Source: a virus
Reading direction: 5' to 3' (one strand)
DNA: 36,138 nt
Virus record (IMG/VR): IMGVR_UViG_3300029928_000023
Coordinates: 1-36,138 of that record
The position numbers were made by a program, and so were the translations under genes. A model generated the notes under the pieces. It ran no database searches. It was given only the letters and a program-made list of their open reading frames with translations, and had not been told where the DNA came from. How positions within the stretch are numbered: the first letter of the stretch is position 1; every line of letters begins with the position of its first letter. Of this stretch, positions 1 through 36,138 are shown piece after piece.

Positions 1-99
1 GGCAAAAGATGCTGGCATGGATGAATACATCATAAAGCTGATAGTTGGTCATTCTATCGAGGATGTGACTGAGAAAGTATACACCCACAGGACCATGGA
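1..99. repeat. Terminal direct overlap: 1-99 is identical to 36040-36138, marking closure of a circular contig or a terminal redundancy
   Basis: Base-by-base comparison: ggcaaaagatgctggcatgg...acccacaggaccatgga occurs at both ends. Confidence 0.95.
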
Positions 100-133
100 A
101 CAACTTCACACTGAAATTGAAAAGATAGAATAA
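2..133 (+). CDS. int: C-terminal end of the integrase that starts at 35114. Residues AKDAGMDEYIIKLIVGHSIEDVTEKVYTHRTMEQLHTEIEKIE, then stop. Bases 2-99 duplicate the window end.
   Basis: The frame is continuous with 35114-36138 through the overlap. TAA at 131-133. Contains the GH and Y(THR) parts of the tyrosine recombinase signature. Confidence 0.9.
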   Translation, partial: AKDAGMDEYIIKLIVGHSIEDVTEKVYTHRTMEQLHTEIEKIE

Positions 134-140
134 AAAATAT

Positions 141-176
141 GGGGCAACAATCATTATAATTGCTGCCCCGTTTTTG
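141..176 (+). terminator. Rho-independent terminator of the integrase gene
   Basis: GGGGCAACAA (141-150) pairs 9/10 with TTGCTGCCCC (160-169) around a 9-nt loop, followed by GTTTTTGTT. It begins 8 nt after the integrase stop. Confidence 0.75.
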
Positions 177-219
177 TTAGTTACGAGTGTTAGTTACCTG
201 TTAGTTGTTTGTTAGTTAC
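176..219. repeat. Four direct copies of GTTAGTTAC/G; candidate integrase arm-type binding sites within attP
   Basis: GTTAGTTAC at 176-184, 189-197 and 211-219, and GTTAGTTG at 200-207. They lie in the non-coding gap between the 3' ends of the integrase and the endolysin. Confidence 0.5.
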
Positions 220-434
220 AATCACTTTTTCAGGTATTTTCACGTTTCTTTATTTGGCTTATTTCCTAGCTTTTTTAGAACTTACCAGCCTTTGCTGCTT
301 CCTCAACGGAAACAGGAAATGGCTTAAAGCCTTACTATTTTAATGGTTTTGTGTCTTGTATGTGTCTTACCTCGTTTCTCTAAGGTATCCTGTTCTTTCC
401 TTATTTATATAAACACTTATATATTATCACAATA

Positions 435-1283
435 CTAAGCTGCTGGCAATGTCAGAGACTGTCCAACATGAATCGTGGTGCTGGTGATCTTCGACAGGCT
501 CATGATCTCTCTATATCGTGATCCTGATCCGAGGTACTTCTCTGCAATTCCCCATAAGGTGTCGCCTTTCTTGACGGAGTATGTCTTTGTCTTCTTCGCT
601 GCTTCATTCGCTGATGCGTTCGTGCCAGGAATGCTGAGAACTAAGCCCGGATGAATCGTCGCACTTGTAAGTGAGTTTAAACTCATGATCTCTCTATATC
701 GTGATCCTGATCCGAGGTACTTCTCTGCAATTCCCCATAAGGTGTCGCCTTTCTTGACCTCAATGGTCTGGTATACGGTATCATTATCTTTTATATCTGC
801 TTTAACATTGTCAGCATATGACGGCACACCATATCCGATGATGTACGGATCATTTAATAAGTATTTGCGTTCGTGAACGGCATCTGAAGTATTTCCCTCT
901 ACTGTATATACATATGTAGATGTTACTTTCGTCACAATTCCAACGTGCGACGGATCTGTCAGCTTATGTCCCTTTGAGAAGAAAATCAAAATGCCAGGAA
1001 CTGGTGTGTATGTGCCACCATAAGCCTTTGCATTCTTCCATCTGCCCTGCTTGATGAACCACTTCATCCCGGCTGTACAGCTTGCAAATCTTAAGACAAC
1101 CTCTTTTGCGATTCCGCATACGATCATAACCCATGTTACAAAAATGGCGCACCACGCAACATCCATTCCAAATGTTGATCCTGTCGCTTCATTATATACT
1201 TTAATATATTTGTCGTCACCGTCCGGCTCACATGTGCCGATCTGACTTTTTGCTGTGTTTATAATTTTGTCAATAATACTCAT
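435..1283 (-). CDS. Endolysin: N-terminal CHAP-type peptidase/amidase plus two C-terminal LysM repeats
   Basis: Cys/His pattern DVAWCAIFV ... DPSHVGIV ... VEGNTSD. Two copies of KKGDTLWGIAEKYLGSGSRYREIMSL. Last gene of the late operon, 3 nt after the holin. Confidence 0.85.
   Translation of the reverse strand: MSIIDKIINTAKSQIGTCEPDGDDKYIKVYNEATGSTFGMDVAWCAIFVTWVMIVCGIAKEVVLRFASCTAGMKWFIKQGRWKNAKAYGGTYTPVPGILIFFSKGHKLTDPSHVGIVTKVTSTYVYTVEGNTSDAVHERKYLLNDPYIIGYGVPSYADNVKADIKDNDTVYQTIEVKKGDTLWGIAEKYLGSGSRYREIMSLNSLTSATIHPGLVLSIPGTNASANEAAKKTKTYSVKKGDTLWGIAEKYLGSGSRYREIMSLSKITSTTIHVGQSLTLPAA
499..758. repeat. Perfect 77-nt direct duplication (499-575 and 682-758) encoding the two LysM cores
   Basis: The string ctcatgatctctctatatcgtgatcctgatccgaggtacttctctgcaattccccataaggtgtcgcctttcttgac is read identically at both positions, 183 nt apart and in frame. 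Confidence 0.95.
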
Positions 1284-1286
1284 ATT

Positions 1287-1709
1287 CTATTCCTCACTTT
1301 CTTCTGATTTCTTCTGCAGAATATCGATAGCCTTGGTAATAACCGCCGGGAGTGGTACACCCATAAGACCAGCGTTCTCGACAAGTGATATCAGTTCGTT
1401 TGCAATGAATGCAATGATCACCGCATCACGGATATAATTTGTGCCGATTATCAAATCAAGCCGGTACGACACAAGAACAAATACAAGCGTCATACATTTA
1501 CGGCATAACCCTTTCCAGCATGTCTTACTTTCAAGACTGCCGGTATTCGTTTTTTTACTCTTATGAAAAACTCCGGCCACCACCAGCCCACTGATATAGT
1601 CAAGCCCCATGAAAATCAAAAGAGACACCAATCCGGTGTCCCATCCTCCAAACAATGCTGCTATTCCGGAGCCAACCGCCCCGATCACTGTACATATAAC
1701 CTGTTTCAT
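1287..1709 (-). CDS. Holin (phage_holin_4 / TcdE-like family)
   Basis: 140 aa with several hydrophobic segments and the motif GGWDTGLVSLLIFMGLDYISG ... ANELISLVENAG. Acidic C-terminus. Immediately upstream of the endolysin. Confidence 0.8.
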   Translation of the reverse strand: MKQVICTVIGAVGSGIAALFGGWDTGLVSLLIFMGLDYISGLVVAGVFHKSKKTNTGSLESKTCWKGLCRKCMTLVFVLVSYRLDLIIGTNYIRDAVIIAFIANELISLVENAGLMGVPLPAVITKAIDILQKKSEESEE

Positions 1710-1721
1710 ATAAAGCCTCCT

Positions 1722-2606
1722 TTATTTCTTTTCTAATACACTTACTCTATCTTTGAGATCAGCAAGTTCTGTTTTCTGATCATTAACTGTATTTTTTAAA
1801 TTATCTACAGCATTTTTTAAGTTATCTACAGTTGATTTTAAATTATCTACAGTTGATTTTAAATTATTAATCTGATTTGTTAATGTATCATTTACATTGT
1901 CAATATCTCCCTGTAGTTCTGTTTTTAAAGTATTTACTTTGTTTTCCAGAGTTAAAGATAAAGCACTACACTTCTCATCAATCTTTCCGTTAAGCTCACC
2001 ATAGTCCTCAATCTCTTTGTTTTGTACACTAGCAACCTTTCTGTCCATTTCAGTAAAAGCATTAGATGTATTATTTGCTGCAGTGTTTAATTTACTGTCC
2101 ACCTCATCTCTCGTATAGATATTACTCAGATTTTGATACAACTTGTTAAAAATAGGGGTAACTGCTGCTATATTAATACCCTGTAAACTGATCTCATAAA
2201 GAGGCATATCACACACATCTGCTCCCCAGTAAAGATGTCCGCTAGTATAAGATGGTCTTTCTGCTTCGCCGGTTGATACAACTCCTTTTATAACCTCAAG
2301 CGTTACATTTTCAATTCCGGTATCTTTTCTATATCTTGCGACTACCAAATCTTTACGATTATATCCCGGACTTCCTGAGTCAATCTGCAGATCATCATAG
2401 TTGCCTGGTTCAATTCTTGCATGGCAGCCATACATCACAAGCTCACCTGCAGCTATTCGGCAAGTATTTGCATCAATCATCGTTGCTTTTAAACATTCAC
2501 CGATTGAAAGCACATATGTCTCAGTTCCAAATATTCCCATATGTAATGCACGATCATCATCTGAATTAACATGGTTCGTTCCTGTTTTTCCTGTTATTAT
2601 TTTCAT
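1722..2606 (-). CDS. Tail fibre / receptor-binding-type protein with a C-terminal heptad coiled coil
   Basis: Last tail gene before the lysis cassette. The N-terminal domain (KIITGKTGTNHVNSDDDRALHMGIFG...) recurs in Firmicutes prophage tail modules, from memory. The C-terminus carries NLKSTVD NLKSTVD NLKNAVD NLKNTVN heptads. Confidence 0.55.
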   Translation of the reverse strand: MKIITGKTGTNHVNSDDDRALHMGIFGTETYVLSIGECLKATMIDANTCRIAAGELVMYGCHARIEPGNYDDLQIDSGSPGYNRKDLVVARYRKDTGIENVTLEVIKGVVSTGEAERPSYTSGHLYWGADVCDMPLYEISLQGINIAAVTPIFNKLYQNLSNIYTRDEVDSKLNTAANNTSNAFTEMDRKVASVQNKEIEDYGELNGKIDEKCSALSLTLENKVNTLKTELQGDIDNVNDTLTNQINNLKSTVDNLKSTVDNLKNAVDNLKNTVNDQKTELADLKDRVSVLEKK

Positions 2607-2609
2607 TAC

Positions 2610-3575
2610 TTATCCTTTCCGTGTAGCATCTCCTACACTATATGATATATCAACAGTATCATCATTTAACTTAACTATTATGTTTGTAATACTACTTATC
2701 ACATAAGCATCCGTCACACTTTCATATCCACCAATTACATCACCTATATGTCGCTCAGTATCACTGCTTGTAACTTCAAACGCATCAGATCCTATCAGTT
2801 CTTTCAATCTCTCTGTTCCGCCAGAGACAAGGTCCTCAACAGATTCTGCAGATGTGTTCTCATAAGTACTCACATATTCTTCCACTCCATATAGGCTTTG
2901 AGATGTACTTATATTTCCATTTGCATCAGCATATAAGTGCACTACAGTTCTGTCCTGAAGTTCTCCCTGTCCGAGACATATAAGGTGATTTACTCCCTTA
3001 TATGTCTTGGTAAGTGTGAAATTCACATCGTTCTGGTTGTATTCTATCCGGTCAGAATAATCGATCACTGGAACATATGATACATGCACTATACCGTCTT
3101 TTACTGACAAGTACAGATTCATTCCAATTGATGCACCAAGCTTTATTAAACCTGTATAAAGATCTGTATATCTTGCAAACTGATATGAATTAATCGAAAT
3201 TCCACTTTTATCTGCTACAAAAACGCTTTCAAGTCCACAAACTCTAAAAAGGCTCTGAAGCACATCTCCTATATTTCCCGATACAATCCTGTATGCAGAG
3301 CCATTTGGAGGCTCTATGATCTTACTCATAAGTACTCCCCTGAAACTTCTGCCTGAATATCTGATCTCATTATTCTCCGTTATCACTTTTACGGAATCTA
3401 CAACTCCGCCATACTCTGTATCATTGACATACCACCAATAACCTCCATGCATGACATTGTTTTTAATGCCAACTGTAATCTCAAAATTCTTCTTATCAGC
3501 AATATCAAGATCAATTTCATATTTATGTAGACATCCCTCATCATTCAAATTCCGATCCATGTAAATTACATCCAA
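2610..3575 (-). CDS. Tail tip / minor structural protein (Siphovirus Gp37-like, tentative)
   Basis: 321 aa, located after Dit and overlapping it by 10 nt. The N-terminal pattern MDVIYMDRNLN...YEIDLDIA...FEITV resembles Gp37-like tail proteins. The call is mainly position-based. Confidence 0.45.
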   Translation of the reverse strand: MDVIYMDRNLNDEGCLHKYEIDLDIADKKNFEITVGIKNNVMHGGYWWYVNDTEYGGVVDSVKVITENNEIRYSGRSFRGVLMSKIIEPPNGSAYRIVSGNIGDVLQSLFRVCGLESVFVADKSGISINSYQFARYTDLYTGLIKLGASIGMNLYLSVKDGIVHVSYVPVIDYSDRIEYNQNDVNFTLTKTYKGVNHLICLGQGELQDRTVVHLYADANGNISTSQSLYGVEEYVSTYENTSAESVEDLVSGGTERLKELIGSDAFEVTSSDTERHIGDVIGGYESVTDAYVISSITNIIVKLNDDTVDISYSVGDATRKG

Positions 3576-4390
3576 AGTGGTTCGCTCCTTTCAGCTTTCA
3601 AAAGCAAATCAAAGTTAAATGTAGAATTCCAATATACAACCTGTTTACCCGATTTTATTTTTTGAAAGATATCACTTCCCCTATTTCTATACCGAAACAG
3701 GTTCACTGTTGCACCATTCAATTTAAACAGCTTAATAGTCTGCTTCTTTGAATCGATCTCAACTCTTTCTCCTGTTTGTATCGTATAGTTCAATATATAA
3801 GTATGTCCGCCAATAGATATAGCTGGATTCTGTGCATACCCATATATGGTCAAGATAAATTCAGATTCACTAAAGCTATCATTTGCAACTTGTGCTGCAT
3901 ATCCCGGAGATGCCGTATAGTCATATTCATATCCGTATGGATAACCTCTGCCGGTTTCATCTACTGGTATATCTTTATACCGATATTCTTTTAAATCTTC
4001 TTTCACCCATGCATCTGCCGCTGTTACTATCTTTAACGACAGTTTTGTGTGTTGCCCTATTAGATAATCTGACTTATCACTTGCATAGATGAAACATTCA
4101 AGATAATAATTGCCAATATACAGTTTTCCGGGCACTTCATTAATGATATCCTGCTCAAACAGTTCAAACATATCATTCTTTACACGATTGCATATTCTTG
4201 GAGTTGGACAGCATATAGTGACCGGAAGTGTCTTTTCTGTAATTTTCTTTTGAAAATTCTCAACACACTTCCGATCACTATCATAGATCCACTGATAATT
4301 CCGGAGGTCATTTTCATTTGCAAAGATATATTTCTTTCCAAACTCAAGAACATTCCCCTGACTATTTACATATTTTATATTCTCAAGCAT
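3566..4390 (-). CDS. Distal tail protein (Dit-like phage tail family protein)
   Basis: 274 aa, immediately downstream of the tape measure gene with an 8-nt overlap, which is the conserved Dit position in siphoviruses. Confidence 0.55.
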   Translation of the reverse strand: MLENIKYVNSQGNVLEFGKKYIFANENDLRNYQWIYDSDRKCVENFQKKITEKTLPVTICCPTPRICNRVKNDMFELFEQDIINEVPGKLYIGNYYLECFIYASDKSDYLIGQHTKLSLKIVTAADAWVKEDLKEYRYKDIPVDETGRGYPYGYEYDYTASPGYAAQVANDSFSESEFILTIYGYAQNPAISIGGHTYILNYTIQTGERVEIDSKKQTIKLFKLNGATVNLFRYRNRGSDIFQKIKSGKQVVYWNSTFNFDLLLKAERSEPLWM

Positions 4391-6776
4391 ATGTTCTCAC
4401 CATCCTTCCAAATTCTCTACCATCAATCTTAAGCTTCGTACCTTCTGTAAGTGCTCTTACCATGTATTCATACATATTTTCATCAATATGTCTTACCACC
4501 TCAAGAATCAAATACAGAACCTTTGATAACTCTGATTCATTGTCTACTGTTCTTCCTGTTGCTGCTGCCATCTGATCTGCTACCTTACTGATCCATTCTG
4601 TATTCTTCTCTAGCGGCACTACAGCCTCGGCTCCATTACCTTCAAGAATACCGACCTGACCTTTCTTAAGTACACCACCTTCCGCAAGCTGTGGTGCATT
4701 TAATTTATCAAGCTTATTAATTGATACTCCCGGAATCGCATTAATAACGGATATACAAGCATTGATTGCCGATATAAAACCATTAATGATCTTTGTCGCT
4801 GTACCTAATATGCCATTGATAGCTGCTGTAACGGCTCCCTTGATGCCATCTGCGATAGCTGTTCCGACCTTAGAAAAGATGTCCTTAATCTTCTGCCATG
4901 TATCTGAAAAGAACTTAACCATCGGCGAAAATGCATTCTTGATACCAGTCCAAGCCTTACCAAAAATGTCACTAAACCATGTACCTACTGAGGCATATGC
5001 ACCTTTTATTCCATTCCAGATTCCACTGAAAAATCCAGTAACAGCCGACCAAACACTCTTAATTCCATTCCACGCTGTTGTAAAGATGTCTTTAAAAAAC
5101 TTTCCTACTGCTGCAAATGCTGATTTTATACCATTCCATATACCTTTAAAAAAGGCAGGTGCTGCATTCCAGACTTTCTTAATGCCTTTCCAAGCCATTG
5201 AAAACGATTCACGACAGTTGTTGATAACTTCCATAATTGCAAGAATAGCTGCTTCCAATGTGATCTCAAGCATCTGGCAAAACCATTCAAGTATCGGTTT
5301 CAGCACTCCAAGTATCTCTTCTGATATCAGACTTATCACCTCAACAAGCGGAGGCAGGATCATATTGATAAGTTCCATCAATGGATCTAATATCATTAAG
5401 ATCAAATTTATAATTGGATTGAGTAGATCAAGTATTGGCTGCAATAATTCCAGTACCGGCTGCAAAATCGAAATCAAAACAGGAAGAATCTGCGACACTA
5501 TCTGCACAATAGGCGGTAAAAGCATATTGATCAAGTTCGTAAGCGGCGGCAAAATCGTCTGAACAATCTGCAATAGTGGTGGTAACAGTGTATTAACAAG
5601 GGATAATATAGTAGGTAAAATAGCTTGAAAAGTTCCAAATATAGACTGTAATGCAGATGTAAGTATCTGACCCAGTTCTCCACCTATACCTGGCAACAAG
5701 GTTTCAAGTATTCCCGGAAGGTTATTCACCAATTCAGACAACAACGATGTTGCGCCCTGTATAAGTGATGGCAGTATCTGTTCTATAAGTGGCGGTATAT
5801 ATGGTGCCAACTTCTGTGCAAGACTTGATATACCTGTAACTATCCTTGGCAGTGTATCCGCTATTCGTGGTACAAGATTGTCTGCTACAGCCATCACAGA
5901 ATCAACAAGGTTATTTATCAGAACTCCCATATCCTGTGATGGGTCTGCCATTCCTGTGAGCAGATTCGTCCATGCAGACTTCATCATGCCGATAGATCCC
6001 TGTATTGTAGTTGCTGCTTCTTTTGCGGTTGTGCCTGTTATCCCCATAGCAGTCTGTACAACATGAATAGCCTCTATCATCTTATCAAATGATACACTAT
6101 TGACATTATCTGCTGTCACAGTCATGGAGTCACCGAGTACACCAGAATCGTTGATAAGCCTTGCCATCTCGGATGCAGTACCACCATAACCAAGCTTCAA
6201 ATTGTCAAGCATGGTGTAGTTTTGCTTTGCAAATCCCTGATATGCATTCTGTATAGATGCCATATCAGTTCCCATTTTGTTGGCATTATCCGACATGTCT
6301 GTTATGGCCAAATTGGCAGTTTCAGCCGCCTTTTCTGTGTCACCACCCAATCCTTGCAACAATGACGCTGAAAAGCTCGTTACAGTGTCCATATACTCGT
6401 TTGCCGACAGCCCCGCCGTCTTATATGCATTGTTTGCATATTCCACGACCTTATCTGAGCTGTCCTTGAACAGCGTCTCAACACCACCGACAAGCTGTTC
6501 ATAGTCTGCATACTCGCTTACAGCCTTAGCAGTAATACCAGCTATTCCAGTTGCCACAGCGGTTGTTGCAACCACGGCGACCTTTGCGGCCTTGAGCGCA
6601 AACTTACCGATGTTGCCAAACACGGATCCCATCTTGCTGCTTGTCTTCTCAGCCTTATCCCCTGTCTCCTCAATTTTCTCAATTGCATCTTCATTCGATA
6701 CTGCGATTCGCCCCAGTATCTTAAATACTTCCAAAAGGGTATACCCCCTTTCCTCGATAATAAAAAATAGAGACAC
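4383..6776 (-). CDS. Tail tape measure protein
   Basis: Largest gene (797 aa), directly after the G/T chaperone pair. It has a Leu/Pro/Ile-rich helical core (LPPLLQIVQTILPPLTNLINMLLPPIVQIV) and repeated W-x-G-I-K units (AWKGIKKVW, IWNGIKSAF, AWNGIKSVW, IWNGIKGAY, AWTGIKNAF). There is no ATG at the 5' end: the start is GTG 6776 or TTG 6734, the latter after GGAAAGGGGG. Confidence 0.9.
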   Translation of the reverse strand: MSLFFIIEERGYTLLEVFKILGRIAVSNEDAIEKIEETGDKAEKTSSKMGSVFGNIGKFALKAAKVAVVATTAVATGIAGITAKAVSEYADYEQLVGGVETLFKDSSDKVVEYANNAYKTAGLSANEYMDTVTSFSASLLQGLGGDTEKAAETANLAITDMSDNANKMGTDMASIQNAYQGFAKQNYTMLDNLKLGYGGTASEMARLINDSGVLGDSMTVTADNVNSVSFDKMIEAIHVVQTAMGITGTTAKEAATTIQGSIGMMKSAWTNLLTGMADPSQDMGVLINNLVDSVMAVADNLVPRIADTLPRIVTGISSLAQKLAPYIPPLIEQILPSLIQGATSLLSELVNNLPGILETLLPGIGGELGQILTSALQSIFGTFQAILPTILSLVNTLLPPLLQIVQTILPPLTNLINMLLPPIVQIVSQILPVLISILQPVLELLQPILDLLNPIINLILMILDPLMELINMILPPLVEVISLISEEILGVLKPILEWFCQMLEITLEAAILAIMEVINNCRESFSMAWKGIKKVWNAAPAFFKGIWNGIKSAFAAVGKFFKDIFTTAWNGIKSVWSAVTGFFSGIWNGIKGAYASVGTWFSDIFGKAWTGIKNAFSPMVKFFSDTWQKIKDIFSKVGTAIADGIKGAVTAAINGILGTATKIINGFISAINACISVINAIPGVSINKLDKLNAPQLAEGGVLKKGQVGILEGNGAEAVVPLEKNTEWISKVADQMAAATGRTVDNESELSKVLYLILEVVRHIDENMYEYMVRALTEGTKLKIDGREFGRMVRTYA

Positions 6777-6791
6777 ACGTTCTGTGTGCCC

Positions 6792-7091
6792 CTATGGTTT
6801 AAAATTCTCTATGATTGACATAGAATCCCTTATGGTTGTTTCAAGTTCGCCTCTGCTCTCAAATGCTCCTGATTCGACAGGCTGCGAACTGCCACCTGAT
6901 GTGCCATACAGCCTTGCCTTGAAGTCATTAAATGATATGTTCTCCCAGCACTTATGGATATACATATCCCAGAGCTTATCATCATCGTCAAGACGCACAA
7001 ACGTGCATACAAACTCATCAAAGCTCTGATTGTCTATCATCGTATCAAGCAGAGTGTACGGATCCGCATATCGTTTAAATATGAGATCCAT
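6792..7091 (-). CDS. Tail assembly chaperone, T-like part (in the -1 frame relative to the upstream G-like gene)
   Basis: 99 aa between the G-like chaperone and the tape measure. The frame stays open upstream to 7175, overlapping the end of the G-like gene. Confidence 0.6.
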   Translation of the reverse strand: MDLIFKRYADPYTLLDTMIDNQSFDEFVCTFVRLDDDDKLWDMYIHKCWENISFNDFKARLYGTSGGSSQPVESGAFESRGELETTIRDSMSIIENFKP

Positions 7092-7105
7092 GAACTTGAG
7101 ATATC

Positions 7106-7693
7106 CTACTGTTTCTTCTCGAACAATCTTGAAACAACCTTGATAAAATCCGAAAAGCCCGGAAGTGTAACCGCATCATACAACATCTGTGTGAATACAG
7201 AGAGGTCAAGATCTGCTACCTCATCCACAGTCATACCTGACAGGTGTGATAAGCAGACAAATATCTCACGCTGACAGTCTGACAGCTTTGTCAGGATCGC
7301 ATCTGCAAGCTCGAATGCAAGACCAATACCCACATTCTCGAGGAACTTCGATGTGTCCTCATCATCCTCGCCATCACCAGTAAGCTTCTCACGTTCCTTT
7401 GCTATAAGCTCTTTGAACCCATTGCCACTGAATGAGTCTTTGAAGTCCTTTACTCCCAGCTTGCTGAACAGTTTCAGGAATGATGCTATATCTGTAGCCT
7501 TTGGATTTCTCAGCGTAGGCTTGATCTCCTGCACATCTTCCACTGTCTCTGCCTCTTCAACTGTCTCTGCCTCTTCAACTGTCTCTGCCTCTTCCACTGT
7601 CTCTGCCTCTTCAACTGTCTCTGCCTCTTCAACTACTTCTGCATTCTCTACTGCTTCTATATCTTTGTTCTCTTTTATCTCGGTTGTTCCCAT
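7106..7693 (-). CDS. Tail assembly chaperone (gpG-like) with an N-terminal acidic AETVEE repeat
   Basis: Sits between the major tail protein and the tape measure. The C-terminal half (…LSHLSGMTVDEVADLDLSVFTQMLYDAV…) is typical of Firmicutes-phage chaperones. Confidence 0.65.
   Translation of the reverse strand: MGTTEIKENKDIEAVENAEVVEEAETVEEAETVEEAETVEEAETVEEAETVEDVQEIKPTLRNPKATDIASFLKLFSKLGVKDFKDSFSGNGFKELIAKEREKLTGDGEDDEDTSKFLENVGIGLAFELADAILTKLSDCQREIFVCLSHLSGMTVDEVADLDLSVFTQMLYDAVTLPGFSDFIKVVSRLFEKKQ
7541..7630. repeat. Five tandem 18-nt units (c/a)actgtctctgcctcttc encoding (EEAETV)n
   Basis: Units read at 7541, 7559, 7577, 7595 and 7613, with a degenerate sixth at 7631. Confidence 0.9.
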
Positions 7694-7719
7694 GATTATC
7701 TCTCCTTTTCTATGTCAAA

Positions 7720-8382
7720 TTACTCTGTATCTTCCGACTGATCTGTACTGGGTTCTATAGACTGCTTAGCCTGTTCCTCTGTCGTACCCTTAGGCAGATA
7801 GATATGGTATGGCAGTGTATCGGCCGCCGGTGACAGACCTGCATAGCACTCCATTGTCAAGGCAAAGGTACCGTTCTCCTTGTTCTTGCCCTCTATCTCA
7901 AGACCTGATGTGCAAAGAGCGTTATCAAAAATCACGATAACCGGACGACCATCTAAAAATCTTCCAATATATCCAAAGTTTTCGATATAATCGTCCTTTT
8001 CAATCCTTGCCTTTGATTCGATCACATCATATCCTTCTGCTGTTGATGTACCATCCTGTCCGATAATAGCCATCTTGATTGTCTCAGGCGACAGCTCCAC
8101 CATGTTCGTATCCATCTGTGCTGTCTCGCCTGTCTTAACTGCCAACTCCTTAACCTTAACCGATGCACCATCGACCTCTATATCTTTGAGCTCGGGTTTG
8201 ATTGACAGCTTCGTTCCGCCGGATGTAGCACCGATCAGAGATTCAGCAAAGTTCCATTTCTTACTTTCCGAGTCGTACTTTAAGCCCTTGTGGATGGTTC
8301 CTGCGCCAAAGACAATGTTCTTCGGTGTCTTGTCCGTAATACCGGATGACTTGAACTCTTCAAAAGTTAATGTATCTGCCAT
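7720..8382 (-). CDS. Major tail protein
   Basis: Located after the tail-completion gene and before the chaperones. The start is set at ATG 8382 (MADTLTFEEF...) because GGAAGGTGA lies 7 nt upstream. The track start at 8400 lies inside the upstream gene's end. Confidence 0.75.
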   Translation of the reverse strand: MADTLTFEEFKSSGITDKTPKNIVFGAGTIHKGLKYDSESKKWNFAESLIGATSGGTKLSIKPELKDIEVDGASVKVKELAVKTGETAQMDTNMVELSPETIKMAIIGQDGTSTAEGYDVIESKARIEKDDYIENFGYIGRFLDGRPVIVIFDNALCTSGLEIEGKNKENGTFALTMECYAGLSPAADTLPYHIYLPKGTTEEQAKQSIEPSTDQSEDTE

Positions 8383-8389
8383 GTTATAA

Positions 8390-8764
8390 TCACCTTCCAT
8401 TCTTATATTCTTTAATCGTCAAATTAATCTGTATCCGTTTTAGTTCCGCATCCCCGGTTGGTACTGGTAATGCGTTCCCATAAAAAACAGCAACCCCTGT
8501 TCCATTATCAAGGATTGCTGTCCGTTCAATCTTTTCTTCTATTTTGCTTCTATACTTTTCAAGAGATAACCAAGAACCCCTGGTAAATCCTGTTACAATA
8601 AACTGTATCCCCTGTTCACCATCTTCATTTATGCTACCTGTCTCCGAGTATTCACCCACAAAATAAACTTCTGGCACTTCTTTTTTCCACTCCATAAATG
8701 CATATGGAATACCAAGCTCATCCGAAAGGATACTGTTGATATATTCTAATGTACATATCCGCAA
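8390..8764 (-). CDS. Tail completion / tail terminator-like protein (gp17-like, position-based)
   Basis: 124 aa. TTG start preceded by AAGGAGGGG. Lies between the HK97 gp10-like gene and the major tail gene. Confidence 0.5.
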   Translation of the reverse strand: MRICTLEYINSILSDELGIPYAFMEWKKEVPEVYFVGEYSETGSINEDGEQGIQFIVTGFTRGSWLSLEKYRSKIEEKIERTAILDNGTGVAVFYGNALPVPTGDAELKRIQINLTIKEYKNGR

Positions 8765-8778
8765 GCTAACCCCTCCTT

Positions 8779-9195
8779 TCAGTCAGAAAGACTTTCTTTC
8801 ATTATCTGCTCAGCTCTCTTTATGATCTTATCCTTGTTTGCATTAAAAGCATGCTCCATTGACCGATTCGGTCTTTTTCCATATGTATGATGATATTCAC
8901 CTGATGCATCCTGATATGTCCATCCACCTTTACGGCCATCACATTTTAATGCATATTCACCAGTACCAAATTCATTCCAGATAGCATTTTCAAGCGGAGA
9001 TCCTACAGTAGCAGTGCCTGTCGATTCATCTACCTCATAAGTCCATGAGCCTTTTAACTCACCTGTATCTACAGGAGAAGCAGATGCAATAGCACTTGCC
9101 AACTCACCTGCCGCCTCATACAGAAATGCCGTAATAGCGTCATTCATTGTAGCTTCAACCTCAATTCGGTTATCCTCAAATGTTATATCTGCCAT
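8779..9195 (-). CDS. HK97 gp10-family head-tail joining protein
   Basis: Motif PVDTGELKGSW after an N-terminal helical region. Position in the connector cluster. Confidence 0.65.
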   Translation of the reverse strand: MADITFEDNRIEVEATMNDAITAFLYEAAGELASAIASASPVDTGELKGSWTYEVDESTGTATVGSPLENAIWNEFGTGEYALKCDGRKGGWTYQDASGEYHHTYGKRPNRSMEHAFNANKDKIIKRAEQIMKESLSD

Positions 9196-9196
9196 T

Positions 9197-9535
9197 CTAC
9201 TGCCCTCCTGTATATTTCAGATAGATCTCAAGCTGCTCATGCATACCCATAGGGTCATCTATCAGCATGATGTCATATACCTGACCATTAATCACCATAC
9301 GGCTATTCTCAGCCTTAATCATGTCACTGAGCTGTTTATAATCAGCCACGAACATATGCGTGGATTCCTGCACCTTTGCATTGTATGTGGTATATTTGCT
9401 GTCACCACCTGAGAGATCTAGCCAACCGGTCAAGGTATCTTCAGATATCCATGTAACTTCCTGTTCCCCTATCTCATTCTTTGTAATTCTCTTGATCTGT
9501 ATATCTGCAACAACATTTCCGCCTATTCCTCTCAT
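9197..9535 (-). CDS. Head closure / head-tail adaptor protein (SPP1 gp16-like)
   Basis: 112 aa, tightly packed (1-nt gaps) between the gp6-like and gp10-like genes. The sequence pattern is typical of head-tail joining proteins. Confidence 0.6.
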   Translation of the reverse strand: MRGIGGNVVADIQIKRITKNEIGEQEVTWISEDTLTGWLDLSGGDSKYTTYNAKVQESTHMFVADYKQLSDMIKAENSRMVINGQVYDIMLIDDPMGMHEQLEIYLKYTGGQ

Positions 9536-9536
9536 G

Positions 9537-10073
9537 TTAAAACCTCGCTTTCATATATGGCTTTAAAAAGCCAAGAAGCGACTTTGGATATCCCATGAGG
9601 GAATTGTCGCCGTCCATATTGAAATAGGTCACAGAATGCCTACTGATGGTCTCAGACTGTACACCGACCTTATCCCGGTTGTTCAGGTCCCACGAGAGCA
9701 TGTTTGCAACTCCCAGTTTGATATCCATCGGATATACTATCTTCGTAGCCATTACCACCGGCTCACTCACAAGCTCCTCATTCACTTCTATATGTCCATT
9801 GCCCATATCCACAACCTTGATTGTATATAAACCATCGTTGTAGTGTGATTCCGACACCTGCAAGGTATCACCGACTTTGAACAACTCAGAAGCATACTGA
9901 AAGCCTGTCACAGCGTCCACAGGAGCCACAAACCGCCTGTTTCTATCCTGAAAGTTATTATTTGTATATTTTCTGATCAGGAGTTCCAGTGCCTGAAGCT
10001 TTGCTTCAAGCACCTTATCCTTTACTGCACCAGTATCAACATACTCTTTCAGTTCATCAACAGTCATGATCAT
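9537..10073 (-). CDS. Head-tail connector protein (gp6-like)
   Basis: N-terminus TVDELKEYVDTG...LEAKLQALELLIRKYTNNNF is typical of gp6-like connectors. AAGGTGGTGG RBS. The alternative start is ATG 10067. Confidence 0.65.
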   Translation of the reverse strand: MIMTVDELKEYVDTGAVKDKVLEAKLQALELLIRKYTNNNFQDRNRRFVAPVDAVTGFQYASELFKVGDTLQVSESHYNDGLYTIKVVDMGNGHIEVNEELVSEPVVMATKIVYPMDIKLGVANMLSWDLNNRDKVGVQSETISRHSVTYFNMDGDNSLMGYPKSLLGFLKPYMKARF

Positions 10074-10085
10074 ATGACCACCACC

Positions 10086-10256
10086 TTACTGTGCTGTAAC
10101 TGTATAACCATCATGCTCCATGAACCAGTCTGCCATACGCTTAGATGTGATCTCTGCCTTTCCATTAGCGAACTGCACACCACCGGCACCGATTCCGCAA
10201 TATGATGGATTTCCATTTACTGATACAATCCATTTTGATTCCTTTACTGCTGCCAT
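10086..10256 (-). CDS. Small hypothetical protein (56 aa) between the capsid and connector genes; too short for the ORF track
   Basis: My translation is MAAVKESKWIVSVNGNPSYCGIGAGGVQFANGKAEITSKRMADWFMEHDGYTVTAQ. AGGTGAG RBS upstream. It fills an otherwise empty 208-nt gap. Confidence 0.55.
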   Translation of the reverse strand: MAAVKESKWIVSVNGNPSYCGIGAGGVQFANGKAEITSKRMADWFMEHDGYTVTAQ

Positions 10257-10281
10257 ATCCTATCTCACCTATCCTTTCTAC

Positions 10282-11307
10282 TTACGCAATCTTGATGTTA
10301 CGAAGCGCACCTGCATGCTGTGTGTTTTTAAGAACTGTAGCTGCGATCATCTCTACTTCAGCATCCTTTACTGTTCCCGGCTTACTGAAATCAGGCAGAT
10401 ACTGATCAATAACTGAACCACCATTCAGGCTGATTCCGTGGAATCCATCGTTTACATCAAACTTGACTGCATAGATATCTGTAAGACCTGTTGTTTCTGT
10501 CTGTTCAGATCCAAGTTTTCTCTTAAGGCCTTTCTTAACAACAGAATTTGCAACAGCTGATCCACTTGATACGGTGTAATGATTCTGCATATCGATAAGC
10601 TTCACTCCATCAATCGTAGTGATACGCTTTCCGAATGCTTCCTCACTCTCTGTCTTGTATCCAAGGATACGGGCTACAGTCTGAATCTTTGTGATCATCT
10701 CTGTGTTTGTAAGCACTGCATCAGCATCTGTAGTCTTGATAAGGAGACTCAGAGCCTCATAGAACTCATCAGCGTTTGCTTTGAGTGAAGTGATAGATGA
10801 AAGATCAATAGCCTTGTCTGTGCCGTACTCTGTCGTTGTTCCAGCAATCATAGAATCAAGACCCTGAAACTCCGGATGATCACCAGATGCTGTTGTGGTT
10901 GCATCTCCATTAATCAGCGTGTAGTGGAATAAAGACACGATTGCCTTGATATGTTCCTCGATCTGATATGCCATGTTGTCAAAGTTACCAGCAACCTTAT
11001 TGAGCACTCTGTCCATCTGAACTGCTCCGCCCATGATCGCAAGATTTGCTTCGCACTCCTGCTTTGTAGCTGCTGATGCAGTATAAGAACCGCCTATCTT
11101 TCTAAACTCCGCTGTAGCTGGAAGTACTTTTCTGAGATACTTATACTTCATTGTTGAGCCACCGCCTGATGCTGATACACAGTCATCAAATGTCAGTGAC
11201 TGTAATACTGTTGACTGTCTAAGAAAGATATCCACGATCTGTGAAAATACCTTGTCACTCATACCTTTCTTAAGTTCTTCTAATGTCATTGCCATAGTTT
11301 TCACCAT
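10282..11307 (-). CDS. Major capsid protein
   Basis: 341 aa, directly after the scaffold gene. The N-terminus MTLEELKKGMSDKV...LQSLTFDD is typical of Firmicutes siphovirus capsid proteins. ATG 11295 (MAMTLEEL) has better GGTGA spacing than 11307. Confidence 0.75.
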   Translation of the reverse strand: MVKTMAMTLEELKKGMSDKVFSQIVDIFLRQSTVLQSLTFDDCVSASGGGSTMKYKYLRKVLPATAEFRKIGGSYTASAATKQECEANLAIMGGAVQMDRVLNKVAGNFDNMAYQIEEHIKAIVSLFHYTLINGDATTTASGDHPEFQGLDSMIAGTTTEYGTDKAIDLSSITSLKANADEFYEALSLLIKTTDADAVLTNTEMITKIQTVARILGYKTESEEAFGKRITTIDGVKLIDMQNHYTVSSGSAVANSVVKKGLKRKLGSEQTETTGLTDIYAVKFDVNDGFHGISLNGGSVIDQYLPDFSKPGTVKDAEVEMIAATVLKNTQHAGALRNIKIA

Positions 11308-11316
11308 TCCTTTCTT

Positions 11317-11961
11317 TTACTGGTTATTTGCATTTTCATACTGCTGTTTTAATGCCTCTGCAAGTGTCTTCGGTTCGCTGTTATTTGCGTTCGGATCACC
11401 CTTCTGAAGCTGGTTTTCAAGGATGTTCTTCTGGTTACTTCCAGCACTTTCAAACTGGTTCGGAAGCTGTGTCTTGAGATCTGCAAGCATGCTATCCCAT
11501 CCTTTGATGTTGCCATCATCGTCCAGTTTAAGCTCCGTATTCTTTTCTTTCAGGTATGCCTTTAATTTGTAAGCAACATAATCAACATCACTTACATGAG
11601 CAGATAATAACGCAACTTTAATAGCTGAATTAACTCTCGTTTCCTCAAGTTCCTGCTGCAGTCTTGTATTTTCAGCTTCATAAGTAGAAATCTTCTGCTG
11701 CATCCCCTCGTCGCCTTTAGATGCTTTTTTCAGTTCCTCAATGAGCTTATTTGCATTGCCAATCTCTGTGTCTTTGCCAGTGATCAATCCATTGAGTTTT
11801 TCAATCTCTGAATCATACTTCTCTTTGCTGACGTACTTGCCCTCGGACAGATCCGTATATCTGACATGATTAAGTTTATCCGGCTCTGCGCTGTTCTTCT
11901 CGTCAATCTTTGCCTGTACCTGTTTGTACAATTCTTCTCCTAACAGTTCCTTTAATTCCAT
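11317..11961 (-). CDS. Scaffolding protein
   Basis: MELKELLGEELYKQVQAKIDEKN..., highly charged and coiled-coil-like. The start is set at ATG 11961 after AAAGGATGGA. Lies immediately upstream of the capsid gene. Confidence 0.75.
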   Translation of the reverse strand: MELKELLGEELYKQVQAKIDEKNSAEPDKLNHVRYTDLSEGKYVSKEKYDSEIEKLNGLITGKDTEIGNANKLIEELKKASKGDEGMQQKISTYEAENTRLQQELEETRVNSAIKVALLSAHVSDVDYVAYKLKAYLKEKNTELKLDDDGNIKGWDSMLADLKTQLPNQFESAGSNQKNILENQLQKGDPNANNSEPKTLAEALKQQYENANNQ

Positions 11962-12068
11962 TGTTCCATCCTTTCTTGGCTTTAATCGTAGCCACACATG
12001 GCAGTTATCACTCTTGCCGGAGTTATTTTATCGTCACAGTTTTACCGCCTTAAGCCGATTTTTGGGCA

Positions 12069-12098
12069 TAAAAAAAGACCATGTTTTTATCATGGTCT
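12069..12098 (-). terminator. Rho-independent terminator inside the head module, after the Zn-ribbon ORF
   Basis: On the minus strand, AGACCATG (12098-12091) pairs with CATGGTCT (12083-12076) around a 7-nt loop, followed by TTTTTTTAT. Confidence 0.75.
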
Positions 12099-12136
12099 AA
12101 ATTACTAATTATTTAATTGCATTAGAAAGCACTCTG

Positions 12137-12331
12137 CTAATGCGGAGTGCTTTCTCTATTCACTGTCAACACTATTCCTGTTTCACATTTGTCGCATTTA
12201 AAAACTTTTGTAGTTTTAGGATCCCCAACTGCGGAAATATACCCCTCTTTGCAACGTGAGCATTTAATTTTTTCACCGTTTCTCATACGTTTTATACGTT
12301 CTAACGAATTATTTGTATACATATCTACCAT
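12137..12331 (-). CDS. Small zinc-ribbon protein (CxxC...CxxC); candidate partner or immunity protein for the MuF C-terminal domain
   Basis: KCSRCKEGY ... KCDKCETG. It starts 5-14 nt after the MuF stop. ATG 12322 (MYTNNSL) has better spacing from AAGGGG than 12331. Confidence 0.6.
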   Translation of the reverse strand: MVDMYTNNSLERIKRMRNGEKIKCSRCKEGYISAVGDPKTTKVFKCDKCETGIVLTVNRESTPH

Positions 12332-12335
12332 CCCC

Positions 12336-13847
12336 TTATGTGAGTTCAGGATACAACTTTTTTACTAATTTTAGTATATCTTCTTTATCTTGTTGTGTCA
12401 ATTCTCCCTTTCGATGGATAGTTTCAGCTTCAAAACATTTTACTTCCTCATCTAAAGTGCCCTTTCCGCCTAATTTTCTATGTGTTGCCTCATGTATTAA
12501 AATCTCCGCTGTCTTAGCCGTGGTTTTTGTTTTATCACAAAATACAGAAATAACATCATCCATCGAGTCATAATATCCATACAGACCATCAGGGTTATCT
12601 ATGCCATAGAGCAACTTAATTGGCACTTGATTTTTCTGTATGTATTCAAGGCTTTGCTTTCCTATATCTGATTTACTCATATCTTTCATAATATTTCTAG
12701 GTCTGATTGAATCTGCCTTAGTAATATTTATAGTATCAAATATACCTTCCGAAATAGGTTTCTTACGATACATCGGATTGCCATCAAGCAATCGTTTGTA
12801 CTTACTATATTCTTTATCAGACATAGTATCCAATACCTGTCTGAAGTTCTTCCTACCATACTTCTTTTCCATTTCAGTCACATGGTTCATGTAAGCAATA
12901 TTCTCATCAGACCAGTATTTTTTCTTGAATTCCTCGTATTCCTCTGGAGATTGAAATGAGACAATCTCCTTGGAGAAATTGTCCATTTTTATTATACCGC
13001 CTTCCAATGCCCATCTAGCATTCTGCAATAAACAGCAACGGCAATTACAATCTTCTGCTGGATCTCCAAACATCCCCGGAGCATCTACCTGTATACCACC
13101 AGCTTCAAAAGGTTCATCTATTTCATTAATCTGTCCATCAAGCAACCTGTGTAAATCCCTTGTTTTTCCATCAAGAGTAGCATCCCATTTTTTTACTATA
13201 TCTGCTCCTCTATCTTTGGCAGCCCTCTGCGCATCCATAGCAGACTGCACTTGTATGCGATGCCCTTCTGTTCTTGTAATTCGTATAGCATTATTATAAG
13301 CTTTAGAAAAAGCTGTATATCTGAATGTTCTCGCCATATTTGCAGCAATTTCATTATAGGTTTTTCCTGCTGCTACTCCCCTAGACACTTCATTACAAAC
13401 TGATTTTTTTAGCTCGTTTACATCTTCACCAAGACTATCATATAATGGCTTGCTTAACTTGCTATCTGTTTCAACAGCCCTAACAACAGCTTTCTGATCT
13501 ATAGCAGTAACGATAGGTATACCCTGTCCATGCAGATCATACATAGTCCCGACATAGCCATCGTTGTAGCACTTTGTCAGATAATCTGACACGGTTGCAT
13601 ATGCATTACTCTGCAAGGCACTCAAGGCACCTTCAAGCTGTGCCTTCAGTGCCTCTTGATATCTTCTCTGATATATTATACTTTGCAGATTTTCCATATC
13701 TGTCCTTGCAGACAACTCTCTGATCTTCTGCTCACAATCTCTCAGTGCCTGCTTATATGTATGCTTCAGACTGGCAATAGTTTTTTCCTCGTTATGTAGT
13801 TGTTCCTCAATTACTTCTTTCTGTCTCTTATTCATATTACATTTCAA
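12336..13847 (-). CDS. Head morphogenesis protein (SPP1 gp7 / Phage_Mu_F domain) with a ~170-aa C-terminal extension carrying an HExxH motif
   Basis: MuF core ITRTEGHRIQVQSAMDAQ ... DATLDGKTRDLHRLLDGQ ... DPAEDCNCRCCLL. The C-terminal extension contains LIHEATHRKL (HEATH encoded at 12480-12494). Confidence 0.8.
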   Translation of the reverse strand: MKCNMNKRQKEVIEEQLHNEEKTIASLKHTYKQALRDCEQKIRELSARTDMENLQSIIYQRRYQEALKAQLEGALSALQSNAYATVSDYLTKCYNDGYVGTMYDLHGQGIPIVTAIDQKAVVRAVETDSKLSKPLYDSLGEDVNELKKSVCNEVSRGVAAGKTYNEIAANMARTFRYTAFSKAYNNAIRITRTEGHRIQVQSAMDAQRAAKDRGADIVKKWDATLDGKTRDLHRLLDGQINEIDEPFEAGGIQVDAPGMFGDPAEDCNCRCCLLQNARWALEGGIIKMDNFSKEIVSFQSPEEYEEFKKKYWSDENIAYMNHVTEMEKKYGRKNFRQVLDTMSDKEYSKYKRLLDGNPMYRKKPISEGIFDTINITKADSIRPRNIMKDMSKSDIGKQSLEYIQKNQVPIKLLYGIDNPDGLYGYYDSMDDVISVFCDKTKTTAKTAEILIHEATHRKLGGKGTLDEEVKCFEAETIHRKGELTQQDKEDILKLVKKLYPELT

Positions 13848-14382
13848 TAGACATCGTGAAAGCTCTTACTTCTCCCTGCTTAATTGTTACCGGCTCGAAT
13901 GTTTCTCTTGCCATCAAATTTTTAAAATATGCGCTTGGTGTTGCTCCTGTTGTTCCATCTGTACACCATGCCAAAAACCATCCAATTTCTGATACAGTTA
14001 TATCTTCGTTGCTATTGTTTTTTACCGTTATCGTGAATACTCGATTTGTATTGTAGTTTTCCTTATAGCTTTCTATAATGCTTACTACATGCAAGCCGCC
14101 CTCAGAATATGCATAAGGAGCTTCTAACGTATAGTCATCCTTCGCTGGTTCTGTCGTTCCAGATCCAAGGAAGATATAGCTTCCGTTGTAAAACGTATCT
14201 ATTGAATAGTCGCCCAGTGGTGCATTTGCGTATATCTGGTTTAAATATGCATCTATCCAGCTAGAACTACCTACGTTGTTATCTACTGTCTTTATCTCCC
14301 CATTTATGTCCTTAAATGTAGTAGTCACCCATTCTCTTGATAGAAATGCATTTAACAATTGCATAAAATTTGGCATTATCAT
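13837..14382 (-). CDS. Hypothetical structural protein (181 aa)
   Basis: AGGAGG RBS. Coupled to the flanking genes, overlapping the MuF start by 11 nt. The motif FLGSGTTEPAKDDYTLE is reminiscent of phage fibre-associated proteins. No firm assignment. Confidence 0.5.
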   Translation of the reverse strand: MIMPNFMQLLNAFLSREWVTTTFKDINGEIKTVDNNVGSSSWIDAYLNQIYANAPLGDYSIDTFYNGSYIFLGSGTTEPAKDDYTLEAPYAYSEGGLHVVSIIESYKENYNTNRVFTITVKNNSNEDITVSEIGWFLAWCTDGTTGATPSAYFKNLMARETFEPVTIKQGEVRAFTMSIEM

Positions 14383-14396
14383 TTTTCGTTTACCTC

Positions 14397-15746
14397 CTAA
14401 CTTAATTCTTTTATTGCTGTAAAATCTTCCGTTCCTTTTGTTTCAAAATAAGTATCCGAAACATTGTCATATAGCTTTGGTTTGCCATCTGCATCATATT
14501 TTGGTACAAAATCACGAACAAGTGTGTCACCGTCATAAATTTTGCAATAATAAATATCTCCTATTTCACCCTCTGAAAATAACAGTACATTATTTTCATT
14601 TGAAGAATAATCGAATGTCTGTTTGCTTCCTGCCGCAAGCGTTTCACTCGTCTTTAAATCTTTGATATAACAGTTGCCAAGCTCATATTCATATGTCTTT
14701 GTTACATCGTCAGATCTAAGTATACATCGACCACTTTCTCCACCATAGTCAAGATAGAAACCATTTCCGTACCCAAAAAACCTTAGTGCAGTTGCTGGAT
14801 CGACATACATTCCAGCAAAATTAATTCCTGTCAGTTTGTCCATTTTGAATTTAAGTTGTATTTTAATTGTGTCTTTTGCTTTTACTCCAGTGTCAACCCA
14901 GCTGTTTCCATCCGAATGCACAGCGACAAATTTTTCTTCAAGCTTGCGACTTGTAACCTTTGTCTTTATTGCTTCGCCCACATGTGTTATTGCACCGATC
15001 TGGTTTGATGTGATCGTCTTTATCGCATCGCCCGCATGTGTGATCGTTGATCCTGAACCTCCTGCACTGCCTCCTGTCTTTATCTGACGTACATTTTCGG
15101 CCATAGTTGCAAAGCTGTCTGTACTTTCAGTAGCCACTCCTTTCTCAGTGATGGCACTGGCTACTTCTGTTTTTCCATCACTGACAGATTTTTTTAGGTT
15201 TTCTTCCGTTTCTTCTATCCTTTTCAACCGATCACCAACAATCTTTGCATCTGCCGCTTCACCGGATATAGACAAAGTAGAATCGACCTTAATCAAATAT
15301 TTCATAAACTGTGCAATGATATCTTTCTCCTGCCCGCTGTCTATTGTCTTTCCAAGTTCGCAACCATCAAGAACCCTGCAAACTGAAAGCTCTGTATTAT
15401 ACTCATGCGTTATATTCGATTCCTCATCAATCTTTGTAAAGCAGATCACGAAGCCAACCATGCCTGGGACTCTGCAAGCCGTAGCCCCTACGATCCACGA
15501 AAATGTAATATAATCTTCAGTTGTGAGCATATCATCAACGGCATAACAATCTGTCTCATTGTCCTCATTCACATAATTGACCTTTATGCTGAACTCAGAC
15601 ATATCATTATTCTGATAATATCTCGGCATTTTAAAATGCTTTCTTGTCACATTTTTATCATGATATACTCCGAGTATCTTCTCATTTCCCGGAAGTGTGA
15701 TCTTTCTCAAATTGCTATCTATTTTGCAATATGTAATATTCTCCAT
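14397..15746 (-). CDS. Fibre / receptor-binding-like protein: BppU-N-like N-terminus, Gly-rich linker and a C-terminal lectin/jelly-roll-like domain
   Basis: N-terminus ITLPGNEKILGVYHDKNVTRKHFKMPRYY...FSIKVNYVNEDNE. Linker KTGGSAGGSGS with an internal repeat ITHAGDAIKT / ITHVGEAIKT. The C-terminus LLFSEGEIGDIYYCKIYDGDTLVRDFVPKYDADGKPKLYDNVSDTYFETKGTEDF is a motif I recognise from gut-phage fibre C-termini. Confidence 0.5.
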   Translation of the reverse strand: MENITYCKIDSNLRKITLPGNEKILGVYHDKNVTRKHFKMPRYYQNNDMSEFSIKVNYVNEDNETDCYAVDDMLTTEDYITFSWIVGATACRVPGMVGFVICFTKIDEESNITHEYNTELSVCRVLDGCELGKTIDSGQEKDIIAQFMKYLIKVDSTLSISGEAADAKIVGDRLKRIEETEENLKKSVSDGKTEVASAITEKGVATESTDSFATMAENVRQIKTGGSAGGSGSTITHAGDAIKTITSNQIGAITHVGEAIKTKVTSRKLEEKFVAVHSDGNSWVDTGVKAKDTIKIQLKFKMDKLTGINFAGMYVDPATALRFFGYGNGFYLDYGGESGRCILRSDDVTKTYEYELGNCYIKDLKTSETLAAGSKQTFDYSSNENNVLLFSEGEIGDIYYCKIYDGDTLVRDFVPKYDADGKPKLYDNVSDTYFETKGTEDFTAIKELS

Positions 15747-15748
15747 CT

Positions 15749-17200
15749 TTATTCTTCACCACCTTTTACCGCTTTCAACAGATCCTGCGCTTTTTTCGTA
15801 TCGTCTTCTTCCTTTGCCGGTAACTTGTCTTTTATCTCCTCATAGTCAATATCTAACCAATCGCAAATAGCCTTAACTACAGTCTCATCATCAAGCACAT
15901 TCGCAACACTCAAGATCGTATTAATCTCTGCCTGTCTGGTTTGCGCTTCGGTCAGCTTGATCTGTGCATTTTCCTGCGCATTACTCATAATCTCATGGGT
16001 AAACTCAAACCGGACATCCTCAACCTGATATGCAGTTCCATCCGCATTGTTAATCTCATCTACGACTATCTCAACCAGCTTACGCAGCATCTTCTTGAGA
16101 TTTTTCTCTATCTTTTTTGCTTTCAGATCCAGAAGTGAATAGGCCGCTTTAATTGCTATATTCGTAGTTGCTGATGTATCTTTAAGCCCGGCGGTGTTTA
16201 GCCCCATACCAAACCGGTATATGTTCTTCTCGTCAAGTTCAAGCTTCGCCTGTCGTGCCTGATATGGGACATCAACAGTTTTAATGTCAATTCCGCCCTC
16301 TTCCCCCAAACCAACTATCTTCTTTGTCTTAAGGTTGGTCTGAAGCTCATCAAGATTATCTCCCTCAAATCCTTTTATTGCATAGATTGGGGAATCAAAG
16401 TCAATGAGATTGTTTGACAAGCTTGAAGCCATCAAATCATAGTCATCTATAAGTGGTTTCACCGGTCTAAGGCTTGAAAACTGCTTCTTATTGTTATCCA
16501 GCCGGATAAATGGAATATACCCAAATCCATCAAAGTAAGTAGCATCTTTCTTATCTCCTTGTGTATATAATACATGCGGTCTCGGATTTACCTGCTTTGA
16601 TTCATCAAGCTGTACATCTCCACCATCAACCTGAGTATAGAACCATGTTTCTTTTTCATCCCATACCTGTATGCGTTTTATTATCTTTCTGCCCTTGTCG
16701 ATACGTTCAATGTAATGATATATCGTATATTTGCATCCATCGTCCGCATCCTTTTCTCTGACTTCTATTACATCCAGCGCATCAGCCGCCGCAAATGCCA
16801 TCTTATCTTTTGCATTTTTGTACGCATACATATATGCCCAGCCCTTTACCTGACTATCTGTGATACAATCTGATAGTTCAGATATAAAGCTATCATTGTT
16901 GTTAAAATAGTTATCCATATAGGTCTGTAGCTTCTGATCATCTGCTACAACAAACCGATCATCAGACAGCACATACTGAGTACACTGATCAACAAGCTCC
17001 GTAAAGAACGGATGCGATATCCTCACATTGCTCCGTGTTAGATCTTCTACTAACTTGCCATCTGCATTGTAGTAAAACAATCTATACTTGTTTATATCGT
17101 GATCTCCGTCATAGTAGCGTTCGCCTGTTCTGGCAAACTGCTTCTTATCTGATGTTTTGTCATTATCAATCAATACCTTTATTTCATCAGTGGTTAACAC
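15749..17200 (-). CDS. Portal protein (SPP1 gp6-type)
   Basis: 483 aa, directly after TerL. The N-terminal motif FARTGERYYDGDHDI is typical of SPP1-family portals. Confidence 0.85.
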   Translation of the reverse strand: MLTTDEIKVLIDNDKTSDKKQFARTGERYYDGDHDINKYRLFYYNADGKLVEDLTRSNVRISHPFFTELVDQCTQYVLSDDRFVVADDQKLQTYMDNYFNNNDSFISELSDCITDSQVKGWAYMYAYKNAKDKMAFAAADALDVIEVREKDADDGCKYTIYHYIERIDKGRKIIKRIQVWDEKETWFYTQVDGGDVQLDESKQVNPRPHVLYTQGDKKDATYFDGFGYIPFIRLDNNKKQFSSLRPVKPLIDDYDLMASSLSNNLIDFDSPIYAIKGFEGDNLDELQTNLKTKKIVGLGEEGGIDIKTVDVPYQARQAKLELDEKNIYRFGMGLNTAGLKDTSATTNIAIKAAYSLLDLKAKKIEKNLKKMLRKLVEIVVDEINNADGTAYQVEDVRFEFTHEIMSNAQENAQIKLTEAQTRQAEINTILSVANVLDDETVVKAICDWLDIDYEEIKDKLPAKEEDDTKKAQDLLKAVKGGEE

Positions 17201-17212
17201 CTTTTCACCTCG

Positions 17213-18619
17213 CTATACCAGCCATGTTCCCTTCGGCTTATCATTCTCATATACACCAGTCAGAGTATCAGGCGCATCATCGTGCGCATTCTTTCCCTCT
17301 TTCTGATATTTCCTTATTGCTTCCGCAAAATCCGGCCATCTATCTTCCCAGTTCACCGGAAAGACTACATTCTGCATTACTCCTGTACTGTTCGACAGGA
17401 TTCTCGATATCTTATTCTTTGATTGAAAGAACCACTGTATCTTAGTATGGGTATTCCCTAATGCTTTCAATTCTCTTATTACATTCCTGCTGAATCCACG
17501 ACCGCCATTGTTACTTTCTATCAAAGCATTACCAACATTATTCTTGGTAAGCATCTGAGCTGTCGCTGGTTCAGTCACTTCCATAGGTGCCTTTGTATAT
17601 AAGACATCAAGTATGTAGTATGTACTCTCATACATGCCATAACAAATAGAACACAGGTAATCACTACCTGTGTCCGCTGTATCTGTATAATTCAATATAT
17701 ATTTGAACAGGCTATTGCCCTTACTATCCCTTGGAATATCCGTATACGTCTTGATATGGCTGTATAATCTGCCTTTGACATCTATTGGCTCCTGCTGATA
17801 GTTCGCAAGGACTATATCCTTATTCATGTTCTTTGTTTTTATCTTGTAGTCCTTATATGACAGGATAGCTTCACAGAGCATTGTTCCATCGTCTTGTACT
17901 GCCTTGTAATTGATATGTACTACATCGTCATAGTTTGCAAGTACATAACCGGCTAGATCCTTTGTTGACCATCTTGTCATTATTATGATAATCTTGAAAT
18001 CATTCTCGGTTCTGGACAGCATTGTATTGTTGAACCAGTCAATCTGCTTCTGCAATACTGATTCATTGTAGGCTTCCTCACTGTTCTTGATAAGATCATC
18101 TATTATCATAATGTTACAACCAAATCCGGTTGCTGTTCCTGTTGGAGATGTTGCAAGGTAATTAGCCTGTTGGCTGCCCTCAAGACTCCATTTCTGTGCT
18201 GCAGCCTCTCCGTATTTTATTTTTGTACCAGGGAAGATATCTCCATATGTCAGAATACCCTCTGTAGGCTTTTCTGCTATAACATCCCTGACAGCCTTTG
18301 CAAAGGTTCCTGACAGGGTCTCATTATATGAGCCTGTCATAACCTTTTTATCTATACCATATTTACCGAATAGCCACTGGACAAATTTTGTAGCTGTTCG
18401 TGACTTTCCATGTCGTGGCGGCATATTTACAACCATTATCTGTTGTTCTGCATCCTCTACAAACCACTGTAGCTTATCTGCAAGATCATGCAAGAACGCT
18501 CTGTCGTTACTATAGAAATCAGGAGAGGTTAGCTTACAATATTGCCAGAACTCTCTCTTTGATAGTTCTATCTTTAGCTGTTGCTGTAATAAAGGGTCGT
18601 GTCTATCAAACATCATCAA
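17213..18619 (-). CDS. terL: Terminase large subunit
   Basis: Walker A-like NMPPRHGKS, Walker B IMIIDD, and a coupling motif region MTRW. Overlaps TerS by 14 nt. Confidence 0.9.
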   Translation of the reverse strand: MMMFDRHDPLLQQQLKIELSKREFWQYCKLTSPDFYSNDRAFLHDLADKLQWFVEDAEQQIMVVNMPPRHGKSRTATKFVQWLFGKYGIDKKVMTGSYNETLSGTFAKAVRDVIAEKPTEGILTYGDIFPGTKIKYGEAAAQKWSLEGSQQANYLATSPTGTATGFGCNIMIIDDLIKNSEEAYNESVLQKQIDWFNNTMLSRTENDFKIIIIMTRWSTKDLAGYVLANYDDVVHINYKAVQDDGTMLCEAILSYKDYKIKTKNMNKDIVLANYQQEPIDVKGRLYSHIKTYTDIPRDSKGNSLFKYILNYTDTADTGSDYLCSICYGMYESTYYILDVLYTKAPMEVTEPATAQMLTKNNVGNALIESNNGGRGFSRNVIRELKALGNTHTKIQWFFQSKNKISRILSNSTGVMQNVVFPVNWEDRWPDFAEAIRKYQKEGKNAHDDAPDTLTGVYENDKPKGTWLV

Positions 18620-19187
18620 TAAGTTTCTTCAATTCTTCGGTCGTAAGCCCCTCAAATGCATTTGGTGTGGTATTCTTCACTTCTACTTTTTCCGTGAACA
18701 TACCTAAATGCTTACCAAGAAGCTCCAATGCCTGTATCTTGCTATACGGCTTTATTTCAAAGCCGTCTCGACCCTTTTTAATCACTGCAATAGCTTTCTT
18801 CTGATCCTCTGTCAGATCATCCGTCAGGATAGGCTCAACCGTCCTATATTTCACTGGATTGCCGTCCTCATCAAGTACCGGCACCATATTCCCATCAACC
18901 TCAATCATGGCATCTTTTTCAACAACCTTTGCATAGTCAGATGCCTTTGCAAATGCAATCAGTGCCAGTTCTCGTAGTACACTGTCCTGAGTTATCTCTG
19001 TGCGTTTTTCACGCTTCTTTTGTAGCTCAGCTATATGGTTTTGAACTGAAGTTTTCTGAAGCAGTTGATACGCTAATTGTTCAGCTGTTTTCCTTGAATA
19101 CCCAGCCCTTATAGCCGCCTGTGTGGCATTAAGGTCAATCAGGTATTCATCACAGAATCTCTGCTGTTTAGCTGTCAGTTTAGCCAT
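18606..19187 (-). CDS. terS: Terminase small subunit (Terminase_2 / P27-type)
   Basis: N-terminus KLTAKQQRFCDEYLIDLNATQAAIRAGYSRKTAEQLAYQLL is the family's HTH signature. Confidence 0.85.
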   Translation of the reverse strand: MAKLTAKQQRFCDEYLIDLNATQAAIRAGYSRKTAEQLAYQLLQKTSVQNHIAELQKKREKRTEITQDSVLRELALIAFAKASDYAKVVEKDAMIEVDGNMVPVLDEDGNPVKYRTVEPILTDDLTEDQKKAIAVIKKGRDGFEIKPYSKIQALELLGKHLGMFTEKVEVKNTTPNAFEGLTTEELKKLIDDV

Positions 19188-19298
19188 AATGTCACACCTT
19201 CTTTCTGTTACATTCTCACCTCAAACAAAATAGCCCAGTGGCAAGAGATTATCATTCACATTAAAGGGGTGGGAGAGGGTTTGTATAACCACTGGGCA

Positions 19299-19340
19299 TA
19301 AGAAAAGGGACACAACCTTATGGCAACGGCTATGTCCCTT
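19299..19340 (-). terminator. Terminator-like hairpin between the late activator gene and terS
   Basis: On the minus strand, AAGGGACA (19340-19333) pairs with TGTCCCTT (19312-19305) around a 20-nt loop, followed by TTCTTAT. Confidence 0.55.
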
Positions 19341-19408
19341 ATGAATCAATACTATATAATTTTACCATACCAGTATAGCACGTTTGAATGTGGCATTTTG
19401 TGGCAAAA

Positions 19409-19822
19409 TTATAAATTTTTTCTCTGGAAATCTAACAACGCCCATCCATGCACCCTGCGGATATGGTCGTATGAGTAGCCAAGTTCTTCCGATATCTCTT
19501 TCAGCCCCTTATACTCAATATACTTTTCAAACAGCACATTGATATACTTTGGATCATCAAGCATATGGATCTGTCCAATTACCTTATGCCTTAACTCCGT
19601 GAACCGCTCTATATCCTCATGTATCTCATTTTCAAGATCAACATACTTTGCCACTTTCCCACTCATTGATTCAGAAGCACTTGTCTGTACCTTTTCCTTG
19701 GCATAGTCAAATGCTCCTAAGCCTATTGCATTGTCTTTAAGGCTATCTAATTCTATCTTCTTCTGCTGTATTTTCGTATCAAGCGTTTCTACCTGTTTCA
19801 AGTACTCTTTCGCTATATTCAC
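19409..19822 (-). CDS. Putative late-gene transcriptional activator (RinA/ArpU/DUF1492-like, sigma-70 region-4-type C-terminus)
   Basis: GTG start after GAGGTGA. The C-terminus YINVLFEKYIEYKGLKEISEELGYSYDHIRRVHGWALLDF looks like a region-4 HTH. It occupies the last position before terS. Confidence 0.5.
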   Translation of the reverse strand: MNIAKEYLKQVETLDTKIQQKKIELDSLKDNAIGLGAFDYAKEKVQTSASESMSGKVAKYVDLENEIHEDIERFTELRHKVIGQIHMLDDPKYINVLFEKYIEYKGLKEISEELGYSYDHIRRVHGWALLDFQRKNL

Positions 19823-19961
19823 TACCTAATCACCTCACTTCTGATCTGATCCGTGATGCGCTCCCACTCACGGATGAATCTGAGCACCCATAACGCTGGA
19901 TATTTTGACCTGCCAAGTTTATCTGATATTCGGCTGGCTCGATCCCAGTCTGGATCACTTG

Positions 19962-20384
19962 CTATTTCTGTTGCAACTCTTGGCATATCTCACACCCCCA
20001 ATCTGGACTATCAAAAATGTTGCCCCTGACACAACAATCATCTAACACTTCATAGCTTTCAGCTGATAATCTTCCGGTTACTTGGAATGAAAGTGTTTCA
20101 TCATCCCACACAACTTTTCCCTTACAACTAGCTTCTGCCAGTCCACCTTCTGTGCTGTATGTATCCAAGAAAGCAACAATATCATTCTCCCAAATTAAAT
20201 GGCCGTTCTCATCTGTCATACCTGTACACTGACAGATAGTATCTGGTCTCACTTCAAATGCAAAAGGTGCCCCTGCTTTATTGCTGATATACCATTTATT
20301 TTCCTTACAATGTAAAAATCCGCTTACCCATTCCCCATTGCAGGTTTTTGCCTTGAATAAATACCTATCTTTCATCTGATTCAT
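19962..20384 (-). CDS. YopX-family protein
   Basis: Core pattern YLFKAK...GEWVSGFL...ICQCTGMTDENGHLIWENDIV...GKVVWDD. ATG 20384 has a GAGG RBS 9 nt upstream; the track start at 20393 is a TTG adjacent to that RBS. Confidence 0.6.
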   Translation of the reverse strand: MNQMKDRYLFKAKTCNGEWVSGFLHCKENKWYISNKAGAPFAFEVRPDTICQCTGMTDENGHLIWENDIVAFLDTYSTEGGLAEASCKGKVVWDDETLSFQVTGRLSAESYEVLDDCCVRGNIFDSPDWGCEICQELQQK

Positions 20385-20667
20385 CCAACTCAACCTCTCT
20401 TTCTGCCATAAGCCAGTTCAATGTACATTCCTGACAAAACTTATCATCCTTGTGACATTCAACCTCATCAACCCCTATCTCATTCGGGCACATTACAATC
20501 TGCGCAAGATCCACATCACTGAGCGACCGGATATAATCTCCGTTGGTCAGTGGCTCGTAGTTATCCGTCGCATTCTTGGTACAGTGTACACATGGCTCAT
20601 CTGTTTTATATCTACTCTGGTATTTGCATGTCTCACAGCTCTTATCCTGTACTGGTACTATTTCCAT
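20365..20667 (-). CDS. Small Cys-rich (zinc-finger-like) hypothetical protein
   Basis: CETC...CVHC ... C...C..C pattern. Translationally coupled to both neighbours. Confidence 0.55.
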   Translation of the reverse strand: MEIVPVQDKSCETCKYQSRYKTDEPCVHCTKNATDNYEPLTNGDYIRSLSDVDLAQIVMCPNEIGVDEVECHKDDKFCQECTLNWLMAEREVELDESDER

Positions 20668-20897
20668 CGAATCTCTCCTCTCCTGATCATCTCAACAATA
20701 TCTATTCTGGTGAAGCTCTCCCGGTAGCCGTATTCACTCTTCATCACTATGTGATGATCGTAAACCTCCACAATGGTCCATTTTTTCCATGTCATGATAA
20801 AATTTCGTCCACTGGTAGTTTCTTTTGTATGAATCCGCACGACCTGCCCCGGTCGGCAGATCATGTTGTATGTAATTTCTATCTCAAAATTTGTCAT
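20658..20897 (-). CDS. Hypothetical protein (79 aa)
   Basis: AAAGGAG RBS 7 nt upstream of the ATG. Packed between the antirepressor and the Cys-rich ORF. Confidence 0.55.
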   Translation of the reverse strand: MTNFEIEITYNMICRPGQVVRIHTKETTSGRNFIMTWKKWTIVEVYDHHIVMKSEYGYRESFTRIDIVEMIRRGEIRWK

Positions 20898-20911
20898 GTT
20901 GTTTCTCCTTT

Positions 20912-21706
20912 TTACTCTGTCAGAAATTTATTTACAAAATACTGCTGTCCCTTACCGGTAACCTTTGGTGTTCTGTTGATCCGGATTGAACCATCCGGGT
21001 TATTGATTGTGCTTTCTTTCACCTCAAACAGTTTCATCTCCATACTTCTCTGAGTTGGCATATTCCAATCTGAGCCATTCCGTTTGATAAGATAGCCATT
21101 GTCACGAAGCCACTTAAACAAACGCTTCTGACCGATGTTTACACCATTCTGGCTTATCAGCTTTGCAAGATCTCCGATCAATATGGATGTGTGACTTGCA
21201 GCTACCGCATCAGCGAATATTGCCTTTGGCTTCATAGTCTCTATCTGCTTGTTCCTCTCAAGTATCTTGTTCTGGGCTACCTGTAAGGCTCTGGCCATGA
21301 GCTCATCATCTGACATTGTTTCCTGTCCGGCTATGTACCAGCCGTTCTTGCGGATGGATGGAAGCACCTCACTTGTCACCCAGCGTTTGAATCTATGCAG
21401 TTTTTCTATTCTTTCATCTACAAGGGAGTCATTTTGTGACACACCCTTTGCTTTCTGCGGCTGCATTTGAAAAAGCAAAGAGTACAAGCCACTTTCATTG
21501 ATAACTATCATGTTTTGTTTTCCGCCCGGGGTCTCAATTTGTGATATTCTCTTGTCATCATCATCCACACTGGAAAGACTTCTCCTGTAATTTGTGTCTC
21601 CAAATGACTCACAAACATCCTTTCCGACAAGCCAAGGCTCACCATTCTCTATCAATGTTCTAATTTCCCCAAACTCTTTGTTCTGAAATATCTTTAATTC
21701 GTTCAT
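20912..21706 (-). CDS. Antirepressor (Bro-N domain + KilAC/ANT C-terminal domain)
   Basis: N-terminus IFQNKEFGEIRTLIENGEPWLVGKDVCESFG. C-terminus AASHTSILIGDLAKLISQNGVNIGQKRLFKWLRDNGYLI...TPKVTGKGQQYF. The start is set at ATG 21706 after AAGGAGA. Confidence 0.8.
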   Translation of the reverse strand: MNELKIFQNKEFGEIRTLIENGEPWLVGKDVCESFGDTNYRRSLSSVDDDDKRISQIETPGGKQNMIVINESGLYSLLFQMQPQKAKGVSQNDSLVDERIEKLHRFKRWVTSEVLPSIRKNGWYIAGQETMSDDELMARALQVAQNKILERNKQIETMKPKAIFADAVAASHTSILIGDLAKLISQNGVNIGQKRLFKWLRDNGYLIKRNGSDWNMPTQRSMEMKLFEVKESTINNPDGSIRINRTPKVTGKGQQYFVNKFLTE

Positions 21707-21778
21707 GTAATCAATCTCCTTTTCTTCTTGTTTTTTGAATCGGAGCACCATATAATTAGCTTACAAGGTACTCCTTGC

Positions 21779-21831
21779 AATAAGACAATTTCCTTGCTGG
21801 CTAGGCGAATTGGGATTGTCTTATTTTTTTG
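21779..21831 (+). terminator. Plus-strand-oriented terminator-like hairpin just upstream of the antirepressor start
   Basis: AATAAGACAAT (21779-21789) pairs perfectly with ATTGTCTTATT (21815-21825), followed by TTTTTT. No U-run follows it in the minus-strand reading. Confidence 0.4.
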
Positions 21832-21977
21832 TCTCTTTCATCTGATGTAAAATCAATCAATAGTTCAACAAAGTCCTTGCTCAGACTTTTGTTGCCTCTT
21901 AAATTGACTACTGCCTCCTGAAAAGATTCATCTGATAATTCGATCATCAACTTGATGATTTCCATAAGTTCAAGCAT
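21801..21977 (-). CDS. Small hypothetical protein (58 aa), first gene of the antirepressor operon; not in the ORF track
   Basis: My translation is MLELMEIIKLMIELSDESFQEAVVNLRGNKSLSKDFVELLIDFTSDERDKKIRQSQFA. AAGGAGG lies 7 nt upstream of the ATG. Confidence 0.55.
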   Translation of the reverse strand: MLELMEIIKLMIELSDESFQEAVVNLRGNKSLSKDFVELLIDFTSDERDKKIRQSQFA

Positions 21978-21997
21978 ATGTATACCTCCTTAATTTT

Positions 21998-22057
21998 ACG
22001 ACATAATATGTCGTTTTATACATCTGTATACTACGCTATAATATGTCGTAATGTCAA
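21998..22057. promoter_or_regulatory. Divergent overlapping promoters with two 17-bp operators (second immunity switch)
   Basis: O1 ACGACATAATATGTCGT (21998-22014) is a perfect palindrome. O2 ACGCTATAATATGTCGT (22033-22049) matches it 15/17. The plus-strand -10 is TATAAT at 22037-22042. The minus-strand promoter is TTGACA (22057-22052), N18, TAGTAT (22033-22028). Confidence 0.6.
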
Positions 22058-22079
22058 TAGCTTTTTGGAGGTAATTTTT

Positions 22080-22355
22080 ATGTTTAATGATAGACTTCGG
22101 GCAACTCGCATTTCTAGGAAAATAACTCAGCAACAAATTGCTGATGCTATAGGCATTGCTTTGCGTTCATATCAGCGGTACGAAAGTGGGGACATCGAAC
22201 CTCCGTATATATCTTTAATTTCTCTTGCAAATTTTCTTAATGTTCCAGTTGACTTTCTTTTAGAGCGTGACGATTATCTTCGTTCTCTCGGAGTATCCGT
22301 TGATGTATCCCTAAAGTGTCCTCCAAGACGTCCCAATTCTCAAAAACACCATTAG
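22080..22355 (+). CDS. XRE-family HTH regulator (Mnt/C2-analogue of the second switch)
   Basis: ITQQQIADAIGIALRSYQRYESGDIEPPYISLISLANFLNVPVDFLL. The start is set at ATG 22080 after GGAGGTAA; the track's 5' extension has no RBS. Confidence 0.8.
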   Translation: MFNDRLRATRISRKITQQQIADAIGIALRSYQRYESGDIEPPYISLISLANFLNVPVDFLLERDDYLRSLGVSVDVSLKCPPRRPNSQKHH

Positions 22356-22467
22356 AATGTCCCGCTTCAATCCTCTGGTACTGTCTTAAACTTATATTCA
22401 GTAGGTCTGCCATATTCTGTTGTGTCATTCCTTTTGCCTTTCTGGCATTTTTCAAATTATTTCTCAT
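22237..22467 (-). CDS. XRE-family HTH regulator, convergent with and overlapping the plus-strand XRE gene
   Basis: MTQQNMADLLNISLRQYQRIEAGHSNG. ATG 22467 is preceded by GGAGGTG with 6-nt spacing. Confidence 0.75.
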   Translation of the reverse strand: MRNNLKNARKAKGMTQQNMADLLNISLRQYQRIEAGHSNGVFENWDVLEDTLGIHQRILRENEDNRHALKESQLEH

Positions 22468-22485
22468 AATAACCACCTCCGTTTA

Positions 22486-23754
22486 TCATGGCTGCACCTC
22501 CGGGTAATCATAAATATTCATCTGTACCGCTGGTTCATCTTCCCATGCGACACCTATGTAATCTAACACTCTTCCCCAACCGAACTTCTCACCAGTCTTC
22601 GGATCAGTGCAGCACCGGTACATATAAAATTCCCATTCCTTTGGATTCCGTTCTCTGAGCCTGTCAAACCTGTGCGGTCGTTCTTCCATGTGGATTCCAA
22701 AACCACACATACTGCATCCGGTTCTCTGCGCTCCTGTTGTCCTAAGTTCTCCGTTATCATTCACAATCTGACCATATATAGCCGGTATGATCGTATCAAC
22801 CGGTTCATAAGGTATTACATTTCCATCCTTGTCCTTACTGTACGGCTGCTCATAATAAAGTTTTGCGAACACATCTGTGTGTGCGTGATACCAGGCATCC
22901 ATCTCCTGCGCAAGTCTTAATATGTCATTTCTTAGATATGGGGCAAATGGGGCTGATCGCATAACCGTTTTGCCATAATAGTTACATCCATGATCTGTAA
23001 GAGCTTCTTCTCTCTGCCCACCTTCAGATGCCATCATTCCAAGGAACGGATAACTTGAATGTGCTCTTGCCCAGTCGTCACATGGCTTTTCTTTCAAATA
23101 ATAGCAACAATCATTTGATACCTTGAAATTCGGTTTGTAATACATAACCCCTTCATTCTCGTTCTCATATCCACCAAACAGATTAAGCCACTTCTGTGGA
23201 AGTTTCATACGACTGTTCTTCTGGAAGTGTCCAAGCTCTCCGCATTCCCCTGTGATGATCGCATGTCTGACGGTCTTGTTATTCTCTGTAGGGTTCTGAA
23301 GCAGGGCAATCTTGCCAGCTATTCTCTTACTAATAACTGGGAACCCAACTTCATTGAGTACTTCCACTTTTGTCTTAAGTGGTTTCAGAATCGTTACTCC
23401 AAGTGCTTTGTGTACCCTCTGTATGCTTTTATCTTCCAAAGAAGATACTGAGATCGCTGGAATACTGATTCCAACTGACTTCAAAAATACATTTAATGTA
23501 ATACTATCAAGTCCACCCACACTCACATGAGCATTTTTATCTCGCTTGTCCATCTGCTCTATGAACTCATAGGCTCTTAACTTTGATCGTACAACTTTGA
23601 CCTCATACGGTTGTCTCTGTAACGCAATCATGCGATCTCTCGCTTCTTTCTTTCGCTGCTTATACTCAGCAATCCCCTCATCTGGCTTATCAATGTCCAG
23701 CTCTCCATCCTCGCCAAATACACGAAGGATCAAATCGTCTTTTTCTTCATTCAT
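22486..23754 (-). CDS. PAPS-reductase / PP-loop ATP-pyrophosphatase family protein (phage CysH/DndC-like)
   Basis: PP-loop-like VSVGGLDS, conserved Cys pairs (NDCCYYL, CSMCGFG), 422 aa. The resemblance to the phage PAPS reductase family is from memory. Confidence 0.6.
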   Translation of the reverse strand: MNEEKDDLILRVFGEDGELDIDKPDEGIAEYKQRKKEARDRMIALQRQPYEVKVVRSKLRAYEFIEQMDKRDKNAHVSVGGLDSITLNVFLKSVGISIPAISVSSLEDKSIQRVHKALGVTILKPLKTKVEVLNEVGFPVISKRIAGKIALLQNPTENNKTVRHAIITGECGELGHFQKNSRMKLPQKWLNLFGGYENENEGVMYYKPNFKVSNDCCYYLKEKPCDDWARAHSSYPFLGMMASEGGQREEALTDHGCNYYGKTVMRSAPFAPYLRNDILRLAQEMDAWYHAHTDVFAKLYYEQPYSKDKDGNVIPYEPVDTIIPAIYGQIVNDNGELRTTGAQRTGCSMCGFGIHMEERPHRFDRLRERNPKEWEFYMYRCCTDPKTGEKFGWGRVLDYIGVAWEDEPAVQMNIYDYPEVQP

Positions 23755-23820
23755 TTTTTTAAAGGAACCCGATATATCGTTACCCCGGCCGGAGGTTCGG
23801 TTCCTTTCTTTGATTTATTT

Positions 23821-23979
23821 TTATCTGCTCCGGAGTTCTTTCAACTCCTCAAGCATATCTGCGATCTCTGTATGATACTGTCTGTTCAGTTCAATAGCTG
23901 TATCATCTGCATCTTTTTCCAACCCCGCATGTTTTGCTTCCCATCTCTCATGCTTTATAGCTTCGTCAATCTCCATCAT
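23821..23979 (-). CDS. Small helical hypothetical protein (52 aa); not in the ORF track
   Basis: My translation is MMEIDEAIKHERWEAKHAGLEKDADDTAIELNRQYHTEIADMLEELKELRSR. GAGGAGG lies 6 nt upstream. Overlaps the upstream ORF by 14 nt. Confidence 0.5.
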   Translation of the reverse strand: MMEIDEAIKHERWEAKHAGLEKDADDTAIELNRQYHTEIADMLEELKELRSR

Positions 23980-24124
23980 CCACTACCTCCTCAAAATCAC
24001 AGGATCCGCATAAGGGGCATATAGCCCGGTACTCATATGACGGCTGTCCATGATATTCACCCATGCACTCTCTTTCCATGTCCGGCTCTTCGAACTCTGC
24101 CTGACAGTCAATGCATTTATACAT
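23966..24124 (-). CDS. Small zinc-ribbon protein (52 aa); not in the ORF track
   Basis: My translation is MYKCIDCQAEFEEPDMERECMGEYHGQPSYEYRAICPLCGSCDFEEVVDDGD. The ATG overlaps the stop of the hexapeptide-repeat gene (ATGTATAA). Confidence 0.55.
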   Translation of the reverse strand: MYKCIDCQAEFEEPDMERECMGEYHGQPSYEYRAICPLCGSCDFEEVVDDGD

Positions 24125-24686
24125 TCTCACCACTGTCCTCTTTCTTAAAATGATATTCCATCAAGTCCGCAATTTTCAGATATTCATCTGCAACCTTACC
24201 ATCTCTGGTTCGCTTAACCTGTTCCCGGAATTCGTCAATCGTTCCATAGAAGCGGCCACATGTAACCCTTACCTCACCATCATGGCATCTAAAAAATGTT
24301 GTTGTTCTATATACGGTTCCAAAGCCCTTGATCACCGCATAATCAGCATTCCCACATACATAAGCATTACCGGATACCCATGCATTACCGGATACCCATG
24401 CATCACCGGATACCCCAGCATCACCGGATACCCAAGCATTACCGGATACATAAGCATTCCCACATACATAAGCATTCCCACATACATAAGCATTCCCGGA
24501 TACCCCAGCATCACCGGATACCCAAGCATTACCACTCTGGCTTAAATTGTCCTCCTTTTCAATCCAGCCGCCTAAGTCTCCTGCTTTTACACCATGTTCC
24601 TCAATATCAACAAGAGCCTTAATTCTAAAAAGTTTTCTACCTAAAAAGTTAAAACAAAATTCACTTGTTAATTCAAATTTTTTCAT
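24117..24686 (-). CDS. Hexapeptide-repeat (predicted beta-helix) phage protein of unknown function
   Basis: Eleven consecutive G-[ND]-A-x-V-[SC] hexads (GNAWVS GDAGVS GNAYVC ...), flanked by an N-terminal FRIKALVDIEEHGVKAGDLGGWIEKEDNL and a C-terminal CGRFYGTIDEFREQV domain. Confidence 0.75.
   Translation of the reverse strand: MKKFELTSEFCFNFLGRKLFRIKALVDIEEHGVKAGDLGGWIEKEDNLSQSGNAWVSGDAGVSGNAYVCGNAYVCGNAYVSGNAWVSGDAGVSGDAWVSGNAWVSGNAYVCGNADYAVIKGFGTVYRTTTFFRCHDGEVRVTCGRFYGTIDEFREQVKRTRDGKVADEYLKIADLMEYHFKKEDSGENV
24345..24542. repeat. Eleven tandem 18-nt units (agcattaccggataccca and variants) encoding the hexapeptide repeats
   Basis: Units read at 24345, 24363, 24381, 24399, 24417, 24435, 24453, 24471, 24489, 24507 and 24525. 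Several are identical. Confidence 0.9.
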
Positions 24687-25216
24687 TCTCTGTCTCTCCC
24701 TTCCAACATCATCATGCTGTTGCTCTGTATCTTCTGTATCGCACTTCTGAGCTTTGCCGGCATCAGAGCATCCTTCTGCTTCCGCTTTGCAAGCTCCTCA
24801 TAGACCATTCTGAAATTCGCCCGGTCAATGTCGATGTTCTCGCTCCTGCAGATATTCACAAATCCGCCGATCTGGGTCACTGTTCTGGCGGTCAGATCAT
24901 CAAGTGTCATCATTGCATCCTGCGGCCTGTATGATCCATACATTCTGATCGCATGTAAAACAGTCTCCCATGCCTCACTCCACGCCGGTATCTCTCCCTG
25001 TCTTACCTCACAGCACATCTGCCGGATCTCAGCTATTGATGGTGACCATTTGTTTGTTGATACCCATTTGTTGAGTGCTGTCTCTGCCACTTCATACGGC
25101 AGATCCTGAAGCTGTCTGTACCAGAGTTCCATTGCTGGTCTGTTCGGCAGTAGATTCTCTCTTGGGTAGTATGTTTTCAAGCCCATTGCAAACTTTGCAA
25201 ACTCCTGTTCCGTCAT
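24683..25216 (-). CDS. G39P-like replicative helicase loader/inhibitor family protein (tentative)
   Basis: FAKFAMGLKTYYPRENLL...ELWYRQLQDLPYEVAETALNKWVSTNKWSPSIAEIRQ resembles the G39P N-terminal domain. The start is set at ATG 25216 after GAGAGGAG. Confidence 0.5.
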   Translation of the reverse strand: MTEQEFAKFAMGLKTYYPRENLLPNRPAMELWYRQLQDLPYEVAETALNKWVSTNKWSPSIAEIRQMCCEVRQGEIPAWSEAWETVLHAIRMYGSYRPQDAMMTLDDLTARTVTQIGGFVNICRSENIDIDRANFRMVYEELAKRKQKDALMPAKLRSAIQKIQSNSMMMLEGRDRE

Positions 25217-25382
25217 TCCGCTTTGCTCCTCTCCACTTTTCACACCTGCCATGCATCTGCCGGATCTCGTCTATGTACGAATTATCAAGATCACAGACAT
25301 GTAATACTCTGCCTGTATCTGAAAGCGTACAGGTCTGGTTATGTCTGCAGGTGTTACATCGTTTATTTTGTTTCATGTTCAT
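25092..25382 (-). CDS. Cys-rich small ORF. The first ~50 codons look plausible; the 3' part overlaps the G39P-like gene.
   Basis: AGGAG RBS 7 nt upstream of ATG 25382. N-terminus KRCNTCRHNQTC...HVC. The 125-nt out-of-frame overlap with the next gene lowers confidence. Confidence 0.3.
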   Translation of the reverse strand: MNMKQNKRCNTCRHNQTCTLSDTGRVLHVCDLDNSYIDEIRQMHGRCEKWRGAKRNDGTGVCKVCNGLENILPKRESTAEQTSNGTLVQTASGSAV

Positions 25383-25707
25383 GTATGATCTCCTGTTTTG
25401 CTTTCTCGATAAGCTCGGTCAAAACTACCTCTCTCTGCTCATCAACCTGATCTGCTATGCCGAATAGATCTGCAAGTGCAGCAGTTGTGATCTGAGCCCA
25501 TGCGATCTGCTCTGCAAGTGTATCGTTCATTTCTTCCGCTTCACTTCTGGCTTCTCTTCTGGTCGTCTCATTGTTCCACCACCAAGTGAATACATTGATC
25601 AATAATGCAAAACATGAGATACACTGTCTAACCAGACGCCCCTTGCCATAGTGTCTTGCGATCAACTTAATTTTTCTTGTTGCTGAATTATCCATCTCTT
25701 TCTTCAT
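25363..25707 (-). CDS. Hypothetical protein (114 aa), possibly membrane-associated
   Basis: Coupled to the replisome organizer by a 20-nt overlap. Hydrophobic segment CISCFALLINVFTWWW. Confidence 0.5.
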   Translation of the reverse strand: MKKEMDNSATRKIKLIARHYGKGRLVRQCISCFALLINVFTWWWNNETTRREARSEAEEMNDTLAEQIAWAQITTAALADLFGIADQVDEQREVVLTELIEKAKQEIIHEHETK

Positions 25708-26623
25708 CTGCGAAGCCTCCCTTTTCTGCTCGTTCCTGCGCCCATTCAGCCATCATCTTGTATGATTCATCCAACTGATCTGCTACCCGGTTGTTCCCGG
25801 AATAATTTGGCTTTGCTGTCGGTGCTGTATTTGCATAGTTATCATCAAGGACCTTTGCCATGTTGGTATCCTTTAACAGCCAGTCAAATGTGGCTATCCA
25901 GTTTCTGTTGTTCTTGCCCTTCAAGAAGTCCGATGCCTCAGCTTTCTTGAACATTTCCTCAAAATCATCAAGCGTGTAATGATTAAGCCTTGCCTTGATT
26001 GCCTTTTTTCTGGCATCTGATAAACACTTAACAACCGGGAGCGAAGGGCAATGGGCATTGTACATCTGGACAATGCGATCATAGTCGATTTTCTTTTCTT
26101 CTACTTCTTTTATCTCCCTCTTATCTCTTTCTTTATCTTCTTCTCTTTCTTCTTCTGCATCGTCTACAAGATATCTCGTAGAATCTACGGTAGAATCTAC
26201 AGTAGATTCTACAAAGCTATCTACAGTAGTTTTTTTTGCTTTCTGTTTATCTCTCCATCTTGACTGAGCCATACGTTTACTTTCTCTTATCTTATCCATG
26301 CCCTCAGTATTCTGGTGTTCCTGCCATCCGGCAACCGTTATAAAATCACCGGATCTAATGATCATTCCAAGCTGTTCAAGAGATAAAATAGCCTGCTTTA
26401 CGATGCTTTCCTTAAATCCAAGCTCATCAGCAAGCATCTTGGTTGTGTAAGGAATGTCCTCTGTAAGAAAGATTCTTCCATCAGAATTACATTTCCCTGC
26501 CATTGTGAGTAACATGATCCAAATAAGTACAATATTGTTTCCATCTGGCAGTTTTCTCAAATGCTTGATCTTTCTGTTATCAAACATTCCGGTTGTAATC
26601 TTTATCCACTTCACATCTGCCAT
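25688..26623 (-). CDS. Phage replisome organizer (N-terminal organizer domain plus a conserved phage C-terminal domain)
   Basis: MADVKWIKITTGMFDNRKIKHLRKLPDGNNIVLIWIMLL. The C-terminus carries DFLKGKNNRNWIATFDWLLK. The start is set at ATG 26623 after GAAAGGGTGA. Confidence 0.8.
   Translation of the reverse strand: MADVKWIKITTGMFDNRKIKHLRKLPDGNNIVLIWIMLLTMAGKCNSDGRIFLTEDIPYTTKMLADELGFKESIVKQAILSLEQLGMIIRSGDFITVAGWQEHQNTEGMDKIRESKRMAQSRWRDKQKAKKTTVDSFVESTVDSTVDSTRYLVDDAEEEREEDKERDKREIKEVEEKKIDYDRIVQMYNAHCPSLPVVKCLSDARKKAIKARLNHYTLDDFEEMFKKAEASDFLKGKNNRNWIATFDWLLKDTNMAKVLDDNYANTAPTAKPNYSGNNRVADQLDESYKMMAEWAQERAEKGGFADEERDG
26177..26229. repeat. Iteron-like tandem 12-bp units built on the palindrome GTAGA-n-TCTAC, inside the replisome organizer gene (candidate ori)
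   Basis: cGTAGAATCTAC gGTAGAATCTAC aGTAGATTCTAC aaagctATCTAC aGTAG, read at 26177-26229. They lie next to a ~70-nt polypyrimidine tract (26089-26157). Confidence 0.5.
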
Positions 26624-26972
26624 TCTGGTCACCCTTTCTTGCATACTCCCTGAAAGCCTGCTCATTCTTCTGCCGCATCTTCCGCACATATCTGTTGCCG
26701 GCAAGCCACGGATTTGCCGCCTGTATCTTCTGCCTTGTACGTCTCACTGTCTCGGTTGTTGGTAAGCCGAACTCTGACAGATGCAGGAAGAACTTTGGAA
26801 CAGAAACATGATCAATATTGTATCCTTGCTTTTCTCCAATCTGCTTACATACGAGATAGTACAACCGATTATCACTACTTCTTGCTGCTATATCTTTTTC
26901 AAGGACTTCATAAACAACATCCTGTGTGGATATCAGCTCTTTTTTCTTCTCTTCGATGAGGTCTGTCATCAT
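26580..26972 (-). CDS. Hypothetical early protein (130 aa)
   Basis: ORF between DUF1064 and the replisome organizer. The motif TETVRRTRQKIQAANPWL recurs in phage early proteins, from memory. Its 3' end overlaps the organizer start by 44 nt. Confidence 0.5.
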   Translation of the reverse strand: MMTDLIEEKKKELISTQDVVYEVLEKDIAARSSDNRLYYLVCKQIGEKQGYNIDHVSVPKFFLHLSEFGLPTTETVRRTRQKIQAANPWLAGNRYVRKMRQKNEQAFREYARKGDQNGRCEVDKDYNRNV

Positions 26973-26977
26973 ACCCT

Positions 26978-27388
26978 CTATACCTCCTTAATTCGTATTC
27001 CATAACGGTGGAGCATCAATTTCCGCTTGATCACATAATCTTTCGTTCTCACACCCTTAGTGTCTTCTACGACTATATTCTCACCCTCTTTGTAGACAAA
27101 ATCGGCAACATAGTAGCAACTCTGTTCTATGACCTTACCGGGCTTATATTCGCCCTTATGAGGTCCAGCCTTGTACATCTCAGTCGATTGTTCTCTCTGT
27201 CTCGGTATAAGCTCGTATCTGACCTGTCTCTTGAGGTCTGTGATCTCTCCTGCCTTTTCTAACAGCTTAAGCTCCATGTACCGGTTTGCTTCTTTCTTGG
27301 AATCAAATAGAATCCCATCGACCTCAACCTTTTTATTCCTGTACTTTCTGTCCAATGATGCTTTCTTTATCCACTGTGGATTCATCAA
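26978..27388 (-). CDS. DUF1064-family protein (putative endonuclease/resolvase-like)
   Basis: KYRNKKVEVDGILFDSKKEANRYMELKLLEKAGEITDLKRQVRYEL is the DUF1064 signature. Confidence 0.7.
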   Translation of the reverse strand: MMNPQWIKKASLDRKYRNKKVEVDGILFDSKKEANRYMELKLLEKAGEITDLKRQVRYELIPRQREQSTEMYKAGPHKGEYKPGKVIEQSCYYVADFVYKEGENIVVEDTKGVRTKDYVIKRKLMLHRYGIRIKEV

Positions 27389-27479
27389 TGCTCCTTTCTC
27401 CCTGCCACCGGATCAGCGGCAGGGCTATATACAATGGCTTATACTGTGTGATGTGTGTATCTGCCATGAACAAGTATCT

Positions 27480-28472
27480 TTATGAAAACAGTGCAGCGGC
27501 GGCAGGATTCTGCTGTGTAGTCTGCGGCTGTTCAATAACAGATGCTTCTTCCTTGCCCTGTTCCGGTTCCGGTTTTGCTTCCGGTTCTGATGCAGTGGAA
27601 TCAACATATTCCTCTGTATCGTTTTCCACATAGGTCACATTTCCATCTCCATCCATAGTGGTCATATCACGCTCAAATGCGCTCTGAAGATCAATACTCA
27701 TAACACCCCACTTGGAAATTAACTGACGGAGCATTGTTTTATATGCCATTCCATCAAAATTCTTGTACCAGAATGATGAATACATCCACGAATCTCTCGG
27801 ATCATAATTACCGGCTTCATAGTCAGCAAATGACACCTTTTCTTTCTCGCCATACTTTGTGTTAATCTTTACAGCATCCTTGCTGAAAGCCTGTGAATAC
27901 TTATCCGCATGAGCAAGCATCTGTTCCTTGCTCCAGTACATTGTCTTTCTGAATCCATTTACCAGCTCAAACATGGCATAGTAACCGATTGTCTCAGCTT
28001 CTTCTCTCTTATCCCAGTCATCAACCATAAGATTGACTTTGATGTCCTCATTGAGCGGGTCAAAGTATTCAAGCTCACCTTCTTTGATTGCTACTACGTT
28101 CAGTCTCTTATACTGACCGGATCGGATCGCAAGCTGGATATATCCCTTGTATCCCATCTGGAACTGTGCCTCTTTGGTACCTGCCTTGGTATTGTTGAAC
28201 GGAACCATATAGTAATGTCCGAGCTGTGGAGATGGTGAAAGCTGTAAACTCTCGCCAAGAAGTGCTGCTGAAAGAATCGACTGATTTGTGCACTCCTGAA
28301 GTGTAGGGTTGGTATTATATGCTGATACGATCGCAGAAATGAAACGCTGTCCATTCTTACCACCAACTACCTGATTGATCTGATTCTTTATTGCATCCTG
28401 TGTAAGGTATGCTGTGATTCCAAGATTCTGCTGTGCCTTGCTTTTTTTCACTAAACTGTTATTAACTGCCAT
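27480..28472 (-). CDS. recT: RecT-family single-strand annealing recombinase
   Basis: FISAIVSAYNTNPTLQECTNQSILSAALLGESLQLSPSPQLGHYYMVPF...FQMGYKGYIQLAIRSGQY. Confidence 0.85.
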   Translation of the reverse strand: MAVNNSLVKKSKAQQNLGITAYLTQDAIKNQINQVVGGKNGQRFISAIVSAYNTNPTLQECTNQSILSAALLGESLQLSPSPQLGHYYMVPFNNTKAGTKEAQFQMGYKGYIQLAIRSGQYKRLNVVAIKEGELEYFDPLNEDIKVNLMVDDWDKREEAETIGYYAMFELVNGFRKTMYWSKEQMLAHADKYSQAFSKDAVKINTKYGEKEKVSFADYEAGNYDPRDSWMYSSFWYKNFDGMAYKTMLRQLISKWGVMSIDLQSAFERDMTTMDGDGNVTYVENDTEEYVDSTASEPEAKPEPEQGKEEASVIEQPQTTQQNPAAAALFS

Positions 28473-28484
28473 TTACTTTTCCTC

Positions 28485-28802
28485 CTAATGCATGATCATG
28501 TCTTTTAATGCCTTGAGAAACGCATCTTCGAAAATTGATGCCGGATCCTCTGTATTGTCCTTGTTGCTATCTGCTTTTGCCAATATTGTGCACACATCCT
28601 GTATGAGACCTTTCATACTCTCGTCAAAATCTTTCTCGGCTTTTGATACTTCCATAACTCTGTTTATCAACTGCTCTGTAGCTGACTCCCCATACTCTTT
28701 GGCAAGTGATTCTCTTATTGCCTTCACTGTGAGTGCCAACTCCGATATAATCATCGGTGCTGATCCGTTTATTGATACTAATCCGCTTACTGCTTTAATC
28801 AT
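28485..28802 (-). CDS. Hypothetical protein (105 aa)
   Basis: Compact ORF between DUF1351 and RecT with an AGGAGG RBS upstream. Confidence 0.5.
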   Translation of the reverse strand: MIKAVSGLVSINGSAPMIISELALTVKAIRESLAKEYGESATEQLINRVMEVSKAEKDFDESMKGLIQDVCTILAKADSNKDNTEDPASIFEDAFLKALKDMIMH

Positions 28803-28814
28803 CTTGTATACCTC

Positions 28815-29681
28815 CTAAATAGCTTTAAATTCTATATTTCTGCTCTTAAAGAACTCTTTCAATGCATAAGCATCTTCCGTTGTGAGCAACACCTCAAATC
28901 TGACTACCATTCTCTCCTGTGTGCTGTCAGCACTCTGCACCGGTTCTACTGTCTCATCCTGTTTTGCCGGTGCAATTACCGTCTGTTCTTCCTTAATCTC
29001 CTTTGCCTTGCGTTCTTCCTCTGCCTTTCGTGATTCTTCTGCAGCTTTCCTTTTAGCCTCTGCTTCAGCCTTTGCCTTTGCAATTTCTGCAATTCTCTGT
29101 GCCTCTTTGATGGCTTTATTTACATCAAGTGTCTGCTTGTATACCTCTGTCGCCTCAAAGCCAAACTTCGGCAGATTATGAAGTGTCAGAACATCATTAC
29201 CAATCTGGTACATTCTTGACCGCATCTGTTCCTCAATGCTTTTCATCGAAGTGGATGCATTCAGCCACTTAGGATCCCAGATCTTCTCAATCGTTACAAA
29301 GTTCTGAAAGCCAATGCCGGCAAATAACTCCTCGATGTCTTTCTGCTTCTTGGCTTTTTTCTGATCTTCAAATTCTTTCACCTGCTTGTCGATCACAGCT
29401 ATAGGTTTGTCTATAATTCCAATGATCTCATTGACCTGTGCTTTAAATTTATCGAATGGCAGCATATACTCTTTTTCTCTTCGTATACGTTCATCATTCA
29501 ATGTCTTTTTCATCTTGTTAAGTGTTGCTCTTTCTTTCTTGGCATCCTGAATCTGATCATCCGTATATACAAGAGTCTCATAAAATGCCACCTTCTCAGT
29601 CAACTCTGCTTTCAGTTCCTCATAATTGAAACTGATCTTTTCCGGTATTGCTACCTCATTCACTCTTAATTCCATGTACAT
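28815..29681 (-). CDS. DUF1351-family protein (RecT-associated phage protein)
   Basis: N-terminus MELRVNEVAIPEKISFNYEELKAELTEKV, a central Lys/Glu/Ala coiled region, and conserved synteny with RecT. ATG 29675 after GGGAGGA is the more likely start. Confidence 0.6.
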   Translation of the reverse strand: MYMELRVNEVAIPEKISFNYEELKAELTEKVAFYETLVYTDDQIQDAKKERATLNKMKKTLNDERIRREKEYMLPFDKFKAQVNEIIGIIDKPIAVIDKQVKEFEDQKKAKKQKDIEELFAGIGFQNFVTIEKIWDPKWLNASTSMKSIEEQMRSRMYQIGNDVLTLHNLPKFGFEATEVYKQTLDVNKAIKEAQRIAEIAKAKAEAEAKRKAAEESRKAEEERKAKEIKEEQTVIAPAKQDETVEPVQSADSTQERMVVRFEVLLTTEDAYALKEFFKSRNIEFKAI

Positions 29682-29833
29682 CCTCCCACCATAGCCAGTT
29701 CATACTGACCATCTTTGTTTATTTTCATCATGCTCATGATCCGGTCTGTCTGTTTCCGTCTCTCATCTTCGCAGTCGCATCGCTCTCCCGGATCAAGATT
29801 CGCTCCACAGTTACTGCAAATTCTGTAATACAT
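29666..29833 (-). CDS. Small zinc-ribbon-like protein (55 aa); not in the ORF track
   Basis: My translation is MYYRICSNCGANLDPGERCDCEDERRKQTDRIMSMMKINKDGQYELAMVGGCTWN. GGGGTGAG RBS. Confidence 0.5.
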   Translation of the reverse strand: MYYRICSNCGANLDPGERCDCEDERRKQTDRIMSMMKINKDGQYELAMVGGCTWN

Positions 29834-29851
29834 TTTTCTCTCACCCCTTTG

Positions 29852-30499
29852 CTATATTTCCGGTAATTTCAGTGCAGGTGTTTTTTTCATCTGTACATGC
29901 TCCCAGAACTTTGATTCTTCCTCGATCAGATACTTGATATCTTCCTCAGCCTCCGACCGTTCTATCGGATAATGTCTCGTCTGTAAGTACACATCCTCTC
30001 CATATACAGATTTAAGCTGTGCCTTAAGTATTACGAAGTCAAACTCGGTAACCATCAGGTAATGCAGCACCTGTATGTAATAGTTATCCGGTATCCTGTG
30101 ATCCCACTTCTCTTTTTGCATGGACTGTAAGATATTCGTGGTCTTACATTCCCATATGCCTCTACGCCCATCCTGATCTATGAGCCAACCGTCAAGGCTT
30201 GCATGTGCCCACGGATACTTGTCATTGAACCAAATGTTATTTTCTTCATAACACATCTGGTATTCCGGATAGTCCAGTTTGAACAATTCCCTGAGAAGCG
30301 GCTCAGCTTCTGTTCCATATTTCACATATGGTTTATCCGATATATCCACCGGATCAATTCCATATGCTTTTTCTTTCCAAAGCTCCACATTGCTTTTATA
30401 TGGGTTCATTCCCACAATAGCCGAAGCATCCGAACCGCCAATCTTAGTCCTTGCCTTTAGCCATTCTCCATGACTGGATAACACTTTCATCTCAACCAT
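29852..30499 (-). CDS. YqaJ-type (lambda Exo-like) recombination exonuclease
   Basis: GGSDASAIVGMNPYKSNVELW ... ASLDGWL ... WECKTT ... YYIQVLHYLMV. The start is set at ATG 30499 after AGGAGAA. The 57-codon 5' extension in the track is Cys/Trp/Gly-rich and overlaps another ORF. Confidence 0.8.
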   Translation of the reverse strand: MVEMKVLSSHGEWLKARTKIGGSDASAIVGMNPYKSNVELWKEKAYGIDPVDISDKPYVKYGTEAEPLLRELFKLDYPEYQMCYEENNIWFNDKYPWAHASLDGWLIDQDGRRGIWECKTTNILQSMQKEKWDHRIPDNYYIQVLHYLMVTEFDFVILKAQLKSVYGEDVYLQTRHYPIERSEAEEDIKYLIEEESKFWEHVQMKKTPALKLPEI

Positions 30500-30690
30500 G
30501 CTTTTCTCCTGCCTACCAGATAAGGGAGTGTCAGCAGCACTCCGACAAATGCCTGTCCAAGGTGTGCATACCACGGTTCCATGATCCTCATTTCTTCCGC
30601 AAACGCCACCGAGCTTGCCGCTCCATACACCAGAACGAATCCAGCAAAGAACATGATCCCAACAGCGCACTTACATATCTTCTTTTTCAC
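30487..30690 (-). CDS. Small two-TM membrane protein
   Basis: Hydrophobic segments AVGIMFFAGFVLVYGAASSV and LGQAFVGVLLTLPYLV. GTG 30690 is preceded by GGGGTGAG. Confidence 0.4.
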   Translation of the reverse strand: MKKKICKCAVGIMFFAGFVLVYGAASSVAFAEEMRIMEPWYAHLGQAFVGVLLTLPYLVGRRKAWLR

Positions 30691-30711
30691 TACCAACTCA
30701 CCCCTTTCCTT

Positions 30712-30924
30712 TCATCCCATAGCCTTTATGAGATCATTTAACTGCTCTATTGTGATGCCCTGTCTCGCTGCAAGCTTTCCCGGAGAAATGTTATAAGTCC
30801 AGATGCTTGACATCTTGATCGCATCACCTATGTCCAATAAGTTCCTCTGCATTCCAATCCGGATAAACTGAGGGGAGCATCCCATTACCTCAGCCGCCTG
30901 ATTCGGTGTTATCTTCTTTACCAT
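30712..30924 (-). CDS. Small HTH DNA-binding protein (excisionase/Xis-like, tentative)
   Basis: ITPNQAAEVMGCSPQFIRIGMQ is a helix-turn-helix pattern. AAAGGAG RBS. 70 aa. Confidence 0.45.
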   Translation of the reverse strand: MVKKITPNQAAEVMGCSPQFIRIGMQRNLLDIGDAIKMSSIWTYNISPGKLAARQGITIEQLNDLIKAMG

Positions 30925-31018
30925 GTCGATTTCTCCTTTCTTTTCTTGATTCCCATTTGTCGAAAATCAACCTTCCGACAAATGTTCCAATGGCTATGCC
31001 AATGATTGTGCTTAACAT
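30890..31018 (-). CDS. Possible 42-aa peptide with an N-terminal TM helix and a basic tail
   Basis: My translation is MLSTIIGIAIGTFVGRLIFDKWESRKERRNRHGKEDNTESGG. The ATG overlaps the upstream stop (ATGTTAA). Its 3' end overlaps the Xis-like gene by 35 nt. Confidence 0.3.
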   Translation of the reverse strand: MLSTIIGIAIGTFVGRLIFDKWESRKERRNRHGKEDNTESGG

Positions 31019-31140
31019 GATTCTATTTTTATCCTTTTTCTGCTGAAACAAATACATCTACCAAATGGCAGATTGATCTGTAACCATGATTCAACGTATC
31101 TGTTCCCATTCTCCGTGTATTTTGTTATGTAGTGATGCAT
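31012..31140 (-). CDS. Possible 42-aa peptide
   Basis: My translation is MHHYITKYTENGNRYVESWLQINLPFGRCICFSRKRIKIESC. AAAGGAG RBS upstream. Confidence 0.3.
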   Translation of the reverse strand: MHHYITKYTENGNRYVESWLQINLPFGRCICFSRKRIKIESC

Positions 31141-31163
31141 GTCTCTCCTTTCTCACCGTTTTG

Positions 31164-31172
31164 TGTTACAAT
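31164..31172 (+). promoter_or_regulatory. Extended -10 element TGTTACAAT for plus-strand moron 1
   Basis: TGnTACAAT lies 27 nt upstream of ATG 31199, followed by AAAGGAGGG. The -35 is weak. Confidence 0.45.
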
Positions 31173-31198
31173 AATAAAAAACCAAAGGAGGGTTTCTT

Positions 31199-31543
31199 AT
31201 GCCTGTCACAAAATCAGATATCAAAATATTGAATTATGTCCACCATCGTCACTTTCGACCTGTCACCTATGCGGCACTTTCTGGTAAATTCAGCAAGCAT
31301 GAAGTAGACAATCTTATCAAAGGTGAACTTTTGTCCTACGTTCCTATAATCGTTGATTATCAGGGAATCCCATCGGAAAAGCTTGCCGCCGAATCTGCAA
31401 TATCCCTTACCAAAAATGGTATATATGTGGTTGAACAGAATCAGTGGTTCGATACCAAATATCTGCTTACGCAAATAATCGTCCCTATACTGGTTGGTGT
31501 CGCAAGTGCCGTCATTACAACAGTCTTATTACGATTACTGTAG
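31199..31543 (+). CDS. Tail-anchored membrane protein, moron 1 (N-terminal wHTH-like region, single C-terminal TM)
   Basis: AAAGGAGGG RBS. C-terminus IIVPILVGVASAVITTVLLRLL. It is on the opposite strand to the surrounding early genes. Confidence 0.65.
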   Translation: MPVTKSDIKILNYVHHRHFRPVTYAALSGKFSKHEVDNLIKGELLSYVPIIVDYQGIPSEKLAAESAISLTKNGIYVVEQNQWFDTKYLLTQIIVPILVGVASAVITTVLLRLL

Positions 31544-31655
31544 CTATGCCTATGGCTGCTCCTATCAGTCCCATCACTGCAGGTCTGATATAATCACACC
31601 AAAGATCTTCCATGAAGTATGGCTCATTAAGTTTTTTCTTGATCTTCTTGAACAT
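31515..31655 (-). CDS. Possible 46-aa tail-anchored peptide, convergent with moron 1
   Basis: My translation is MFKKIKKKLNEPYFMEDLWCDYIRPAVMGLIGAAIGIATVIVIRLL. Weak AAAGGAAA RBS. Its 3' end overlaps moron 1 by 29 nt. Confidence 0.35.
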   Translation of the reverse strand: MFKKIKKKLNEPYFMEDLWCDYIRPAVMGLIGAAIGIATVIVIRLL

Positions 31656-31678
31656 CTATGTTTTCCTTTCTTGTTATG

Positions 31679-31687
31679 TGTTACAAT
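31679..31687 (+). promoter_or_regulatory. Extended -10 element TGTTACAAT for plus-strand moron 2
   Basis: The same 10-mer, GTGTTACAAT, occurs upstream of moron 1. It is followed by an AAGGAGG RBS and ATG 31714. Confidence 0.45.
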
Positions 31688-31713
31688 GGTAAAAACTAAG
31701 GAGGTTCGCATCT

Positions 31714-32061
31714 ATGTATGAATACGATTACGATAAAGTCACTCTAAATTTGGAAGAAAAATACAAACTCTTTATTACCAAACACAAAAAGAAAACAACC
31801 GAAAAGTTTTTAGGTGATTCTAAAGACTACTTACTTGGAATTCGTTTCATTGAAGCCAACTACTCTGGTCAGTGGAATGAAATAGGTGAACACATACCCG
31901 ATGGTACATATTCTGTAACCTGGTATTATGGCCGTTATCTTATATGGAAAAGGAATAAAGCTTTTTATGGAATGCTTTCATCGTTTGTAACTCCCATAGT
32001 TGTTTCCATAATTACATCAGTACTAACAGTAATAGTCCTACGCATATTAGGCTTAGGATAA
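31714..32061 (+). CDS. Tail-anchored membrane protein, moron 2
   Basis: AAGGAGG RBS. The C-terminus FVTPIVVSIITSVLTVIVLRILGLG resembles the moron 1 anchor. Confidence 0.65.
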   Translation: MYEYDYDKVTLNLEEKYKLFITKHKKKTTEKFLGDSKDYLLGIRFIEANYSGQWNEIGEHIPDGTYSVTWYYGRYLIWKRNKAFYGMLSSFVTPIVVSIITSVLTVIVLRILGLG

Positions 32062-32248
32062 GAATTGCTGTTCTGTATCTGCGTTCCTTCTTGTAAAGGT
32101 GTTCAAAGAACTTCATTTCATCATCTGAAACTGGGAAAATCTCCTGGAAGGCTTTTCGTTCTTCTAGGATTTTTTCGTTCTTCATTTCTTTTTTGATGAC
32201 TTTCATGTCCCCTGCTTCCAATGTTTTGTTTAACTGTTCTGTTGTCAT
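32012..32248 (-). CDS. Tail-anchored early protein (78 aa), convergent with moron 2
   Basis: AAGGAGAAAGGAG RBS. C-terminal TM helix AILILSLICVGLLLLVLM. Its 3' end overlaps moron 2 by 50 nt. Confidence 0.55.
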   Translation of the reverse strand: MTTEQLNKTLEAGDMKVIKKEMKNEKILEERKAFQEIFPVSDDEMKFFEHLYKKERRYRTAILILSLICVGLLLLVLM

Positions 32249-32263
32249 GGTTCTCCTTTCTCC

Positions 32264-32292
32264 TTGTCGTCCTCACCATTTCACCCTATAAT
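32264..32292 (+). promoter_or_regulatory. Sigma-70-type promoter for moron 3
   Basis: TTGTCG (32264-32269), N17, TATAAT (32287-32292). Confidence 0.45.
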
Positions 32293-32339
32293 TTCCGTAG
32301 GTGCTACCAACACCAATTCATACGAAAGAAGGTGAAACT

Positions 32340-32513
32340 ATGTCAAAAGATTCCTTTAAAGATGCCTTGACAAATATTGAAGACATTGCACTGGCTTACA
32401 CAGTCAAGACATCAACTGCCACAACACCTGAGCAGTTCCTTGATGATTATGTGAAAAATAAAAATTCATTTATTGAAATCAAGAAACAACATGGTGATAA
32501 GTGGATGATCTAA
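32340..32513 (+). CDS. Small soluble hypothetical protein, moron 3 (57 aa)
   Basis: ATG 32340 is preceded by GAAGGTGA. Its stop overlaps the stop of the convergent minus-strand gene by 4 nt. Confidence 0.5.
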   Translation: MSKDSFKDALTNIEDIALAYTVKTSTATTPEQFLDDYVKNKNSFIEIKKQHGDKWMI

Positions 32514-32788
32514 AACTCAAATCTGGCAATTGATTTAAGAACCTCTTTTGCCACATCGAGCAGGTGTAGTGAGTGCTTTACCGAGTATTTCTTTGCTCCA
32601 AGTACTTTTAAGATGTCCTTGATAACGCACTCCTCGCCGTCATACGTTTCCGACAATTCACAGTTCTTTGCGATATAATAGAAAATTATCTCCTCGTCAG
32701 TGAGAACTTTCCTCACCTCAGAGAATTCTTCTATATCTTTCGTCTTCTCTGCTATATCTACCAACTTTGAATTTATACTGTTTGTCAT
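32510..32788 (-). CDS. Hypothetical early protein (92 aa)
   Basis: AAAGGAGAG RBS. First gene after the Cro-like regulator. Confidence 0.55.
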   Translation of the reverse strand: MTNSINSKLVDIAEKTKDIEEFSEVRKVLTDEEIIFYYIAKNCELSETYDGEECVIKDILKVLGAKKYSVKHSLHLLDVAKEVLKSIARFEF

Positions 32789-32802
32789 GGCTCTCCTTTC
32801 TC

Positions 32803-32831
32803 TTATTAGTATTCATTTTGTGAACTAGTAA
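32803..32831 (-). promoter_or_regulatory. Degenerate duplicate of the PR promoter/operator cassette, downstream of the Cro-like gene
   Basis: On the minus strand, TTACTA-gttcacaaaatgaatac-TAATAA. The 17-nt spacer matches the PR spacer at 16 of 17 positions. Confidence 0.45.
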
Positions 32832-33025
32832 GGCAAAAAAATATTTTCCCTAGGGAAACTACAAATATCTGCATACATTCTTAATTCTGCCTCTTTCATC
32901 TTTACCTTACCGCTTTCCCAATTACCAACAGTAATACGAGAAACGCCCATTTTATCAGCTATATCCTGCTGTGAAAGCCCAGCATTTACTCTAACAGCTG
33001 ATAATCTTATCTTTAAACTATTCAA
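32825..33025 (-). CDS. Cro-like XRE-family regulator
   Basis: LSQQDIADKMGVSRITVGNWESGK. TTG start 8 nt after GAGGAGG. Divergent from the CI-like gene. Confidence 0.75.
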   Translation of the reverse strand: MNSLKIRLSAVRVNAGLSQQDIADKMGVSRITVGNWESGKVKMKEAELRMYADICSFPRENIFLPY

Positions 33026-33058
33026 TATTTCGCCTCCTCTCTTTCATCTTGTAATTGC

Positions 33059-33087
33059 ATTATAGTATTCTTTTTGTGAACTGTCAA
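33059..33087 (-). promoter_or_regulatory. Early lytic promoter (PR-like) with an operator in the spacer
   Basis: On the minus strand, TTGACA (33087-33082), N17 (gttcacaaaaagaatac), TATAAT (33064-33059): both hexamers are perfect consensus. Confidence 0.75.
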
Positions 33088-33116
33088 GCATAATGAAAAC
33101 TTTTTTTGCTTTTCGC

Positions 33117-33145
33117 TTGCTATAAGTATTCATTTTGTGTATAAT
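33117..33145 (+). promoter_or_regulatory. Repressor promoter (PRM-like) with a third operator copy
   Basis: TTGCTA (33117-33122), N17, TATAAT (33140-33145). The spacer contains AGTATTCATTTTGTG. Confidence 0.65.
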
Positions 33146-33171
33146 CAAGACATAAGAAAGGACGTGATCAG

Positions 33172-33546
33172 ATGGGTGCAAACCAATTTGCTAAATTATT
33201 AAAATATTATCTTATGCTAAACGACAAAACTCAGAGTGATTTAGTCAACGATCTTGGATATGAAAAATCAACAGTATCAAATTGGTGCTCTGGTGCAAGA
33301 GTTCCCAAAATTGATACAATTATAGATATTGCTAAGTACCTGCATGTTGACCCGGGAGATTTAATAGTCGAATCGGAAAACAAACCTACATATTACTTTG
33401 ACGATGAGACAGCTAAAAAGGCACAAGAGATATTTGAGAACAAGCAGCTCTCTCTTCTCTTCGATGCTGCAAGAGATGCTGAACCGGAAGATCTTGAAAC
33501 CGTTCATACAATGCTCATGGCTCTGAAAAACAAAGAAAAAAGATAA
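33172..33546 (+). CDS. CI-like XRE-family prophage repressor (no S24 peptidase domain)
   Basis: KTQSDLVNDLGYEKSTVSNWCSGARVPKIDTIIDIAKYLHVDPGDLI. Divergent from the Cro-like gene. The C-terminus is helical and lacks a Ser/Lys autocleavage domain. Confidence 0.8.
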   Translation: MGANQFAKLLKYYLMLNDKTQSDLVNDLGYEKSTVSNWCSGARVPKIDTIIDIAKYLHVDPGDLIVESENKPTYYFDDETAKKAQEIFENKQLSLLFDAARDAEPEDLETVHTMLMALKNKEKR

Positions 33547-33613
33547 TGTACAAAAAACATCCCACGGTATTTGTTATTGTATCTACGACTACGTTACAAG
33601 GGGGATGAGTTAA

Positions 33614-33850
33614 TTGTATGATATAAATGTACAGATGATGGATCTGAAGACTACAAAAGTTAAAGAAACTGTTACCTGCAATGAAGATGGTTCATATACT
33701 ATCTTTCTTAATACACGATTCACACAGGAACAGCTTAACGATGCTTATATCCATGCACTCAACCATATCATTAGAGCGGACTTCGATAAACACACCAGCT
33801 CTGTAGATACCATTGAGGCTTATGCGCATGGGTTAAATAAAATTTTATAA
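33614..33850 (+). CDS. Short ImmA/IrrE-like protein with HAxxH in place of HExxH (tentative)
   Basis: TTG start after AAGGGGGATGA. EDGSYTIFLNTRFTQEQLNDAYIHALNHIIRADFD...IEAYAH resembles short ImmA-type partners of XRE repressors. The motif codons are cat gca ctc aac cat. Confidence 0.45.
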   Translation: MYDINVQMMDLKTTKVKETVTCNEDGSYTIFLNTRFTQEQLNDAYIHALNHIIRADFDKHTSSVDTIEAYAHGLNKIL

Positions 33851-33872
33851 AAGAAAAAGGGGGGATAATTTT

Positions 33873-34319
33873 ATGAACATTACGGAATATATAAAAACAC
33901 GAGTTGATGATCAGATTGCATGGTATGATAAAAAATCCGTAACATGCCAGCGTTGGTATAAGGTCTTTCAGGCAATAGAAATTTTCATAGCCGCCAGCAT
34001 TCCTGTACTCTCCGGTTATGCCAGCAAGTATGGTGTAATCCCTTTGATTATAGGTATTGAGGGAGCTATTATAACTATAGTTGAATCTATCACCAGATTG
34101 TACAAGTTCCATGAAAACTGGATAGAATACAGAACTACATGCGAACTTCTGAGATATCAAAAACATTTGTATCTTACAGGCTCTGCACCATACAATGCAG
34201 AACCTGAAAGCATTGAAAATATTTTTGTAAGGAATATTGAGAATATTATATCTTCTGAAAATAATAAATGGAAAGCTGTCAATATGCAGGAAACAACAGA
34301 GAAAAAAACTGTTAATTGA
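33873..34319 (+). CDS. DUF4231 / SLATT-like two-transmembrane protein
   Basis: [13 protein letters not shown]...[21 protein letters not shown]...[19 protein letters not shown]...[23 protein letters not shown] is the DUF4231 architecture. GGGGGGA RBS. The gap to the upstream gene is only 22 nt. Confidence 0.7.
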
Positions 34320-34509
34320 TCCTTTGATATGTTTTTTCAAATATATCTGGTTTGCAGGGATATTGCTCTCCGTTTACTCCTGTGATGATCCAATCACCGG
34401 GAGATGCGGTCATCTTTCCCTCTAATGTATCAATAATTATTTTTACATCTGTTTGATAAGCCTCTACAATTACAGGTTTCTTTTGAAATTTTTGTTTACA
34501 GGAACTCAT
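34312..34509 (-). CDS. Small conserved phage protein (65 aa), nested antisense between the SLATT-like and TIR-like genes
   Basis: GGAGGTG RBS 5 nt upstream. KPVIVEAYQ...[27 protein letters not shown] is a recurrent phage small-protein motif, from memory. Confidence 0.6.
34442..34470 (+). promoter_or_regulatory. Candidate promoter of the TIR-like gene, lying inside the antisense ORF
   Basis: TTTACA (34442-34447), N17, TACAAT (34465-34470). Confidence 0.5.
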
Positions 34510-34543
34510 AAATACACCTCCAAAAAGAAAGGGGATTCAAAAT

Positions 34544-34960
34544 ATGACTATATATAATATTTTTATAAGCCACGCTTGGAAATATTCCGAACATTACAAA
34601 AAAATTGTCCAGTGGCTTGATGAGGCACAGGCAGAGGGTAAATTCAGATGGAAAAACTACTCTGTTCCAGAACATGATCCACTTATTGATCCAAACAGTT
34701 CGGCCGGTAAAACCAAACTAAAATCAGAACTTAACGAGCAGATCCGACCAGCAACAAAAGTTATTATCCTTGCTGGTATGTATGCTGACTACAGTGATTG
34801 GATTGAATATGAACTTACCACCGCCGTATGCATGAATAAGTGCATAATTGGCGTAAAACCTTGGGGACAGGAACGTGTCGCTGCTATTATAACTAATAAT
34901 TCCGACACTATTGTAGGTTGGAATAAAGATTCCGTTATTAATGCAATTTTAAATTCTTAG
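34544..34960 (+). CDS. Stand-alone TIR-like domain protein (DUF1863 / ThsB-like, 'Tir chaperone'-type)
   Basis: YNIFISHAWKYSEHYKKIVQWLD...NYSVPEHDPL...VIILAGMYADYSDWIEYELTTAV...IIGVKPWG...VGWN. The S-x-W-x-x-x-E-L region aligns with the TIR catalytic-Glu motif. Confidence 0.7.
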   Translation: MTIYNIFISHAWKYSEHYKKIVQWLDEAQAEGKFRWKNYSVPEHDPLIDPNSSAGKTKLKSELNEQIRPATKVIILAGMYADYSDWIEYELTTAVCMNKCIIGVKPWGQERVAAIITNNSDTIVGWNKDSVINAILNS

Positions 34961-35113
34961 GATTTATTATAACAGATGTAAATAATTATAACAACCTGTG
35001 TTCCTCGGCATACCAGCCGGGGAATACACTTAAAATTGAATAGTGTATTTAACCGGGCAGCCGAGGGGTGTTACACCATATCCGTTCGAGTCTTGAAAGA
35101 AAGGATGATTGAT

Positions 35114-36138
35114 ATGAGAAATGCAAACGGATTCGGATCTGTGTATAAGCTGTCTGGCAAGCGCAGGAAGCCATGGATTGCCCGTAAAACAAAAGGATGG
35201 GCTATTGACGAAGAATCAGGAAAGGCTAAGCAGTTATATGCTACCATCGGCTATTACAGCACCCGGACAGAAGCTCTTACTGCTCTGACCAATTATAATC
35301 AGAATCCCTATGATATTGATACCGCAAATATTACATTCTCTGAACTCTATGATAAATGGTCAGATATACATTTTCAGGAAATTGTACCATCTGCCGCAAG
35401 AACATGGGTATCTGCTTACCATCATTCAAAGTCTCTCTGGGACATGCGAATGAGAGATATTCACCCTAATCACATGGAGGGAACGATCCGGAATGCAGAT
35501 GTTGGTCAGAGTACGAAGCAAAGAATGAAATCTCTCTACAACATGCTCTATAAATATGCTATGAAGCTGGAGATTGTTGATAAGAACTATGCCAAGATGT
35601 GTGATTCCATCAAGCGTGGAAAGCCTCAGATCATTCGTGTTCCGTTTACTCCGGAGGAAATAGATCTGCTCTGGGAGAATATAAACTATGGTGTTGTTGA
35701 TATGATTCTAATTGGTATATACAGCGGATGGCGACCACAAGAACTGTCTATCTTGAAAATAGCTGATATTGATCTGGAAAATAATACCATGTTCGGCGGT
35801 CTTAAGACTGATGCAGGGCGCAACAGGTGCGTTCCTATTCATTCAAAAATAAAAGATCTGATCATAAAAAGAGTAGATCAGGCTAAAGAATTGGAATCCG
35901 ATTATTTATTCAATGATCCGGATAGTCAGTCTGGTATGCGCATGACATACGACAAATACAGAAGCCGTTGGAATAAGGTCATGGGAAAATTAAAACTCTC
36001 CCACCGTCCTCACGATACAAGACATACATTTATTACATTGGCAAAAGATGCTGGCATGGATGAATACATCATAAAGCTGATAGTTGGTCATTCTATCGAG
36101 GATGTGACTGAGAAAGTATACACCCACAGGACCATGGA
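35114..36138 (+). CDS. int: Tyrosine integrase. It runs off the window end and continues at 100-133 of the circular sequence; 352 aa in total.
   Basis: ATG 35114 lies 8 nt after AAAGGA. N-terminus GFGSVYKLSGKRRKPW. Catalytic signature GWRPQEL ... HDTRHTF ... GH ... KVYTHRT. It is absent from the ORF track because there is no in-window stop. Confidence 0.9.
   Translation, partial: MRNANGFGSVYKLSGKRRKPWIARKTKGWAIDEESGKAKQLYATIGYYSTRTEALTALTNYNQNPYDIDTANITFSELYDKWSDIHFQEIVPSAARTWVSAYHHSKSLWDMRMRDIHPNHMEGTIRNADVGQSTKQRMKSLYNMLYKYAMKLEIVDKNYAKMCDSIKRGKPQIIRVPFTPEEIDLLWENINYGVVDMILIGIYSGWRPQELSILKIADIDLENNTMFGGLKTDAGRNRCVPIHSKIKDLIIKRVDQAKELESDYLFNDPDSQSGMRMTYDKYRSRWNKVMGKLKLSHRPHDTRHTFITLAKDAGMDEYIIKLIVGHSIEDVTEKVYTHRTM

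Follow-up and report, generated by a model that had tools for sequence, protein, structure and literature searches.

A predicted zinc-protease tip on the MuF head protein of a temperate gut phage and its putative Zn-ribbon partner

A phage genome of 36,138 nucleotides (the window, meaning that whole stretch of DNA) appears to carry a MuF-type polymorphic toxin/immunity cassette, a reading to which we assign a probability of about 0.7 on comparative sequence evidence. In this cassette, a phage head protein probably ends in a zinc-protease toxin, and a small Zn-ribbon gene immediately downstream is predicted to provide the antidote. The original prediction for this locus had proposed a toxin/immunity pair from the sequence of the window, and comparative genomics now lends strong support to that proposal in the form of tip swapping among related phages, a peptidase-like structural model and a Zn-ribbon gene that is a constant neighbour of the tip. 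A conserved promoter predicted to lie within the tip coding sequence was not part of that proposal and is a new finding from our sequence comparisons.

MuF toxins are abundant in phages of human-gut Firmicutes, and to our knowledge only a few of their tips, such as an ADP-ribosyltransferase and a (p)ppApp synthetase, have been studied. The phage described here is temperate, complete and a phage of gut Clostridia. It carries integrase, CI and Cro genes, and relatives reside in the genomes of Coprococcus, Lachnospiraceae, Acutalibacteraceae and Pseudoflavonifractor. Its head module is arranged in the order terminase, SPP1-type portal, two ORFs, MuF, Zn-ribbon, SPP1-type scaffolding protein and major capsid protein. 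The MuF gene does not directly follow the portal gene, and the two ORFs between them distinguish this arrangement from known MuF toxins.

An exchangeable HExxH tip on a MuF carrier

The MuF open reading frame spans 12336..13847 on the minus strand and, with its upstream codons included, encodes 503 aa. Because all homologues begin at the ATG at 13835 (MNKRQ), the true start is probably located there, which would yield a 499-aa protein (12336-13835, minus strand) that ends with the stop codon at 12336-12338. Residue numbers in this report, such as H452 or aa 361-503, follow the 503-aa reading frame and not the 499-aa protein. [quoted passage not shown] NCBIfam yielded sub-threshold matches only, and PADLOC gave no match for either the MuF or the Zn-ribbon protein.

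Pfam, PHROG and sibling identity together delimit an SPP1 gp7-like carrier domain at 12915..13835 (minus strand), which corresponds to aa 1-307 of the 499-aa protein and aa 5-311 of the 503-aa reading frame. The Phage_Mu_F core had originally been thought to end near residue 300, at the segment DPAEDCNCRCCLL. This boundary needs correction, as the segment occupies aa 262-274 and the conserved carrier continues to about aa 311. Next comes a shared segment, a linker or pre-toxin region (12768..12914, minus strand; aa 312-360), with the junction motif LLDGNPMYR at its end, beyond which lies the exchangeable tip, aa 361-503. Two classes of sibling proteins reveal these borders. In one class homology to MuF stops at approximately aa 311, and in the second, which includes proteins with Ntox50, CdiA_C, Gln_amidase and other tips, homology extends to aa 356-365 and the sequences diverge beyond that point.

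In total, about 20 unrelated C-terminal tips were found on MuF N-termini that are 61-89% identical. The Ntox50, CdiA_C and Gln_amidase examples all pass Pfam gathering scores, and many sibling tips have HExxH or HNHP motifs and look less like nucleases than like peptidases or JAB domains. Each different sibling tip has its own small downstream ORF, and these ORFs are acidic and differ from the one found here. Conversely, the HExxH tip is carried by diverse proteins. Among 101 scanned relatives, the carriers are Phage_min_cap2 (43), Phage_Mu_F (20), VG15 (11) and others, and the tip is present on three MuF subfamilies. It also forms the end of a VgrG protein (P0197), of Rhs cores (P0214, P0246) and of a PT-TG protein (P0203), a distribution that is the hallmark of a polymorphic-toxin domain. 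The VgrG locus includes a DUF4280 (PAAR-like) gene upstream and a Zn-ribbon ORF downstream, and the Rhs locus likewise has the same Zn-ribbon ORF downstream of the tip. On these sequence relationships, the tip is a module that is exchanged horizontally. The alignment of MuF homologues thus bears out the earlier expectation that the C-terminal region swaps among near-identical N-termini and is not universally kept with the core. The GC content of the tip is 33%, versus 40% for the genome.

The tip itself (12339..12767, minus strand; 143 aa) is predicted, from family conservation and an AF2 model, to be a minimal zincin metallopeptidase toxin. The LIHEATHRKL segment that first drew attention to this region resides at aa 450-459, and the codons of its putative zinc-binding and catalytic HEATH motif (aa 452-456) had been placed exactly, at 12480..12494 on the minus strand. 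The acidic stretch DEEVKCFEAE reported downstream is likewise present, at aa 466-475. With the tip alone as query, a word-index search gave just five short fragments, and the family was defined by an exhaustive search of representative sequences, which yielded 279 representative clusters in which the domain is nearly always C-terminal. The HExxH motif is invariant in all relatives and, among 101 diverse relatives drawn from the 279 clusters, H452, E453, H456, E468 and H478 show no variation. The family is characterized by the pattern HExxH, E at +12 and H at +22, followed by LT and then YP. A chance HExxH match was considered and rejected because these residues are invariant across the family.

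The AF2 model of the tip has a pLDDT of 93. H452, E453 and H456 sit in model helix 83-99, and the subsequent helix displays the invariant E468 and H478 together with the nearly invariant E475, all candidates for the third zinc ligand. As the original prediction anticipated, a structure search with the C-terminal region gave a peptidase-like result: zincins (selecase, jannalysin, Wss1, SprT, IrrE and M10) make up most of the top PDB and viral fold matches, which are all weak (E 0.02-1, TM 0.4-0.55; best matches E 0.02-0.3, TM 0.45-0.55). The model therefore appears to resemble a minimal zincin fold. It appears to have in common with minigluzincins/selecase, Wss1/SprT and IrrE/ImmA, its best structural neighbours, the minimal architecture of a beta-sheet, an HExxH helix and a putative ligand helix. 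The similarity to these neighbours is weak (TM ~0.45-0.55, E>=0.02, no sequence relationship), and the model has extra elements, two helices at the N-terminus and one at the C-terminus.

No meaningful match and no solved homologue emerged when the PDB was searched by sequence with the entire MuF protein and with a tip profile. In Pfam, the tip scores 22.2-23.9 bits against DUF6782, a putative metallopeptidase family with a gathering threshold of 27 bits, and 21 of the 101 tip relatives match this family at E<=0.001 (best E 4e-8). By these profile scores, DUF6782 is a distant relative of the tip, and the tip is not a member. A literature search found no mention of DUF6782. Pfam reported none of the toxin peptidase families Tox-MPTase2-5, Tox-HopH1 or ALF-type for the tip at E<=10, a level at which HMMER filters may lose very weak matches.

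The Zn-ribbon gene and its predicted transcription signals

The CxxC...CxxC reading frame that had been noted after the MuF gene is present as ORF 12137..12331 (minus strand). Its start is most likely the ATG at 12322 (MYTNN), which gives a 61-aa protein encoded by 12137..12322 (minus strand) and places a GGGGA ribosome-binding site (12335-12331, minus strand) 8 nt before the start codon. This protein, the predicted cognate immunity protein and protease inhibitor, has the two CxxC knuckles on beta-hairpins of the Zn-ribbon class and belongs to a family of 221 clusters whose members are 50-111 aa long. C21, C24, C43 and C46 are invariant in this family, as is G16. The AF2 model (pLDDT 80) consists of an N-terminal helix and a three-stranded ribbon, and its best PDB matches are Zn-ribbon ribosomal and TFIIB proteins with weak E-values. 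The protein is basic, a point against the immunity reading, since acidic proteins are common among immunity proteins. It carries neither a signal peptide nor a transmembrane segment, and a cytoplasmic site of action is therefore predicted.

Conservation of the Zn-ribbon ORF beside such tips was one of the tests suggested at the outset. The ORF follows the tip in 87 of 87 evaluable loci, which comprise phage, metagenome, VgrG and Rhs loci, as well as in all six genome loci, which were counted separately. Adjacency of this extent over unrelated carriers excludes an accidental linkage. In the reverse search, a tip was found directly upstream in 72 of 79 Zn-ribbon loci. The seven exceptions are two contig ends, one precise tip deletion (L107) and four genes that lie behind another tip (L103-L106). 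Extra tandem copies of the Zn-ribbon gene occur in three loci (L085, L087 and L088).

An intrinsic terminator at 12069..12098 (minus strand; 8-bp stem, 7-nt loop, T7) closes the Zn-ribbon unit ahead of the scaffold gene. It had been recognized from the window sequence, and our analysis resolves it into a hairpin at 12098-12076 and a T7 tract at 12075-12069. This canonical terminator is preceded by a second hairpin (12124..12155, minus strand) that spans the Zn-ribbon stop codon and shares homology with a terminator hairpin, AGCAC...GTGCT, found at related loci, with a U-tail that is weak here. The two-hairpin region has a z-score of -6.8. Of 20 phage lineages scanned, 14 have a terminator-like hairpin after the Zn-ribbon ORF.

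The predicted embedded promoter is of the sigma-70/SigA type and occupies 12373..12401 (minus strand), within the last ~70 nt of the tip. It comprises a -35 element TTGACA (12401-12396), a 17-nt spacer and a -10 element TATACT (12378-12373), and matches the consensus at 11 of 12 positions. The site is present in all 40 distinct phage-borne module DNAs, most of which score 11-12/12; two have TTGACC or TTGACG as their -35 element, and the consensus is TTGACA-17-TATA(A/C)T. Third-codon positions within the hexamers are 90-100% conserved, compared with a mean of 55% outside them, and the promoter is kept at synonymous sites in 20 lineages that share less than 85% nucleotide identity. When 1.0 Mb of loci was scanned for sites scoring at least 11/12, the embedded promoter accounted for 163 of the 178 sites found. 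Within the window, the one promoter that matches the consensus perfectly falls in the CI/Cro switch region and serves as an internal control.

The promoter was not found in the VgrG and Rhs loci, which are cellular. A search for embedded promoters in front of the immunity genes that accompany sibling tips (L006-L009, L103) gave no site above 9/12. Thus, the signal is specific to this cassette rather than a general feature of MuF toxins. Its conservation implies that the putative Zn-ribbon antidote is probably an autonomous transcription unit. The immunity reading is considerably strengthened because the promoter is conserved inside the tip coding sequence.

Proposed mechanism and competing explanations

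The minor head protein gp7 of phage SPP1 (cited in PMC5576092) is MuF-like and binds the portal; each capsid contains a few copies, which leave it together with the DNA. It has no toxin tip or immunity gene, but its core is homologous to that of the MuF protein described here, for which portal binding, a low copy number per capsid and ejection are expected likewise. It is this one comparison that leads us to propose virion packaging and delivery of the tip. A few MuF copies would bind the portal in the manner of gp7, be packaged and then be ejected with the DNA, such that the protease tip reaches the cytoplasm of the infected cell and cleaves one or more host proteins there. The Zn-ribbon protein would bind and block the tip, and would be supplied from the late transcript during virion production and constitutively from its own promoter in lysogens. 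Constitutive expression would in turn protect lysogens against the toxin of sibling or related virions, whereas non-lysogens would be unshielded. We infer the toxicity, the protease activity, the inhibition by the Zn-ribbon protein and the packaging and ejection of MuF.

A more ambitious version of this model, for which we judge the odds to be about even, regards the Zn-ribbon gene as a constitutive immunity 'moron' nested in a late operon. Lysogens would be pre-armed and naive cells intoxicated before any phage gene expression, making the virion a delivery vehicle for a weapon of kin discrimination or competition. This would be the first MuF toxin system in which the prophage's need for immunity can be read from the transcriptional architecture itself, and the HExxH/Zn-ribbon pair, with its MuF, VgrG and Rhs carriers, would represent a toxin/immunity family that is both new and widely mobile. 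If lysogens do depend on the Zn-ribbon gene against their own phage, this bears directly on the model of the phage as a toxin syringe.

The tip could instead be an ejected host-takeover or anti-defence effector that cleaves a specific defence or regulatory protein to aid infection or bias the choice between lysis and lysogeny, with the prophage-made Zn-ribbon inhibitor acting mainly in superinfection exclusion against phages that need this protease. We consider this explanation unlikely, if the best of the alternatives. A role of this kind was proposed for low-toxicity tips such as peptidases by Jamet et al. (PMC5576092), and it gains from the numerous sibling tips that are peptidase- or JAB-like and from the strong predicted promoter dedicated to the Zn-ribbon gene, which would suit a lysogenic-conversion or exclusion gene. 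However, the same tip/Zn-ribbon pair is found on VgrG and Rhs proteins, which are interbacterial weapons with no infection to help, and in sibling phages the position of the tip is taken by bona fide killing domains (Ntox50, CdiA_C). In addition, orphan Zn-ribbon genes are kept after tip loss, as would be expected if they guard against a harmful activity.

Less probable still is the possibility that the Zn-ribbon protein is not an inhibitor but a required partner of the tip (an activator, chaperone, or nucleic-acid- or target-binding subunit), or an unrelated linked moron. Inhibition of the tip is our proposal, and the protein is basic and ribbon-like, as are nucleic-acid-binding Zn-ribbons. 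Moreover, in four contigs the tip and the Zn-ribbon are naturally joined in one reading frame (stop TGA changed to GGA). Such fusions fit a physically interacting partner, yet are unusual for an antidote. A fusion of this type (L022) was absent among the best 120 matches of the Zn-ribbon profile in the protein database. Against an obligate subunit stand the orphan copies without a tip and the tandem copies, both typical of immunity genes. An activator would have little use for a promoter that drives its expression when the toxin gene is switched off, and the invariable adjacency over unrelated carriers argues against an unrelated moron.

A morphogenetic role, in which a protease of the capsid module would serve head maturation or process itself, is very improbable, even though the gene sits beside the scaffold and major capsid genes and its best PHROG match, phrog_595, is labelled head maturation protease, because near-identical phages have nucleases or deamidases in place of the tip or none at all (P0068, P0077), which makes the tip dispensable for assembly, and because VgrG and Rhs proteins carry this tip as well and an SPP1-type scaffolding protein is present. 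The PHROG label was rejected for the tip, as the match covers only aa 5-363, the MuF part of the protein.

Relationship to known toxin/immunity systems

In nuclease colicin operons, the immunity gene has an internal promoter inside the toxin gene. Effector/immunity pairs of the V. cholerae T6SS similarly place the immunity-gene promoter inside the toxin gene (Miyata et al. 2013, PMC3857813), and cells with such a promoter can therefore possess immunity even when the toxin operon is off. The cassette described here matches both systems in that the predicted immunity gene lies directly 3' of the toxin gene, and the internal promoter of dual-expression immunity genes is present at the sequence level. 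It differs in that the toxin gene is part of the late operon of a phage, for which the silent state is lysogeny, and in that the predicted promoter is a near-perfect consensus that selection at synonymous sites has kept in many phage lineages.

MuF polymorphic toxins of temperate Firmicutes phages were surveyed by Jamet et al. 2017 (PMC5576092), who found metallopeptidase tips on 20% of the MuF toxins in their survey and suggested that peptidase tips are perhaps only mildly toxic modulators. Examples of MuF toxins include Apk2/IapK of an S. pneumoniae prophage (PMC12226406) and the EFV ADP-ribosyltransferase. The cassette shares with this group an N-terminal MuF domain encoded in a temperate-phage head module, a variable tip that is also used by other toxin families, a tip-specific small downstream ORF and gut Firmicutes hosts. 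Unlike known MuF toxins, its tip family has no threshold-passing Pfam model, its predicted immunity protein belongs to a Zn-ribbon family without a family name, and its immunity gene has its own terminator in addition to the conserved predicted promoter in the toxin coding sequence. The words 'promoter' and 'terminator' are both absent from the text of the 2017 survey (PMC5576092).

If the toxin/immunity reading holds, the cassette offers a compact test system, with a 143-aa protease tip whose predicted catalytic residues are clear, a 61-aa predicted inhibitor and a promoter signature that predicts expression in lysogens. The pair would define a toxin/immunity family common to phage heads, T6SS spikes and Rhs toxins, and the Zn-ribbon protein may represent a new type of metalloprotease inhibitor.

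Close parallels to the tip are also found in Tox-MPTase1-5 and other zincin tips of Rhs, T6SS and T7SS toxins, described as having a Wss1-like size and fold (Zhang et al. 2012, PMC3482391). In that work, Tox-MPTase1-5 are listed with neither an immunity protein nor a link to MuF. The motif pattern of the tip differs from theirs, and Pfam Tox-MPTase models are unreported for it even at E<=10. Both groups are nevertheless small HExxH domains of ~130-150 aa at the extreme C-terminus of their carriers, which in each case include Rhs and T6SS proteins, and Wss1 is among the best fold matches of the tip.

Exchangeable tips on MuF head proteins

The phage MuF protein, encoded on the minus strand, matches the Phage_Mu_F family at aa 149-273 (503-aa ORF numbering; the ATG at 13835, where homologues begin, gives 499 aa). 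The original prediction had named the protein correctly, and the sequence with which it closed the Phage_Mu_F core, DPAEDCNCRCCLL, is present, but at aa 262-274 rather than near residue 300. The HExxH motif (HEATH, aa 452-456, nt 12494-12480) and the acidic stretch DEEVKCFEAE (aa 466-475) are found as described, and both fall in the C-terminal domain at aa 361-503, hereafter the tip.

Modular swapping of this C-terminal region, which had been raised as a possibility, is evident among the relatives (4472 at E<=1e-5). The best 120 of these 4472 are of two kinds: the first aligns end to end at 49-72% identity, whereas the second is closer at the N-terminus (61-89% identity) and then loses homology abruptly. 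The break comes at about aa 311 in some of these proteins and, in others, at aa 356-365, directly after a conserved ...NPMY(R/K) junction. Clustering of the last 130 residues yields about 20 unrelated tips on similar N-termini, and such behaviour defines the MuF polymorphic toxins of Jamet et al. (PMC5576092). Pfam matches above the gathering score identify three sibling tips, Ntox50 (P0021), CdiA_C (P0018) and Gln_amidase/Tox-PL1 (P0037), as classical toxin domains by sequence, and other siblings bear different HExxH motifs or JAB-like HNHP motifs (for example, the HNHP..S..S..D motif of JAB/MPN-like tips in P0045, P0065 and P0087). In several longer siblings (P0005 at locus L010, P0020, P0021, P0006 and P0063), an additional internal region separates the MuF core from the terminal tip. 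This region has an HExxH of its own (ITHEMGHH) and weak Peptidase_M90 matches, and it may serve as a releasing peptidase or as a second effector.

An exhaustive search of 1.84 billion representatives with a tip profile recovers a family of 279 clusters at E<=1e-3 in which the domain lies almost always at the protein end. Among 101 diverse relatives, the carriers include Phage_min_cap2 (43 members), Phage_Mu_F (20), VG15 (11), the Rhs core end motif ...DPxG (two; P0214 and P0246), a VgrG protein with Phage_GPD plus Phage_base_V (one; P0197) and a PT-TG pre-toxin domain (one; P0203). Occurrence of one tip on unrelated delivery families is an accepted hallmark of polymorphic toxins (PMC3482391, PMC5576092). 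Residues H452, E453, H456, E468 and H478 are invariant in these 101 relatives, and E475 and C471 are nearly so.

In the AlphaFold model of the tip (pLDDT 93), a small sheet is combined with the HExxH helix, and the helix after it bears the invariant E and H. Assignment of the extension to the zinc metallopeptidases is upheld in part: its best PDB and viral fold neighbours are mostly zincins (selecase, jannalysin, abylysin, Wss1, SprT-like, IrrE-like and M10 proteins), but all matches are weak (E 0.02-1, TM 0.4-0.55), the Pfam search returns only a sub-threshold match to DUF6782 ('putative metallopeptidase') and reports no Tox-MPTase model, and sequence search detects no solved homologue. Because of this combination, the tip is classified, from sequence and model, as a separate clade among the small Wss1-like zincin tips with a predicted toxin role, the class described as Tox-MPTase by Zhang et al. 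(PMC3482391). It belongs to no named family.

A Zn-ribbon gene that accompanies the tip

A CxxC..CxxC ORF (12137-12322, minus strand) begins 4 or 13 nt past the MuF stop, close behind the MuF gene as had been noted; its most likely start is the ATG at 12322, 8 nt past a GGGGA site. The expectation that such an ORF would be conserved beside these extensions is confirmed. Among 88 loci found via the tip, 83 have a match to the Zn-ribbon profile in the next ORF downstream (gap -3 to +17 nt), four have the tip and Zn-ribbon fused in frame by a TGA to GGA change, and one ends before the ORF. Counting fusions, adjacency holds in 87 of the 87 evaluable loci, as it does in all six of the six cellular genome loci, and it holds across MuF subfamilies whose N-termini show no detectable similarity to one another. 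In L090, the VgrG locus, where a DUF4280/PAAR-like gene lies upstream, and in L091, the Rhs locus, the Zn-ribbon ORF is likewise found downstream, and the products of 75 and 81 aa retain the ...LKGEK/E..CPxCG... signature. Siblings with other tips are followed by different ORFs (107-aa acidic for P0006, 65-aa for Ntox50, 61-aa for Gln_amidase). The tip and Zn-ribbon ORF share a GC content of 33-36%, compared with 40% for the rest of the genome.

The reverse search, from the Zn-ribbon, finds the tip directly upstream in 72 of 79 loci, with two contig ends among the exceptions. In L107 (nt 1506-2677), the HExxH tip is precisely deleted and the Zn-ribbon gene is kept as an orphan; in four further loci (L103-L106, nt 2417-2641), an orphan copy resides behind a Phage_min_cap2 protein bearing a different tip; and a tandem second copy is present in L085, L087 and L088 (about nt 3594-3747). 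Such orphan and tandem copies are characteristic of immunity genes.

The Zn-ribbon family, with four invariant Cys, has 221 clusters (50-111 aa). None of these clusters has an informative name, and the labels given by a few sources are automatic and unrelated. The model shows an N-terminal helix and a three-stranded ribbon, like ribosomal and TFIIB Zn-ribbons. The protein lacks a signal peptide or membrane segment, and therefore the toxin target is predicted to be cytoplasmic. Two 111-aa members (P0273 and P0274) reach roughly double the score of single Zn-ribbons and appear to be immunity proteins with two Zn-ribbons in tandem.

MuF polymorphic toxins with immunity are already known as a kind, and metallopeptidase tips account for 20% of cases (PMC5576092). 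What is new is the HExxH plus Zn-ribbon family as a predicted toxin/immunity pair, captured by no Pfam model, and its apparent mobility between MuF, VgrG, Rhs and PT-TG carriers.

A predicted promoter inside the tip coding sequence

A second new feature is a conserved predicted promoter within the tip's coding sequence. The site TTGACA-17 nt-TATACT (12401-12373) falls in the final 70 nt of the MuF gene and precedes the Zn-ribbon ATG by 51 nt. Taken alone this single site is not significant, but an equivalent TTGACA-17-TATAAT (12/12) or an 11/12 variant occurs in most of 40 distinct phage-borne module DNAs, two of which have TTGACC or TTGACG as the -35 element. The hexamers overlie codons for an invariant Leu-Thr and a (D/x)-I-(I/L) stretch. 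The Leu codon is TTG in 40 of 40 modules, although TTG makes up just 35% of their Leu codons; the Thr codon is ACA in 38 of 40; and the codon ahead of Ile ends in T regardless of the amino acid (GAT, ACT, GCT, CGT, TCT or AAT). Across 20 lineages of <85% nucleotide identity, conservation of the third codon positions in the hexamers is 100, 90, 100 and 100%, compared with a mean of 55% for 21 neighbouring third positions. The promoter is absent from the VgrG and Rhs loci, where the homologous residues are written in other codons, and the equivalent place in sibling MuF toxins with other tips holds no site above 9/12.

Within 1.0 Mb of fetched loci, 163 of the 178 sites scoring at least 11/12 are this embedded site. 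As an internal control, the sole perfect (12/12) sigma-70 consensus in the window, at 33087 (minus strand), lies in the divergent intergenic region between the CI-like (33172-33546, plus strand) and Cro-like (32825-33025, minus strand) genes and is probably an early lytic promoter. An 11/12 promoter-like TTTACA-18-TATAAT antisense within the MuF gene (13417-13446, plus strand) is probably due to chance.

Downstream, the predicted terminator is present as a canonical hairpin plus T7 (12098-12069, minus strand), preceded by a hairpin across the Zn-ribbon stop codon (12155-12124, minus strand); the region with both folds at z = -6.8. The hairpin across the stop codon is homologous to a terminator-like hairpin, often beginning 0-4 nt from the stop codon, that follows the Zn-ribbon ORF in 14 of 20 phage lineages scanned. 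Because of the conserved embedded promoter and these downstream structures, the Zn-ribbon gene appears to be an autonomous unit of promoter, ORF and terminator within the late operon. The words 'promoter' and 'terminator' are both absent from Jamet 2017 (PMC5576092).

Proposed function and phage context

The modular tip, its zincin signature, its strict linkage to the Zn-ribbon across carriers, the embedded promoter with terminators and the temperate phage form the observed basis for a proposed mechanism. A few MuF copies would be packaged at the portal and ejected together with DNA, as is established for SPP1 gp7 (cited in PMC5576092), thereby delivering the protease into the recipient's cytoplasm, where the Zn-ribbon protein would bind and block it. 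During virion production the Zn-ribbon protein would be made alongside the toxin, and in lysogens it would be expressed by itself from the embedded promoter; lysogens would therefore be immune to toxin from sibling or related virions, and naive cells would not. The same transcriptional logic is known for colicin immunity genes. It is also known for V. cholerae T6SS immunity genes (PMC3857813). Apart from this logic, the mechanism matches the competition model that Jamet et al. present (PMC5576092, their Fig. 6b).

The tip may instead be an anti-defence or lysis-lysogeny effector (Fig. 6a of Jamet et al.), a role that differs mainly in the protease's degree of harm; however, its presence on VgrG and Rhs proteins, together with the orphan immunity genes, points to general toxicity. 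The Zn-ribbon protein may also be a partner or activator of the tip, as the in-frame fusions would allow. In L022, L024, L028 and L032 (about nt 3420-3426), the MuF-HExxH stop TGA has become GGA to give a 529-aa protein, and these fusions support a physical interaction. An activator is nevertheless difficult to reconcile with orphan Zn-ribbon copies and with a promoter that would act while the toxin gene is silent. Fusion phages could still produce free Zn-ribbon protein from the internal promoter and ribosome-binding site. A head-maturation function is contradicted by tip swapping and by siblings without the tip.

In L017-type relatives, the tip and Zn-ribbon ORFs share one frame, separated by TGA and two codons (TTG TTT).

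The head module runs on the minus strand from the large terminase (17213-18619) and SPP1-type portal (15749-17200) through two unannotated ORFs, the MuF gene and the 61-64-aa ORF to the scaffold (11317-11997) and major capsid protein (10282-11307). The two ORFs, of unknown function (449 aa, 14397-15746; 181 aa, 13837-14382), fill a portal-to-MuF slot (13837-15746) that in relatives holds zero, one or two different ORFs: none in L001 and L003, 192 aa in L004, 231 and 156 aa in L005, 421 and 246 aa in L006, and 258 and 246 aa in L009. By this comparison, the slot is a second variable position of the module.

A tyrosine integrase ORF (35024-36138, plus strand) runs off the right end of the window, spanning the junction, and the window ends (1-60 and 36078-36138) overlap by about 21 nt (GATAGTTGGTCATTCTATCGA); the contig is therefore circularly assembled and probably represents a complete 36-kb temperate phage. 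Two plus-strand genes of its lysogeny region (33873-34960) look like a prophage-encoded TIR-SLATT defence pair: the first product is a DUF4231/SLATT_1 protein with two TM segments (33873-34319), and the second is a ThsB-like TIR protein (34544-34960).

Follow-up and report, generated by a model that had tools for sequence, protein, structure and literature searches.

Convergent two-gene accessory cassettes downstream of cro in the early operon of a temperate phage from gut Lachnospiraceae

Morons are promoter–gene–terminator units that are present or absent between conserved neighbours in temperate phages (the concept of Hendrix and Juhala, reportedly reviewed by Cumby et al. in 2012, as cited in PMC11318856). 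Superinfection exclusion by Gram-positive prophages involves membrane proteins such as Sie2009 and Ltp, which are anchored at the N terminus or carry a lipoprotein signal and whose genes lie between the integrase and the repressor. ToxR/ToxS and TcpP/TcpH each combine a winged-helix regulator tethered to the membrane with a small membrane protein as its partner; ToxR and TcpP are of the OmpR type, possess sizeable periplasmic sensor domains and are encoded in operons with co-directional partners. Type I toxin–antitoxin loci of Firmicutes prophages and plasmids, including txpA/RatA, bsrG/SR4 and par Fst/RNAII, have convergent transcripts with overlapping 3′ ends. In BstA/aba, a prophage defence comes with its own self-immunity: BstA is a soluble protein, and the aba DNA element is located within bstA (PMC8585504).

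The locus described here shares features with each of these systems. It lies at positions 31141–32513 of IMGVR_UViG_3300029928_000023, which was analysed over a window of 36,138 nt (the whole stretch of DNA considered) and which derives from a temperate phage of gut Lachnospiraceae, the nearest assembly being from Coprococcus; prophages related to it are found in Coprococcus and in further Lachnospiraceae. The PR operon holds, immediately after cro, a stack of three accessory, independently exchangeable convergent two-gene cassettes, each consisting of a rightward gene (M1–M3, in the direction of cI) and a leftward gene (E1–E3) with overlapping 3′ ends (Table 1). We hold this anatomy, and the accessory nature of the cassettes, with high confidence. 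All six open reading frames were found exactly where an initial annotation had placed them, and the overlaps that it gave for M1/E1, M2/E2 and M3/E3 were exact (29, 50 and 4 nt). Strong ribosome-binding sites had been assigned to the plus-strand genes; a strong Shine–Dalgarno (SD) sequence was found upstream of all six. The genome in the window is otherwise uniformly minus-strand, and the M genes are antisense to it. The G+C content of the cassettes is slightly lower, at 0.37 versus 0.41–0.44. A neighbour of the cassettes, a ThsB-like TIR protein, does match PADLOC.

Table 1. Features of the cassettes and of the adjoining immunity region (positions in the window)
Feature	Position	Strand	Remarks
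M1 promoter	31162–31172	+	extended −10, TGTG-T-TACAAT; −10 hexamer at 31167–31172
M1	31199–31543	+	114 aa; tail-anchored predicted winged helix; SD AGGAGG at 31186–31191
E1	31515–31655	-	46 aa; basic N terminus, glycine-zipper C-terminal TM; 29-nt overlap with M1
M2 promoter	31677–31687	+	second copy of TGTGTTACAAT (repeat D6); 37 nt upstream of ATG
M2	31714–32061	+	115 aa; C-terminal TM anchor homologous to M-family tail
E2	32012–32248	-	78 aa; charged helical region and C-terminal TM; 50-nt overlap with M2
Left 21-bp direct repeat, TTGTCATGGTTCTCCTTTCTC	32242–32262	.	E2 start codon and SD; bounds M3/E3
M3 promoter	32264–32292	+	TTGTCG-17-TATAAT; 10/12 consensus matches
M3	32340–32513	+	57 aa from the ATG of the initial annotation; soluble, acidic; SD GAAGGTGA at 32328–32335
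E3	32510–32788	-	92 aa, soluble; stop overlaps M3 stop (CTAA, 4 nt)
Right 21-bp direct repeat, TTGTCATGGCTCTCCTTTCTC	32782–32802	.	E3 start codon and SD; bounds M3/E3
Putative repressor operator, third copy, AGTATTCATTTTGTG	32808–32822	+	between cro stop and E3 start
cro-like HTH	32825–33025	-	first gene of early operon; HTH_3 match, 1e-8
PR	33059–33087	-	perfect TTGACA-17-TATAAT
cI-like repressor	33172–33546	+	HTH_26, HTH_3 and Phage_CI_repr matches; same strand as M1–M3

All six open reading frames are under purifying selection, with dN/dS of 0.13–0.44 against relatives. The values are 0.20–0.23 for M1, 0.16 for M2, 0.13–0.14 for M3, 0.18–0.27 for E1, of which homologues exist, and 0.25 for E3. 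Homologues reach 50% identity in a word search, and the reading frame is unbroken in 16 of 17 related contigs for M1 and in 6 of 6 for M2. The claim that the plus-strand frames are real genes is supported by these dN/dS values, by the depth of the family and by the conservation of the promoters.

Each plus-strand gene carries its own predicted sigma-A-type promoter. The element said to be common to M1 and M2 was recovered as the 11-mer TGTGTTACAAT at 31162 and 31677, which occurs just twice in the 36-kb window, each time exactly 37 nt 5′ of the respective ATG; the third promoter that had been proposed, TTGTCG-N17-TATAAT, was likewise located. The pattern TRTGnTAnAnT holds the same position 5′ of M-family genes in L001, L015, L024, L028, L030, L035, L036 and L038, the sequences themselves having diverged. 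The M2 promoter is kept in L018, L019 and L021, its counterpart in L030 being TGTGATATACT. Plus-strand promoters, whether of the extended −10 or the −35/−10 type, hold their position even where the identity of homologues falls to about 30%. For M3, the promoter with its 5′ UTR (32253–32342) matches the head of an unrelated cassette gene in L024 and L026 at 92% identity. The M promoters showed no regulator-binding site. On the minus strand, consensus scans of 30600–33700 returned PR as the sole sigma-70-like promoter and none for the E genes, which would therefore be readable only from PR. A search for intrinsic terminators 3′ of the M genes gave none that is conserved, with nothing conserved after M1 or M3; the sole hairpin with a T-run after these genes (32142–32169, 3′ of M2) is missing in L030. 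An Rfam search of 30600–33700 matched no family. The putative operator AGTATTCATTTTGTG is present in three exact copies (at 32808, 33064 and 33125), where 0.32 would be expected by chance even with two mismatches. An operator-like site within M2 (31783–31797, two mismatches) was dropped as a regulatory element because it falls within lysine-rich coding sequence and because several different immunity regions are found with the M2 cassette.

Structure and remote-homology searches, which the initial annotation had suggested for the 114-aa M1 protein, gave both winged-helix matches and a family. By profile comparison, M1 belongs to the uncharacterised phage family phrog_12206, the HMM of which matched M1 (5.8e-5), M2 (3.7e-5) and 34 of 68 M-family members (best, 2.8e-10); an exhaustive HMM search recovered about 90 clusters at 50% identity with full-length matches. 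The AF2 model of M1 (pLDDT 88.8) contains helices at residues 5–16, 24–30 and 33–41, a four-strand wing and a long helix at residues 72–113. Foldseek matched this model to MepR, MexR, PadR and RTP (probability 1.0, E of 2e-4 to 5e-3, TM of 0.45–0.60). As modelled, the fold is a MarR/PadR-like winged helix with a long helix that leads into a C-terminal membrane anchor. Like PadR subfamily-2 and MarR proteins (BC4206, 4esb; Rv3488, 5zi8; MepR, 4l9n), the modelled protein combines an N-terminal winged helix and a long C-terminal helix in about 110 aa. By contrast, it lacks membership of these families at the sequence level, and its C-terminal helix is a predicted membrane anchor rather than a soluble dimerisation helix. 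The Pfam MarR and PadR HMMs did not match M1, HTH_24 was found in just 2 of 68 relatives and a PDB sequence search with the M-family profile gave no match. Searches against GenBank phages, by tblastn with M1 and with P0021 and at the DNA level with the region, gave no match. The N-terminal domain of M1 carries almost no net charge, the helix presumed to serve recognition lacks conservation within the family and no candidate operator for M1 binding was identified. DNA binding by M1 is no more than a possibility raised by the predicted fold.

The TM segment of M1 spans residues 93–111 and leaves three residues beyond the membrane; across the M family, the anchor carries the motif P-x3-[GAS]-x2-[ST]-x3-T with an invariant proline. 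Substrates of regulated intramembrane proteolysis, the pathway of site-2 proteases such as RasP, likewise have a proline within the membrane. Single C-terminal TM anchors had been claimed for M1 and M2, and terminal TM helices for their partners. Hydropathy bears out both claims: a hydrophobic stretch (19-residue Kyte–Doolittle mean, 2.3–3.0) is present at the C terminus of M1, M2, E1 and E2, with the maximum at the extreme end in all four, and the same measure yielded no hydrophobic TM stretch in M3 or E3. All four proteins display the hallmarks of tail anchoring (a single C-terminal TM, few residues after it and no N-terminal signal), which supports the assignment of M1 and M2 as tail-anchored, with predicted membrane insertion. 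The further claim that the hydrophobic tails of each pair are encoded on complementary strands of the same DNA stood in part, the shared stretch amounting to 29 of about 66 nt in M1/E1 and 50 of about 72 nt in M2/E2. As in ToxR/ToxS and TcpP/TcpH, the modelled M1 would place a cytoplasmic winged helix on a single TM, next to a small membrane protein that may modulate it. It differs from ToxR and TcpP in ending three residues past the membrane, and in that its partner is convergent and, as the predicted promoters suggest, differently regulated. M1 and M2 resemble Sie2009 and Ltp by analogy, being small, membrane-anchored and presumably prophage-expressed; unlike those proteins, to which they show no homology, they have a C-terminal rather than an N-terminal or lipoprotein anchor, and their genes occupy a different position.

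E1 belongs to a family of glycine-zipper peptides of 30–46 aa; its TM spans residues 25–43. A convergent E1-type peptide overlaps the 3′ end of the M gene in 17 of 18 distinct M1-type sequences, with a coding overlap that varies from 11 to 41 nt, and partner peptides of 30–46 aa are found on M-family 3′ ends in L024, L028, L030, L033, L035, L036 and L038. No partner peptide was detectable for the M-family gene of L041 (Acetatifactor). In seven of eight partner peptides, the motif P-x3-G-x2-G-[AS]-x-I-G is present, with small residues along one helix face. An hhalign comparison of the E1 family with the M-family tail gave a probability of 86% and a score of 29.6, above all 150 of 150 column shuffles (maxima 20 and 25, 150 trials each). 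E1 has the appearance of the M-family juxtamembrane/TM module on its own, and similarity between TM segments is a weak basis for homology. The subtypes of tail and peptide co-vary: VG..SA tails occur with G..GAAIG peptides (4/4), and AIITT or SVVTT tails with G..GSFIG peptides (3/3), a pattern that may reflect only two clades. E1 is the one cassette gene also found alone, occurring without M1 in L018, L019 and L021 (the phages of L062, L063 and the L019 contig) and in L047, L069 and L071, which means that E1 has a role independent of M1. On balance, M1 and E1 are probably functional partners; that E1 is an antagonist or mimic of M1 is a tentative proposal, against which we lean slightly.

In the second and third cassettes, the pairs are differently composed. 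M2 has largely only the tail in common with M1: hhalign against the M1 family gave 95% with the tail and 9% without it. The AF2 model of M2, built from a six-sequence alignment, was too poor (pLDDT 57) for a winged helix to be claimed. E2 accompanies M2 in 8 of 8 distinct M2-type sequences with a constant overlap of 50 nt, and the pair also occurs on the Sak/resolvase backbone of L030. M3, for which no family match was found, keeps its ATG start in L019 and L026. E3, for which a PDB sequence search gave no match, is always found with M3 (L008, L019, L026/27, L043 and L054–57). Mimicry could apply to just one of the three pairs, since E2 is unlike the tail of M2 and both proteins of the third pair are soluble.

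Comparison with related phages, which carry zero to three cassettes with sharp junctions, indicates that the unit of exchange is the whole convergent pair. The initial annotation had described morons interleaved with early genes. Its view that the plus-strand genes are accessory holds, since they are missing from close relatives; its interleaving does not, since E2 and E3 were never found without their own M genes and each pair is gained or lost whole. Its suggestion that genome comparison would reveal insertions was likewise borne out as to presence and absence among relatives, and corrected as to the inserted unit, which is an M+E pair and not a single gene. In a sample picked through the neighbouring YqaJ gene, close relatives have zero, one or two cassettes in varying combinations; in this sample no M gene occurs without its E gene, nor E2 or E3 without their M genes. 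Mosaic breakpoints map to 31162, about 31655–31670, 32261/2 and 32781/2; on its left, the M1/E1 cassette has its mosaic boundary at the M1 promoter. M3/E3 is flanked by 21-bp direct repeats (D2/D3) built from a Shine–Dalgarno sequence and a start codon, and L016, L017 and L018 jump from 32261/2 to 32782 of the window, a precise deletion of this cassette. As the breakpoints fall on the conserved SD/start of minus-strand genes, co-inheritance of an M gene with its overlapping E gene could be partly mechanical. The M1/E1 pairing is nonetheless kept across different phage backbones in which the M proteins are 26–60% identical to M1, and the M/E linkage spans backbones with different replication and integration modules. 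In this phage group, the architecture itself, a promoter-bearing gene with a PR-read convergent partner in one overlap phase, houses at least five unrelated sets of genes; all 13 long overlaps are in the same phase (n mod 3 = 2), in which codon position 2 faces position 3. The cassettes thus resemble morons in that their M genes have their own conserved predicted promoter, are present or absent among near-identical relatives, show a slightly lower G+C content and, as read from the sequence, are oriented such that expression would be possible with the lytic operon under repression. They differ from morons in that the unit is a convergent pair with one half in the lytic operon, in that no terminator of their own was found and in that the codon phase of the 3′ overlap is fixed.

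The best explanation as a whole, one that we consider evenly balanced between right and wrong, is that the cassettes are pairs of a lysogeny gene and a lysis gene with mutually exclusive expression. In the lysogen, CI would shut PR and the M promoters would fire unopposed; M1 and M2 would reside in the membrane and serve the prophage, the leading guesses being exclusion/defence or membrane-tethered regulation. With PR on, during infection or induction, polymerases would run head-on through E3, E2 and E1 and across the M promoters. Such traffic would yield the E partners and, through collision or antisense pairing, reduce expression of the M genes. E1 may pack on the small-residue face of the M1 TM helix (P-x3-G-x2-[GS]-x3-[GT] in both) and so change or neutralise M1; the candidate face residues are P96, G100, S103 and T107 in M1 and P25, G29, G32 and G36 in E1. 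If E1 neutralises M1, the phage's own lytic growth would escape M1 action; if M transcription and PR-driven E transcription oppose each other, each cassette would be a lysogeny/lysis pair wired for mutual exclusion. By analogy, this proposed logic is that of BstA/aba, a prophage-expressed effector with a linked element that spares its own lytic cycle; unlike BstA/aba, to which there is no homology, M1/E1 has a defence phenotype that is hypothetical. Searches of the six proteins against PADLOC, Pfam and NCBIfam returned sub-threshold noise only and no known defence family, and we regard a defence or exclusion role of the cassettes as somewhat unlikely.

Among the alternatives, the one that survives best, although we judge it unlikely, is that the M genes are single-gene morons placed between ordinary early genes, that the E genes are unrelated lytic genes and that the overlaps are genome compaction, aided by the sole antisense codon phase that allows hydrophobic residues on both strands. 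The occurrence of E1 alone in at least five loci fits this explanation, as do the recombination joints on SD/start repeats of minus-strand genes, since anything between two joints moves together; the single phase of the long overlaps would then be a signature of coding economy and not a functional one. However, E2 and E3 never occur without M2 and M3, and E1-family peptides remain adjacent to M genes at 26–60% M identity on unrelated backbones, a depth at which mosaic shuffling would be expected to break a merely mechanical linkage. The likeness of E1 to the M tail also exceeds what composition would give.

We find it very unlikely that M1/E1 resembles a type I toxin–antitoxin system, with E1 (perhaps also E2) as a membrane toxin and the 3′ part of the M transcript as an antisense antitoxin RNA. 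E1, like the toxins of such loci, is a small hydrophobic peptide (46 aa, below the 60-aa criterion) whose gene converges on another transcript with a 3′ overlap in a Firmicutes prophage setting, and the lack of a terminator between M1 and E1 means that the overlap at the RNA level is probably more than 29 nt. By contrast, purifying selection acts on the antisense partner, a conserved gene for a protein whose predicted fold is confident, the coding overlap (11–41 nt) can be very short, no E1 promoter of its own was found, with PR alone on that strand, and no Rfam family matched. Moreover, L069 has E1 without any convergent gene. Classical type II toxin–antitoxin pairs had also been considered and were dropped, there being no family match and the genes being convergent, not operonic.

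Equally improbable, in our view, is that the genetic switch is the main target of the cassette promoters, the encoded proteins being secondary. M1–M3 and cI share one strand with no strong terminator between them, so transcripts from the M promoters could extend into cI, antisense to E3 and cro on the way. They would then be a constitutive counterpart of lambda PRE or oop, or of the pR/pL pair that converges in phage 186. Like oop/PRE (antisense to cII/cro) and 186 pR–pL, the cassette promoters point head-on into the early transcript, within about 1.5 kb of the switch; unlike those elements, they lie in dispensable cassettes outside the core switch. The strand layout and the absence of conserved terminators fit such a role, as do the conservation of the M3 promoter and 5′ UTR as a unit before unrelated genes, the third operator between the cassettes and cro and the established interference between convergent promoters in coliphage 186 (PMC5001618, PMC6593788). 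Against it, every cassette is missing from close relatives whose immunity region is the same, which implies that the switch works in their absence; the proteins are under purifying selection and belong to large families, and a weak terminator-like hairpin lies within the cro antisense (32967–32984). Finally, that the plus-strand frames are chance antisense frames in an otherwise minus-strand genome is refuted by their dN/dS (0.13–0.23), the full-length matches in a family of about 90 clusters, the conserved SD and promoters, the confident predicted fold and the intact frames.

Returning to the lysogeny/lysis pairs, the most specific form of the proposal is that M1/E1 constitutes a new two-component phage module, in which a tethered winged-helix protein of the prophage is switched off or re-purposed in lytic growth by a PR-driven micropeptide, with overlapping convergent transcription keeping the two states apart; we consider it distinctly unlikely in this full form. 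A literature search for tail-anchored winged-helix prophage proteins or convergent early-operon cassettes returned nothing relevant. If true, the E1 micropeptide would be a dominant-negative microprotein that acts inside the membrane as a copy of the juxtamembrane/TM module of M1 itself, and phages with E1 only would carry counter-defence against M-carrying lysogens.

Accessory genes of immunity regions make up much of the defence, counter-defence and host-manipulation repertoire of temperate phages, and in phages of gut Lachnospiraceae hardly any of them have been characterised. The convergent-pair architecture can be searched for elsewhere. With its roughly 90 clusters, phrog_12206 is a sizeable new protein family that has a confident predicted fold and no Pfam, NCBIfam or PADLOC annotation, and a peptide of 30–46 aa that resembles the membrane module of such a protein may regulate it. 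If confirmed, lysogeny-ON/lysis-OFF wiring would give annotators a reason to keep short antisense frames in phage early regions, and would provide a way for prophages to carry potentially self-harmful functions safely.

We find that the three pairs of small genes directly downstream of cro in the early operon are modular units, each comprising a plus-strand gene (M1-M3) and a convergent minus-strand partner (E1-E3). The six open reading frames are all found where the initial annotation had placed them, with 3′ overlaps of 29, 50 and 4 nt, and the strong ribosome-binding sites it noted on the plus-strand genes are matched by good Shine-Dalgarno sequences at all six, on both strands. On comparative grounds, all six are genes. 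Their dN/dS against relatives from IMG/VR and metagenomes is 0.13-0.44, an uninterrupted M1 frame occurs in 16 of 17 related contigs and an uninterrupted M2 frame in all six, and word-based searches pick up homologues down to 50% identity for M1 and 41% for M2. In L008, the one exception for M1 and a viral contig (4001-4177), M1 stops prematurely after codon 58 and the neighbouring E1 is intact.

Features of the region and related loci
Feature	Coordinates or locus	Strand	Description
M1	31199-31543	+	114 aa
E1	31515-31655	-	46 aa
M2	31714-32061	+	115 aa
E2	32012-32248	-	78 aa
M3	32340-32513	+	57 aa
E3	32510-32788	-	92 aa
M1+E1 cassette	31162 to ~31655-31670		mosaic joints
M2+E2 cassette	~31655-31670 to 32261		mosaic joints
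M3+E3 cassette	32262-32781		mosaic joints
M3-type cassette head	L024 4396-4484; L026 5464-5553		92% identity to window 32253-32342
PR	33087-33059	-	perfect TTGACA-17-TATAAT; predicted driver of early operon
SLATT/DUF4231 two-TM protein	33873-34319	+	PF14015 at 2e-21, SLATT_1 at 1.5e-12
ThsB-like TIR protein	34544-34960	+	PF08937 at 1.8e-16, PADLOC ThsB at 3e-13
Xre-type HTH ORF	21978-22355	+	likely start ATG 22082, after GGAGG
Bro-N/KilAC antirepressor	20912-21751		faces Xre-type HTH gene
M family	window		extended -10 TGTGTTACAAT
M family	L001		extended -10 TGTGATATAAT
M family	L015		extended -10 TGTGCTATACT
M family	L024		60% identity to M1; 29-nt overlap; extended -10 TATGTTATAAT
M family	L028		49% identity to M1; 29-nt overlap; extended -10 TGTGTTATACT
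M family	L030		extended -10 TGTGATATACT
M family	L033		36% identity to M1; 41-nt overlap
M family	L035		28% identity to M1; 29-nt overlap; extended -10 TGTGCTATAAT
M family	L036		34% identity to M1; 11-nt overlap; extended -10 TGTGCTATACT
M family	L038		26% identity to M1; 41-nt overlap; extended -10 CGTGTTATACT

DNA comparison with relatives revealed sharp mosaic joints that delimit three cassettes, each holding one M/E pair. In 80 contigs picked by the adjacent YqaJ gene without regard to cassette content, close relatives carried none of the three (L058-L060, L065-L067), M3/E3 only (L043, L054-57), M1/E1 only (L044, L048, L064), M2/E2 only (L045), M2/E2 with M1/E1 (L049, L050, L061), M2/E2 with E1 (L062, L063) or E1 alone (L047, L069, L071). 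Among the close relatives in this sample, no M occurred without its E, no E2 without M2 and no E3 without M3. The initial annotation had regarded the minus-strand partners as early genes with morons set between them; this view is not supported, as the mobile unit is the whole pair. A fourth cassette type, 72 aa/58 aa, is present in L058 and L042. Other convergent pairs of small genes occupy the early region of related phages (L024-L027 3825-4866; L033 3699-4345; L035 1784-2907, with two pairs). Among them are a KTSC-domain gene facing a 56-aa partner, the 72-aa/58-aa pair, two pairs of membrane proteins (146-aa/93-aa, 53-aa/82-aa) and one pair of 108 aa and 107 aa. Given these pairs and the pairwise gain and loss, genome comparison shows the 'zipper' to be a construction common to these phages in general, and its minus-strand genes to belong to the cassettes and not to the early backbone. 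The 55-aa early gene g55 (30890-31057, minus strand) also has a glycine-zipper TM segment, IIGIAIGTFVG, and shares a DNA repeat, D7 (30993-31017 and 31543-31567), with E1; in L047 (2911-3126), recombination at D7 has produced a 71-aa E1-g55 fusion, with deletion of M1 and a 42-aa gene.

The M/E1 layout recurs where M is only 26-60% identical to M1, on backbones as different as RecT/YqaJ, PcfJ/REP_ORF2-G2P and SMC/AAA. At all six such loci (L024, L028, L033, L035, L036 and L038), M lies antisense, directly downstream of cro, and a convergent gene for a 31-46-aa peptide overlaps its 3′ end; in L030, the third M-like gene is overlapped over 17 nt by a 30-aa partner that had not been called. Among distinct sequences, an E1-type partner is present for 17 of 18 M1-type genes, the sole exception being the Acetatifactor copy L041, for which none was detected, and E2 accompanies all eight M2-type genes, always with a 50-nt overlap. 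This co-inheritance could be partly mechanical, since the joints fall on minus-strand Shine-Dalgarno/start repeats: a 21-bp direct repeat, TTGTCATGG(T/C)TCTCCTTTCTC, brackets the M3/E3 cassette and forms the start codon and Shine-Dalgarno of both E2 and E3.

As the initial annotation had it, M1, M2, E1 and E2 terminate in strongly hydrophobic 19-mers, and hydropathy marks M3 and E3 as soluble. An exhaustive HMM search with the M1 profile yielded 90 clusters (50%-identity representatives), almost every one 100-124 aa long and matched over its full length. Of 68 members aligned, half match phrog_12206, a PHROG of unknown function, and none has a convincing Pfam match; as regards annotation, the M1 family is new. 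The M1 model built with this 68-sequence alignment is confident (pLDDT 88.8), with three helices and a four-stranded wing at residues 5-70 and an unbroken helix at 72-113, the final 20 residues of which form the TM segment. Foldseek matched it to winged helices of MarR-family (MepR, MexR) and PadR-family proteins and RTP in the PDB, and to 'DNA binding protein' and 'transcriptional regulator' entries in BFVD (E ~2e-4, TM-scores ~0.5-0.6). The modelled fold thus resembles MarR/PadR regulators, whereas their sequence signature is absent from M1. Conservation peaks in the juxtamembrane/TM stretch, above the winged helix, at E79, F84, an invariant P96 and T107. M2 aligns to the M1 family with an hhalign probability of 95%, which drops to 9% without the tail, and the structure model of M2 is poor; we therefore claim for M2, from sequence, an M1-family tail but do not claim a common fold. 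E1-type peptides share the motif P-x3-G-x2-G-[AS]-x-IG, and their family aligns to M residues 81-113 (hhalign probability 86%, score 29.6, against column-shuffle maxima of 20 and 25 for the whole peptide or the TM block only, 150 trials each). Small residues are equally spaced in the two families (P, +4, +7, +11), and the M-tail subtype co-varies with the E1 subtype across the seven available pairs.

The hydrophobic tails of each pair had been proposed to occupy complementary strands of the same DNA. They do so, but partially, over 29 of ~66 nt and 50 of ~72 nt. We collected 13 long convergent overlaps (11-68 nt) in the window, L024, L028, L030, L033, L035, L036 and L038, representing five or more unrelated cassette types; the length of every one equals 2 modulo 3, and in the two 4-nt overlaps the partners share their stop codons. 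In the 2-modulo-3 phase, codon position 1 lies opposite position 1 and position 2 opposite the partner's wobble position, and an NTA-type codon on one strand becomes ATN or NTA on the opposite one, which allows both products a high content of Ile, Leu and Val. A product of the in-frame antisense phase is hydrophilic (mean hydropathy -1.6), with 11 stops per 100 codons. The overlap phase explains the complementary-strand tails as coding economy and by itself implies no function.

Promoter predictions place the M genes under their own control. The motif reported as common to two genes corresponds to the 11-mer TGTGTTACAAT at 31162 and 31677, which has just these two copies in the window, each 37 nt upstream of an ATG (M1, M2), and the element described for M3 is TTGTCG-17-TATAAT at 32264-32292. 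Phylogenetic footprinting predicts an extended -10 of Gram-positive type always 25-36 nt upstream of the M-family ATG, even where the flanks have fully diverged. The M3 promoter and 5′UTR recur at the head of an unrelated 72-aa gene in L024, L026, L042 and L058, and a compensatory change preserves pairing of a small hairpin at the UTR start (GGTG...CACC vs GGTGC...GCATC); the alignments identify this segment as a conserved, reused 'cassette head', whose 5′-end mRNA hairpin may act as a 5′ stabiliser. Consensus scans of 30600-33700 gave no minus-strand promoter other than PR. No conserved terminator was found downstream of the M genes, so the M/E overlap is probably larger at the RNA level than in coding sequence. 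A 10-bp hairpin with a T-run at 32142-32179 (plus strand), ~80-110 nt 3′ of the M2 stop and antisense within E2, is kept in L018 and lost in the 77%-identical L030, which makes it doubtful as an M2 terminator. Like morons, the cassettes have their own predicted promoters and vary in presence; unlike morons, they show no conserved terminator and are gene pairs. A type I toxin-antitoxin reading fails on two points, the non-coding antitoxin and a promoter belonging to the toxin gene. PADLOC matched none of the six proteins to known defence families.

The phage in the window is temperate and tailed and codes nearly all on the minus strand; its nearest genome assemblies are an uncultured Coprococcus and an Acetatifactor (both Lachnospiraceae), and other relatives, in contigs of human-gut metagenomes, are integrated beside a sortase gene. 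Its early operon runs cro (32825-33025), E3, E2, E1, three small genes, YqaJ exonuclease, DUF1351, RecT, DUF1064 and replisome organiser. The plus strand carries a cI-like repressor (33172-33546), a 78-aa gene and, further downstream in the lysogeny module, the SLATT protein followed by the ThsB-like TIR protein; the last two resemble a SLATT-TIR pair for conflict or defence carried by a prophage. The likely operators are three identical copies of AGTATTCWTTTTGTG (32808-32822, 33064-33078, 33125-33139): two overlap the -10 boxes of the divergent promoters (PR and the cI side), and the third, 240-300 bp off between the cro stop and E3 start, resembles the distal operator of other phages for repressor looping or roadblock. 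A fourth operator-like site, inverted and with 2 mismatches, within the lysine-rich coding stretch of M2 (31783-31797, minus strand) is probably chance, as the immunity regions that accompany M2 are of several kinds. Elsewhere, the Xre-type HTH gene faces a small minus-strand ORF and the antirepressor, and the intergenic stretch (~22005-22052) contains the palindromic ACGACATAATATGTCGT along with a further copy of its half-site; 20912-22355 is possibly a second, immI-like control region.

The anatomy of the cassettes is solid, and the mechanism we propose from it is testable but unproven. The layout predicts two mutually exclusive expression states. With CI on the three operators, PR would be silent and the M promoters would fire unopposed; M transcripts might continue through cro antisense toward cI, M1-M3 and cI being on one strand. 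With PR active, polymerases crossing E3, E2 and E1 would meet the M promoters head-on and the E proteins would be made; convergent promoters of phages are well known to interfere with each other (PMC5001618, PMC6593788). Against the proposed mechanism, E1 is also found alone, E2 is unlike M2 and, as noted, the joint inheritance may be partly mechanical. Most likely, we infer, every cassette would link a gene of the prophage phase with a partner of the lytic phase, and the E1 peptide would act on the M1 membrane module that it resembles; such logic has a precedent in BstA/aba, a prophage defence with built-in self-immunity (PMC8585504).

Follow-up and report, generated by a model that had tools for sequence, protein, structure and literature searches.

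Near its downstream end, the window, which comprises all 36,138 nt of the analyzed stretch of DNA (positions 1 to 36,138 of the virus record IMGVR_UViG_3300029928_000023), carries a cassette of three genes, in which a SLATT-type membrane protein and a TIR protein are encoded on one strand and a 65-aa PGDYG-like protein is encoded between them on the opposite strand. This third gene belongs to the cassette. We assign the SLATT and TIR pair with high confidence to homologs of type VII Thoeris, and the locus as a whole is probably a prophage-borne type VII Thoeris in a three-gene form, with the small antisense protein possibly acting as a negative modulator. Taken alone, the pair adds little, being one more member, from a prophage clade of gut Bacillota, of a system type that was named in 2025 and had been predicted earlier. 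The main interest of the locus is the embedded antisense gene, which is present in every prophage copy examined and in two gene orders. Coordinates of all features are given in Table 1.

Table 1. Features of the three-gene cassette and its flanks (positions in the window)
Feature	Position	Strand	Basis and remarks
CI-like HTH repressor	33172..33546	+	Pfam HTH_26, HTH_3, Phage_CI_repr; first gene of the lysogeny string that runs into the SLATT gene
78-aa ORF at the usual place of ImmA	33614..33850	+	phrog_20886, unknown function
ThsH-like effector, SLATT_1/DUF4231, 148 aa	33873..34319	+	profile matches, hydropathy
PGDYG-like small beta protein, 65 aa	34312..34509	-	phrog_419 (E 4e-25), codon conservation, independent gene calls
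Promoter-like TTTACA-N17-TACAAT	34442..34470	+	pattern scan 10/12; inside the antisense gene
Divergent intergenic region, 34 nt, with both ribosome-binding sites	34510..34543		sequence
Ribosome-binding site of the small gene, GGAGGTG, 5 nt before its ATG	34515-34521	-	sequence
Ribosome-binding site of the TIR gene, GAAAGGGGA, 8 nt before its ATG	34527-34535	+	sequence
ThsB-type TIR protein, 138 aa, putative catalytic Glu E90 (WIEYE)	34544..34960	+	profile, alignment, fold
Weak promoter-like TTTCCA-N17-TATTAT, placed to drive the small gene	34554..34582	-	pattern scan 9/12; TIR codons 4-13
Tyrosine integrase, runs off the window end	35114..36138	+	Pfam Phage_integrase, 57.9 bits

Both plus-strand ORFs singled out in the preliminary description (148 and 138 aa) are real, and the domain assignments proposed for them were borne out by profile searches. 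The 148-aa protein has the anticipated SLATT/DUF4231 layout, matching the NCBIfam model SLATT_1 (NF033634) with 127.7 bits (E 2.6e-37; cut-off 41 bits) and the Pfam families DUF4231 (76.8 bits) and SLATT_1 (48.1 bits), and it falls into phrog_7395 (E 5.6e-44). Its two TM helices are located where they had been placed, at about residues 31-49 and 55-73, with hydropathy peaks centered on residues ~40 and ~64, and a conserved cytoplasmic helical region lies C-terminal of them. We collected 334 homologs of this protein; it is 43-44% identical to SLATT proteins encoded next to close homologs of a validated type VII ThsB (loci L037, L039, and L050).

The TIR identity of the 138-aa protein is evident from matches to the Pfam family ThsB_TIR (PF08937, formerly DUF1863; 60.8 bits, cut-off 21.2), to the PADLOC model of ThsB (E 3e-13), and to phrog_6988 (E 1.3e-32). 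The putative catalytic glutamate, suggested to reside in the string WIEYEL, is indeed retained: this residue (E90) is invariant in 27 homologs and is aligned with the glutamate of the WVRYE string in Bacillus cereus ThsB (6LHY/9B7D). As expected for a TIR-like fold, the AF2 model (pLDDT 87.7) matches bacterial TIR and ThsB structures (8fz9, 8wcf, and 9b7d among the fold matches); it also matches the related nucleoside 2-deoxyribosyltransferase/DNPH1 fold. Over 136 residues, the protein shares 38% identity (E 4e-32) with ThsB from the type VII system of Pseudohongiella nitratireducens (IMG 2745918373), and its similarity to the ThsB clusters of B. licheniformis and Alteromonadales is weak.

Type VII Thoeris consists of the TIR protein ThsB and the SLATT effector ThsH, with canonical cADPR as the signal (Yirmiya et al., bioRxiv, December 2025, doi 10.64898/2025.12.03.692087). 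Six such systems were tested, three of them provided defense, and the P. nitratireducens system was among those that defended (Yirmiya et al., 2025, Tables S1/S2). The cassette resembles them in comprising the same two families, with both defense genes on one strand, and the SLATT_1 subfamily found here is the one that accompanies relatives of the Pseudohongiella-type ThsB. By analogy, its expected mechanism would also be the same, infection leading to cADPR and this in turn to SLATT oligomerization in the membrane. The differences concern gene arrangement and location. In the tested systems the two genes carry consecutive IDs (Yirmiya et al., 2025), whereas here the SLATT gene comes first, the TIR gene follows on the same strand at a distance of 224 nt, and the pair is split by the antisense 65-aa gene, which the text of that paper does not mention; moreover, the cassette is localized in a prophage lysogeny module beside an integrase.

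Phage-borne TIR-SLATT pairs had been noticed before. In the relevant part of their article, Iyer et al. (Iyer, Burroughs, Anantharaman, Aravind 2022, Viruses 14:1977, PMC9503650) report that firmicute phages (Javan281, SN10) have TIR genes beside 2TM SLATT genes, that these neighborhoods sometimes include an HTH regulator and a zincin peptidase, and that such pairs may limit superinfection, which is essentially the idea of the preliminary description. Its passages on TIR-SLATT neighborhoods leave the PGDYG gene unmentioned; we found this gene in the phage groups of these authors, namely SN8, SN10, 187, and the Javan phages. Since the combination of TIR and SLATT had thus already been described, both in this article and as type VII Thoeris, the pair is one further representative of an established type and not a novel departure from canonical Thoeris, as had been supposed. 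The core of the earlier proposal, i.e., a prophage unit for defense or superinfection immunity built of a TIR signal generator and a SLATT effector, stands, whereas several of its details do not. The pair is not minimal, since a third conserved gene sits between its members on the other strand. The supposed lack of a ligand-binding module conflicts with the published model of ThsH, in which the cytoplasmic part builds cADPR pockets between protomers (Yirmiya et al., 2025).

Type I Thoeris (ThsA SIR2-SLOG and ThsB) shares with the cassette a ThsB-type TIR signal generator with the conserved glutamate; here, however, the effector is a membrane protein without SIR2, SLOG, or Macro domains, and no ThsA-type effector (SIR2-SLOG or Macro+TM) was detected in the ORFs scanned between positions 32510 and 36136. 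The signal families differ as well, 3'cADPR in type I and canonical cADPR in type VII. CBASS with a SLATT/2TM effector was also considered and rejected, the neighbors of the SLATT gene (HTH repressor, 78-aa ORF, PGDYG gene, TIR gene, and integrase) yielding no match to a CD-NTase (SMODS) or another nucleotidyltransferase.

The cassette occupies the lysogeny module. A repressor-like HTH gene and an integrase flank it on the same strand, as originally described, and the 22-nt distance from the 78-aa ORF to the SLATT gene was reproduced, but the label "ImmA-like" given to this ORF has to be withdrawn: its product does not match Peptidase_M78 and has HALNH in place of HExxH. Upstream of the CI-like repressor, the pattern scan located a promoter-like site at 33117-33145. 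The minus strand holds lytic genes (YqaJ, RecT, and terminase). The tyrosine integrase follows directly downstream of the cassette, and the same placement is found in most related loci. A megablast comparison of the region 32400-36138 with GenBank phages gave no match, and an Rfam scan of 32000-36138 gave no RNA family.

What had appeared as a 224-nt spacer between the SLATT and TIR genes is a conserved minus-strand gene that was missed in the preliminary description. It and the SLATT gene are convergent and overlap by 8 nt at their stops; it and the TIR gene are divergent, with 34 nt between their starts. Among 53 related loci, its conservation at the three codon positions is 0.82, 0.88, and 0.57, respectively, and the variation at the third position fits the minus frame; independent pipelines also predict the gene at the same length. 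The small protein is better conserved (75-85% identity) than its SLATT or TIR neighbor. It has 4942 homologs, with identity of 74-98% among the matches listed, and a close homolog is named "PGDYG domain-containing protein" by NCBI. The protein itself reaches 19.3 bits with Pfam PGDYG (PF14083; cut-off 27), aligning with profile positions 5-33 of 102, and this profile is matched at E <= 1 by all 34 family members considered (best E 3.9e-07). Its AF2 model (pLDDT 90.3) retrieves phage PGDYG proteins from BFVD with TM scores of up to about 0.81-0.85. Searches of the PDB gave no match by profile and none of significance by Foldseek (best E 1.4). Tad2 of SPO1 (8wje), tried as a fold match, ranked fourth with E 1.6 and a probability of 0.20 and was discarded as noise; likewise, no match to the Tad2 profile (PF11195, DUF2829) was found. 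None of the papers in the library searched mentions PGDYG.

Both purine-rich ribosome-binding blocks of the divergent intergenic region are among the best-conserved non-coding columns in the 53 related loci. Because only 34 nt separate the divergent starts, the promoter of each gene must lie inside the coding sequence of the other. The TTTACA-N17-TACAAT match, initially assigned to the TIR gene as its own promoter, is present in the sequence, but it lies within the 65-aa gene rather than in an intergenic region, and this assignment is not confirmed: the -35 element is not conserved in related loci, and the number of promoter-like matches in the region (13) does not exceed the chance expectation (10.2 +/- 3.6). 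For the weaker minus-strand match, no separate promoter constraint is demonstrable, as the conserved bases at 34554..34582 also encode the invariant TIR residues Y4, I6, and W12. As the two defense genes are split by an antisense gene, their co-transcription can at most be presumed.

Linkage of the two families proposed as a pair was seen in well over 80 loci, which come from several phyla and include both orders. SLATT and TIR genes are neighbors in 25 + 5 + 7 of the 80 SLATT-anchored genome loci and in four-fifths (36/45) of the TIR-anchored phage contigs. In the order SLATT>TIR (order A), the antisense small gene fills the gap in every locus examined with a gap of 229-418 bp; in most loci the gap measures 229-290 bp, and spacing and overlaps relative to the two neighbors are fixed. 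Three-gene loci of this order were found in Lachnospiraceae, Faecalibacterium/Gemmiger, Veillonella, Dialister, Thermoanaerobacterium, Brevibacillus, and the Clostridioides difficile phage phiCDKH01. In the second order, SLATT and TIR genes are followed by a convergent antisense PGDYG gene with overlapping stops. This order, which uses other TIR subfamilies, is carried by Staphylococcus phages SN8 and 187, Streptococcus Javan199, the satellite Javan277, five Bacillales genomes, and the viral contig L005. In Javan199, the small gene seemed to be alone beside int, and unannotated SLATT and TIR genes were found there. The seven genomic TIR>SLATT loci and a Brevibacillus formosus island do not contain the small gene. 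No phage-type integrase was detected in these seven loci, one of which (L035) gave a weak 27-bit recombinase match. The three-gene cassettes are localized directly upstream of tyrosine or serine integrases, and in at least 20 of the 25 order-A loci from genomes the next gene downstream encodes a recombinase; one three-gene cassette, from Brevibacillus sp. (L020), has no phage genes within 6 kb. A functional tie of the small gene to the SLATT/TIR pair is, in our judgment, likely.

Relatives of the small protein extend over hundreds of sequenced phages. PGDYG relatives are present in 778 phage records of GenBank; many of these phages are lytic, Herelleviridae and Straboviridae among them, and close homologs (60-78% identity) occur as solitary genes in many phage contigs and lytic phages that contain neither TIR nor SLATT. 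In seven other phages (six lytic and one induced temperate), the neighbors of PGDYG genes include nucleotide-metabolism genes and DNA methylases; 29 of these neighbors were scanned for known anti-defense families, none of which was found, and only nucleotide-metabolism and miscellaneous domains were recognized, so that the neighborhoods lend the inhibitor hypothesis no support. Fusion to the Tad2-like Thoeris anti-defense domain (PF11195), a proven Thoeris inhibitor, is recurrent, with four independent cases in other phages, and is the only link of the small protein to Tad2. The sponge Sequestin (PF21825) was recognized by the same fusion criterion (Tal et al., bioRxiv 2025, doi 10.1101/2025.07.12.664507). 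The PGDYG-like protein is similar to Sequestin in being short, phage-enriched, mostly stand-alone, and sometimes fused to Tad2, but it resembles neither Tad2 nor Sequestin nor TadIV-1 in sequence or fold; it is a small all-beta barrel. By their descriptions, the known sponge families Sequestin and TadIV-1 are not PGDYG-like. In contrast to Tad2, the 65-aa gene lies inside a defense cassette and not in the anti-defense locus of a lytic phage.

The phages SBSphiC and SECphi18, which activate ThsB signaling of type VII systems (Yirmiya et al., 2025, Table S2), contain no PGDYG gene, and the gene is present in the laboratory phages SBSphiJ and Fado of the same panel. The gene was looked for in SBSphiC and SECphi18 as a possible refutation; the inhibitor hypothesis survives its absence there, without being proven. 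The small gene is missing from phage TIR systems with other effectors, and one of these is a ThsI-like (type VIII) locus from a family that likewise uses cADPR; this argues against a simple cADPR sponge needed by every such prophage. We tentatively suggest that PGDYG-like proteins constitute a large family of phage inhibitors directed against TIR/SLATT systems (type VII Thoeris), the embedded antisense copy being an off switch in temperate phages and satellites. If so, a widespread phage domain of unknown function would acquire a function, and the family would be the first anti-defense family directed at bacterial immunity based on cADPR, given that Thoeris types VII and VIII are not inhibited by Tad1 or MoTad2 (Yirmiya et al., 2025).

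For the copy in this cassette, a role as an inhibitor or self-immunity factor comes close to an even chance, falling slightly below it. In the lysogen, by analogy with type VII Thoeris, the plus-strand lysogeny transcript would supply both the ThsH-like SLATT effector and the ThsB-like TIR protein. Upon infection by a second phage, ThsB would convert NAD+ into canonical cADPR, which would bind the cytoplasmic face of ThsH and cause its oligomerization in the membrane, so that the cell would be halted before the invader finishes. The 65-aa protein, as a phage-derived anti-Thoeris factor, might sequester the signal or block either ThsB or ThsH. The position of the small gene antisense to the defense genes leads one to expect reciprocal expression: during the prophage's own lytic growth, transcription of the small gene would yield both the inhibitor and an antisense RNA across the SLATT gene, and the prophage would thereby not abort its own induction. 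Such an arrangement would explain how a prophage can carry an abortive-infection system without harm to its own induction.

BstA, said to have been described by Owen et al. in 2021, is reportedly a prophage abortive-infection system with an aba element that spares its own lytic cycle. As a concept, a self-protection element residing inside the defense locus may apply to the present cassette as well, although in BstA immunity resides in a DNA sequence and here a protein, perhaps along with an antisense RNA, would take this role.

Several other explanations of the locus were weighed. The small protein might instead be a positive component, e.g., a sensor or adaptor that detects a product of the phage and turns on the TIR protein, which would make the cassette a three-component Thoeris variant. 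Its strict co-occurrence with SLATT and TIR, which extends over two gene orders and several TIR subfamilies, its very high conservation, and its tracking of SLATT-type systems rather than phage TIR systems with other effectors would all fit such a role. We nonetheless regard it as unlikely, given the solitary close homologs in phages without TIR or SLATT, the fusions to the anti-Thoeris domain Tad2, and the lack of an intervening gene in four of the six tested type VII systems, in the seven TIR>SLATT loci, and in B. formosus; in addition, the opposite strand would be unusual for an obligate operon partner. It is very improbable that SLATT and TIR are merely independent prophage morons, such as a stand-alone NADase and a holin-like or exclusion protein. 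While the two genes are not contiguous, each might have its own promoter, and some phage TIR genes occur without SLATT, the linkage of the families across phyla and orders speaks against independence, as do the homologous two-gene operons, which signal via cADPR and defend, and the membership of the TIR protein in the same subfamily as the type VII ThsB of a defending system.

Finally, the small gene could be an integrase-proximal backbone gene or moron, e.g., a recombination directionality factor or an unrelated nucleotide-binding protein, whose adjacency to Thoeris is accidental. The nearly constant integrase-proximal location of the cassette and the abundance of PGDYG genes in phages, in many contexts and often near nucleotide-metabolism genes, are compatible with this explanation, which we nevertheless consider unlikely. 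The Javan199 gene, apparently alone next to int, in fact has SLATT and TIR neighbors; spacing and overlaps are fixed, and the three genes move together among unrelated phages; and in order A the small gene is separated from the integrase by the TIR gene. Moreover, the small proteins show 75-85% identity beside tyrosine and serine integrases alike, and an excisionase or RDF role was rejected for a protein that stays nearly unchanged beside such unrelated enzymes.

The two genes that the preliminary description had proposed as a candidate defense pair, encoding a SLATT (DUF4231) protein of 148 aa and a TIR protein of 138 aa, were both found at their assigned places, and both family assignments were upheld. 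The SLATT protein matches NCBIfam SLATT_1 (127.7 bits, with a cut-off of 41) and the Pfam families DUF4231 (76.8 bits) and SLATT_1 (48.1 bits), as well as, along its entire length, a PHROG of unknown function; its hydropathy profile peaks at residues ~40 and ~64, in agreement with the two membrane helices predicted earlier. The TIR protein matches Pfam ThsB_TIR (PF08937, former DUF1863; 60.8 bits) and the PADLOC ThsB models. In structure comparison, its AlphaFold2 model (pLDDT 87.7) hit crystal structures of bacterial TIR/ThsB proteins (8fz9, 8wcf, and 9b7d) and also the related nucleoside 2-deoxyribosyltransferase/DNPH1 fold. The putative catalytic Glu of the WIEYEL motif (E90) is retained, being invariant in 27 homologues and aligned with the Glu of WVRYE in B. 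cereus ThsB, which we take to be the catalytic E85.

The setting of the two genes is that of a temperate phage, with a lysogeny switch upstream, an integrase downstream, and YqaJ, RecT, and terminase encoded by the minus strand of the window. The ORF preceding the SLATT gene had been described as ImmA-like; it lacks an M78 match and has HALNH instead of HExxH, with Glu replaced by Ala, and may be a degenerate or non-catalytic M78 relative or an unrelated protein. Two further ORFs of ~115 aa on the lysogeny strand, within the mostly minus-strand early region, each encode a hydrophobic C-terminal helix, have no Pfam matches, and could represent additional morons or exclusion proteins.

Features of the lysogeny region and the defense cassette in the window
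Feature	Coordinates	Strand	Remarks
~115-aa ORF	31199-31543	+	
~115-aa ORF	31714-32061	+	
Cro-like HTH	32825-33025	-	divergent from CI-like repressor
Divergent switch region	33026-33171		between Cro-like HTH and CI-like repressor
Promoter match in switch region	33087-33059	-	perfect TTGACA-N17-TATAAT
Promoter match in switch region	33117-33145	+	10/12 match
CI-like HTH repressor	33172-33546	+	lysogeny setting
78-aa ORF	33614-33850	+	ImmA/Peptidase_M78 position of related prophages; no M78 match
SLATT_1/DUF4231 protein, 148 aa	33873-34319	+	NCBIfam, Pfam, PHROG matches
Small gene, 65 aa	34312-34509	-	PHROG E 4e-25; Pfam PGDYG sub-threshold
Shine-Dalgarno GGAGGTG of small gene	34515-34521	-	5 nt from ATG
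ThsB-type TIR protein, 138 aa	34544-34960	+	Pfam ThsB_TIR, PADLOC ThsB
Tyrosine integrase	from 35114	+	downstream of TIR gene

Type VII Thoeris was defined in a preprint of December 2025 as a TIR gene, thsB, beside the SLATT effector gene thsH (Yirmiya et al., doi 10.64898/2025.12.03.692087). In that study, its TIRs make canonical cADPR on infection only, cells with the system are arrested by added cADPR, neither Tad1 nor MoTad2 inhibits it, and ThsH is predicted by AF3 to form a membrane-spanning oligomer with positively charged inter-protomer pockets. Among the type VII TIR sequences of its Table S1, ThsB of Pseudohongiella nitratireducens, whose system gave defense, is 38% identical to the TIR protein of the window over the full length (E 4e-32), whereas the other type VII TIR clusters show only weak similarity. 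The effector is bridged to type VII too, since the SLATT genes adjoining the closest relatives of Pseudohongiella ThsB among the retrieved loci (L037, L039, and L050) are 43-44% identical to that of the window. SIR2, SLOG, Macro, and CD-NTase genes were absent from the scanned ORFs of the locus, which is therefore neither type I/II Thoeris nor CBASS. We regard the pair as very probably a prophage homologue of type VII Thoeris; the earlier defense-pair reading was thus broadly right about a real pair, but the type of system is already known. Iyer et al. (2022; PMC9503650) had noted TIR-SLATT neighborhoods in firmicute phages, Javan281 and SN10 among them, with limiting superinfection as their suggested role. 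New at the locus, which as a whole departs from known type VII Thoeris in this respect, is a conserved embedded antisense gene of the PGDYG type, a name without mention in the literature searched.

The small gene occupies what had been taken for a 224-nt spacer carrying a promoter. In its frame, conservation per codon position across 53 non-identical related loci is 0.82/0.88/0.57, the same pattern as the TIR gene displays in its own frame. Independent gene callers annotated it on many contigs, and the database contains 4942 homologues of its product, with 74-98% identity among the matches listed. It is a genuine gene. The stops of the small gene and the SLATT gene overlap by 8 nt, and only 34 nt separate its start from that of the TIR gene, so that the promoters of these two genes must lie inside each other's coding sequence. 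The TTTACA-N17-TACAAT promoter previously assigned to the TIR gene (34442-34470) falls inside the small gene, with a -35 element unconserved in relatives, and the promoter-like matches found around this region by a pattern scan are not above chance.

Relatives of the SLATT protein were collected from 185,579 species genomes (80 loci) and those of the TIR protein from IMG/VR (45 loci), and six-frame ORFs of all these loci were searched with profiles of the three proteins. SLATT and TIR homologues were found to co-occur in several arrangements. The order of the window, SLATT, antisense small gene, and TIR, was observed in 25 genome loci (from Lachnospiraceae, Faecalibacterium, Gemmiger, Subdoligranulum, Veillonella, Dialister, Megasphaera, Thermoanaerobacterium, and Brevibacillus) and 36 phage contigs, as well as in C. 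difficile phage phiCDKH01; wherever the gap measures 229-418 bp, it contains the opposite-strand small gene. Immediately downstream of these cassettes comes a recombinase: about 60% of loci have a tyrosine integrase, and all six further loci tested have a large serine recombinase; Sellimonas prophages and contigs with this exact protein present the same picture, the exception being one locus (L020) with no phage genes within 6 kb. A Lachnospiraceae locus (L015, 6001-6713) retains the SLATT and antisense PGDYG genes, followed by an unassigned 450-aa ORF, but has no TIR gene; it probably represents a cassette that decayed at the edge of a prophage.

In the second order, adjacent or overlapping SLATT and TIR genes are followed by the small gene and the integrase, the small gene and TIR gene being convergent with overlapping stops. 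It was found in Staphylococcus phages SN8 and 187 (the small gene likewise in SN10 and X2), Streptococcus phage Javan199, satellite Javan277, five Bacillales genomes, and one further viral contig. The GenBank record of Javan199 (MK448702.1) annotates only short hypothetical ORFs at 1520-2376, where the minus strand encodes SLATT (1915-2376) and ThsB_TIR (1520-1930; Pfam 68.7 bits) beside the PGDYG gene and integrase. Javan277 (MK448394.1, 1-6022) has an integrase-adjacent defense cluster of Abi_2 and Fic/DOC proteins and the cassette with antisense PGDYG gene, its 197-aa ThsB_TIR belonging to another subfamily. Across prophages and satellites, the three conserved genes stay together, with the small gene antisense to both defense genes in all cases. 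The third order, TIR followed by SLATT after 8-50 bp, characterizes seven loci (Methylococcales, Nitrospirota, Zoogloea, Archaeoglobus, and others) with neither small gene nor phage-type integrase, one of them (L035) having only a weak 27-bit recombinase match. Brevibacillus formosus has a SLATT-TIR pair of the same subfamily, spaced by 103 nt and lacking the small gene, a natural two-gene comparator whose TIR is 70% identical to the window's; its island (L135-L138, about 1200-6420) encodes other TIR proteins, a 699-aa SEFIR/TIR_2/CAP12-PCTIR protein and a TIR_2 + TPR-S protein.

The AF2 model of the small protein (pLDDT 90.3) has seven short beta strands and one helix; profile and structure searches against PDB gave nothing significant, and BFVD yielded many matches to predicted "PGDYG proteins" of phages (TM up to 0.85). 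Homologues were found in 778 phage records of GenBank, including lytic Herelleviridae (SBSphiJ, SBSphiJ1-7, Fado, Enterococcus EF1, and LfeInf), one Straboviridae member, and Gordonia and Mycobacterium phages, and in at least 599 IMG/VR stretches, the 36 closest of which comprise about 16 three-gene cassettes and about 16 stand-alone copies in lytic-type gene strings. Given these stand-alone copies and phage records, the PGDYG-like family belongs to phages in general rather than being a subunit dedicated to Thoeris. Three of 23 longer ORFs with a PGDYG-like domain (L166, L163, and L207; best E 1e-22) have a Tad2-like domain (PF11195, "Thoeris anti-defense 2") at the C terminus, and a fourth such fusion is encoded by Latilactobacillus phage TMW 1.2272 P1 (94 bits). 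The Sequestin sponge family was found through such fusions to known sponges (Tal et al., 2025; doi 10.1101/2025.07.12.664507). In another ORF (L145, 2803-3498), the PGDYG domain is fused to DUF551 (PF04448), a phage domain of unknown function.

The leading hypothesis for the role of the small protein is inhibition, or negative modulation. By analogy with the published type VII system, ThsB would sense infection and produce cADPR, whereupon ThsH would bind cADPR, breach the membrane, and abort infection; the small protein may dampen this response as a signal sponge or as a blocker of ThsB/ThsH. It is improbable that it instead serves defense as a positive component, e.g., a sensor, a role opposed by the stand-alone copies in lytic phages, the fusions to Tad2, and the defense given by two-gene systems without it. 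As for a sponge, the published list also names Tad1, Tad2, Acb2, Acb4, and Lockin; the small protein resembles none of the known families compared and is set apart from Sequestin and TadIV-1 by their descriptions. Around the PGDYG genes of seven other phages, six of which are lytic, lie genes for dUTPase, NrdI, RNR-activase, and DNA methylases, with no known anti-defense gene among them. The gene is also absent from phage TIR systems with other effectors, either multi-TM proteins (L122, L125, and L129) or a ThsI-like, type VIII effector (L127); its distribution hence follows the SLATT system rather than cADPR systems in general, and a ThsH- or ThsB-directed inhibitor or regulator fits better than a generic cADPR sponge. 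The multi-TM proteins (~170-220 aa; L122 6399-6920, L125 6380-6949, and L129 5358-6014) share the motif LLDQY+LYV...RR and accompany TIRs of the window's family (41-46% identity), with a second small TIR-like ORF and a LexA-like repressor upstream in L125. The 459-aa protein of L127 (1155-2943), directly upstream of the TIR gene, was likened to the type VIII effector by eye, from sequence.

Since their transcripts converge and overlap, the small gene and the defense genes could be expressed reciprocally. In the circular phage genome, the small gene points the same way as the late genes across attP: the integrase is followed by a minus-strand CHAP/LysM lysin in one locus (L233), and SN8 and 187 have holin and endolysin, an integrase on the other strand, and the small gene. 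Speculatively, this shared direction would let late transcription continue into the small gene, as antisense to int, TIR, and SLATT, only after excision, a geometry that might fit a small-gene role in lytic growth.

The inhibitor hypothesis was put to a potentially refuting test by searching for PGDYG homologues in phages activating type VII ThsB signaling, SBSphiC and SECphi18 (Table S2, doi 10.64898/2025.12.03.692087). Neither has one, whereas homologues are present in SBSphiJ and Fado, from the same panel, a distribution compatible with inhibition. As a lead to a function against type VII or in self-immunity, the PGDYG gene can be put directly to the test. Bacillus phage SBSphiC (LT960610.1) contains an unannotated stand-alone Tad2-like ORF at 34072-34338.
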